Origin: Dimorphilus gyrociliatus
Lineage: Eukaryota > Animalia > Annelida
NCBI GenBank assembly: GCA_904063045.1
Contig: CAJFCJ010000023.1
Location: forward strand, 620,001-684,000
Length of the DNA stretch: 64,000 nucleotides
Direction: 5' to 3'
Shown piece after piece: positions 1 through 64,000 of the stretch (within the stretch, counting starts at the first letter, position 1; each line of letters begins with the position of its first letter). The translations under genes and the position numbers were made by a program. The notes beneath the pieces were generated by a model. That model saw only the letters and a program-made list of their open reading frames with translations, was not told the DNA's origin and ran no database searches.

Positions 1-878
1 TCTTCTCTATCCGTCTCCTAAATTTCACACAATGACATTTCGAGAAAGGTAACATATTTTTAAAAAGAGGGAGCTATTTGCAGAAGATAATTGAATAAAA
101 ACCTCTTGAATTTGATCCCTATCTATAGGGAAGAGAGTGGGCATGTTCCTCTCCTCTCTTTGAACAAAATATTACCAAAGCAAAAATATTCGATTCCTGT
201 CGAAATCTGAACACGATCAAAACGCTAGGTGAAAAATGACCTTCTAGTCAGATGTATCAAACAGTATTTGTATCAAGAAATATTGTTAGTATTCACAAAT
301 TTTTCTATTCAAAAAGCCTTTTCCTCCCACTCTTTTCTGCTCTCTCTCTCTCTCTCTCTGTTTCGGATGAATAGTTTTTTTCAATTCAGACCTTTAAAAG
401 TGCGGTACACATTTTTTCATTATCCTATTATATGGATGCATATTTTATTGGTAAAAAGTGAAATCTGCCAATTTCAATACACAGAATGTCTAGATAACTA
501 CAAACCGCAAAACTGGACAATGTACCAATGTTTTCAATATTTAAAATAACAAACAAAGCAATTATATTTTTGTTGATAGAAAGAAACCAGAACAATCCTA
601 TCTATGTACATATTGAATATTCAAAAGAGCAACAAACGATTTAATAAATGTTCATTTTCTTGTATGTGTATCGAAGATAATAGCGAAAATATTAATATAA
701 TATATTTTACTGCTCTTGCATGGCAAATTTATGAGTGTGCAAGTTACAACAGTACTGATTCTACTCGAACCTTCTTACAATTGTTTAACTTAAATGGTTT
801 ATTCAAAGTAAAATACATAAGCAAGTAACAATATGAAAGTAGATGATAATACATGTATAAATATTAAATTTAGACCAA

Positions 879-1462
879 TCATTCAATGCAGCAGCGACCT
901 CCCTGTGCCCAATGCTGCTCTGGAACGCCTAGAGTTCTCGCTATGATTTTATAAAGACTGAATCTGTTCTGGGCAAGTTGAAGATTTGCGCTATAACCAT
1001 GGCATTCCAGAAGCCCGTTTATAGCACAGGACTACACCAATCCGGGTCTTTTATGATATTCGTTCTCCAGAACCACAACGCACAACTCACGCTATTTTTA
1101 GCTGAAAGAACCAAGCTTGGATTGTCGAAAAAAGAATCTCCTAGTCCTTGACCATGTCCTGCTGCTCTATAATTGTAATGGTGGCTAATTTGGAGTATCC
1201 CCCTACCATGAAAACATTTACCATCATACATATAAGATTCATGTGCCACAGGATTACAGTTCATCTCCTCACAGTTCTCCAATCCACCTGATTCGTGAAA
1301 AACCTGAGCCAAAAAGATGGCTATTCTATTTCTAGTTGACAAATAATTTGCTGACTTTAATCCATTTACCAACTCTATACAAAGTTGTCGTGGAGCATGT
1401 CCTGTAAAACCACAGGCCAATCGGCATTCCTGTATGTTCTCTAATGTAATGTTCCCCGCCAT
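879..1462 (-). CDS. Glycoside hydrolase family 19 (chitinase/lysozyme-like) gene, intronless, interrupted by a frameshift near 1025-1031 (possible pseudogene or assembly error)
   Basis: ORF 1462-1019 contains GH19 motifs AIFLAQVFHESGGL (catalytic Glu), GRGILQISHHYNY and ALWFW. A second frame (1025-879) encodes AINGLLECHGYSANLQLAQNRFSLYKIIARTLGVPEQHWAQGGRCCIE*, the typical GH19 C-terminus (AING..EC.G...R..Y...LGV). No signal peptide. A 3' splice site (TTTTTTAG) lies 3 nt before the ATG, suggesting a 5'UTR intron. Confidence 0.85.
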
Positions 1463-2369
1463 TTTCTAAAAAATTAACTACATTAATGTTGTTTCAATAA
1501 GATAGTTTGGTAATCCAATCTGACGAAAGAAAAATGAATCATTGTAGGCAATTTTTAAATGTGTTATATTGCGATTGTTTAAATAGTAGTTATCTCGAAA
1601 AAAGGGTGTCGTTCAAAGTGTAGTCACTTTCTACTTTATTAAAACCTAGTTGTTAAACTACCCAACTTAAAAAGGAAATTGATATTTCATAATCGTAGCT
1701 CGAAATCATCATCAAAATAGTTAGATAAGGTTTGTCATTTAATAGCTACAAAACCTTAAGACGAGCTATCTTTAAATAAAATTTAAGTAACAATCAAACC
1801 AATATACCTTGTAGAAAGTAAAAGTCTTTTAGGTAGTAGCTTTATGAGAGATCCTATCCGTCCGTTTGTTTCGGATAAACTGATTCAGAGTTGAATCTTA
1901 GCCAACTCTTAATCATCAATGTAGAAGAAATCTAACACTGTCCAAGTGATTGAAAAAACTTCTAGTTTCTCACCAAACAATGTATTTAATTAATGTTTTC
2001 TTTACAATTTCTTTTTCTCTATGATAATTTACTAAACATACAAATTGTCAATAGTACAACAATTATAAGCGATTATATAATGCACATACTCTTCACAATT
2101 CTTTTTCTTTTTTCTGCTTGTTCCATTGTTTCCCTATAGATGGCGTATCGTTTCTATATACTTATTTCTGGGTTTTTTGTCTACAAGATATAAACAACAC
2201 CTCTTATCTATCAACTCGATTTTAAATATTAAAAGATTTATTATTTAGAAAGAAGATAGCACCTTATTAGTCTAGTGAAACTATTCTGTTTTGTTATCAA
2301 ACAAACAATCAAACAAACAAGAACGAATGAATGGCATAAGAAAGTTATACCAAAAAAAAGTAGCACTCC

Positions 2370-5300
2370 TTATTTACAGCGATACTCGACCACTTTTTTC
2401 CGACATGTTTTACAAATGACCTCACAGCACCATTTAAAATTACAAAAACACTTGTGTTCTACGATAACAACCCTCCGCACGACGCTTCCTCCGCAACATA
2501 TTGACGGACAAGTTTCTTTAGAGCATCGCCGACCCTTTACACTGTCTTTATTTGTCGCACAAACATCTGGAGATGGTCGTAAATATACAAGGTCATATTG
2601 CGATTTCGATTTTGTCGTTTCAGCAGATACTAAAGCTTTCTTTCTTCCCTTGGAATATATGTTCACTAGGACGGCTTTGTGGAAGAGTTCTCGAATTTCT
2701 GAACTTATGTTACGGAACGGAACAATCTTCCTCCAGCATGTTCTCAATCCGCAAGATCCTGAGGCACCGTGACATTTGCATAATTTCACCATCGTTTCCG
2801 GTATTAACTATCAGAAAAGCATAAAGAATTTTCAATACAATTAAATTTGAGCTCATTCTCAGCTGTTCAGCTGTCCTACATATATATATATATATATATA
2901 CAGTATATACTAATATATTCTCTCTATTGAAAAAGATCAACTATTTTCCTATTAGAGGAATATTTGTAACAAAAGAGACCATTTAACAAAGCTCTGCTCG
3001 TCACTCATCCGTTTATGAAACCCATAAACGCAAAAAAACGACTTATTGGAACGCCATCAATCAACTAAACAATGGTGTCCGATATTCTAAACAGTTTCTG
3101 CGTGAATAACGACTTATTCACGTTAATTCTCACTAGTATACATTGCAATCCCAAAAGGTAAGAAAAGACGCCTCTCCGTCTGGGTTACATAATATTTAAA
3201 TGAAACTTTTAGCTTGACAGCGCAAAATCTTACCTTTGTACCAACTTCGTAATTATGAAGAGCCATTAATTTTCTCGAAATGTACTCTTCTAAAGTTAAT
3301 CCCGATTTCTTCTTTGGTTTTCTTCTATTATATTTCGCTCTTGCGAATTTTCTACTAAATAACATGCCGTAGTGAGCGTTGTCCGAACAGCCAGACCACT
3401 TAAAACTCTATAAAAACATTAAAAAAGACAAACCAATTAGTTTAAATATAAGAAAACATTTTTAATTAAAGTTTTTATGGTAAAAATATAAATTTGATGG
3501 TTTGCAATTTAATAGACAAAAACTAATTGAACTGTTTGTTCAACTAGTAAAAACGATCATCTCTTATAGATTGAATTCAATAGAATTCAAAGAATTCTTC
3601 TATTCAATTCTTCTAACTGCTATTTATCGAAACAACAACAACAACAAAAACAACAACTACTCTTCAATTCTATATAATTAATAATTTTTCGAAAGAAACG
3701 AAGAGAGAGAGAAAGAGAACGAAAAAGAGATAAAGAGAGGCAATGTTCAAACAAAAATTCCAACAACGAGAATTCACTTTGTTCTTTTCTTTTTGTCTTG
3801 TTTCTTAGAGTGTGAAATTTCCACAGAAACGCTTTTGATTCTGGTCCGATAAAAAAAAAGAAAGACAAAGAGACGTTTTGAGAATTGAACGTGTCAAAAA
3901 CAGACCAATTTTTCCCCTTGATCTAGGTCAATTAAAAGAAAGAATTCCAATTGCTTAAATTACTCAAATTGTTTTTTTACATAACTCCGAGTGGAAAGAA
4001 AAAGACTGATGGTCTTTGTTTATCTTACATAACTGCCCAATCTTCTTTTATCCAACTTACTCTGTCAATTATCTGTTCACCTTTGCTTCCCATACATAAT
4101 AATACTTAAAGAAATAGCAGCAGGTGTCTTACAGTTGAGTTACCTACTAGCCTAAATACAAAGGAAAATAGAAATAATTAGAGAAATAATTAAGAGGAGG
4201 GGAAAGAGAAGGAGAAGGGGAGGAAGCTGAAGAAGAAAAAGAGAAAGAGGACAAGGGAGAATTGAATGGAATGTATACATTTTTCTATATAGCTATACGT
4301 ATAGATAGATAGATAGATAGATATGGACAGACAGGCAGACAGGCTGACAGACAGGAAAATTGTTACTTCTAGCGAAATAATATTATACCTACGTGATACA
4401 GTTAAAGAGAGAATAAAGCGAAAGTCAAATGGATAAATTTCGATATTTCCGAGGTTATCGGATACTTCGTATGTCAAAAAACTATGTTATTTTTAGGAGA
4501 TTAATGATACATTAAGCATGACTTATAACTAACAGATGGTTGTTGTTTTTTTTGGTCTACAGTTGCACCTTTGTTCTTAATAACAACCTCCGTTCAGATT
4601 GAATCAAATATTTATCCTATTCAATAGTAAAAGTTTGTTAATACGATTAAAAGACGCGCGTGTCGTATTGGACCAATTACAAAGAGGTAAGGATAAATTG
4701 GATAATAGGATTTAGTGATAGATGTCATCGTAACCTTAAGTTTTTACGTACTACTGACAGTCTAATTATATCTCTCCATCCGACACCTAAAATTCTAAAT
4801 TCGCATTTATTCGTCATTCTCTCGAATCGAATCAGTAATTTTGCACAAAAGCCACCCTAATTTAATTTCACGAGCGTCTATTGTCCTAGACAATTGCTAC
4901 TCGAGCTCAATTTCTGACGTGTTTATACAAAGAAACGTGTTTACCCTATTCAATACAAAAATAGCAGTGAGAAGACTTTTCAAGTGCAATTCGACTATGA
5001 AAAATCTTCGTCCTTAACCACCAAACCCATCGTGGACAACGTTAAAAAAAATTCTTTTGCAATACAAACACGTGGTATAGATAAAAAATAGAAAGAAAGA
5101 GAAAAAGAAAATATTGGTCTATCAACCTCGTTTCCTTCAACGTGAATGCTTCCATCGCAACCGCAGGATTCTAGCCGCCCTGCACTGCAAGCCCGAGTAA
5201 CAGAATGAGTAATTCCAGCCGCCGAAAGAGCTTGTACAAACGCCTTCTCTCTCGTCGCTTTTCGCCAGAAAGAAAAATGTATAGAAAACAGCTGAGTTGG

Positions 5301-6198
5301 AAATTATTCGAGCAGATACTTACGTTCCTTTACAATGTCTGTAAAGAGATTACTACAATTCCATATACTACTTTTAAATTGATGTTGACATTCCGCTATC
5401 GATAGCCTAGCGGCTCCAGCGACAAAAGGCATGACATCAAGGTTTTTCCGACATAAAGTTCTCTGCGAGTCGACTAGGCCTTTGATATCTTTACAATAAT
5501 CTACATTTTTCAAAATTTCATTATCCTTATGGACTCTCGCTACTTTCCTGTTAATTTATGTAAATGTATGTATATTAATAATTCTATTAAATCGATTATA
5601 ATAGTAACAACAATAATCAATTAATAGTAATAATAATGGTAATAATAGAAATTTACGACATATATATACAACATATAATCTTTAACAACTGCCTGATCGA
5701 ATAGATAAACTTTGAAAAGTGATTGACATACCAGAAAAGAGTTTGTATTAAACAATTACATATAAATATCTATATCTATACTGTATAGATAAACGATATC
5801 ATATACTGTATATATATATATATTCAAGAAATACTTGAATGTTTTAATTATCTATTGGTAAATATTCAATTTATATTAAGTCGTATTTGTCATTCATTTT
5901 CGCCAACTTGTTAGAAATAAATAAAAGGGAAATTTACATAAAGAAGGTAAGAATTCCACACAGGAAACGATCTTATCTCTACCGACCGTGTAAAAAAAGA
6001 GAGAAAGGATCTTTGTCTTATCTTTGACTCTGGACAAATTTCTCTTTTGAACTTGAATTCACCTTTCAAAGATTGATTTCTAACTTTTTTTTCTTGCTGT
6101 CTTTTACTTCTTTAATAAGATTTTGAACATACTTACAGCCATTCAATACCAAAGCAGGCTCCGAGGAAGAAAAACGACAAAAATACTCCTGAAATCAT
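2370..6198 (-). CDS. Wnt4: Wnt ligand, Wnt4-like (Wnt4/Wnt11 group), 5 coding exons, 342 aa
   Basis: Exons (minus): 6198-6137 (signal peptide [21 protein letters not shown]), 5547-5324 (C..KGL..Q..LC.KNL.VM...ECQHQF...WNCS), 5257-5127 ([30 protein letters not shown]), 3407-3234 (FKWSGCSDN...[10 protein letters not shown]), 2807-2370 ([13 protein letters not shown]...FKWCC.V.CKTC). All junctions are GT-AG and phases match; total 1029 nt. The Wnt family call is secure; the subfamily rests on ECQHQF and F.WSGCSDN and is less certain. Confidence 0.93.
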
Positions 6199-6286
6199 TT
6201 TCTAAATCGTGTCATATCCAAGAACGTAAACTGTTATGTAATAAGTGAAGTTATAGCCCCCCTTCAAGATTCTAAATAGGAAGAAC

Positions 6287-6404
6287 GGCGATTGATCTTT
6301 TAAACGAAAACCGTTAGCCAATCAGACTTGAATAGCGGTTACGGGCAGCCAATAAGAGTGCGTCGTGAATATTCATAGTATATAATCTACAGCTGATTGA
6401 TTGG
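6287..6404 (-). promoter_or_regulatory. Candidate Wnt promoter with three CCAAT boxes
   Basis: CCAAT at 6318-6322 and 6349-6353 (31-bp spacing typical of tandem NF-Y sites) and ATTGG at 6400-6404, about 120-200 bp upstream of the Wnt ATG at 6198. Confidence 0.5.
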
Positions 6405-7059
6405 TTACTTTGTTGATGTAGTTGCATAAACAAGATGGCAATTATATCAAGAGTATAAAAACACATATTTAAATGTAAAAAAGAAACTATTTAAAATTGG
6501 TTTTGTTAAGGAAATCTTGAATTTTTCTTAACGATTCTCCTCTTCATCCTTCTCCTTATTGGTCGGCCTTTGAAAGGGATAAAATATAAACATATATATT
6601 TATGAGAAAGAATAGATCGATTGAATAGTTTGAAAATTTTTGGTTAAAAGTGCAATTCCTTTTTCTTTCCCTTTTTTTTCTTATAACAAAAGGACCGATT
6701 GAAGGAGGTTGCAGCCCTTGGTAATAGCACTTTTTGAAAGGCAATAAATCAAGATTTTTCACTTGATTTATTGTTTTCCTTAACGATACAGGTACTATTT
6801 TGTTGGAATATATTTCCATAGTTGGGACGTAGCAATGAATCAAGCAAATAGAAGCCAGCGATACCAAGGAACGCATTAGGTCTATAAATCTTTGGAAAAA
6901 GGCGATAAATTTAGGATTAATTTGATTTATTACTAAAAGAGTCCAAGTATTCAAACAAAGATCATAATATACAATTCTGTAAAACTAAATAAAATACCAA
7001 AAATAAAAGAAAGGAACCAAGACTGAAATGTGCTTGGCCTAATGTTGATTTGTGGGAGT

Positions 7060-7122
7060 TGGTGGTAGTAGGTGGTGGTGGTGGCGGTGGTGGTAGCGGT
7101 GGTGGTGGTGGTGGCGGCGGTC
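7060..7122. repeat. (GGT/GGC)n trinucleotide repeat
   Basis: Imperfect GGT/GGC run, reading as poly-Pro or poly-Thr on the minus strand and poly-Gly on the plus strand. Confidence 0.85.
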
Positions 7123-7978
7123 TTGATATTGTTGTTTTTGTTGTTTTCCTTTTCAGTGGACAAACCAAGGATAAGGATATAGCGCACGTTTCGGCTAACT
7201 AGCCTGTCGTTTCGTATTTGTATGGTTTAGATAGAATTTCGCCAATTTCCCACTCGAAAGAAAAGATAGCGGATATTGAAAGTTAATTATAGTATTATTT
7301 ACAACTAAACGTATGTAAAAGCAATAATGAAATAGTGAAAAAAGAAAAGAAAAGAACGAGAGAGAGGGAAAGAGAAGGGTAAAATCTAGGCTTATGAAAA
7401 GTACTTATCAGGACTTGATTTGATTTATTGTATTTGGTAAACATTAAGCCAGTAAACAAGGTGCCTGTGTTTTTCCGAACCAGTATGGAAAGGATCATTT
7501 TTGTTCAACAGTTAAAAACAGTATGTACAGTATATAAACGTATAAAAGAGAGATATTGAAAGAAATAATCAGCATAATATGATATATGCTGTTTATATTT
7601 TACGATATATAAAAGTGTCAGGTTATTTGTATAAAATATTTAGGATTTATTGGCTTTTCTTACTTTTACTAAAAGATAAAGAGAAAGTGTATTGAATTGC
7701 TCTTGTTCAAAGCTAGAAGACCAGTGGAAAGAAAGACCCCCGCCGCCTTTACCCTCCACAAAAAAACCCCCTCTTTCCTATTCTTTTTTATAACTTATTT
7801 CATCTTATCAACTTGGTAAAAGTTGAAGTGGAGTTACTTGAAAATTTTCTTTAATCATAATCTACGCCGAGGCTAAATGTCAATTAACTTTGTACAGTTT
7901 ATCATAAACACAATACGCCGGTAATTAATCAAATACTGTAAATATTAACACTGTTCTTATTCGCCAGATATGCACGTC

Positions 7979-8010
<32 letters not shown>

Positions 8011-9069
8011 TTACACTAAAAAAGAGTGGCATTTCAATGATGATGATGAGTATGATGTGGATGATTTATTTATATAATATTCATGTCATTTGTGGTTTTT
8101 TTTGCAAAGTCGATACATTTCGTTTCTTTTCTTGTTTTTTTAAAAAAAAAAGAAAAAGAAGAAATGTAAAGAGAGAAAAAAGGGAAAATAAATAAAATAC
8201 AGTCTTAGTACAATTTAGTGAATGGGATTTGCACGCAATAAATCAGTTTAGAAATGTTGTATTCAGCATACCTTTTTGCCAGATTTGAAATTTATTGATA
8301 GCAAAAAAAAACGAAAAAACACGTACTTCAAACTATTCAGGATACATTTTTACCTTTAATTCTTTATTTATTACTTTATCTAAAAAAAATAATCGCATTC
8401 TTATGGTTACTTTTTCTTTTTCAAATAAAATAACTAACAGATTTAACTCCTGGACGGTATGTATTTATTGTTTTCTAATCGTAGTGTGGCGCCATCTTTC
8501 GCCTTCCTGCCCCCTCCTCTCCCTCCCTCCCTCCCTCCCTCTCTCTCTCTCTTTCTCTATTTTGCCACTTTTGTATTTATGTTTATAAAAGTTGTGTTGC
8601 TATTAAGATAGAGTATTGACATTAAGTTGGATTATTTTTGACAACTGCTCTCGTGTATACATTAAATATACAGTATGCAGTATACTGTATAATTAAGTAC
8701 GTACTGTATATACAGTACGTACATTCACTGTAAATATTTCTTAAATAATAATTTTTTCAAGTAGAAAGCTACAAGCTAATAAACAAGTACTAGATCTGTC
8801 AAATGTTTAATTTCTTTTTCAAAAGAATCAGTGCAATTTCATAGACAGTTTTTCTCATTTTTCTCAGTATATATATACTGTATATATACATATGATGTAC
8901 GTATGTATACATGCATAGATGCATAGATACATTCATTCATACATACATACATAAATACATATACATATATATATTAACATATATGCTGCATATATAGATA
9001 TAGATATGAAATATAAAAAAAAAGGAAAAATGAAACAATTTAGGTTAATAGTCTTTCTGTCTTCTTCAA

Positions 9070-11159
9070 TTAAGAATTTGTCTTAAATGGAGACAAGTCT
9101 ACAGCTTCGTCGGAGAAATCAAATTTTGGCACCCATCGTCCATTTCCTACGTGAACAATTTCAATTTCAGAGTCATTAAAAACGAAAAAATTTCGTCGAA
9201 TTCCGTTCGAGTGAGCAATTATGGGAACTCTATCCAATCTAATTTTTTCATTTTCTTCTTCCTCCTCCTCTTCTTCTTCCTCCTCCTCTTCCTCTTCTAC
9301 TTCGTCGTCGTCTTCGACAGCTTCTTCGTCTTCCTCTGTTGCTTCATATTTGATAGGTGTTCCCTTTCGTCGAGAGACGTGATTGTCATTTGATACAAGT
9401 GGTTTTGCTTCTTCAACCTTACGAGTCATTTGACGATCTCGAATTATTCTATTTATGGAAGAAATTGATGGGACATTGTCCTCGGTGCAAATTTGATCGG
9501 ATATTAACCTAAAAAACGTTTTAAGAGAAATTAACAAACAAAAGGTAGACAAGAGCTAAAGTGAAAGTAATTTAAACTTTAATTTCAAAGACAAATAAAC
9601 AACTAAAGTGGTGTTGCAGTTTTTCCAGACTTTTAATCAACAAAACTCAAGAAGAAGAAGAAGGATTACGTGATTTCGCTCTATATATCTTATTTTTCGT
9701 ATTAGCGAAAGTCAAACGCAATTATATTAAAGAAGCCAATAATATACAGAATAGTGGAATATTTATCATATACCCAAATTCTCGTGAAATAGTGCAAACT
9801 AATTCTGCATTGCTGTCTGTCGTTTGTTTTTCCTTCAGTCTTTCTATTTTTTGTTTTTTGTTTGTCTGTCCGTCTCCCTCCGTTTGTTTGTCCCTCTTTC
9901 TCTCTCTCTCTCTCTCTGCCTTCTTGAATTACATATTCAATATAGTCAATAGTCTCTTTTTTGTTATCAATTTTGTTGTTTGCTTAAATTGTCATTCATT
10001 AGAAGAATTGAACAATACAGCCAAAATGAAAAAAGAGGAGAATGGAAATAAATTTCCTTAAATTTTAAATAAAGTTAATTAGTACATTAAATTATTTAAA
10101 TTAATTAATCTCTCAAAGTATTAGATGTCAAACAGTTTTGGCATCGAGTATCATTTAGTTTATGTATTACGGTATAAACGATTCTTACGAGAGCACATAT
10201 TTATATGTTGAATATATAAATATTCTGTAATTAAATGTCTATATATCAAGAATTCGAGAAGAGGAGAGAAGGAGGCAAGGGAAAGCGGATAGGTAGAAAA
10301 TGAGAAGAGAGAGAGAGGAAGAAAGGGACAGAGACAGGGAAAATTGTATACTTTGTATGAATTATTAAATGGGGACGCAAAATGATACTTTTCCTTCTCT
10401 TGAAAAATTGTTCACGTTGATAAAAGTCAGGATTAGTCATATTTGATTTTTTTGCAGTTAATTTAAAAGTAAGAGTATAAAGTATGGATTAACAGAAAAT
10501 TAAAATTTGTCCACTTACTTTTGCCTAATCTCCCATGCAAACAAATGGGGTTCTTCTTTTTTATAAGTCCTGACTTGTTGAACGACGCTAGGGGTCGTCA
10601 CTTTCGGTTTGCTACCCCCAATTTGGCCCGGGTTAATAGTTCCAGTTCGCTTATATCTACAAAAAAGAGAAAGCGCCATCTTTAGCCCGATAAACGTAAT
10701 TGTAAATGTTTCTACAAACCTGTTTAATATTTTACTTACACATCCGTGACTAACTGCTAGCTGTCTAGAAATTTCGCAAGGCCTAACGCCCTGAAGGGCC
10801 AGCTGAAGAATTTTAAAACGAAGTTCCTCCGGCAGAGGGCGTCCATTCGTAAAAACTCTTCCGTATTGATTAACGTTTTTGGCGGCTAAATTAGGCGGAA
10901 AACATAGTTTATACGGAAAACTTGCTAATTGTTATTAGTAATCAAACCTTCTTTTTGTTTGTCATCACCATTTTCTTTATCCTTTTCTTTTGATGTCAGG
11001 TCCATGGCTTCCGCTTCCGGTTTGGCGACGTATAATTTCGATAAATAACCTAAATCCGGTACTGACAGGAGTTTTGAGTTTGCACTAAACAAAACAAAGT
11101 GATAATTAATAAAATTTCATAGATAAAATTTTGAACTTACCTAGCCTCTTCGCTAACAT
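9070..11159 (-). CDS. Pax-beta: Paired-box transcription factor, Pax-beta-like (paired domain only, no homeodomain), about 287 aa
   Basis: Exons (minus): 11159-11141, 11049-10948, 10885-10720 ([16 protein letters not shown]...[23 protein letters not shown]), 10656-10519 ([22 protein letters not shown]...FAWEIRQK), 9508-9070 ([24 protein letters not shown], then a poly-Glu tail). GT-AG junctions with consistent phases; 864 nt. [13 protein letters not shown] and [10 protein letters not shown] are, as I recall, Pax-beta signatures. The start could instead be the Kozak-strong ATG at 11005. Confidence 0.9.
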
Positions 11160-14100
11160 TCCGCCTCATGAACATTGTTTTCATCCTATTAGAAAAGATA
11201 AAAGAGGGCTTTTAATCCTAAATTTCTTCAGGGAGGCAAATACAGAAGAAGTCTGTTGTGCAGAAAATTTTGCAAACAACGCCCAGACGCATCGAGCCGT
11301 GGCGAACGTGCGCAGCTGACGTAGGTGCGTGACTGGCGCTGTTTGTACTGTTTGTCAGGCGGCGCTTTTGCAAATTGTAGGTTTTTTCCCATTATAAAGT
11401 TCTTAATGGTTTGCAATAAATTGATTAGTTTTAAAAACTTGTTAAAAAATTTCGTTTCTTTTCATTAAAACTGAAAATTTTAATGATTTTCTACTGTCTA
11501 ATAACAAAAGATGGAGTTCTCATTTTCAACATAGGTAGATGGCGCTGATTAAAGAAAACGTGCCAACTATAGAAGCGATAAGGATATAAAAACTTCGACT
11601 AAGCGATTTAGCACGGTTGGCGAAAACTAAGTATAGCTGTTTCCATATTGTTTCTTCTCTTTTACTAATAATCAATAATGACAAAATTTGCGGTTGATTG
11701 GGCAGTGCGTTTGTTTCTTGTATTTCTTGTTGTTTTGCTTCTTCTTCTTCTTCTGCTTTCTGCCACTCGTTCTTTGTTTGTTTTTAAAGGCTAAGAGGGA
11801 AGCGTCTCTTATTCAGTCGTCTGCTTCTTAGACAAGTGGAAACCACTCGTGAATATTTTACGAATATATTGAGTTCACTTTCCATCTCTTACGTAATGAA
11901 AATCTCTTTACTGTCAATTGAATATTAAGCAAATGTGATTGTTTATATTTGAAAGATACTATAGGAAAAGGAAACAGTCTTGCCCACGGGGCTTATGATG
12001 GCATCGAAGCAGAAACTTTAGATAAGATCCCATTAAAAGAACCCATATTTCACAAATGGAAAGTGAAAACAGATAGACGGTCTTCTCAACAAGACTTTTA
12101 CTCGTATAAGGCGTCTAAAAGCGTCGACCTGACTCTAGTAATTATTGATAAGTTTGCTTTTTAAAAAGATGGGAAAGAGCTATATTTATGAAAATTAATT
12201 CTTGGATAGAGAGAAGACTAGTAAAAAGACAGTAAAACACGCGTAATGGATTGTTATTCTCTATTATTAACGCCAATTAGTCTGAATTTCTTAGGAAATC
12301 GACCATCTTAAACTACAATATCCAAACGCCATGCACGTAGTAAAAGAGAAGAGTCTCCAATTCTGTAGCAGGTATTGTTCCCTATTCAAAGATCTACAAG
12401 ACCATCTTTTACTTTTTGCATTTGTTTGTTTGTTGTTTTCTTTTCTCTCCTTCTCTTTTTGTGTCTCACTCCTTCCGCCCGCCTCCCTGCCTCTCTCCTT
12501 CTCACTCTCATTCTCTCTTTCTCCGTTAATTCTCTCCACTGTCTTTCTCTTTCTTTTTCGCTCGCTCAGTCACTCATTCCTTCCTTCCTTCCCGCTTCTC
12601 CCTCCCTTTCTCTCTCTCTCTCTCTCTTTCTCTAACTCTTCCTTTGTTTCTCTCAAAAATAGTTAAACAATTTTGTTTAAAGTTTATTAACGTTGACTCG
12701 AACAACAAAGGCAAAGAGAATATTTTAACTAACCTCTCCAGTATGAAGAAATGATTTTCATCATAAACGAATGAATGCAAAGCTATAAGTAATGATTACA
12801 AAAGGAAGACCGGTACATTACGACACACATGTATCGAATACAAATTAAAGGTTTGAAGAAGCCAACCGTCTTTGTCTTTGTTTTTCTCTCTTATTTTCCT
12901 CCTCTTCTTGTTTTCATTTCACTCTTGTTCATTCATTCTATCAGTCTCTCTTTAACCAACCCTTTCACTTACTCACTCACTCGCTTTCACTCTTTTTGTT
13001 TCTGTTTCTATTTCTCTCCCTCCCTCTCTCTCTCTCTGTGTGTGTGTGTGTTTGCCGGGCCATCCCCTCCCATCTTTTGCTATAGCCTTGTCTCGTCTCA
13101 TGTCGGTTTTTTCCTATTCTATAAACCGAAGGCTGAGTTAGCCGGCAAAACTAATTAATGTAAGTTGGAGAAAAGTAAATTTTCGCCGACCTTATACAAT
13201 AACTCGACAAGCAGCTGCACAAAAATTAATTTGTAGCGGTTGCAAAATGGGAATTTTCCTATCAAAGGAAAACATAGATGAGGCTTTCATGATACATACG
13301 TATGATATATAACGCATATTGTATATTTTGCTCTGAATGCATAGAATGCAATTCTCTTTAAAGGTTTTGCATTTTCTCATTCTAGATGGATGATTTTTGC
13401 TACTCGTTCGGGAGGTGAGAGAAAATGAAAAGGAGAAGGATGGATGAATGGATGAATAGGGTGGTGAGAGAGGAAATGAAAAAGTAAAAATTCATTTCGT
13501 ATCCACTACGCTTATTCATATTTATTTAGATATAATCCTATATAGTAGCACATATCTTTCCCAATGATACAAATAGATTTATGTACATATCTATTGACTA
13601 GTGGAACTATTTCAATAAGAGTATTTTCTACTGCAGGAAAAAAAGACAGTGACCGCTTAAAAGGCGTTAAAAAGACGAAGCGTCACCAACGTAACGCCTC
13701 GGGAAAATGAGCTTGACAGCACACACATGCGTCTGACTTCAATTACAAGCGAACCATATTATACATGTTCTATACCCGATACAGTGTATGACATACGCCC
13801 CCTAATATTCTTAAAAAGCTCCCCCTGATGGCAATCCGGAAGAGGACACTTCATTACGTTACATATTTCAAATAAGACTTTGGTAGTCGGCTTGAATGAA
13901 ATTGTAGAGACAAAATAAAGAGTGTTGTTTTTTATATAAGATAGACATTTTGTATGATTGTGCGAGCGTCTATTTTTCACATGAATATCTTTCATTATCA
14001 GGCGTTACCTTTGGTATTATTTGAAATGAAAATTTTAATGTATATTAATGAATGGCTCGAGGTAAATATCTAAAATAACTCATACGGACACAACAGTGAT

Positions 14101-15733
14101 TTGGGATTTGAGAATTGCTCGTATAAATTTTTTACCATATTTACTGGACGAAATATTGCAGTATTAAATTGAAAAATGACGCTTATTACGTTAGGGCGTT
14201 ATTTTAAGAAAAATAAATAAATACTTTCATTCATTCAGCGGCCCATTCGGCTCGGGATTTATAGACATTATTTTCTGGCGAATAAAAAGATATGTGCACT
14301 TGTGCGCATACTTAATCTATTACGCAACATTTATACTATCTCCATATGTATACTTTTCCTAAATACCTTCTATAAAAGAATACAAAAGGCAACAAAAAGA
14401 GCCATAACAAAAGTTAAATAAATCTATAAGTCTATTCTAGAATTTCAACAAGACAATACAAGTAATACAAAGCTGGATAAATTAGACACAGCTGTTGTCG
14501 ACGTACAAACTTTTACATAGAAATTAAGCTTTGTCTGTTCTGCTTATCATAAAGAATTTATTTTAATATTGTCATTGCTACTACTAGTTGTAGTACTATT
14601 GTTATTATTTATTACCATCATTATCATACAAGTGTTGAAATTGAGATAGCTACGACTATTAATAAGGAAATGATTGCAAACATTTTTTTTCGATATATCT
14701 GCCTCTCTATCTGTCTATGATTTAGCTATAATGACTTTTTTATATACATAATAGTGTGGCACCTCTCGTATCTATAGCATTGCCCCCAACCATTCAAAGG
14801 CACATCATATATAGCCTTCATTAACATTATAGCACAACACTTAGCTGTTTACACCCCTGGGCCAATAAGCCTAGAAATCCATAAAAGAAGTTGCATTTTA
14901 ACAAGAGATGGCAAATTTCCAGCGGTAAATTTCATTACTTGCACTGCATGCCACTTTTTGTAAAGATGGTAAAACTTGAAAAATCTATACCTATGTCTAG
15001 TCTTCCATTCTTTTAAATATCTTTGAAAGTCATAGAAAAGCATCATTCTCTTTTAAATAAATACTCTCTAGCTATTATTATTAATAAAGGAGAAAGGAAC
15101 GGTTCAAGAATTACTTTATACCTATAGGCCTTTAGTAAATATTATATGTGTATTATTTGCTCTAATGGTTGATGATGCCTACAACTCGTCTCCATCTTTA
15201 AACATTCTTACTATTTTCTTTTATCCCTTTTCATTTCTTTTCTTTTTAAACTTTTTATTAATAATCTAATAGTCTTTATCCTTGAGGCACGCGATTCGTA
15301 TGTCCTACCACACTTGTGCATATTCTCTTGCAAATTTCTTTTCGTCTCCTCCCCCTTTCCGCCGAGCTCATCGCTATAATCATCACTAGAACCGGCTCCC
15401 CTGCCCCAACTCCTCTCTTTCTATTTGTCTATCTGTCTCTCTGTCTATCTGTCTATCTGTCTGTCTGTCTATCTGTCTGCCTCTTTCTTTTTCTCTCTTC
15501 CCCTCCCTCTTTCTCCTCCGTCCTCCCTCCTTTTCCTAAATTCCATTTCAATCTAATGAATCTACTGAATAATTCAAATAAAAAATATCAAGCCTGTACC
15601 CATGTTCCTGTTTGGCAGTGTACATCATCTATGTGATGAGGCAGGCCAAAATAACGCGATAAGCTACCAATACTCTTACATTATACATAGAGTATACTGT
15701 TGTGTGCCTATATATATATTTAAGATCCAATAT

Positions 15734-15735
<2 letters not shown>

Positions 15736-15771
<36 letters not shown>
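15736..15771. repeat. (TA)n microsatellite
   Basis: Perfect TA run of about 17 units. Confidence 0.95.
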
Positions 15772-15775
<4 letters not shown>

Positions 15776-16109
15776 CTGTGTGTATCTAGACAGTATAAGC
15801 AGATATACTATATATCATATATATAATATATACAGTATACAATATATATACTAATATATAATGTATATATATATATATATATTAAAAATGTAACTCTGGT
15901 GGGCTAGAGTGCAACTCTTCAACCCGCTTCAAACGTTAGAATTCATTCTATAAACCTTCATTAATATGCTTTAGGTGTTTAGGCCTAATGTCTAATCAGC
16001 AAGAGCACGCCACCTACGGCCGATACGAAAAGATGCCGCCCACGAGGGACGACTCCGACCTATTTTCAATCCGGCCATGCGAGACGGCCGTTACAGCCGA
16101 GTCGATTCC

Positions 16110-16184
16110 ATTACCATGGAAACGACGATGACAGAGGAGTCGTGTGACGTAATCATAGTGACGTCATCGAGGGTGTTTCAGTTT
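16110..16184 (+). promoter_or_regulatory. GC-rich regulatory element: X-box-like site, two CRE sites and an Inr-like TCAGT
   Basis: ATTACCATGGAAAC (RFX X-box-like) at about 16110-16123, TGACGTAA at 16145-16152, TGACGTCA at 16159-16166, TCAGTT at 16178-16183, all inside a local GC-rich island. Confidence 0.4.
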
Positions 16185-19100
16185 GTCGTTTTATTCCCGT
16201 ATAATTTGAATAAGAAAACTCTTACCTGGTAAAAAGTGACTGTAGGAGAGAAAATGATTGGATATTAGTAGGATTTTTTCAGCATTAATACAAAATAAGC
16301 AGTCCAAACACAGGATACAGCTTATCAGGGCGGTCATGCAACGATACACTTGAGATAACGCGCTGTTTCATAGGCCTATTCCAACTGATGGTAGCGCTAC
16401 CTAGATGTGAACTCTATTGTTTATTTGTATTAGAGATGCCATCTATTACCAAAAGTTGTTGGTAAAACGGAAAGAAGTGTGAAAATGATTAAGGGTTGAC
16501 TTGAACAGTTCCTTTCCGGTTCATGTATCATTACATTGTGTTTAAATATATAGAATATGCCATATATAATAATAATACTAATAATATTATAGTTGTAGGC
16601 GATATTTCCATTGGTAAGAGAAGAAAAAGTAAATTATAATGAAAACTAAGCAAATTTTACGTTAAACTAAAGAATATACTTTTTATCGCTTTTCGATGAA
16701 GCATATGCTGCAAATTTGTACAATTTGTTCAAGTATTTCGATTAATTATCCTCATTTCAACCGATTATAGCGTTTCTTTTCTTTTTTTTTTGCATAGAAA
16801 CACTTGCCTCTCCCCTCCCCCCTCCACCCACTTGTCCTACTCTCTCTTCCTCCCTCGCTTTCTCTCTCTAATCAATAATGAAAAATAGGCATAAATTGAA
16901 ATATTATACTAATTGTTTCATTTTATTAAATTACATTCAGTTGCTAACAAACCTATCTTTACATTTTCTATCCTTTCATTCTTCCTCTCCACAGTTCACA
17001 TTTGCTCTCCATCCTTGGCAACAGCAAAAAATCCTGTTTATTCAAGAGTTATGGTATTTTTAATCAGCTGTCCACCCTTATAACTTTTAAAATAACCTTT
17101 CACAGGGGTAATGAATAGAGAGAGAGAGAGGCAAAAGTTACACTTGAAAATATGAAAAAATTATAGACAAATGGTGTTATTTCAGTAGGACTATCGAGAA
17201 ATATCTATACTAACTAATTAGATATGTTTTGTCAAGCAACGGTATCAGCTTAAATAGCGAATTTTATTAAATAACAACACATTGAAGAAGGGGATAATTA
17301 AGAGTCTTTTTTACTAATCGTCAACTGGAAGACTAGAATGGAATATAAAGGTAAAAAACATACAGTTTTATACATAGATGTACTTGAAATAGGCTTCTAT
17401 TCGCATTTCCAAAAAAGAAAGGTAAAAAAATATCATCGAATTATTGAATTGTATATTTATAGATACTATGTTTACATAAAAAGTATATACCTACACACAC
17501 ACAAATATATACAGTATATATATATATATATAGGTTTATACTGGCTCTATACAGTATATAGGTTGGCGTTATGTACGACATATTCTATACAACGGAAAAG
17601 TTTTTGGTCTAAATAGAATTCTAAAACGTAAATTGCATTAAAAAAGGAAATATATGATTTATTTATGAACTGTATGCCATACATATATAATAGTTTTTTT
17701 CTTTACTTTTAAACGTCAACGACCGCTGCTAATAAAGCTATAACTAACATTAAAAACTATCATCTCTCCCTACCCAAACACTATACTTTGTATATTTTTT
17801 CAATTGTACAATCATTCGCTCTCTTTTCCCCTGTAACAACTAAATGACAACCATCAGCTATTTATTTATTCTTGACTAGTAAAATATACTGTAATATCCT
17901 ACTTTATATATACTGTATATAAACAAATACCTCAATCATAACCTGTTAAATACAGAACGTCTATCCGTTTTCTTTGACAACCGTGTCATTTATGTCATAT
18001 CTTTTATAATCGTCATTACTCTGACCGTCTTATAACTTATGGTTCATTTGTTGTCTTAAAAAAGAAATGTAAAGAAAACAGTAGACGATTCTCTTTTTGC
18101 GTCTTTTTACTCAACACCAAATCGGTCAGATTTTCCCTGCTTTATACCATTTTTATTAAGAATTGTCGATTACTATTATAAATAAAACAAACGTAATTTC
18201 CTTATATAAACTACTGTAATTATTGTGTAAAAATCTTAATGGCATTCCATAAAAAGGCTATTCAATCGATTCAAATAAGTCTTTTCAAATTTATTGTCAA
18301 TTAATTAATTGTGTAAGTAATACATTACCTTTTTTCGCCGCCGGTTGTTAGTAGACAATTCTTCTCTATTAATGGAACAAACAACTATTCATCTTTCTTT
18401 TGTTTTATAACCATATTAAATCAATTTTAATTGCAATTTCATTTCAAACTATTATTCAAACTAATAACAAAAATTGATAGCAAAAAAAGACTGCAATTTT
18501 CCAGTTCTGATAATATTATTAATATTATTATTAAGGACGTTGCCACTGTTATCATTGCCACTGCTGTTGTTGATAATCATCATGATGGTGATGCTACCGA
18601 TGCTTGTTCGTTTGTTGTTTCCTATGGTGTTTTCAAAAGAAAACAAGAGAAATTAGGTAGTCGTCACCTAATGGTCAAGCCCTTTCGAAGTTGTATATAC
18701 AGTATACGACTACAATTTTTCGGTGCATTTGTTTATCGACTCTGTTGTACTAGCATCTGTTAGCGTTTTTTAGAATTGCAGTTCAGCGTAAAAATATCAC
18801 CATCTATAGTCCCAAATCCAATAAAAAATAGCTTTCATAGCACAAATTTTTTAATTGATAAATGATTAAATAAATATATGGAATATACTCAAACCAATCG
18901 TGTAATATACTAATATTTCAGGGGGTTTTTCTCGCTCTTCGTGTCCATTCTCTCTCTCCCTCTTTCTCTTCTAAATGCTATGTAGTAATCGACTAACTCC
19001 GACCTAATAATGTCACTAATTAATACATTGAAAACTGGGTCAAAAAAACCGAGTTAATACTGACCCTGATAGCATCTAAAAGTGTATTTTTCAGATAAGA

Positions 19101-20514
19101 ATGAACCACTTTTTAGGGCTGTTTTTTTCCCTTCGAAATTAGACTATTTCCCTCAATTTTCCAACTTTTTTATTCCTAATCACATTTAATGGGGAGAGAA
19201 AGAAAATGCAAAAAATCATACAAGTTAAAAAAACAGACAGGTCTGACCTTGAAATTTGAACAAATGACCATGTCATTTTCACACCATACAACCAACTACA
19301 TGTTAATAGTTATACTCATTGTACTGTATATTGGGTTCCAAGAACAATCAACCATTTCAGCCATATTTAATAGATTTTCTATTCTTATATGATATAACGA
19401 TTCAGGTTAATTACAATTCTACTTTCCAGGAGAAACTTGCATAAATTAACTCTGGGAATAATAATTAACGCCCATTTCAATTTGTTCTATTAGCTACCTT
19501 ATTTGAATACTGATGGAGAATCTCAATGTCAAAGAGAATGTCATAAAAACTGTAGGTTTTACATTCCCTATTAGCTCTTCTCTCCGCCTTTCACTCGGAT
19601 ATAAAGAGAAATATTCCTATTTCAATCGGCACAAAATGATAATAAATTCTCCTCCAGCTAAAGGCTAGTCTTATTATTTTTATAGTTTATAGTGCAATTA
19701 GTGACCTTGTTGGGGTAAAAAGGACTCGACTAGTTGGTCATCTGTGAATAATTACTCGAGCAGGAAATAATTTAAGAGTCTAAAAGTATTAGTTAATTTT
19801 CTGCAGGCGAGAACGTATTTACTAATAGACCAGCGGATAGTGGATATCGGATGGCGGAGAGAGAATAAGGAAACTTTCAAAGACTTAGCAGACCTTATTA
19901 AAGTTTCCCCGCAATTTATTCAATCAATCAAGCACTTAACGTACAAAGTTTCCTTTGTCGTAATAGTGTCTTTGAAACTGGTACGTTAATTATTCAATTA
20001 GTTAAAAATCAATAAATGGCTAACCATATACGTGCATGTAGATTTTTTTTCGTAAAAAACCGGAAATTACTTATTGACCGATCATGAAGAGAAGGTTTAC
20101 GAAACCGGTAAAGCGTATTACTAAACGTTAGCTAATGGAAAAGTATAATAATAATAATAATTAATAAAAATTTTATAATCAAATTAATTATCATTTTCCA
20201 ATTAAAGGAAAAACGAGAAAAGAGATCATCATTTTTCATTAAAAAGTGTATTGTTCTTCGTCTGTAATTAATATTAAAAAGAAACAAAAGCTGTTATTAT
20301 GATATAAACAAGATAAATAAACAAACAAACAGGGGCAGGGATCGGGTAAAAGAAGATTAAAAGGGCGAATTACCAACTTTTACCCTTTTCTTTCTCCCTG
20401 TTCATTCTTTAATTGGCGAATAATTAATTAGTCGAAAGAATTGAAATTTTTTTCTATCATAAAATGAATGAAAAAGTAATAAAATCTATCCTCTGGGTGT
20501 GTCTGTCCGTCTCA

Positions 20515-20546
<32 letters not shown>

Positions 20547-20606
20547 TCTTTTTAAGAGGCTAACGTTAACTATACAGAAAAAATTTTATTAAGAGATTTT
20601 AACAGT

Positions 20607-21304
20607 CTATTTAGAACGTGGTAACATATTCAGAAAGTGAGGTAGTTCAACGTGAAGTGGACGAATCCATGGGAGAAAACTTGGATTGTTTCGTGGAAGC
20701 AAAAATGGATGTTGCAAGAAAGGCGATAGAGGTCGTTGAAGTCGAAAGTCAGAATTACCCAGTGGTAGACCTCTTTCTTGTTTCCTGTACTTAGCGCGGC
20801 GATTTTGAAACCAGACCTGTATAATTTCCATAGTTGAAAACAATTTTAAAATCCGATTACATCATAGGCATTCAATTACGTAACAAATCGGATTAATCGC
20901 CTTTTTTGAGTGTGTTAACGAGCCAATTACACGCGTCCTTCTCAGTTGGGCCACCCGTCGTTTTTTACAATGAAAATATCATAATTAGTCGTTTACAAAC
21001 AAGCTCATTAGATTTGGATATTTTACGGTCGATTTAACAACAGGATTTGTGGTCTGTAATTAAATTTCGAAGGGCAGGTGACGTTCATTCGTTTAGCCTT
21101 ACTATTTTCTACGCAAATGTTTCTATTCAATTGCAAAAGCTTTGAATATTTCCACGAAAAGTAAAAATTAAGCAGAGACGTAAAAAAGCTAGAGTGAATA
21201 ATCCCATGTTCTTTAAGTAGTTTAAAACTTAAGAGGAGAAAGAAGAAGAAGAAGAAGAAGAAGAAAAAAACTGAATACTAATAAAAGGCGATTGATTGAT
21301 TATA

Positions 21305-21355
<51 letters not shown>

Positions 21356-21700
21356 AAGGGAAAAAAATGAAATAGAAATTTCGTACAATTCAAAAAAGTT
21401 CTCTCTTACCTGTACTCTCGCTTCCGTTAATCTTACTCTATCGGCAATTTCTTCTCGAAGTGTACAATCGGGATAATGAGTTGTTTGAAAGACTCTTTCC
21501 AACTGTTCAATTTGATCGGCTGTAAAAGTAGTTCTATTTCTTCTCTGCTTTTTATTCGTATTGAATATTTCACTGTCAAAGTCAATTTTCGACTTGAGAT
21601 CCTCTTCATCGTTAACCTTTACGCTCTCTTTTTCCTTTTCGAAAAAGATTTTCGGCTCAAAATCATCAACAACGTCAATCTCTTCATCGGAAGAGTCCAT
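20607..21700 (-). CDS. PRD-class (paired-like) Q50 homeobox protein, Prrx/Arx/Shox-related, 2 exons, 166 aa
   Basis: Exon 1 21700-21410 encodes [48 protein letters not shown]; exon 2 20816-20607 encodes [15 protein letters not shown]. The intron lies at the canonical PRD-class position (homeodomain 46/47), GT-AG, phase 0. The subfamily is closest to Prrx by eye but unresolved. Confidence 0.93.
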
Positions 21701-21816
21701 CTTAAGAGATTTCTTTTCTTTATATGTTGCGAGACATTCTTCAGATACAAATACAGATACAAGTGACTGATTTTGAAACTAATCTCTTTAAACGACGGGA
21801 GGTCCGATCACATGAC

Positions 21817-21900
21817 CTTTTTATAGGGTTACGATTGGTTGGTGGAGAGGAAACTTTGACGTCTTGTTACGAATGTTGGATTGAATAGGTAATTGGCGGT
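21817..21900 (-). promoter_or_regulatory. TATA-containing promoter of the homeobox gene
   Basis: TATAAAAAG on the minus strand at 21825-21817, CCAAT at about 21838-21834 and a TGACGT half-CRE at about 21858, about 120 nt upstream of the ATG. Confidence 0.55.
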
Positions 21901-22689
21901 TGTCGGATGAATTATAAAATAGCGTGAACATAAAACTGTGAATTTTTTCTATTCGTATTTTCTCAATCGGGAGTTTTTTTTTTTTAAAAAAAAACTTTAT
22001 TTCTGTTTTTTCATTTTATTATTTTTTCCTTTTAATCTTGAAATCATTTCAACATAAAAGTAATTGAATGAATGAATGAACGAATGCATGAACGAAGTAA
22101 CCAATTAACGATCGAGTAAATTTGATTATTAATAAATAAATATTTAAATTTAAATGCTATATATATTGTTACTTTTTTAATCAGCCTTAGACTTAATTTG
22201 GGATTAAATTAAGAATTATCTCATTGTAGATAATTAGCTACAAATCTATGGATTATGAATCTAATAACGTGTGTAAATTTTCAATCCTCTGTTATATAAA
22301 TTCATAAATATATGTTTGAAAAATTCTATAGAAATCTCTCTTCTGTCTCTCTTCTAAGACGATTTAAAAAATTGTAATTGCTTCTTCAGTCTTTTATTCG
22401 TAATTTGTAGCTGTCAAGACGATAATATCCAGAATTGAGATTAAGAATAAAAAGTCTAAATAAACTCATTATTTACTTTTTCTTGATATTATTATTAGTA
22501 TTCTTGTTGAAGAGAAGAGAAGAGAAAAGATTAGATTAAGCATGTAATCCAACTGAATCTATTTAATCATTTGGCAAACGAGTAAACGACTAATCTGAAA
22601 AGAAAAAGTTAGCTTTTCAAGAGAGGAGTGAGGGGAGAGGAGGAGAGGGAGAGAGGGGAAAGGGACGAAGGAAAGGAGAGAAACGATAG

Positions 22690-22765
22690 AAACGAAAGAA
22701 ACGAACGAACGAACGACTGAATGAATGAATGAACGAACGAATGAATGAATGAATGAATGAATAAA
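22690..22765. repeat. (GAAT/GAAC)n tetranucleotide repeat
   Basis: Runs of gaac and gaat units. Confidence 0.85.
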
Positions 22766-24237
22766 TAAAGAGATAAAGAAGAAAAAAGTCATAAAATTAA
22801 ATAATTTTTTTTCCTATTAAAAATAAGAATTTATTAGAAAAGTTTTTGAATAGAAAATAATTCGAATAGAATATCATTAAAATTTATTTCTTATTCTTTC
22901 TGTGCAACCTAAAAAAAACAACGTCGGTAGTTCTTTGAACAAAGTAAAAGCTTATAGGTCCGTCGGTTCCGTTTAAGAGAGGTTGATCTACTAAACACTC
23001 TCCCTAGCTTTTGCCTTACCTATGTAACAATTGTTCAAAATACTTTTAACTGTCGTATTTTATTACCATTAATATTAAAATTGAAAATAGCCAATTTATT
23101 GAGTGTAGTATCATTTTCCTTTTCTTTCGCCTCCTCCTCCTCTTCTTCTTCTTCTTCTTCTTCTTCTTCCTTCACCTCCTCCACATCATCATCCCTACCA
23201 TAAATATGTTTTGACTGTTTTTATTGTTCAAGTACAAATCCTTTCTCTCAAATTAATCCTAATCACGTAACTAATGTATTTACTATATTGATTCTATTAC
23301 TTTTCCATTGTAATTACTTTAACTCTTTTTTTGTTAATTCATTTAAACCCTAACTGACTAAACCCTCCCAATCCCACCCACTAATTTCTTCTATTAAACT
23401 GTTCATTCTTATTTATTCCTGTCTTTATTTCTTTACAGGGGCATTTGCGTCGATCTTTCTTTTATTGCTCGAATTTTCTCTATATTGTAATATAAACACA
23501 CTATTAACTTGAATATCTTGTTTTTACTCCCTCTTCTCTCTCCTCCTTTTCCTTCCCGCCCTCCTAACCCTAAACCCAACCCTTTTCTCTTTTTTTCTAA
23601 CTTTTTACCGTCTTGGTTATCCGATATAATTCTTTTTCAATAGACTTTTTTTCTTAAGAATCAAAGGTAAAACCTCGCTGCGTTTTTTTCTCTTTTTATA
23701 TTCCGACGTTTTCTTTCTTTTTTAATTTTGTTGTTTCTTTCATTATGATAGGAAAATTTTTTTTCTAGGTCAATTTCTTACATACTGTATAGTTTGCAGA
23801 TGGGATTCGTACTTTCGACGGCAGATGGCGTAGCGCGCAAATAGTTTTCCCAGTTTTTGTCAGTTGAAAGGAATATTCCGTCAAACCATCCGTTCATCTG
23901 AGACACAAATCAGAAGTTGCAATAATAATCATGGTGATGTAAATAGTTGTGCATTTAACAAATAATCAAATGGTAAAAGCTACTATAGTCTACCATATTC
24001 AAGAAAATATATCAGCTGAAAAAAGAAGAGAAAGACAGAGAGGGAGTGACCAAAGGACGAAGAGGTTAAAATCGAGACAGCCCTGCAAAATCTATTAAAG
24101 CCAACGTTTTCATCACAACAAGACAAAATATAGATAAAAGATTATTTAATTAACTACCTGCTCATCAATTAGATTGACCAAAATTTCAATGCAACAAACT
24201 CTATGACGATATGACAAAAGAGACTTGAATAATTCAG

Positions 24238-25579
24238 ATGAAGAACAAATATCTAAATAGAGAATTTCAAGGAATTTCAAGAGTTCTATGTCTGGGAAGT
24301 TCTTATATAATTTTGGATACACTGCAATCAACAACAATATACGCAAGTTCATACTATAACAATGGCTCCTATCCTATATCTTTAACGTCGATAGTCGCGG
24401 TAACTGAAGGAATAAAATTGCTCATATTTCTCTTATTGACTCAGTTAAAGTTGGGTGTCGCCAACACAAAACTTGCTTGGAAATTTGCACTACCTTCGAT
24501 AATTTATGCAATTAATAATAATTTACATTATCTCGCTTTAATCTACACTACACCGCCTATTTGGACAGCTTTAATGCAACTGAGACTAATAATGACTGCT
24601 GCCGTATATAGATTTATCTTTGGAAAGAGAATATCAATTTTACAAGTGAGTAGCATTAACAGTAGTATTAGTATTAGTATTTGTACTTGTACTAGTACTA
24701 ACATAGGTATTTTTATTATTGTTACTACCACTACTACTCTACTGTTTGTTGTATGAATAGTAGTGTTAGTATCACTGGCAACAGCACAGCAGAGTTGGGT
24801 AGATATTGTTGAAATACACCTTCTTATTTCTTCATTCATTCTTTCGTTCACCTTAGGTATTTGGACTTTTTCTCCTGTTTTCCGGTGTGTTACTCTCGCT
24901 GTTCATCTCTTCCAGTGAGACATTCTCCGTTAATCATTTGAATACACCTGTCGTTATAGTTTTAGCGTTGGTTGCTTCTTTTTTATCAACCGTAGGAAGT
25001 ATATTTATGGAGGCAAGTACAATTCAATTATCACTAAATAATTTCTTTCAGCTATTGTATTTCGATAATGACTAATAGCTAAAATCTAATAAATATATTC
25101 CTTTAATCTCTTCATTCATATTCTTTTCTTTTTTGTAGTTTCTCTTCAAGAATGACAGAAGATCATTTCTAGAAATGCAACTTCAATTCTACCTATTTGG
25201 ATTTGTTATCTGCACTGTAATTTGCCTGATGACTAATCAATATAAGCCTTTTAATTGGATGATCTACAGAAAAGAAAATGAACAGTTTCTATCCGTCTTA
25301 CTTACAGTTATCATTGTAACTGGAGTTCTTTCCGGTTCGGTTATAGCTTTAGTTATGAAACAATTAGACAACGTCGTTAAAATCTATGTTCAAAACCTGG
25401 GAAATATTGCTAATTCAATTGTTTGTTTTCTAGTATTTCCCGACAGATTTACGTTGTCTGTTGAATTTTTTGTTTGTTTATTGATTATTCTTATAGGTAT
25501 TGGTCTGTTTGAGAAGCAGACTACAGTCACTAAAGCTCATAATGAACGAATAAACCTCGATTCCGAGCAAGCTATCTAA
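24238..25579 (+). CDS. SLC35A-family nucleotide-sugar transporter (SLC35A4-like), 3 exons, 334 aa
   Basis: Exons 24238-24645, 24857-25012 and 25139-25579, all phase 0; 1005 nt. Multi-TM protein with FALPSIIYAINNNL, LMQLRLIMTA and MKQLDNVVKIY motifs typical of SLC35A. Intron 2 starts with GC (GAG|GCAAGT). Confidence 0.88.
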
Positions 25580-26974
25580 AAACTAAATGGATAACAACTA
25601 GGTCTTTATTCATCTATTCATTCATTCGTTCAATTATTCATTCATCCATCCATCCATCCATCCATCCATCCATCCATTTATCCATCTATCCATATATCTA
25701 TCTTTTCCTAACGTTTCAATAGTTTACAATATGCAAGAAAAGAAAACAGCGTTTTTTAAATGCTTGTGCGTAAATATTGTTATAGATCTTCTGTTTATTA
25801 CAAATAAAAACGATTTTTACCACAAATTGCATGATTTCAAAAAATAATAAGGTGACCTAAGAGGCCATTTTACAGCAGTTATTTACAGAAATATGTACAA
25901 AAATTTCAACTAGGAAAAGAAAATCTTAAACAAACAAAGAAAAAACTCCGACAAACTTTGTACAGAATTCGAGAATGTGTATCTCACTACCGTAGAAAAC
26001 CCAAAATTAGTACGTTAACCATGAAAAAAATGAAAAGAAAATGTTGAAAATCAGTTTTCGCATATACGCCAGAACAGTAGATGAATGCATACACTAAAAT
26101 GTATATACGAATATATACGCATATATACATATATATATATATCTCAATAAGTATCTATATGCATAAAAAATATATAAATTTAGATATTATATATATATAT
26201 ATATATATATAAAGATGTATAATAGTCAGGTAATTATTTACACATAAGAGAATATAAATTCTATTAAAAAGAGACAAAACGAAAAGAACGTTAGAGAATG
26301 TCATGCACAAGATGGGATAAAATATAATTTGCACAAGTTAAGCGTATGCTGCCACACAAGGAGACCTTAAAATAAGGTTCCTTTAAAAATGCTTATATAA
26401 ATTGATGAAAAAGAGAAACAAGAAAAAAGAAGAAAAAACAAAACTTCAATTCAATAGCTTAAAAAAGAAAAAGCTACTTTAAAAAGGAGACAATAAAATC
26501 AGAACTACCAATAGTTAGCTAGAAGTCTACGAACTAATATACTCTCAAAGAAAAAAACTTAGAAAATCGGAAATAACTCCTTAATTAATCACATCCCTGA
26601 TTTCACAATTTTGCAACTATCCACAAATGTACTAAAAATTTCAACAAAAAAATAAACTCTTCTAAACATTACACGCGGACACAGGGAAAAAGTAAAAACA
26701 AACTGCCAACAATTGTGTCATTTTCTAGGAATGTCTACTATCATATGTATGCTATTTAACAGGAAGAAACGACTTTTTTATTCACAGGTGTAGAAGTTAG
26801 TGACATCATAGAATAAAAACATAACAATAGTTCAGTCGAACTGTGTGGCAACAGAAAATTTAAAAAAAAAGTAAAACAAAATTTATCCCATCGGGTTCAT
26901 GAGGCTCTATACTGCAGATGATTGGGTTAGCCTGCTGCGAGATTAAGCACATGTGATATTTTATATACTACACA

Positions 26975-27330
26975 AATTGTATATATGTATATACATATAT
27001 TTAAATATATATATATATATAGATATATAAGTAAATAACATATATATATAAATATATATATATATATAAATAGATACATGTAAATATATATATACAATTT
27101 CGAACTTTATATAAATGTATATAAATATATATATAAAAATATACATATATAAATATACATCTGTACACTTTCGCTCACGCACGCCTACACACAAAGCACT
27201 CACTTCCACTAAAAATTGAAAGTGACCATTTATATATATATATATATTTATATGTAAATATTTTTTCTCTATATCTTTAATGAATATATATATATTAATA
27301 TATATTCTCATTATATACACATATGTATAT
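26975..27330. repeat. Degenerate (TA)n-rich low-complexity tract
   Basis: About 350 bp dominated by TA dinucleotides, near the KMT2E-like 3' end. It generates the spurious ORF 26961-27320. Confidence 0.85.
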
Positions 27331-27382
27331 GTTTCTTACTTACATATACATACATAGAAGAATGAATATACACCAACAAACT

Positions 27383-30300
27383 TCATCGAGTCGTTGTTCT
27401 CACACGATGAGAATAGCCCCTTGAAGAAGAATATTTTCCTGATCCTGTTCCATGATGCTGCGCATGATGTCCATAATAACTCACTTGCCCTCTATGTGAG
27501 TTATGATCGCTTCCACCTCGTTGTCTATAAGAATTTTGGTGGTGGTGTTGCTGATGGTAATTAGTTATATCGAGTCTATGGTGGGTATCAAATCTGGGTG
27601 AAGGCCGCCTATGATCATGATGTGATCTCGAGCGGCTAAAATGCTGGCGGTGATTTTGTTGATCAAAACCCAATGAACTATTTTGTGGAGCTGGGTAATA
27701 ATGGGCTCGCTGTTGTCGAACATCATGCGCCAATGCAGGATTAGATTGTTGTTTTTTATCAACAGATCTTTGATTTGTGCTCTCCTCATCTGCAATGTAA
27801 AAAAAAATTTTTGTTAACCGAATTAAAATCATATTGATAGATATTTACCGTCAGCTTCTACGTCAACACCGAAGCACTTTTTTAATCTTTCGTTTAAAGA
27901 TAATTGGGTACTATCTGGCTTTGAAAACATTGGTAAGGGCTCCAGTGTCACCTCTTTTCGCCTTGGGGGAGGTGGAGGAGGTGGAGTGTCTTCTTCCATG
28001 TTGAACAATATAGGGGGCGGAGGTAAGCTGGAAGATGGCGACTTCGTTGAGCTGTCTTCAGCTGCTGTTTTCTTTCTCTCTTGTGTGTCACTTTTTAAAG
28101 CAATACCTTGTTGCTTTTTTCTTGTTTTATAAGCTTCTAGTGAAAGAGTTCGTTTACCCTCGGACCTGCTATTGGATAATGATATCGTGTAAAAGATATG
28201 TTTTATTTTGAATACATTTTAAAAATGCAATATAAAATCCTAATTGCATTTAAGACTATACACTTTTTTCAATTACCTGGTTCGTTCAGGTTCCGAATTA
28301 GGTCTCTCTGGGGTATTACCTTCAGGTGGTGTTTCTCGCTCGTCAAGGGTTGGTGTCGACGGAGTTTCGTCAAAAGTACTACCTCCGCCACCAAACTTTG
28401 AGGTTAGAAAACTTAAATGTGCATCATTTACATTTGGTCTAGCAGGAGAGCGTTTTAAAGGTGATCTTGAATTATCGTCACTCTCAGTTTCATCTCTCTC
28501 CTCTGTTCTATCACCACCACCACCCTCATCATCTCCATCATTTCCAGTTTCGCCTATTACTTCAGCTGGAGTTAGAAGCGTTGGAGGACTTAGAGGTACT
28601 TCAGCAGATTGTTTCGAAGTGGAATTTTGAGCCGGTGCATCAGATTCTTCCAATGGGAAACGACGCTTTTTCAAAGGGCCTAAACGCTCGGAAGAAGAAA
28701 GTATCGGCTGAGGAGAGGAAGGTCTACTCGTTTGAACTGCACTGTCACTTCCCGGTGAACTGCAATTTTCATTCATAGCTTGTTTCAACCATCTCTGCAA
28801 AAATTGACATTTGAGTTGTGTAAATGAAATTGTAATTTACTCAAAAATATATCTAAGAGTTGTCTTTTTACCTTTTTGCTGGCTCCAGCTCCATACTGAT
28901 CAGGACTGATATTAGTTGGAGAGGAGGCTCTTCTCACTCTGGTCAAGTTGCTTTCTTCGTTCTTTTTTTCTTGTAGCCACTCGTTCATAATGTGCTTCCT
29001 TCTCGAAAAGCAAAATGATGAATTCCCTACTGGCTCAGAGGATGCAGGCGTAACGGGCGCGCTTGTTTGACATTCATCAGTTGTAGCGCCATCTGCCGAT
29101 TGATCTACTGAACTTTGGCTATTCTTTCTTGATTGATGACGTCCGCCCTGGCCACCCCTCTTTCTTTTTCTTCCTCTTGTCGAATATTCCCGCGGTTTCT
29201 GCTATATAACAAAGTAAGTATAATTAACTAACCTTAAATAATTACAAGAATTACTATCTCAAAAAAATATAGACCTATTCATTTATTAAACCTTCTCTAG
29301 ATAAAGCTTATCATTATTTAAAAAAATATTAATATATATAAATTCCTGTTAGAGAATCACTAATTTTCCACGGCACATGAAAATTTCAATGTTTTAGCAC
29401 TTCTCGTTAAAATTAATTCAATAACTATATAATCCTTTTCTGAAGGGAACTTTTTTTAATGACTGACCTCGTCTTCTCCTGATGTAAATCTTGCTGTTCT
29501 CTTCTGACGTCCTTCTTTTTTCCGAGCATCTCTTTTTTCATTCATTTGAATCAAATGAACGTATTGCTGAATTTTTCGTTCTTCTCTTGTTAACTTTTTC
29601 GGTTCAGGAGATGCATCGAGTTCTTCATCACTATCATCTTCTTCGGCAGTTTGATCTTTTTGTGGTGAAATCGGTGGAGTTTTCTTAGAAAAATTTGCGC
29701 TGCCCGCTGATGAGTTCCTTCTTCTTACCACTTCAGGTTGACCATTCGTCACAATTTGGTTTTTTGAATGTCTTTTCTTTCTCTGTGGTGGGGTCTTCGG
29801 TATATGTTCAGGAATTTCAGGTTCTTCGATTTTTTCTTCTAATTTTTTAATTTCTTCTGGAAGTGTTTCTTCAATTGGAAGCTCTTCTTCCTCAGAAATT
29901 TCTTCTTCGCGTTCCTCTTTTTCTTCCTCTTCGTCTTTTTCCTCCTCTTTGGAATTTTTTCTTCTCATAAAACGTTCAATTGGACAGTTGTACTTTCCGC
30001 AAGCACAATGAGTGTAGAATGGTACCGATTTATAATCGTAATCGAAAGGTATACTAATTTCGATGCCTTTTGAAATGCTCTGCGAAGCGACGACAAACAT
30101 TTGCAGGTTATCATCTTTGAAGAAATGCCGAAGCTATTGAAAAACAAGTTTTTTTAATTAGATTAGAATTTAGATTTATACATAAATCTCAATAATTATA
30201 AATAAAATTATACATCTTTTATATTATACGAAACAAAAATGATACTTACTTCAGCGTTTGGTGTGCAAGACCGTCTAACATATCTAGCAATATTATCACA

Positions 30301-31434
30301 CCCTTCGCTTAAATCAGCAAACAAAACGATACTGTTGTCAAGTTCGGGACTGGAGTAAATGACCAACCGAGATAAAAATAATTCGTCTCTCATTATGTCC
30401 ATTAATTCTGTTCTCGAGCATTCTCGAACATTTCCTATGTATTCTAATATTGTTGTCCCGCTTCGAATATCCTCACTAGCCTCAACGTGTTTTGTTCCAG
30501 GCATAATTTCCATCACTTCGCACATTCGTGGAGGAACTTCAATACTCATTATATTGAAGTTGTCCGATTTTCTCCGCCGAAATCGTCTTGGTTTTATGAG
30601 CTTGTTAGTTGTCCTTGCACCCCGTCCACTTGGGCGACCTCTGCCAGCAATACGACCACGACCCCTACCTTCACCTTTTCGAAAAATATCAATTATATTT
30701 TAAATATTTTTTATTTATATAAATATGTTTATTTATTAAAAAAGCTTGCTTACTTTTGAATAGATCCGTTCTCGTTTTCATATATATATGTTGTTGCTTT
30801 TTAGCAAAACTGGTATCAACTTCTCGAGGATCACATCCTTCACATAAGTAGCACTCAGGTACATTGTCTGGAAATATACCGAAACACCTGCAATGCTGCC
30901 AAACTCTACATCTATCGCATTGAATCATAAATCCATCGTCATGTTGTAAGCCACATATACATCTCGTAACTTCACCACCATAATCAGACACGTCGCTTAG
31001 GGTCTCCTCTCTACCGATATCTCCATTTAAAGAAGCCGAATCTTCTAATCGTAAGTCAACTGTTTCTTGGGCGTCATCTGTATCTTCGTCTTGCTGATGA
31101 CCATTGATTCTTGGACTTTTTGGAGGCGGCGCAACATAATTATGATCTCTTGGCTTTAGACCTAAATTATAAAAGTAGAGTTTATAGTGATCGACGATTC
31201 GATTGGATATTTTACAGAGAGCATACCTAAGATCGTAGGGACACCTAAGAGCTTGGTGTTTGAAGATGGTGATGGTCGGGCACAATAGTTGTGGTCTGGA
31301 TGGGGCAGGAAGGAATCAACATCAGGTATAGGGTTCTTCTGAACTAAATCAACTGCTTTGAAAAGCACATCCAGGTTGTCTGTTTGACCAGTTGAGCCAT
31401 TGTTCGTGTCGCCATTTATTGACGATGACAACAT
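27383..31434 (-). CDS. KMT2E/SETD5: KMT2E(MLL5)/SETD5/UpSET-like PHD-finger and degenerate SET-domain protein, 8 coding exons, about 1093 aa
   Basis: Exons (minus): 31434-31227, 31161-30754 (DHNY; PHD TRCICGLQHDDGFMIQCDRCRVWQHCRC...CEGC), 30674-30250 (SET N-part, ARYVRRSCTPNAE), 30133-29468 (SET C-part/post-SET CACGKYNC; KLTREERKIQ), 29201-28872, 28794-28277 (KKRWLKQA), 28168-27849 (LSLEAYK; LSLNERLK..FG), 27789-27383. Phases are consistent; 3282 nt. RRSC in place of NHSC is characteristic of this catalytically degenerate family. Likely 5'UTR exons are 32198-32144 and one ending at 33334. Confidence 0.92.
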
Positions 31435-33449
31435 TCCGCATTATGTAGACAAAATACCTAAAATATATTATTTTCAAATATTAATTATCTATACATTTTA
31501 GTAAAAAAACAAACGAAGAAAAAAGATATATAGGGCTAAAGCGAATTATTAAATATATAAATGATACATTCCCAGAAACATTAATGACAAAAATAAATTA
31601 CTTTGCCATAAACAATGGAGTCAATAAGTGAATTTCGATTATTCCATCGTCTAGTTACTTTCGAGAAATAAAACCTATATTGAATGTAAAATAAAGAAGG
31701 GAGGATCTGCCTATTTAATAATTCACCTACACTGTTGAGATTACATTGACACCCATATGAATTTATTACTTTCCTCGTGTTGTTAATTTAAGTTTGCAAT
31801 TATCTGGATAAATGTTAGGAACGCTAAAAAGGTTATATAAATTTTTCTTACATAAGAAGTCTTCAGATGTGATATATAAAATGAACTATAAATACAGTAA
31901 GAGACTACGCATGGCGGATAATGCGATCAATATTACTTTGTTCTTGTCTCCAGTTCTAACAATAAGTACAGGTTCAATAAAGGTATTACCTGTAAATGAT
32001 AAATTTTTACTAATCCTTAAAATTAACAAAAACCAGTGTAAATTGTTATGTAAAAATTGGCACAGATGATCTTATCGTGCATATATTGTGTGTGTGTGTG
32101 TGTAGGTAGTTCTTTCAACACGATTTAATCGAGATTAGCTTACCTTGCGAAATAGCTTATTTTTCTTCTTTCCAACAAGTACTCGTAAAATGAATATTCT
32201 GTGAAAAGACAAATGTTACAATATTTTGCATAAATAGAATAATACAATATATAATAGAAAAACTTTCATGATTATAAACAAGCTGCATTTTCTTTCTCAA
32301 TATAAATGTGGCCTAAATATTTCATAAAACAGTTAAGTAGAGTAAATTCTATAGTAAGCAATATTTAGGGCTAAAGTAAAGTATGTTCGACTTTGTAAAC
32401 AAAACAAAATATCGATTACTGCTTCTACGAATATTTCTATAGGAAAGAGAGCGAGAGCGAGAGAATGAAATTTTAAAGCAATTATACTGTTTTTTACACT
32501 GGACGATGATTTTAATTCTATCAGGATAATGTTTGCATTATCAATTTCTAGTTTTATATACTGTATACATAAAAAAATACTACATAGATAGTTTCTACCT
32601 TAAAGTAGTAAGTATAACAGATGTGGCAGATTAATAAAATGAATATTTTACTTTATATAAAGCAAAATCGTTAGCCTTTTCAAATTCGAAATTTATTAAT
32701 TATTATAATTTTTTTAAAAATAAAAACACTAAATAAGGAGATTGTTAATAGATAGGTAGTTAGTTAAAACAGAAAGAATAGAGGAAGAAAGAACGAAGGA
32801 GGGCAAGAAAGAATGAATGGTCTTTCTATACTTACTATAATACTAACAATAATAATAATAATTTCAAATAATAAGTAAAAATACAAAGGAATATTAGGGA
32901 GCTTTTTATCAATTAATTATAGAAAAGTAAAAAAAAAAACTTTCTATAGATAAGTAAAAAAAAGCAGGAAAAAAAGAACGAACAAGTTGATGTAGAGAAA
33001 TATACAAAAAGAAATATGTATTTAATATTTGTTAGAAAGTAACATAATAAGACAAAAAACAATCTCTTTACATATTACTTCTCAGACGATACAAAAGCTT
33101 TGGAATTTTCCAATCGTATATTCTTGGTAATCTCAATTGTTTTTCAACATAATTTCTATACTTACTAACTAAACAAATGAGATTTTATAATATAACTGTT
33201 AAGTATAATATAATAATGGCGGCAAGTACCTTTTATCTAATTTATATATTCCCAAATTGTTCAAAATTTTAAAAAAAAATGACGTCGTAAAAACCCTAAT
33301 AAATAATCTAATAGAATATTGAAATAAACTAACCTGAACTTGTCAGTATCCAGGCAAAATTTAAGAGAACGTCACAGGTCAAAACGGAATTTCAGAGCAC
33401 GCTGAAATTTCCGTGAATTTTAGCACAATTTCGCTTTAATATTCACGTT

Positions 33450-33690
33450 TCCACGCCGACAAAAAGAATTAATGCTTTAAGATCGACGTAATTTGACATT
33501 TTTTTTCAAAATTCGCTGAATGACACGTGAAAAATTCGATGAAAATTATAAGTTGTACAAGAAATATGGCTACTGTTATTAAATGGGAAATAACAAACAT
33601 GGCGGACGAGATTTTATAAACGAGATTGACGCCTTGGCTACGAAAATAGTTTTTGCACTGATTCCATAAAAAACAGCGGGAAATGTAAAA
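33450..33690. promoter_or_regulatory. Candidate bidirectional promoter between KMT2E-like (-) and CAPS (+)
   Basis: CpG-containing segment with E-box CACGTG (33524-33529) and YY1-like AAACATGGCGG (33595-33605), directly upstream of the KMT2E-like first exon (donor at 33333). Confidence 0.45.
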
Positions 33691-34513
33691 TAGATTTGTA
33701 ATTGACTTTGGCTTTTCATATATTAATATCATGGAAAAGAGAAGGTTTATTAATTAAATAGAACGATTCAAGAGAAATAGTCAGGCATCAATTGATAGAT
33801 TAAGAATCCGACAAATCAATATTCTAAAATAAGAGAAACTTAGCATTTAGCAAAGCTAAGCATATTATAAATTCAATATAATTCATTCTACTAATATATT
33901 AATAGATTAGTGAAATTTTTTAGTATGTTAGTTATTTTTAATGAAATACAAGAAATAAAAGAATGTATTAATGAAAAGATCATATATTATTTCGGAAAGA
34001 GAAAGAAGAGGTTATTTATTCCTTAATCTTGTTAATAAATAAGAATTTTACAATAGATTTACATTTCTTATTTATAATTTTGTTTAAAATATTATATCAT
34101 TTGGTTAAATTGCTTTTTTATTATCATTACTGTCGCGTTAAACATTCCCTACTCTTTTAAAATTACTTTTTGTTGATACACTATTTTATGTTATATTTTT
34201 TCAATTAATAACATTTGTCCGGGGGGTTTTGTTGTTCAAAGGGTTGAAAGATTTGCTTGCTAGGGCCTTTTTCGCCTATGAATGAAACTTTCTTAAGAAA
34301 TATTTATTGAATAGAATTCTGTAAAACGACCTCTCCTTGTTATTCATCATCCGATAGGTGGCTCTTTTTAATTTATGATAATAAAACGAGAAAATCCGAG
34401 ATCGAGAATTTTACCTAATATTTTCACTTTTTAACTGGGCCTGGTTAAAGGAAATTTAAATTACAACTTTGTTTATTGGACCATTGAAAAATTTTGAAAT
34501 ACGAAGTTTGTGT

Positions 34514-34535
34514 GGGCGTTGCGCATGCGTCAGAA
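34514..34535 (+). promoter_or_regulatory. NRF1-like palindromic site upstream of the CAPS start codon
   Basis: TGCGCATGCG at 34520-34529, about 100 nt upstream of the ATG at 34626. Confidence 0.45.
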
Positions 34536-34625
34536 ATGAAGATGACAACTCTGCAACACTAGACTGGAATTAATATTTAGAAAGCATCTAAAATTTCGAC
34601 ATTTCTCGATCTTTGAACGAAAAGT

Positions 34626-37600
34626 ATGTTGGAACCTAGCTCTAGTGAGGAGGATAATCCCGATGTGCAAGATGAAGAAGAAATTGAACAGAAACCCAGT
34701 TCAGGCATCCCAGGGACGACAAACGTTGATTCCATTAGTCAATCTGGTCACGCTCAACAATTCGATCGATGTTTTTTAGCAAATCGAGGTAGATATGAGA
34801 GTTAATTTTTAACTAAATGTTTACGAACGAATAAATTAAATTATCTGGTTTAATAATAATCTCTTTCCCGGGGGAAGTTCTATCTCTTTGATACAATTGA
34901 ACCAATTGTTGACAAATAAATTTTCAAAACCACTTGATGACAACAAAAATATTGTATTGCTGCTTCTTTTTTGAAAACCAAAATTTTGTAAATAGCTAGT
35001 CGTCTGCTTCAGAATTTGATCTATCATCCTGAAATTTATTATAATTAAGTATAAAATGTAGAGTAGGATATTTAGTAATATCCGTGTCGTACTGATCAAG
35101 TACTAGTTAATATCTAACATTTGGAAAGATTAAAGCGTACGTAAATATAACGTCAATGGAAAATCTTTAAAGATTCACACAGCTGCTGTAATATGAATGA
35201 ATTAATTGATAGACAACAGAAATGTACTCATTAAACCGAAACAACAACAACGATTTATTCTTCTACTTCCATGTGGCGTTTATATAAAATATGTTAACAG
35301 TGCAAATAAATAAATAAAAAATCCTTATATTAATTTATATTTTGTGCAGATAAATAGAAAGATAGGAACGTTACTTGAATTGTTTTAGTGAGGAGAGAGA
35401 GAGAGAGAGACGGGAGGAAGTAACTAGATGGTTATATATATATATATATATATATTAGTATATATAAACTATGTGTGTTTGTTTAGAGAAACATAGTGAT
35501 GGATAGAATACCTCATTAATACAGTTTATACAAGTATTACTTAAAAGTTAATTGATTATTTATTAATAAATTAACTCCTCTTCTCTTATTCTAGTTTTGT
35601 TGATCACAAATTGAAATTGTATGTCGTGTTCTAATAATTAAAATGATCTCAAGATGAAAAGGTGAATTACTTATTAGTGAGAAAAGAAGCACTCTTCTCG
35701 TCACTGCCTTTTTAATCAGTTAAAGATTATTTATTTTATTGTTTAACATAAGAAATAATATCTCATTCTTGGAAAAATTATATTAATTCTCTATTAGAAA
35801 TATCTTTAATTTTCCAACTATTTACTCTTTTAGCTTCTGTTTGATTCGTTTATGTTATATAATTATTTATTATTTATTTATCCTACTACTGCATTAGCCA
35901 TTGCGGGAAAATAATCGCTATGACATTTTTTCACTGTGAAATAATTGTTTCCAACGGATATTTTACAAAATACTTGGCTAATTAATTGTTCAATAATTTC
36001 AGGCTTCATTAATTATTCACTTTTAATCAGTGTTAGTCCTATAAGTTTGTAATGTTTTTTGTTTTTTTATCTATGATGATAAGTGCTCTCTTTAAGCCAT
36101 TTGTTTCAGTTTCTTCCCTCTCTCTTCAGTTTTCTATATTTTTTATTTATATTAGTTAAGTTGTAAGATACTTGAAAAAATCACTATAACAATAATATTA
36201 GAGCCTTTTTAATATATTTATTATAAAGAAAACTAGCAAACAAACACACACTCACTCACACGCATGAGCAAAAATAGAAAAAGAGCTTTTTTCTTTCGTG
36301 CGTTCCATCTCTTTTCTTTCGTTCTTTCTTTCTATCTCTCTCTCACTCTCTCTCTCTTTCTCTCTCCTCTACCTTTTTTATATTACTATTAAATTAATAT
36401 TGCCTATAAGAGACTTAAAGCGGAAGTAAAAAGTGTCAAATTCAAGGTAATCAAATTTAGAGACATTGCTTTGAATAGAGGTGATACAAGATATGCTTGT
36501 TTTTGACGCCAGTATTCATTACTCTCTGGCTTTTACGCTTGTCTCTCTCTCTCATTGTCTTTTTTATTCTCCGTCTACAATGATTTTTATATTTATATAA
36601 TGTTCTTATTCAATAATTTAACGATTACCGATAATAATGATAATAATAAAACATCCATCTTTAGCTTTGTACAGAAAAAAAACTTATCTAATTCTTTTTC
36701 AGGTTCTCCAAAATATAATAGGAGACCCAGACCTGAAGCAGATTCGGCTCCGTCGCCTAGATTTGATAGAAAATCTGAACCAAGCTATAGAAGGCCCGCG
36801 TCGGGGTCGAGCTCGTCTCAAAGGGCCCCTTCGCCGAGTCCCTCGCTTGTCTCCGAAAGAGAAGAGGCCGCCGAAGAGCAAAGGCAAAAGGAGGAGGAGA
36901 ATAGGCGTCGAAAAATGCAGCTTTACGTTTTTGTTCTAAGGTGCATTGCCTACCCATTTAATGCAAAACAACCTACCGATATGGCTAGACGTCAGTTAAA
37001 AGTCAACAAGGAACAACTTAAGGTCATCAAAGAGAGATTTAACGCCTTTTTAAATTCGGAAACCAAAGTCTCAACTGATGCTGCTCTTCAGAATGCTATT
37101 AAGAATTACACCGAAGTATTTCTGAAATCTGATAGGCTAGCCTGTATGGTAGATGGAGGAGGATGTAGTTCTAATGATTTTAGAGAAGTTTTTCGGCAAA
37201 GTATCGAAAGAAGACTTAGAAATATGCCGGATTTGGAAGGATTACCTAAAGAAACTGTTATTGCTAACTGGATGAGTAAATTCGATCAGATTTACAGAGG
37301 AGAGGAAGATCAAAGAAAACAATCTAGATATTCCAATAACTCGGAAGTAATTATGGCAAAGGAACAGCTTTACGACATGTTTCAAAGGATATTGGACATA
37401 AAAAAATATGAACATCAAATTTTACACAATGATATGCAGGTTAGTGACATTTTTACTATCGGACTTTGCCTTCTTTTATATTTGCTAAATCAAATGTAAT
37501 AAGCAAAAAAATAAGGTAATATTTATATCTTGCAAACAAGCTTTATGCGGTGTGATTTCTCTCCAACCATATTTTAGTTGTGGAGGCAATTTCTAAGCGT

Positions 37601-40600
37601 TTATTATTCCATTTCCAGTAATTTTCTGACATGTCAGCATCAAAAATGGAACCTTAGAAATTCAATTACGTGAGATAGGAAACTGTCTGTCCTATTTTTC
37701 TTACTAAGGTCTACCTTAATGAGTCCATTAGATTGAACTTTTTTGCCGGGGTATTTCCCTTTGTTTTCTATTCTAGATAAATATCCTCGTTTCTTTTAGA
37801 CGTTCCTTTTCTCCTCTCAAAAACTGTACGTAGTGGCCCAGGATTCCCTGACTACTTGTTTATTAAAACCCCTTTTTATATTTTTATATCAAACGTAAAG
37901 AGAAAAAGAAACGACTATACTATTCAATAAATTTTTATACGAGCTTTAATAAGCAATCTTCTCCCAACTGTAACAATATATGTCGCCATACTGAAACTGT
38001 ATATATACAGTATTATACAGTAAATACCGTATAGCTCTTGAAGTTGTCTTTAACTTGCCTGCCTATTTTAAAGCAGGTGAGGAAAAGTTAGACTAATGAT
38101 TGTCTAACTAAAAGGTCAAAGTAAACATGATAGTTTGATGTAAATATTGTTTTGTATAATGGTTGTCGAGCTGAAAAAAAAATTAAAGGGAATTATATAA
38201 AGTAGCGAAAATTAATAGCCTTAGCGAGCAGAGTTAGAAATGCGTGCTAATGAGCAAATCTGTGTTCTATAAATAGGAAAAGAGGTCCTCTCATCGTTAA
38301 ATGAAATGTGTTGGAATATAAAACTGTCAAACAAATGGTGCACTGTCATTAAATCAGGTAGTTGGAGGTTTTAAAATGAAATAGTATGTTTTCTCTCTCG
38401 CTCTACAATACTCGGGATTATCTAAATGTCTCTTTCTTGAAAGAGGAGGACAGAAAGGAAGAGAGAAAGCAATGAAAAATTGATTGGTTGAATGGATGAA
38501 TGAGTGAATGAAGGAGTGAGTAAGTCAGTGAGTGTATGAGAGAGGGGCGAACAAACTAGTGTATAAACTAAAGATGAACGAAGAGAGAGGACAAAGAACG
38601 AGGATAGATAGGCAGACGCACGCAGAGATCGAAAATGAGGAAGGGAAATCAATTTGTTAGTTTTTCTTGTTTGTCATTTAACCGATTGTATTTTGACAAA
38701 CTGAATTGCGTATGTAAATAAATAGGTTATCTTAACAGTTGAATTTGAACGAAATACTAACAAAATGTTACGGGCAAATGGCATCCATAAAAAAAACAAT
38801 TGATTTTTGCTTAACGAGTATAGTAAAACAAATGAAATGAGAAGTAGACAGAAGGCAAGGAAATTAGCCTGTACTAGCTGATACAGTCAACATTATGTAA
38901 ATTTTGTCAATACTTGGCTCCAACCAGACATTCTGGTACCAATTAATCGTTTTAATAATCATTTTGCCTATAAGAGTCGGAATATTTTATTGGGCGAATT
39001 TTTTCCCGTATTAAAAAAACCCATAGCAATTGCTAATTATATTCGAAATAGAAGTTAATGGGTTTCTTAGATGTGATATCTGGGTACGGGAGGAACTGGA
39101 TTGGTAAGAGAGAGAGAGAGAGAGAGAGAGACAGATAGATATAATTAGAACCCTGTATTTTTTTCACTAGATGATGATATGTTGCAAGCGTTATTCACCC
39201 ATAAAATCTACTACTAAAATATCATCCGATTATAATAATGACGCTAATTATTCCTTCCCGTTTACGAAATGAAAGAATAAAGTAAAAAAAAAACAAAAAA
39301 TATAAATAAAAAAGGATTTTTATTCCATTAATTAAAATTTATAAAAAGAAAAGAATAGGAAGGAAAGAGAAAGGAATAAATTGGCAAAGATGTGTGGACT
39401 TGACAGAAGTACGGAATCAAATCGATTGAGAATATCTCTGTTCCCTTTTGATAAATTTTTTCTATAAATATCACTATATAAAAGTGTGTGTACAGCATGC
39501 ACTGTCTAGATATAGACAGCGTAAATGAAGTGCTAATTGCGCGAAATATAGAAATACTTATTTGCGTGTATTGAATACACAATACAGTGTAGTGTATATT
39601 TAGTACAAGTTGATTTACGGAGGCGTATAGACAGAACGCCAAGATATCCTTGTGTATAAATTCTAATCTCATCGATATTTTCCGTTAAATCTCCACTTTA
39701 GGTTTTTTTCTTTTTTTCTCTTGATTTGAATCATAAACAGAGTACAAAATTGAATCTATATTCTCATTATACATGTCCAATATCTCTTTTGTTTAACGTA
39801 TACAGTATATACTATTTTTATCAGCATATATACAGTATGTATATTGATTTCTTTTTTGTTTCTTCAACTTTTTAAGAGACTTGCCCCTATTAACCTTGAA
39901 GCGAATTTTCATAGATTTTTGCCCAGTGAGAGGTGGTTACCTTTCTCTTTGGCTGTCTGCGCCTATCTATCCATCCATCCATCCATCCATCTATCTATCT
40001 ATTTATCTATTTATCTATTTATCTATTTATCTATTTATCTCTATCTGCCCGTCTATCTATCTTTCTATCTATCTCTATCGATCTATCTAATCTATCTATC
40101 TATATTCATACAATATACACATATGCATACATAGATATTAATATACCTCTTGCTTTCCCCTTTCCTGTTGTTCTCTTTTACTGTGTAGTTTATTTTTTGA
40201 TGGACGTATATTGGCAGTAAACGAGGTTCTAATCGATATAATCGATGCGATAGCGCCTACTAGAACGTTTGCGGAAAAAGATTGAAAATTTCAAGAACTT
40301 TTAAAGAAAAGAAAAAAAAATGAAATTAGACGAGAAAAGGTTTGATTAAAAAAAAATTGAATTTCAATCTTCTCTTCTCTCGCCGTATTAACACCAACTA
40401 GAGAATATAAAGAAAGAGGTTATATATTTACAATGATTAAATATTAAAAGAGTTAGACGAATGGTAATAAATAGTAATGAGTTGCGAGGATGTTAAGGAA
40501 AAGGTTATTTTTTTAGATTTATTAATTCCTACGACTCTGTTAGACTATTTAGTTGGGGTTTTGTATAGATTGAATAATTTATAGAAAATAATATATCTTT

Positions 40601-42486
40601 TGTCGTTATCAGGAAGCTCATAACTAAGGAGCATAGAATAATTTACGCTTTATTGAATCTTTATTGGTATTTTCTCGTCTCTTTTCACTAAATAATTATA
40701 TTTAAAACATAGGAAAATATATATCGATCAATAAAAACAGCTTGCAGTACTGGTGGATTGCTTATAGTATATGCAATATGCATAAATGCAGTACACCAAC
40801 ATAAACTGGCCTCCGCTCGAGTCATTTGATCTTTTTGCGATTTTCATAGCGCTAATTTCACTTAACTAGAGTTCGAATTGTATAATTTAATCTGTTTGAA
40901 ACTTCCTATAACAAGACCTAATTTAGGCGGCAATCAATCGTTTTACAAGTTGCTTATTTGTTTCACGAGAAAGGAAATGATGAATTATTCAATCATTCGA
41001 CGATTGTCTTGTTAGTAACGATACATTTAGTGTATTATATATGTATAGGCAAAATTTTATTAGCTTTTACTATGGCAACTGCCTAATGCATTTTGCTCGG
41101 GCGTCTAATGGACGACTAAAAGTGAAAGGTCGTGCTACTGTCAGCCAAAAGACTGCGATTGACACCTGCTTACTGAAGAGGATATCTAAATTGGCATATT
41201 AAGTGCGCGAATAATTTTCCACAATTTTCTATTTTACGACTTTAATCCATAATAAGATTGGAATAAACAGAAAGAAATTCTCCATGTTTTTTCTCTCTTC
41301 GCATTTCCTTCCGTTAAAAGAGTCGTTAAGCCATAGAATTTTGTTTGAACTGGCTACCTCTACGCCTTTTCTTTTTTATCATAGCATATCTCTCTCTCTT
41401 TCCCCTTCCTCTTCTTCTCTTTATATGTTTAATATTTTTTTCGTCTTATTTGTGTATCTATTCAAATTTTCAATTAACAATGAAAAAAAGGGTTAGTGAA
41501 ATTAATTTCCTCCTCTCTTATCTTGTATTCTTTCGTTTTCTTCTTCTTTCTCTTCTTACCTCAAAAGTATAACGATTCACTTTTATAGAAAGATTTGTAA
41601 ACAATTAATTTTGTTTTTTTTTGCACTAATTGGGCTTATTTCGTTAAGCTTTGGACAGAAATGCTGAATAAATGAGAACTGTATTACCTTTTATGTAAAG
41701 AGAGAAAAGAACTGATTTAAAATTTGTTTTGCCTGTCTCTTGTCTTTTCTCCCCCTCCCTCCCCTCCCTCCCCCCTCTCTCTCTCTCTCTCAATTTAATA
41801 TATACCTATATATCTATATACCGTATATATCTTTATACATTATTTATATTATACATCTTTCTCTTTTTCACTCTCTTAATCGGATCTTTATCAAGGTAGT
41901 TTGTCCAGATAAATAATCTTCTTTATCCCGCTAAAGTAACTCAGATCTCATCTGATATTCAATGTTTGCAAGACAAGCAAGTTTACTATTTGTATTAGTG
42001 CAAAACAGACGTATTCTTGTTCCACACATGATGATTAAGCTTTTGCTCACTCAGCAAAACGTCCTATGCTTATTGCTTGCTTTGTATGCTATACTCTATA
42101 GTCCAGAAGATGACTATGGCATTATTATATTTTTTTTCCTTTTTCTTTTTTTTTTTTACCACTAGAAATAACATTTATAGTTTTATTTATATAGTAAAAT
42201 TGAGAAATAACGAAAATTTCCATACAATATTCTCTTTAGTAGAAATATTAAAAGCAAAGATAGGCAGGCAGGCAGGCAGATAGACATACAGACAAAAAGA
42301 GAGAGAAAGGTAAATAAAACATTTTCCCGCTAAAATTATACTCAACAAACCGTGACATTGGGTAATTATGTGTCTGCTAATTAGCGATAATTTAATTGCG
42401 GTTCTCTAAAATAAGAAGAAAGTGAATGAGAAGGGGAGGGGTAAGGGAAATAAGAAAGAGAGAGAAATAGAGAGAAATAGAGAGAA

Positions 42487-42575
<89 letters not shown>

Positions 42576-45087
42576 GAGAGTGAGAGTGACAGATAGACAC
42601 ACACACATACATACATACATACAGAGTAAAAGAGAAAAGAAAGAAAACAATTGAAAAAAAAATAATATTCTAATACAAAAACGATTGGTTAAACGAAGAA
42701 GAAAGATAGAATTATTCCTAACTAAAAAACTCTTGTTTTCTCTTATTTAGCTGATGTTTTTTATGCTCGATTCTCGTATATTTTTTATATAGACATAACA
42801 TAAATATAGAATATAGAATATAAAAGAGGCCTACATTGCGCATTGTACATTTATTATTAATAATGTATACGTAGTGTATTTAATAGATTTTATGCAATAT
42901 ATTATTACTATTATTATTATTATTATTATAATTATTGTTATGTGTATTGATATACATTGCATATACATTATAAAACGCTAAAAGAAAAAGAGATGTGATT
43001 TTTTAAGTCTCCTCACGCCTGTTATATTTACGAATAATTCTCAATCTCGGCTTTTATTTGCTAGAAATATCTAGACGCCACCCTTCAAACTATAAATAGA
43101 GTACGATGATAATTAATCCTTTGCATTACTTTCAGTGCAGTTTATTTACGTTTTCATAAAAAGAGAGAGAAAGAAAAAAAAATTATCTAGTACTGGCAAC
43201 ATTGTTCTCTCTATTTATTACATTTACATGTACAATAGGTAGCGTGTTTTACATATCAATGACATTTCGATGCAAGTTGATCTATTACAACGCTTAAGCG
43301 TTTAAATTATTCTAAAAAACATCTTGAACCTTTTTTAACTATAAAAAACAAGTGGAAGGGAAAAAAAAGGGCATTTCCGATGTAATAAATCATTAAAATA
43401 ACCTCCTACGTACTTATGTCTTCTTATGTACTTGTGAAATTGATTTCTACCCAAGGTTTTATCTAATACAATTGCTCTTTATAGAAACGTCATATCCGCT
43501 ATCAAATAATGGATCAAACAGTTTTACCGAAGAATTTACTTATTGAACAGTGAATGATTATCTATTTTACAGTGGTATTTAACGGCTGTTTTCCAGTTTT
43601 CCACAGCAATAGACCAACATTTTATAGGTCTTTTTTATCGATGAATAATTATTCCGTCTTCAATTTTATGATTTTCCCAGGCATAGCGTCTAAAAACTGC
43701 TTCCAGTTAAAAACTAAAACATTCAACGTCGTCAATTATAAATGAAGGAAGTATAAACAAACTATAGTAAGGGGTTAAGCCTTACGAAATATAGTAAAGA
43801 GTATTTGTCTTATACCTTCCATTTACATTAATATTATTTATAATATTTTCTTGTTAATTTCTTGTACAATTCAATACTTAATGCTGTATTAATTGTATTA
43901 AGAGCTTTATGATAATATCGTTATCGATGCGATGATCATCGTCGATATTATCGTTATCGCCCCCTGTCATATTACAATATATTTTTTCTATTAACAAAAT
44001 TAAAGGGCGAGTTCGAACAATATTAATTATCTTTTTATGTCTGTGTCGGTGTGAATATGGGTGTGGGTGTGGGTGTGGGGCGTGGGGTGTGGAAACGCAT
44101 CGCTTATGTATACATATATACAGTAGATATTGCTACATCCACCACCTATTGTTAAAGACATAGAAGTATATTCACTAGGTCTATTTACATTTGATACTAT
44201 TTATTTTTATATCGTTTCATCAATGAAAATCTAACAAAAGTTACCTTTTTTCCTATTCAATTTAGTTGGATAATGGAGACGAACAAGCATCTCAAGTCCG
44301 ACGAGAGCTCGATAGTCGTTTGCAGCACGCCGAACAAATGTCGAGAGCTAGAAAGTATCCCAAGTTTGTTGTCAAGGACATGGAAAGTTTGTACGTGGAG
44401 GAGTTGAAGTCTTCCATAAACTTATTAATGGCTAATCTCGAGTCGCTTCCTGTCGCCAAAGGCGGTGCTGATTCCAAATATTCATTGCATAAATTAAAGC
44501 GTTACAGCCGAAATGCTCAACCCAATCAGTTACCAGGTCAGATAGATCCCGCTCTTGACGACAACGATCCTTTAAGCAAGTCGGCTTTACAATTGAATTT
44601 CACTGTCGACGTAAGTCAATTTATTAGTTTATATAAGAAGCCGAATGTTAATTGCTGATTGTTAATTGTTAATTGAATTAGTAATATTAAATACTATTAA
44701 CTATATATATATATCTTATATATATATTCTATATCTTACGTTCTTCTTTTCCCTTCAATAGGTACATATTTATGAATTAAGAAATGCCAAATCTTGCCTG
44801 CAAAAATTTTCTGCTAATCGAATAATTTACTGCGTAATGGAAGTAGAAGGTTCTAAAAATGATAAGCAACAAACTCACTTTCTAGATTTGAACACACCAA
44901 AATGGGATGTTTGGGGAACATTTACAACGAATCAACCTTTACCTACAGTAAAAATCAGGCTCTTTCTAGAGAATTCTAAAACATTGGCATTGAATGACGA
45001 ATTACTGAGCAAGGTAAGAACAGATGACAGCAAATTATTTGATTGTAGTTTTTATCTAAACTCCCGCTCATTGATTGGCAATGAAGG

Positions 45088-45130
<43 letters not shown>

Positions 45131-48100
45131 ATATAGAAGAGGAAAGAAAGAAAGACTATTTATCGAAGCAAACTTTCATTAATTGCAAATTTTTTCTTAT
45201 TTTGTTTTTCCAGCTAATTCTTGAACCTAGACCTATGCATCCGGAGTGGAATACTGGAGCTCACAAACCCAGGAAAATGGAAAGAGTTTCCCGTAATATT
45301 CCTGAAAATAATGTTCCAATATTGAGTTGTGGAGTTCGAATGACCAAACCGGATGCCATGAAACAATGTGGTTATTTGTATGCTATGGGGAAAACAATTT
45401 GGAAGAAATGGAAGAAAAGATTCTTCGTACTACATAAAGTATCCAATTACATTTTTGCATTATGCAGTTATAGACCGAAAAAGAGTGAACCTCAAGAGAC
45501 CTTACAGTTGGATAATTACGTCGTAGATTATACAGAAAATGTGGGTGAATTTCAGGGTGGAAATTGCTTTTTTACCATTGCAAAAATTGGTGAATCAGTT
45601 ACATTCGCGTCTGAAGATGAACAAGAAAGAGCAGCTTGGATTCAAGCTATTTTTAGGGCGACTGGTCAAAAAGATAAGCCACAGGCGCCAAAGGACACTC
45701 AATTATTACCAAGTCTTGGAGCCTCAAAGCAGACAACAGACAAGGCCAGAAAACATGGATTGGATGAATTCTTACAAGCCAGCCCTTGCAAATTCGATCA
45801 CGCTCTACTCTTCCAAACTTTACAGTCACTTACATTGGAATATCGATTAAATGATGTTTATACTAGCTTGGGATGGTTTTCCCCCGGTAAGTGATATAGT
45901 TAAGATGTCTTAAGGCATTCTTCTTAAGGACTATTTCTCTAAGTAATCATCGAGTTAATGATAAAGTCGAATTGAAAAAAAATGAAACAAACAAGGAAGG
46001 AAATTTATAAATTTCATTCGTCCTCGTCTTCGGTATCTTCATTTTTCTTCGTCTTTTCCTTCTTCTTGCTCTTTCTTCCCAAAATAAACTAGTAAGAGTC
46101 CCTAATGAGTTTCTTCGCCTTAAGAAATGGATGAAGAGAGAAAAGAAAGGACGAAGAATGGACAGCCCACAGACAGCTAGATAGATAGAGAAGAAGAAAG
46201 AGGGAAATAGAAAGGAGTAGAGTTTAATGCCATTAATAATGAATTTATTGTTCGTAATCTCTGCAAGACAAAAGTTAATTTGAACAAAACATTCTTGAAC
46301 GTACAGATGCAATTTTCACTGTAACGAATAGGGAGAAGAGAGGGGAAAAAACAAAAAAAAGAGAGAGAGGGACAGAGAAGGAGGAAGGAGAGAATAGTGC
46401 TCGTTAATAATATCATAAAATTCATGCGACATTTAAAGAGAATTATATTTCTTTTTCAACAAAAGAAAATGAATGCAATTTTAAAATCTTAATTATTTAT
46501 CTTACTCGAATAGGCCAAGTTTTCGTTCTGGACGAATATTGTGCAAGATACGGTGTCAGAGGTTGCTGGCGACATTTATGCTATCTAAATGATTTGCTGG
46601 TGAAAGCCGAGAACGGAGTTATGATCGACCCTACCCTCATGCATTATTCATTTGCCTTTTGCGCTAGCCACGTCCACGGAAATCGTCCGGACGGTATTGG
46701 TACAATTACTCAAGTTGAACAACATAAATTCCAAGGAATTAAGCAAAAACTTAAGGATTTGTTGGAGTACCAAATTACTAATTTCCGGTAGATTCCTTTT
46801 CGTTCTCTTTTCTTTTATCGATTGAATGAAGAAATAAAATAATTTTGTAAATGTACAAGAAAAGAAATAAATAAGAAATCTTTCTTTTCCAGATATTGCT
46901 TCCCATTCGGCAGGCCGGAAGGGGCATTAAAAGCTACATTATCGCTCCTGGAAAGAGTAAGTCATCGTTTAGAATTGCATTTTTTATACGTATATTGATT
47001 GCTAAAGAAAAACAACTGTCTCTTTGCAGGTATTAATGAAAGATATTGTAACGCCCGTACCTCCTGAAGAGGTTCGAGCTACCATAAAAAGGTGCCTAGA
47101 GCAAGCTGCTCTGATTAATTACACTAAAATATCGGAGTTTGCTAAAATGGAAGGTAAACTACTTTAGTATTTCAATTATTAAAATAATTTTCAAAATGAT
47201 ATACGTGTGTAATGATTAAATGAAATAACTATAGGCCAAAAAGCGTCAATGCAAAATGAAGGAGGTTAGATCTCAAACATTGTGTTTTCATATTTTTTTA
47301 TGTCAAGATTTCACGCATACAACTATTTCATTTATTCATTTATTTATTCATGCATACACACACGTGTACAAACAAACAAGCAAGCATACATACCACGTTT
47401 TCTTTTCTCTTTTCCTCTCTCATTTCACTTTTATCACTCGAAGATAATTATTTATTGAAAAAAATATCACAAGCTACCATAAAAATATTCATATTTTATC
47501 TTTCATTATTAAGCACAGCGTGCCTTTGAGAATAGCTGTAATAAATTTTCTTTAATAATATATATCACTTTTTATTCATATTCATATACTGTATATACAT
47601 ACAGTGTATATACGCACACACACATACACACACATACTGTATGTTGCATCTACCCTATACGTAACTGTTATATTTTTGTTTATGATCTACTTAATAGATG
47701 CTTACGGTGAAGACGATCAAGATCCGAAAAAGAAGCTTGAAGATTTAATTCGGTTAGCGGAATTGTGTATTGAAGTCTTACAACAAAATGAGGAATACCA
47801 TGCAGAGGTTTGTTGATTAATTAAGCCATTGAAGATTGTCCCGTTTGTAAAATAATTTTACTAATATCGTATGTTTTGTTATACACCCAACTAACTATAA
47901 TTTTCGTCGTGCTCGAAAAATCAGGCATTTAGAACGGTGAGTTTCAGTTTAAAGGAGAAAAAAAAACAAAATAATAATAATAATAAATATATTAATTTAT
48001 TTATATTATTACTAAAAAAATGAAAAAAATAATAATAACGTATTGGTTGAATCGATTCAATATTTCGACTTTTTCATTACTGTTTCATTCTTTTCTTTTA

Positions 48101-51100
48101 AATTTAACTACAGGATCATAGAAAGGTGATTTTAATTGGTTGTTCTTTTATGATTAAAATAGTCTTTTTCTACATTTTTATACCGTTCTATCCGTTATTT
48201 TATTATCAAATTTAATTGATGGTTTTTTTCAATGCCTTTCTGTTGTCATTTTCCTCTCTATAATATTCTACTTGACAATTTTTTTTCCTTTCTTTTATAT
48301 AGATATACTGTATATATATACACATATATATACACTTTATATATCTATTTTTTTCTCCTCCCCTTAAATTCTTTTTTCCCACGGTATTTCCACGCAAATA
48401 ACAACAGAAATAGTAATAGTAATACTACTACTACTAATGATAATAATAGCAGACACATTCTTATTTATTTATCATTTCACCATTTATATAGAAATTCTCT
48501 CTTTTTTTTTGTTTTTTTATTCTTTATGTTCTGCTTCTGTTTCGAAAATAGTGCAAAAAAAAATGTTTTTCTCCCTGTACACTAACTTTATTTCCTAGTC
48601 TAATTATACTCGAATTTACGCTTACGCGTAGGAAATCACTTTCAAATTGGTTTAATTCAATGACATAAGGATGAAAGAAGGAAATAAGACAATATTCTTG
48701 CTCATTAGATAACATACTCTTTCCCTTTTTTCCTTTTCTTCTTCTTCTTCTTCTGCCCCTTATCAGTTGTTTTCTATAATTTTCTTTCTACTTCTCTCTA
48801 CCTCTATTTTATTTATTTGTTATCGTTATTCTTAGCATTGTTTACAATTTCGTTAGAATATTATACTAGATGGTTTAGAACGAAAGAAAGAGTTGAAAAA
48901 TATACCGTAATAACGCAAAATATATTATATTTATTCTAGAATCGAATAGTTTGCATGACTGTGTTACTTAATAATTTCCGTATATATGTATAAAAAGAGA
49001 ATTGAGGACAAAAGTTAAAGAGAAACTTGCATAAACATATACAGTATATGCTGTATACGTACATATAAACATTATATACGTCATATATGGAGAAAGAGAG
49101 AGAGAGAGAGAGAAAAAAAAAAAGAGACAGGGAAAATAGCCTCGTATATCTTTTTCTAGTCTTCTTTTTTGTTGTACGCAAAAGTTGGTCATCTCTTTAA
49201 ATATGTTTTATTTCTTTTATTCTCCCTTATTTTGAGCTGGGTGAGGCTGTAAAGTAAATAGTACTTAGGTGTTTATTAATATATTTTCTTAAGTATGTTT
49301 ACCGAATGCTCATCTCTAGTTAACCGACATAGCTTTTCTCTTTTTTTTATGCATATTATTTTCCCTAGAGAAGGATGACGTATGTTCGCATTGATCGCCA
49401 AAACATTTATATATTAAACAGAGTTATAGTAGCCTATTTCTGCACCAATAGTTATTTTTTTAAGAAAGAATTCTCCTTTCAAATTAATCATTTGTCCTCC
49501 TTTCTTCTACTCTCAATCTCTCTTACCAATCACCAACCCACCCACCCATCCATCCGTCCATCCGCCATATTCAAAATACCTAAAGAAATGCTTTATCCTA
49601 AAGCATTTGTCTTTCTCACTTTTTCTTAGCTTCTATAAAAAAGTTTGCTATTCTTCCTCTTCTTTTTCTTCTCTGCCTTAAGACGATCGCAGAAGAAGAA
49701 AAAGTAGAAATAGAATAACGGCAACAAAAGCCAAGCACAAGTCGGAGACCAGTCTTTACAAATACACACTTGCAGTACACGAGAAATACAGATTCAGGTA
49801 GCCGAGCGAGAATCTTTAACAGGAATAATATAAAAATTTTGATTAGACGGAAAGGTTTTTTTCCCTCCGTGCAAAGTGCATCAAGCTGAGTTACATAAGA
49901 GCAAGATTCTTATATTCCTCCTTTAATATTTACATATTTTTATTTATAAAAACTACCCAGCTAGTAGCTTTCACAGTAGATTACGCTATAAAGCACATAA
50001 TTCCCACAGCGTCCTGGTTTAGCTTAATTCAATAAACTCCTCGCGTCTTTTGTGTAAAAAAGACCTGAAATTTTATGGAAATTTCTGCACACAGGCTTTT
50101 GCTTGGTTCAGCGACCTACTTGTGGAGCATGCTGAAAAATTCTGGCAATTGTTTTCCGTTGATATGAACGACGTTTTGGAACGCCAGCTTCCCGATACGT
50201 GGGACTCGTTCCCTCTCTTTCAATTGTTGAACGATTACCTCCGATTGGACGAGAACTTGGCACACGGACGCTTTCATAATCATATTCGAGATGTTTTCGC
50301 ACCGCAAGTGGTTAGATACGTCGATTTAATGGAAAGTTCCATAGCTCAATCAATTCACAAAGGTAATTAAGGATTTTTCTCACAATCTTAATTGTATATA
50401 ATTCCAATACGTTTAATCTCATAAATACCTTTATTCTTTATTCTTAACCTTATTTATTTACTCTTGATATATGCAACATCACACTTGCCGTATTAGCCTC
50501 AGCAGGGGTACTAATAGTACTTCGTAGTAGTAGTAGTAGTAGTTGAAGTAGAAGTAATAGTAGTAGTGATAGTAGTAGTATGAGTTATAGTAACAATAGT
50601 AGCAATAGCATTATAAATAACAGCAAAGACGCTGAAATTATGATTATCATTAAGCATATCGTTTTAAACATTTCAAGTATTTACTCAAAAGAGATAAATC
50701 ATAGGGGACAATCTCAAGTTTATTTATTAATAAAGTAATAAAGGTGTAAGTTAACAGAAGGTTTGAAAATTATCATTTTATAAATGAAGAATTTGATTGA
50801 TTAATTAGTTAATCGACTTTATTTATACTGTATAAGCCAGTAAACTAATGAAAAAAGGTACACTGTATTTACATCGTTTCCGCTCCATGTTGTTCAATAG
50901 ATAATAATAAACATGTGACATACTTTTGTAATTGTTTGCAGAGATGCATAAGTCAGAGTTAATCGTAAGTTTAATGATTTAATTTTTTGCTGTTGCTGCT
51001 GATCCTCCTCCTTTGTTTTTCTTTGTTATACTTGATACAAAAAGCCAAGGAAGACGCTGGTGACGAAGAAGAAGAAGAAGAAAAAGCAGAAGAAGATAAT

Positions 51101-54100
51101 TAATTTTGCTAAACTAAAATTAGTACAAAATAATACAAATTACAATGACAAACTATAGCATAAATGAAAAAAATAGTTGTCACGTGATCAAATCTAAAGC
51201 TAGAAATACAGCTTAATAGAATCTAATAGAAAAACAATTAAGAAGCTTTTTAAAACCTTTGCTTTTAAAAAGACAAACAAACCTTTATTTGTTAATCTAA
51301 ATGATTTGCTAATTTCTCTAGTTTAATAAAAATATCACTGATTCTCCAATAGGATTCGAAAAAGAGAGCTGGAAACCTCAAAAAAATGGATGCGCCACGT
51401 CTGAGGATATGCTGTGGAAATTAGGAGCCCTGCAGATGTTTATTAAGGATCTGCATTGGCCAGAGGAAGTTTTTGCCGAACACTTGGATCACAGACTGAA
51501 ATTAATGGCAGCTGATATGATTGAAGCGGCAGCGACGAGAACGCATCATAGTTTCGAGGTAACTATGAAAAGAGGCTCCAAGGGAACTGATTTTATAGTA
51601 CCAACCGAAGTTTGCGTTATGATGAATTCCATTACGGATTTTAAGAATTGCGCTTTGAAATTGTGCGCTCTAGAGAGTGGCGTCGATATGGTAAGAATAG
51701 ACTTTTCATTATATCAACTTTTCTACTCCTTTTGTTATGGCTAATCCGTTTAAAATATAAACAAAAAAAAAACAGAGGCAATATCATACGAAGAGCGACG
51801 AATACTTGGAAAAAGTTCAAAGCTTTATGGTTAACACCGTTGTTGATCGTCTACTGGGCGTAATGATTACCACACTACAAAAATTGGCTAGATATGACGA
51901 AGGCAGCCTCCTTTCATCATTCTTATCTTTAACAGTAAGCCATAATAAATATTCAATTCACATTAATAAAGCCATGATTTTAAAAGTACTCTCTAAGATA
52001 ACAATTTCATCCCCATTTATCGATGGATTGTTCAATTGATTGGCGATTGATTTGTCATTTAATTAATTGACATATTGACTCTGAATTCATTCACTCGCTC
52101 ACTATTCATAACGTTCTTTCTCTGTTTCTTTAGAAACCTGTAGATGAATTAGGTAGAGAGTACGTTAATTTTATGAGGAGCAACGTTGAGCAGATAAGGC
52201 ATAAAATTGTTGACGAACTTTACATCCTAGGAATATATGAGGTAAATTAATTATTTATTCAGGAATTTAGCATTCCTTTTCTGTCATTCCTGTCTCTCTG
52301 TCGATTTATGCGTCTGTCCTTCTATCTGTCTGTATAAGAGTTATACGCATGTACAATATTAAGTATATTAAACGTGTATATACGCGTATTTCAGAGTTGG
52401 TATACTGGACAAATGAAGTTGATGAATGATTGGTTAAACGAAAGAAATAATCATAATTTGCATCCGTATCAATTAAAGTGTCTTGGCAACATGAATAGGG
52501 TAAGAGAGAGAATAGCAATAAAATTTATCATATACCCTTATATTGTATAATTATATATAATGTATCTATTCTATTTTCAGAAATGTTATAACGAATATGA
52601 ATTACAAGGTGTCTTAGAAACTGTATTGAAGTGCAAAGATTATGAAAGTATTTGCAAACGTCTTCAGGTAACAACAGAATCAGAATTAATTTTTCGTCTT
52701 TTATTCCTTTATTCTTTTATTACGTAATAGTAAGTTGTAAAAAACACGTAGGATGAAAAGAAAATAGAGAAGAAAATTAGATTTAGGACTCGAAAGTTGT
52801 ACAATCAAACGCTGTTTTATCTATTTATTCTCCTATATGGGGTAGAACTATAGCGACTACTTTTCTTCCATATATATTGTTATAACGATCTCAAATAGTT
52901 TGGTTTCTATTTTCAATAAGAATATTAACCGTAACTCAAAAGTAAAACAGACTCCTTTCACTCTCTCTCACTCTCTTGTTTCTATTGTTCATTTAGTCAT
53001 TCTACGTAGAATCCGATCAAAGTCTAAAGGTTTAAGTATCATTTTTATAGGAAATACCTCAACTTAGTTATTTATATCTTTGAATTTGTTATCGAGACTT
53101 ATCGACCCTTATGAATTAGCTGAATACTTAAAAAAATATCATACCCAGTACACTAGGTGAATAAATTCGCGTAATCTTATTATTTCCTACGTATTAGTCA
53201 TAGTAAGCTTTTTCGTACGCTATTTATTTTCCTTTTAATCATTAATTAATGAATAACTCAACAAATAAATCAATAGGTAATAAATTAATTAATTAATCAA
53301 TTAACTACAAGATAAATAAGACTATTTTGTTGTTCTATTTATTATTACTATTATTGTTATTTTGTTGCTTGTTTTATTCACGATCGTAAACGACAGGCCG
53401 AATCATTTTACTCGGGTATTGACATTACCTCAGAAACAGAATCTGAATCCGAGTTAGAGAGCGGTTGGTAAACTGTATATACTGTATCTATATATATATA
53501 TATATATTTATATACTGTATTAGTACAACTAACTACGGTACATGTATATAGATATATTGAATGAGAGAAAAAAGAAAATATTATCTATATTACTTATTAG
53601 GCTATGGCTCGTTCTGTGCTTAAAAGAAAAAAAGAGCAAATATAAGATTTCTCTTTCACCTTTGAAGAGGTTACTTTAATTTCTATAGAACGCTTTAAGA
53701 ACTACTTAAGTACTTGTATATATACCTGTAAATGTATATATATATAAACGTACACCCATTATACAAGTACCTGGTTGCATGTCTGCAAATAAATCCTCTT
53801 TCTTTGTTTTATACTCTGTTCTTTATGCTTTTAATTGGCGGGTTAAAATACCTCTTAGGTCTATCTATTTCTTATTAATTAGCAGAAGAAAACATGAAAA
53901 GAAAAGAAAAATAAAGGCGAATAGAAATAATGTGTAGAGGAGGAGAATGACATTTTTAACTTGGTACTTCTCTACGCCAGTTTCCTTTTTACTTTGATTT
54001 TTCTTTTCTTTTTTCATCAATTCCGTCTGCGGGATTACATATACGTTGAGAGCTTTTAAAAGCCAATGAAATTTAATAGTTGGCTTCAAGTTCTATTTGT

Positions 54101-54290
54101 TATATTGCCGAAACTAATGCCTTTTTTTGTACCCTTGCAGCTGGAGGAAGCGACTCATGAAATGACAATGGAATCTTCTAGCAGTGCTTCGAATTTACTT
54201 GGTAGCAATCCGCTAAGTAGCACCGTAAATACAACTCGTAAACTATTAAGTATGAATGGATTTACAAGAGGTGGCGGAGATTCAGACTAA
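34626..54290 (+). CDS. CADPS: Calcium-dependent activator protein for secretion (CAPS/CADPS/UNC-31), 16 core exons, about 1318 aa
   Basis: Core exons: 34626-34788 ([10 protein letters not shown]), 36703-37439 ([21 protein letters not shown]), 44266-44610, 44762-45013 (C2), 45214-45886 (PH; LGWFSPG), 46514-46787, 46893-46956, 47030-47153, 47698-47807, 50095-50362 ([14 protein letters not shown]; MHD), 51353-51690, 51776-51934, 52134-52241, 52395-52499, 52581-52667, 54141-54290. All are GT-AG with matching phases; 3957 nt. Confidence 0.97.
39964..40101. repeat. (ATCC/ATCT/ATTT)n tetranucleotide repeat
   Basis: Tandem ATCY/ATTT units in CAPS intron 2, the source of several spurious SIYL-type ORFs. 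Confidence 0.9.
42461..42580. repeat. (AG)n microsatellite preceded by (AGAGAAATAG)x3
   Basis: About 39 perfect AG units (42489-42566) in CAPS intron 2. Confidence 0.95.
47235..47264 (+). other. CADPS: Candidate 30-nt alternative CAPS exon (QKASMQNEG)
   Basis: CTATAG|GC CAA AAA GCG TCA ATG CAA AAT GAA GGA G|GTTAGA; phase 1 to phase 1, no stop, in the phase-1 intron 8. Confidence 0.6.
47925..47936 (+). other. CADPS: Candidate 12-nt CAPS microexon (AFRT)
   Basis: CTAAC branch site (47891) and TGC upstream; TCAG|GCA TTT AGA ACG|GTGAGT; phase 0 in the phase-0 intron 9. Confidence 0.6.
48114..48125 (+). other. CADPS: Candidate 12-nt CAPS microexon (DHRK)
   Basis: Long pyrimidine tract followed by CTACAG|GAT CAT AGA AAG|GTGATT; phase 0. 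Confidence 0.5.
49371..49379 (+). other. CADPS: Candidate 9-nt CAPS microexon (KDD), or 11 nt if the upstream TAG is used
   Basis: Pyrimidine tract with TGC, then CCCTAGAG|AAG GAT GAC|GTATGT. Confidence 0.45.
53397..53471 (+). other. CADPS: Candidate alternative C-terminal exon of CAPS ([24 protein letters not shown])
   Basis: CGACAG|GCC..., in frame after exon 15 (phase 0); 24 acidic Ser/Glu-rich codons then TAA, GC-richer than the flanking intron. Confidence 0.55.
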
Positions 54291-56036
54291 ACTAATTTAA
54301 TAGCTGAATAGAAATTTTAAAAAATTGAGCCTATGCATTAGTAGGACTATATTCTCCATGCAGTCAAGTCGGTCAGTTCTGTTTATCCGACCTTAAAAAA
54401 TGTAGAAGTTAAATTGAAAAAGGAAAAGTCCAAAAAAAAAAAGAAAAGGGAAAAAAAAGGGAATTTTTATCAAGCAGTATGAAAAGACTTGGCTTCGTTT
54501 TTTTCCAGAAAACTAAAGTATAATTACAAAATTATACTGTTCATTGGTATTAATTCTAGTTTATTTATTCATTTATCTATCTATTTCAATGTTCAATCAA
54601 TCAATCGTTAAATCATTCAATCAATCATTTACCTGCTCATTCATTCATCTATCTATCCATCCATTCATTTATTCATTTATTCACTTTTCTCTCTTAGCAT
54701 AAGAACGAAATCGAGCGTTGTATTTTACAAATTTAGCAAATTTGTAATTGTTTTGCTGACTGAGAATTGGGAGAAGCAAGTGGGTGGGCGCGTGGGAGCG
54801 AGGAAAGAGGGAAGAAGAAAGTAAAGTTACAATTCCACAAAGACATTCCGCTTTGCTAACAGCTATATATACACGCACACACACATACATACAGTATACA
54901 GTATATAGAGATTAAACAACAACATGGATAACTTTAGTTATTGAATGTCGTTTAAAGGTACCAAACAACATAAAGGTTAACAAACAAGACCATACAGTAT
55001 AGTACAACTAATGAAATAAATGTACTCATTCATACCATTATATTTGATTTGATACATAACAACCTGTCGTCCATACTGTTCAATTAATACCAATTTACTG
55101 TATTTGTTTAATTATGCTTTTTATCTTTTTTCCAATTGTTAAAATTTCTCTAGTCAATGCGCTGTCTCTATCCTGCAATTTTCTGCGTTTTTCTAGTCTA
55201 GCGTGATATTATTAACAAAAAAACATGAAATGCAGTCACATTTGTCTTTTTTGAAAATCTGATGTTGTCAAATGTATACTTATTTTTTACAGTATAATTT
55301 TTATAGCAATAATATTTGATGATGATACACTAAATGATTTTGCAAATCTGCCTAACAAAACAAACAAACAAACCAACAAATAATAACAACCATAATGATT
55401 GTAATATTTGTAATAACAACAACAACAACAACAATGCTATTAATGATAATTGTAACTAATCGATTATTATATATTATAATAATTTCTGTAATAAAGATTA
55501 AACAGTTCAGTTTGTTCGAAAGATCCTTCAGAGTGAAAAATGAACAATGCACTCCCTACACAGAGATCATTATTTCAGCATGGGTTGCGCAATAGTTGAT
55601 AATTCTATCCTTTCTCTTCTTTTTGTTTTGTTAAAATTAATAATACTACAATACGTTTATATTTACTTTTATTATTATGAAAACAATTACAATCCATATT
55701 CTTTCATTGATTTATTTATTTATTCAACTTTCGTTGGTTTGTAATGACATACCTGTATAACTCATTATTACATTTTCTTACAAAATAATTACATCAGCCT
55801 GGCTGTTTCCATCAAGCAAATTTGAAATAATACTAGATAACTATTATGTACTTGTGATGTCAGCCAACAGGCAAATTTACAAACAAACAAACAAACAAAT
55901 ACTCATATGAAATTCATTGGCCAAAAAGTTTGTTCAAAAAAAATGTAACAAAAGATAGAGAGACAGAGTAACTAAGTAATAAATAGATAGATAGATAGAT
56001 ATATAGATGGATAGATGTATAGACAGATATAAAAAA

Positions 56037-56069
<33 letters not shown>

Positions 56070-56130
56070 AGTATTAGTGTAGTTGTAGTAGATACTTGTT
56101 TCGATTCTCAAAATTATTATGTAATCTCAT

Positions 56131-57279
56131 TTAAAGAATTAAATTTCCGCTCTCATCCGCTGCTAGACATTCCCCAAATGATAATCGATGGCGGGCAATT
56201 TTTGAAATTCCATGATAGTGCACAAAAGCTGCAGCGACTACAAAAACGTGAAATATCTGATGACTCTGGAACCAAATGTCAAATTTTCCTGGCCAAAGCC
56301 GTTCTGGGATTCGAAAAGCGTAAATCAAAGCTCCTCCGATATACAGAGCGGCCATTAGAACTAACCAACCCATAGCGGCCACGTTTATTGCTCGTTCAAT
56401 TCCTTCAACAAGGACGTAATGCATTGCAGGAATAACTCCACTGAGGCCCAAACCAATGAATACTCCGGCTCTTACTGGTCTAAATTTTGGCTGAGCAAAT
56501 TTATCCCACATAGAAACGACAATACAGGCAGTACCCAAAACCAGAATTAAGGTTATGTACGAAATTTTAGGAGCAGTCGTACAATAGAAGCTGTAATAAA
56601 GCCAAGGTACAAATGAACCAATGGTCAACAGAGCAATACCGCAATAATCCAATTTATTAAATAGCCTTCCAACAGACTCCGAATGACAATAGACTGTATG
56701 AAAAAGGGTGGAAAATAGCATACATAATATGGCACCCATAAAGAATGTTGAAAAGATGGCTTTTTCTTGCCATTGAATTTCAATGCTTGGTCTTGCCAAG
56801 AACGATATTGTTATACCAATAAATGCTATGCAGCCGAATAAATGCGTCCAAATGTTTCCAGTCTCAGTATGCACTCGAAAAACTGACTGAAAACAGGCGC
56901 GGAAAGATTCTAACGGAGGACGGTGTCCACCGACCAGAAAATTATTATCTTGTAGCCATTTTGGAAGGTGAGAATGGTAGACAACTCTCCAGCTTTTATG
57001 CCATACTCTTCTAACCAAAGTCTCCGCCTGATCGACGGCATTTTGAGTGTTTTTTAAAAAAGAAATACCCTTATCATCTTCGTTGTCGCTATCAGCGAAC
57101 GGAGGCGGATCTAGTATAGACGATACTCCCGTAGAGACGCACCGTTTCCTTAAAAATTCACTACTCCAATCGTAGTTGTTGTCGTCCCTTTCGTCGTCTC
57201 CGTCGGCAGATTCACTAAGAGGATAGCTCGATTGTTCTTCCTCCGTAGGAGAGAGTGTAGATTCAGTAAAATTAGTCAT
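56131..57279 (-). CDS. ADIPOR: Adiponectin receptor (PAQR family), single coding exon, 382 aa
   Basis: Uninterrupted ORF with LPKWLQDN..L..GHRPPL.SF.ACF.S.FR.HTETGNIWTH, LDYCGIALL..GSFVPWLYYSFYC and PER..PGKFDIWFQSHQIFH; seven TM segments. Confidence 0.97.
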   Translation of the reverse strand: MTNFTESTLSPTEEEQSSYPLSESADGDDERDDNNYDWSSEFLRKRCVSTGVSSILDPPPFADSDNEDDKGISFLKNTQNAVDQAETLVRRVWHKSWRVVYHSHLPKWLQDNNFLVGGHRPPLESFRACFQSVFRVHTETGNIWTHLFGCIAFIGITISFLARPSIEIQWQEKAIFSTFFMGAILCMLFSTLFHTVYCHSESVGRLFNKLDYCGIALLTIGSFVPWLYYSFYCTTAPKISYITLILVLGTACIVVSMWDKFAQPKFRPVRAGVFIGLGLSGVIPAMHYVLVEGIERAINVAAMGWLVLMAALYIGGALIYAFRIPERLWPGKFDIWFQSHQIFHVFVVAAAFVHYHGISKIARHRLSFGECLAADESGNLIL

Positions 57280-59283
57280 TTTCTTACTAGTAACGGTTAT
57301 TCAATGTTCAATGAGAGTGAAAACAACGCTTTGTATTTTCGATAGCCCAAATAAAATTTCTAGTTTTACCAGTGACAAAAAGAACAGTAGAAAACAATAA
57401 GAAACCCAACAGCCTGATCAGTCTATTCTAAAATCGTTGAGATTAACTATATCTTATTTTCTCGGTTAGCTATTATATGGTTTGTAGGTAATTTTTTAAG
57501 AGTATACTAGTCTACGTCTATCGTATACTATATATAAAAAACCTTATCATTTATCGGTCGTAAAGGTCAATAGGCTAAAAAGCAACTTTCCTCCCTTGAA
57601 TTACAGGTTCAAGTTCGCTTTTTTTTTCGTTGTAGGCTTACAACACTAATTCCATGCAATATACATTACACTATATCTATGACTCATTATCTTATCATTA
57701 TCGTTCATTAAACACTTACATATCTTTTACTAGAAATTGTTTAATTAAAATTTTTGTGCTGGGAGAGAGAGAGAGAGAGAGAGAGAAGAGAGATGGAGTG
57801 AGAGACATACGGAAAACGAAGGAAGTGGATAGTTTCACGCTGGTTTTTTCTTTATAAAAGAAAGCAGAGAAGGAAATTGAAAAGTTTTCTTTAAATCGTT
57901 TTATGAAGAAGAAGCCAGATTACTAATTTTGTGTAATAGTTCTGTTTTTTTTGCCTAGAAATTCATAGTATTACGTCACAGACAGACTGGGAAAAAAGGG
58001 AAATTCAAGGGGAAAAGTGATCAAAAAGCGAATATAATTAATAAGATGATATACTATAATTATCACATAAAAAGTTGGTGTGGAAATCAATATCTAGGCT
58101 TCTAGGCAATGGCGATTTTTTAGCTTTTTCTTTCTTTTTTAGGTAAATATCAAACCGTAGTATTAATATATTTCATTTATTGACTTTCCACCCGACTTAA
58201 TCAATCAAAGGGCAAGGATCTTTTAAGGTATAAATTTGTTTATTTCCTTCCGACGCGAACGAAATATTCTGTGTTTCCTTTCCCTGCAGAGACTAAAATA
58301 TTTCTGTATGGCTACTTAATAAGGTAAACTGTTCGCCTATACAAAGAAAGAGTTCTATCGTTATCGAATTTATCACACGTGATATACTTTTTAGAGTCAG
58401 TGAACGGGAGGTGATGATCGGTTCGTGTCGGTTTCCAATATTTTATAACGGAATCAACACATCTGTAGCACGTTTATTAATATTTTTTTTTAAAAAAAAC
58501 TACGCACAAAACTCTACCTTCTCTAAATTTATTAAGAGATAAATAGAGAAGGCCGATCAATTACTTGGTTGTTGTTGGTTTGTTAATTAGTTAATTAATT
58601 AATTAGCCACTTAATAAAATAAAAGAAAGCGAGATAAGAATGGAATTGTTGCGAGAAGTGGAAGGAATAAGAAAATGTTTTAATTGAACGTTTCAGCGGC
58701 GAACGAATTGATAAATAGATTGATTGACCGATTGATTGATTGATCTGATTGATCGATAGAATGGTTGGATAGAAGAGAAATACGTAAAAGAGAAGAAAAC
58801 AAGTCGTACAGATGTTGGATATTTAGAGTATTAATTGAAAAGATTTAACCAGGCTAGAATAAAAATAGACGACACTCGCCAAAAGAATTTCATCCAAAAA
58901 AAATATGTAAACAGCTATTATACTGTAAACTTGGTAATATTCTACATAAATACTGCGCATTTATATACGTTTTTATATGCAAATACAAAAGGCATCCTAT
59001 TTCAATTGTTCTACGTCGTTATTATTTTTATTGTTCCAAAACTTTCAGCTGGGAATTTCTGTCTCTCTCTCGCTCGCTTCCCCTCATTTTACCTTTCCCT
59101 TTATCCTCTTTACTCTACTCCAATTGCTTCTAAGCTGACAAGAAACGCCATCTGGCTTACTTGATGCTCTTTTTTTTTTCTTTTTTATCTCTTTTTATGT
59201 CTCTAAGCTATTTATTTATACACCTATAGTGTATGGTTGATTATTGTATAAATATGATAAAAATGTGCATATGTATGCATATA

Positions 59284-59286
<3 letters not shown>

Positions 59287-59332
<46 letters not shown>
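59287..59332. repeat. (TA)n microsatellite
   Basis: Perfect TA run of about 22 units, directly following a TACTGTA motif. Confidence 0.95.
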
Positions 59333-59337
<5 letters not shown>

Positions 59338-61599
59338 CAATATATACCGTATACTGCTCGTATGCGATACATTGATATACAAATATTAAGTATAAATATT
59401 AAGTATCTATATATAAAGACACTATTGCGCACATAATACCTTTACACAACTAAAACTAAATGGTTTAAGAGTCCTTTTAGAGTTCTAACGACGCATATCG
59501 TCTACGAAATAATAAATAAGCAATATCTTTTAGTGAGAAATGCTTAATAATACAATTTCATACAAAGTAATGACTAAACAAGAACAAGTAGAAGAAGAAC
59601 GAAAAAAGAATCTGTTTGTGCAACGATATCTTTCTTTCTTTCTATTAGAAATTATGTCGAATAGACGAAATATAATAAATTCCCTAAAGATTTAATTAGT
59701 GTCTCTTTCTCTTTCATAGAATATCGAATAGATACCGTAAATAAGGTGTATAGACTGCATATAATACACCTTCAACTAGAATTTTTATACGAAAATTACT
59801 GCAGATTGTGCAATAGATGAAAATTGCGCAACTTAATATTTTGCCGTATAATAAGCATACTCACGTAATAACACTTGTAATCCCTTAAACAAATCTACCT
59901 CTCTTTTTTATGCTTTGTTCTGCTTATTTCCTTCTATCTATCTGCGCCCTTTACTTTTGTCAACTTTTCTTATGTTTCCTTTCCCTTTGTTCAAGTTGAC
60001 TTAAAAACGAATGATAACCAACTGAAAGATGAAAACCAACACAACATCTAAATAATTGAATGTCATAGGCTTACGCCAAACTAGTAACTTATTGACGTAA
60101 ACTGTTTGCGTAAATTATCACATGACACGTTTCTGTACATCTGTCAATAGAGTAAGAATTATAAAACTTATTTCTTGTTTTCTCCTTATTATTGTTTCGC
60201 CTGGTAGATTTCTTATTTTCAATACTCTATATTGAAAACAACCACGCAAACAAGTGTTGCTCAATGTACACGAATCGTTTGCGGAGAAAAGATTGAATAG
60301 ACCTAATGGTGTATATTCCGTATGAAGAAAAAAAAACAACATGGCTAATGATTCGTTTTTGTGCGTACTTGGCACAAAGCCTTTAAAAACTACGGTTCAA
60401 CAAATTCATAGCTTATAGGAAAAAAATGATAGAAATAGCAAAAACGAATCTGCGCATTAGATCATATCAACGAAATGATAATGATGACGACAACCAGCAA
60501 TGCTGGCGATACAGATAAGGATGCAACATCTTGTCATTCGCTCTACGTTGACGGCGTTTTAGGCAGCTGATTTATATTATATAATGTTATAATAAAATTC
60601 ATAATAAAAAAATGAGTCCTTCAATAATGTCCATACAAATGTTTTTGCGTTTTGTTATCCTAATATAAAGTATTTTCGTACAACTTAATTCCCTTTTCAT
60701 CAGGTTTCCTCAATAACACACGCTTTATCTGCCTTATTTCCGTGCAAGATTCTCTTATAGTAACCAAAACTGCATTCTGTATACACAGTACTACCATCAA
60801 TAATAATTTATATATATTTATATTTATATATATATACATTATACTGTATATAAAATATATCCGCATGTTTATAGACACCAACAGACTCCCCACACCATCC
60901 CATCCAAACACATGTTTCAGCACATAAAGCGTCTCTCCTGTAATCTCTTTTATGTCAAAAGACAAGCAGATAGGATTGGTGGAAAATTCCCTATTGCACA
61001 GGTGATAAAACTTGCACAAGCGTTAGGATAATCGCTCCTAAGCGCTATAAAGCTACAAGGGTAGAACCAGTAGTTATTGTTGATATCAATTAGAAGCGAA
61101 ACGTTTCCCTTTTGCTATTTGATCCAAGAATGTTATATATAGTGCAAATTGGAGTGAAAATTATTGTAATGTAAGATCTACTTGAATACGAGTGTAAATG
61201 ATGAAAAAGAATGATTATGCTTGTAATAATATAGAATGTATATAGAAATAAATAGCGTTGATAATCTTATTGGTAAAACCTTATAAGGAATACGGAAAAA
61301 TTAATTGAAATAGGAAGAAAAATTTGTCACTCAATATCGCCTGCAAAAACTTTTAACCTAAAAATCCTTTTTATCTTCTTTTACACAAATCATTTATATA
61401 TCAATTTATGTAATATTTTCCACCCAATTTCACCTACTGTCAGTCAGACAGTAGTTCCCCGAGTTGATTAACCTGTTTAGTAGCTGTATCGCAACTCTTT
61501 TAACAATATAGAAAAGGATATTAAAGTTTACTGCATTTAGCACTACTAACTTTTCTTTTATTATTCCTTATTCTGTTGTTGTTTGACACATAATCTATC

Positions 61600-61761
61600 T
61601 ACACATTCATTCATTCATTCAACCATCTCTCTATATACTAATCTATTTATCTGTCTTTCTACCTACCCATCTATCTACCCATCTATCCATCTATTCACTC
61701 ATCTAACTATCCATCCACCCACCTAACCATCCATCCATCTATCCCTCTCTCTCTACTCTCT

Positions 61762-61797
<36 letters not shown>

Positions 61798-61870
61798 GCT
61801 CCCTTCCTCCCCCTTCACCCTTCCCGCCTCTTCCCCCGCTCTCTCTCTCTCCTTTCACCCTTCTGTCCCT
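61600..61870. repeat. Compound (CATT/CTAT/CCAT)n and (CT)n simple repeat / pyrimidine tract
   Basis: Mixed tetranucleotide repeats followed by (CT)n and C/T-rich sequence. Confidence 0.85.
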
Positions 61871-63219
61871 CTCATCAAATCATTATTTTATTATATTGAA
61901 CCTATGAATAGAAATAAGAAAACCCTTCGGTTTAAAAATATCTTCTTTATCATGTTAGAAAAAGATAATGGTAGATTCAGCTGCTGGTCATCTATCTTTT
62001 TATCAAAATTTGACATTAATCTAATTTTATTTAAGCCTAATCTACATTAGATGTTTGTATACTTGCAATGAATTTCGTATATATCCCTCCTCCTCTTTTT
62101 TTTCCTATAAGCTGGAAAAATTTCTTTTTATGATAAATTGTTCCATCTTAGTAAATAATTTCCCTTCAAAGTGTCTATATAAGTGATAGACACTTTCCTA
62201 TCTCGTTTGCATTGACGTCTGTAGCGGTTACATTATATAAAAGTAATGATCACGTGGTCAAGTCATGCCAACTTTTACACACACACCGCAAATTATATTT
62301 CTTTTCTTTTCTCTTTACTTTCATTAAATGATAATATAAATAGATATGAAAGAATTGGTGAGTAACTATATTATATTAAGCTATACAGTATATACATCGT
62401 ACACTGCAAACTACCTTATGTAAAATATACAATGCGTATATTAGTAATGAGTAAGAAGTATATAATCTCTCTCGCTCTCTTACTCTTTCCCTCTTTCCCT
62501 CTTTCCCTCAATATACAGTATATTAGTATATATAACCTAACTTTTATGTCATCGTGAGGAATTTTATGCGATTACCCTTAACCCTAACAGATACACCACG
62601 TAGGATGACAAAAAATGAAAAGTGTAAACTTGATCAAATTCTTGAGGACGAACAACGAGCCACGAACTATTCTTTTTTCGACAGATAATAATCGTTTAAT
62701 ACCTTCATTCTACGCAAACTAACGTCAAATTCTATTGAATATAGAATCGACATATGTGAGAAAGAGGGAGACGGTTGCGAGGGGAAGAAAATAAGAAGAA
62801 CGCTTAAGAAACCTTTTTCTATATGAAGGAAATATAAGAAAAAAAGCAAATATTTTTTCGCTTTGAGCATATTCCACTAATTAGTTGACTTCATTAATTT
62901 GTTCGTTTCGTCGTTAAACTATATACTGCGTATTCTTCTATTCAACATTTATATTTATAAGTTGAGATAAAAGGTTAGAAAGGAAGGAGAAAGGATTAGG
63001 ATCCATATAGATAGAGAGTGAAAAACGATAGCTGTAAATTACTATTTAGGGATGGGGAATGGAATTAAAGCTGCTGAACTTGTCGGAGGTCAATGGCGAG
63101 GGTTGAAGGCCTTGTAGACTGGCTGTTGAAGCAAAAAAGAAGCGGATTATCGATATTTAAATTTTGCCTAATTGCCAAGCATACTTGTGTAAAAAGAAAA
63201 AAAATTGTTCCTCTAAGAA

Positions 63220-63292
63220 ATGCGCGCACGCGCTCTTCGAAGCGTTTACCGTTCTTTATAAAAGCCGCTGCGTAAGCGTCTTTTCTATCACA
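63220..63292 (+). promoter_or_regulatory. TATA promoter of the neuropeptide precursor gene
   Basis: TGCGCGCACGCGC at about 63221-63233, TATAAAAG at 63257-63264 and Inr-like TCA at 63288-63290, 25 nt before the ATG at 63315. Confidence 0.6.
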
Positions 63293-63314
63293 GACACGAG
63301 TTTCGACGGAAGAG

Positions 63315-64000
63315 ATGAGAGCTATAATTTTTGGTCTACTAGTATGCCTAGTTCTGGCAAACGCCAACTTTTATGGAAAAAGAGGTAGATATATTTGAAC
63401 TTTTAAACTTGAAGCAGTCATTCTTCTCGTCTCGTTAGTTAAAAGATGATCAACTACACTGTAAATATTGTAAATGAAATCGATAATCATTACGTAAACC
63501 GAGCTAGTCATTCTCTTTTATTCTCTGCAAAATATTCCACTTTATGTCTAATAAAAAAAGATACAATAAGAAGAAACTGAAGAATACGCAAAACCTAACA
63601 CTGGCCTCTTTTCTAAATGAATTTACTTTTCATTATGAAAATTGGATAATAATTTCTCTGCTAAATTCAACTAAGGCGAGAGGAAGGTGAGGAAGAAGAG
63701 GAAGAACACGAGGAAGAAGAAGAAGGGAAAGATAACTCGATTGACGGGAAAAAATTGAGACAATATACTCTTTTTCAAGCATAATAACCGATAATCAAAT
63801 ATCTCAATTGTGTTACTTGGTATAGTTTATTCATTCATTCATTCGTTCGCAATGCGAACACCTACACATAAATATATGTATAGATTTCGGGTCAAGATGA
63901 TGCGTGTTTTTTGCTTGAACAGCATTATTTCGTTAAGCAAGTCGTTCGCTTGCTTTTCTCCTCCTTCTACCTTCTTACTTTTTGTATTTGTTGCTTAGTT
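63315..64000 (+). CDS. Neuropeptide precursor, 5' part: signal peptide + NFY-G-KR (predicted NFYamide, NdWFamide-like); continues beyond the window
   Basis: Exon 63315-63384 encodes MRAIIFGLLVCLVLANA-NFY-GKR and ends at G|GTAGAT (phase 1). A long pyrimidine tract ending TTAG at 63997-63998 gives a likely acceptor, so exon 2 would start at 63999. AxA signal cleavage site, Gly amidation donor and dibasic KR are all present. Confidence 0.8.

Follow-up and report, generated by a model that had tools for sequence, protein, structure and literature searches.

The closest described systems to the gene considered here are the precursors of the NdWFamide family, which Thiel et al. 2021 (PMC8557429, supplementary files 2 and 27) catalogued from gastropods, bivalves, a cephalopod, a solenogaster, nemerteans and phoronids, and which De Oliveira et al. 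2019 (PMC6425005) call lophotrochozoan. These precursors comprise 70–100 residues and consist of a signal peptide with a small last residue, exactly one tripeptide followed by GKR, a spacer whose first residue is acidic or small, and a C-terminal helix that fits L/I..I..[IL][ILVA]..[W/Y], with a C-terminus that is often basic (PMC8557429). The catalogued tripeptides are NWF, NWY, HWY, NYF (Idiosepius) and NFY (Gymnomenia pellucida), and the predicted signal peptide cut immediately precedes the tripeptide and follows x-N-A, x-Q-A, x-T-A or a similar ending (PMC8557429).

An isomerase activity of the Aplysia CNS turns NWFa into NdWFa and, in GFFD analogues, tolerates Phe, Tyr, Trp or Leu as the second residue; the gene of the neuronal L/D peptide isomerase has not yet been identified (PMC11277431). 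The Aplysia NdWFamide tripeptide itself is, as cited in PMC11277431, a purified, bioactive and neuronally localised product of the family. No receptor for the family was found in the literature searched. Among annelids, an achatin receptor of Platynereis is activated only by G-dF-GD (PMC5747525), and the genome of Dimorphilus gyrociliatus has been published with about 350 scaffolds (PMC7854359).

Here we describe a D. gyrociliatus gene with the layout of an NdWFamide precursor. It begins near the right-hand end of the window, by which we mean the whole 64,000-nucleotide stretch that was analysed (contig C23, positions 620001–684000, of the 77.9 Mb assembly of 349 contigs, G000). Sequence beyond the right-hand end was read from a second stretch, L002 (C23:683001–693000), in which a position equals the window position minus 63000. 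An initial annotation of the window had proposed a first exon encoding a signal peptide and the amidated tripeptide NFY, here termed the NFY gene.

A spliced two-exon gene at the edge of the window

The NFY gene is a real, expressed and spliced gene of two exons that codes for a precursor of 74 residues. The RNA evidence consists of assembled contigs from whole-animal or environmental samples, taken from four public runs (X1–X4) of three studies; X1 and X2 are marine metatranscriptomes, and the other two are an RNA library from an invertebrate and a run of 2017 whose label names the organism. The features of the gene are as follows.

Window 63257–63264, plus strand: TATA box, TATAAAAG, located in the sequence; the longest RNA contig begins 30 nt downstream of it, at 63287.
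Window 63287–63314, plus strand: 5' UTR of about 28 nt; RNA contigs start at L002:287, 297, 309 and 329, and contigs cannot fix the true start.
Window 63315–63384, plus strand: coding part of exon 1, with signal peptide, NFY, GKR and the first base of an Asp codon (phase 1); covered by spliced contigs in four runs.
Window 63385–64000 (first 616 nt) and on to L002:1608 past the window end, plus strand: intron of 1224 nt, GT..AG, phase 1.
L002:1609–1763 (G000 C23:684609–684763; window-equivalent 64609–64763), plus strand: exon 2 coding sequence, defined by the splice joint and an open phase-1 frame.
L002:1764 to about 1994 (window-equivalent 64764–64994), plus strand: 3' UTR; contigs end at L002:1994 (X1), 1979 (X2) and 1993 (X4).

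Exon 1 starts with the ATG at 63315 and comprises 23 codons, MRAIIFGLLVCLVLANANFYGKR, followed by the single base 63384. Both this short exon and its donor, GTAGAT at 63385, are present as the initial annotation had described them, and the donor is used in spliced contigs from four runs and three studies. The TATA box claimed there is likewise in place, and its position agrees with a promoter role for the gene but does not prove one. The acceptor is another matter. The sole joint found in contigs of X1–X4 connects 63384 to L002:1609 ('skips 1224, GT..AG (cut +2)'), at an acceptor sequence (L002:1608/1609) that reads TTTTCTCTACAAACACAG/AT and includes a polypyrimidine tract ending in CAG. This true acceptor corresponds to window position 64609, 609 bases past the window end, whereas the acceptor proposed at 63998 is used by no contig joint and the phase-1 continuation from 63999 is hydrophobic and unremarkable. 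The spliced transcript that had been anticipated to the right of the window is therefore present, with its joint at 63384/L002:1609 and not at 63384/63999.

Exon 2 contributes the Asp completed across the joint, a 50-residue propeptide (L002:1611–1760) and a TGA stop, 51 codons in all, and the spliced coding sequence of 225 nt comprises 74 codons and the stop, with no internal stop codons. Contig depths do not rank expression; within run X4, however, the spliced form dominates, because the spliced contig has a k-mer depth of 5369 as compared to about 6 for the contig covering the intron (L002:427–1248). Contig ends are no proof of transcript ends, but 5' ends between 63287 and 63329 and 3' ends between L002:1979 and 1994 agree with a transcript of about 480 nt that begins 30 nt past the TATA box.

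A purine-rich GAA/GAG-type repeat within the intron (63688–63725; L002:688–725) draws hundreds of unrelated contigs at 90–95% likeness in four runs, and the inflated depth over this stretch is a low-complexity artefact and no exon. Long microsatellites of GA/GAGA type lie around and within the locus at L002:1245–1330, 2860–2880 and 3650–3760, two of which were passed over as repeats in the read analysis. Depth in X4 reaches 36–66, about 1% of the exon depth, over L002:901–1100 (window 63901–64000 and just beyond), a signal that probably stems from a dispersed repeat. Near position 63998, one X4 contig departs at L002:1012 into unrelated sequence, without a GT/AG joint.

Comparison with the NdWFamide family

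The predicted precursor shows every one of the shared features listed above for the catalogued family. It has 74 residues, and its signal peptide of 17 residues, MRAIIFGLLVCLVLANA, has a basic start (MR), a hydrophobic core of 12–13 residues and Ala at −3 and −1; written out as MR, AIIFGLLVCLVL and ANA, the leader agrees with the n, h and c regions of signal peptides and with the −3/−1 rule. A single tripeptide adjoins it, with the cleavage predicted as A-N-A/N-F-Y, and GKR (codons 21–23) stands directly after NFY, an arrangement that the initial annotation had read correctly from exon 1. In common with family members, the residue next to GKR is acidic (D) and the C-terminus is basic, the tail of the exon 2 propeptide containing KR and RK. 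The propeptide also carries LKEML near its start and the sequence IMKIDEILNNY at exon-2 residues 26–36.

The latter sequence matches the family's C-terminal helix. We expressed this helix as the pattern [LI]..I..[IL][ILVA]..[WY], located about 35–60 residues after GKR; the pattern is short and was fixed from published members only, although it was chosen with both the family and the query in view. A chance match to this short pattern has a probability of 1.9e-4 in shuffles of exon 2, 7e-4 in random 50-mers of Swiss-Prot composition and 2e-3 in 50-residue stretches of the genome that are free of stops. The aromatic residue of the motif lies 37 residues after GKR, as it does in Lineus. The helix ends in Tyr where most members have Trp, but Tyr is also found in Dreissena, Charonia and Tubulanus.

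The most conspicuous departure is at position 2 of the tripeptide, where Phe occupies the place of the usual Trp. Only the Gymnomenia (Phe) and Idiosepius (Tyr) members share the lack of Trp, and because the catalogued members include NYF and NFY, Trp at this position is typical of the family but not a defining feature of it. The member from the solenogaster mollusc Gymnomenia pellucida has an identical predicted product, NFY-GKR immediately after a signal peptide (there ending in T-T-A), together with a helix motif of the same type (there IAQIVDSW). The remainder of the two propeptides has no recognisable sequence similarity, and the Gymnomenia precursor has 86 residues as opposed to 74. Placement in the NdWFamide family, as first suggested by the initial annotation, thus gains support from precursor length, the single-copy tripeptide layout and the C-terminal propeptide motif when set against the members of Thiel et al. 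2021, whereas its description as a divergent member overstated the distance, with NFY-GKR already represented in a mollusc.

Sequence searches were blank. Pfam returned no match for either exon other than DUF6000 at E = 0.13, a word-based protein search with exon 2 yielded no candidate protein, and phmmer, run with exon 2 on 1.84 billion representatives, recovered no NdWFamide member. Precursors of this kind evolve fast outside the peptide, and such a result for exon 2 is therefore expected. Two phmmer matches of exon 2, one to a TPR/CHAT protein and one to a bacterial Ig-like or Por-tail protein, owed their scores to several repeated segments and were rejected as artefacts of repeats or of helix composition. 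Residues 8–39 of exon 2 resemble single TPR repeats of the CHAT-domain protein (11 of 32 residues identical, repeated about 10 times in the match), and this likeness probably reflects shared helix-turn-helix composition only.

Taken from its architecture and one short motif pattern, with the published sequences compared by reading, the NFY gene is probably a member of the NdWFamide family, and we infer homology, as opposed to resemblance, on the same grounds. The principal alternative is that the gene encodes a secreted peptide precursor specific to its lineage, which came to resemble NdWFamide precursors by convergence and not by descent. Short precursors bearing one small amidated aromatic peptide after a signal peptide could arise repeatedly, and the failure of sequence searches to recover a family member is compatible with such an origin. 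The spacer motif [FL][KQR][DEQG][YF]L, which in the family stands a few residues after GKR, is similarly matched only loosely: its strict form is absent, and LKEML, at the corresponding position, has Met in place of the family's Tyr or Phe. Moreover, neither the family sets nor the Platynereis neuropeptide complement in the literature searched contains an annelid member. Against convergence, the coinciding features are several (length class, position of the tripeptide, Asn at its start, GKR, the acidic next residue and the basic C-terminus), the helix motif recurs at the same distance from GKR with a chance probability of about 1e-3, and an identical NFY-GKR is present in the catalogued mollusc member from Gymnomenia. 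We therefore regard convergence as unlikely and favour membership of the NdWFamide family.

Predicted processing and the identity of the product

Standard prohormone processing proceeds by removal of the signal peptide, convertase cleavage, carboxypeptidase trimming and amidation. Applied to this precursor, the 17-residue signal peptide would be cut off after Ala17 (A-N-A/N), a prohormone convertase would cleave after the Lys-Arg of NFY-GKR, a carboxypeptidase would remove the basic residues, and peptidylglycine alpha-amidating monooxygenase would turn the exposed Gly into a C-terminal amide. The predicted product is one copy of Asn-Phe-Tyr-NH2 (calculated [M+H]+ 442.21), with which a propeptide of about 45–49 residues containing the conserved helix would be co-released. 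Encoded in the genome are Cu monooxygenase domains of the PHM/DBH type and nine P domains of proprotein convertases. The cleavage site and the amidation are predictions from the precursor, and neuronal expression and bioactivity of NFY-NH2 are likewise inferred.

The signal peptide could instead be cut two residues earlier, after Ala15 (V-L-A/N-A-N-F-Y), which would give the pentapeptide NANFY-NH2. Val at −3 and Ala at −1 obey the −3/−1 rule at this site as well; however, such a cut leaves no polar c-region after the hydrophobic core, and every catalogued family member is cut directly before the tripeptide. We consider the pentapeptide improbable, and take the tripeptide as the predicted product.

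Sequence variation bears on a further possibility, namely that the functional product is the C-terminal peptide of 45–49 residues, for instance a secreted gland or defence peptide, in which case NFY-GKR would be an incidental pro-region and the gene non-neuronal. Runs X1 and X2 carry an allele or population variant that is roughly 97% identical to the assembly. Within the coding sequence this variant differs at 2 of 225 nt, one change being synonymous (V10, the only variant seen in exon 1) and the other N59S in the propeptide, as compared to 10 substitutions and 4 indels in the 3' UTR (14 of 231 positions). The coding sequence is thus less variable than the 3' UTR (Fisher's exact p = 0.0036; 0.036 with substitutions alone), which supports constraint on it relative to the 3' UTR. 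A C-terminal product would accord with the very high k-mer depth of the spliced contig in X4 and with the helix being the part conserved across the family; furthermore, one of the two coding differences falls in the propeptide, and the invariance of the tripeptide comes from a very small sample. On the other side, the family product obtained from Aplysia is, in the account cited above, the tripeptide itself, and a GKR that follows three residues directly is a canonical site for amidation. A C-terminal product is accordingly rated as very improbable and NFY-NH2 retained as the predicted product. That the reading frame is non-coding, or open merely by chance within a spliced transcript, is an explanation we give almost no weight: the frame is short, with a first exon of only 23 codons, but it remains open across the splice for 74 codons, varies much less than the 3' UTR at the p = 0.0036 given above, and encodes a complete signal peptide together with a processing site of canonical form.

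A single, unannotated gene in an annelid genome

The back-translated pattern [NH][WFY][FY]GK[RS] has 51 matches genome-wide, as opposed to 54 for a reversed control, and is thus found at chance level. When the sequence upstream of all 51 matches was translated, a Met-initiated hydrophobic leader abutting the tripeptide was present only at the NFY locus. Because this locus alone among the 51 matches has such a leader, the NFY gene is the single NdWFamide-type gene of the genome, and not an extra paralogue beside a canonical one. The two matches that contain Trp, NWFGKR at C19:919813 and NWYGKS at C38:129777, were rejected for the lack of an upstream signal peptide.

The gene is unannotated in NCBI and unlisted among the published neuropeptides of the species. 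The neuropeptide fasta published for D. gyrociliatus (PMC7854359, supplementary file 4) does not include its precursor, and no protein in the collection searched, which includes the NCBI annotation, shares words with exon 2. As a control for annotation coverage, a neighbouring PAQR/HlyIII protein encoded on the same contig, C23 (897,033 bases), is present in this collection via NCBI, from which it follows that the public annotation of the genome is included there. The neighbouring gene itself lies on the minus strand at window 56131–57279 (also given as 56134–57279) and has a single exon encoding 382 residues with a full HlyIII/PAQR (adiponectin-receptor-like) domain (E = 2.4e-76). With the NFY gene, a genome whose neuropeptide complement has been described as canonical gains a gene that had been missed, an example of how peptide genes escape annotation when their first exons are very short.

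The hosts in the NdWFamide family sets compared here all lie outside the annelids, and the NFY gene is the first annelid member within the literature searched, to the same extent broadening the range of a D-amino-acid neuropeptide family to include annelids. The analogy of Aplysia NdWFamide suggests that Phe2 of the predicted product may become D-Phe, and a D-residue at position 2 of NFY-NH2 is plausible from that precedent. Achatin and other GdFxD peptides offer a partial parallel, as they are also very short and have an aromatic second residue, which is where isomerisation takes place in molluscs; their precursors differ, however, in being multi-copy, with unamidated peptides and KR on both sides, and are unrelated in architecture. 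More tentatively, these strands can be joined in a reading that we hold to be possible though doubtful: that this is the first NdWFamide-type gene of Annelida, that the family was present in the common ancestor of annelids, molluscs, nemerteans and phoronids, and that the product may be N-dF-Y-NH2.

The L and D forms of NFY-NH2 would be a synthesisable target for receptor deorphanisation and for chiral mass spectrometry. Were N-dF-Y-NH2 the true product, a culture-friendly miniature worm with a 78 Mb genome would provide a compact system for finding the neuronal L/D isomerase and a receptor of the family. The picture of how such peptides are made is left unchanged by the NFY gene. Elsewhere in the window, an open reading frame or exon on the plus strand at 45202–45894 encodes a PH domain (E = 5e-14).
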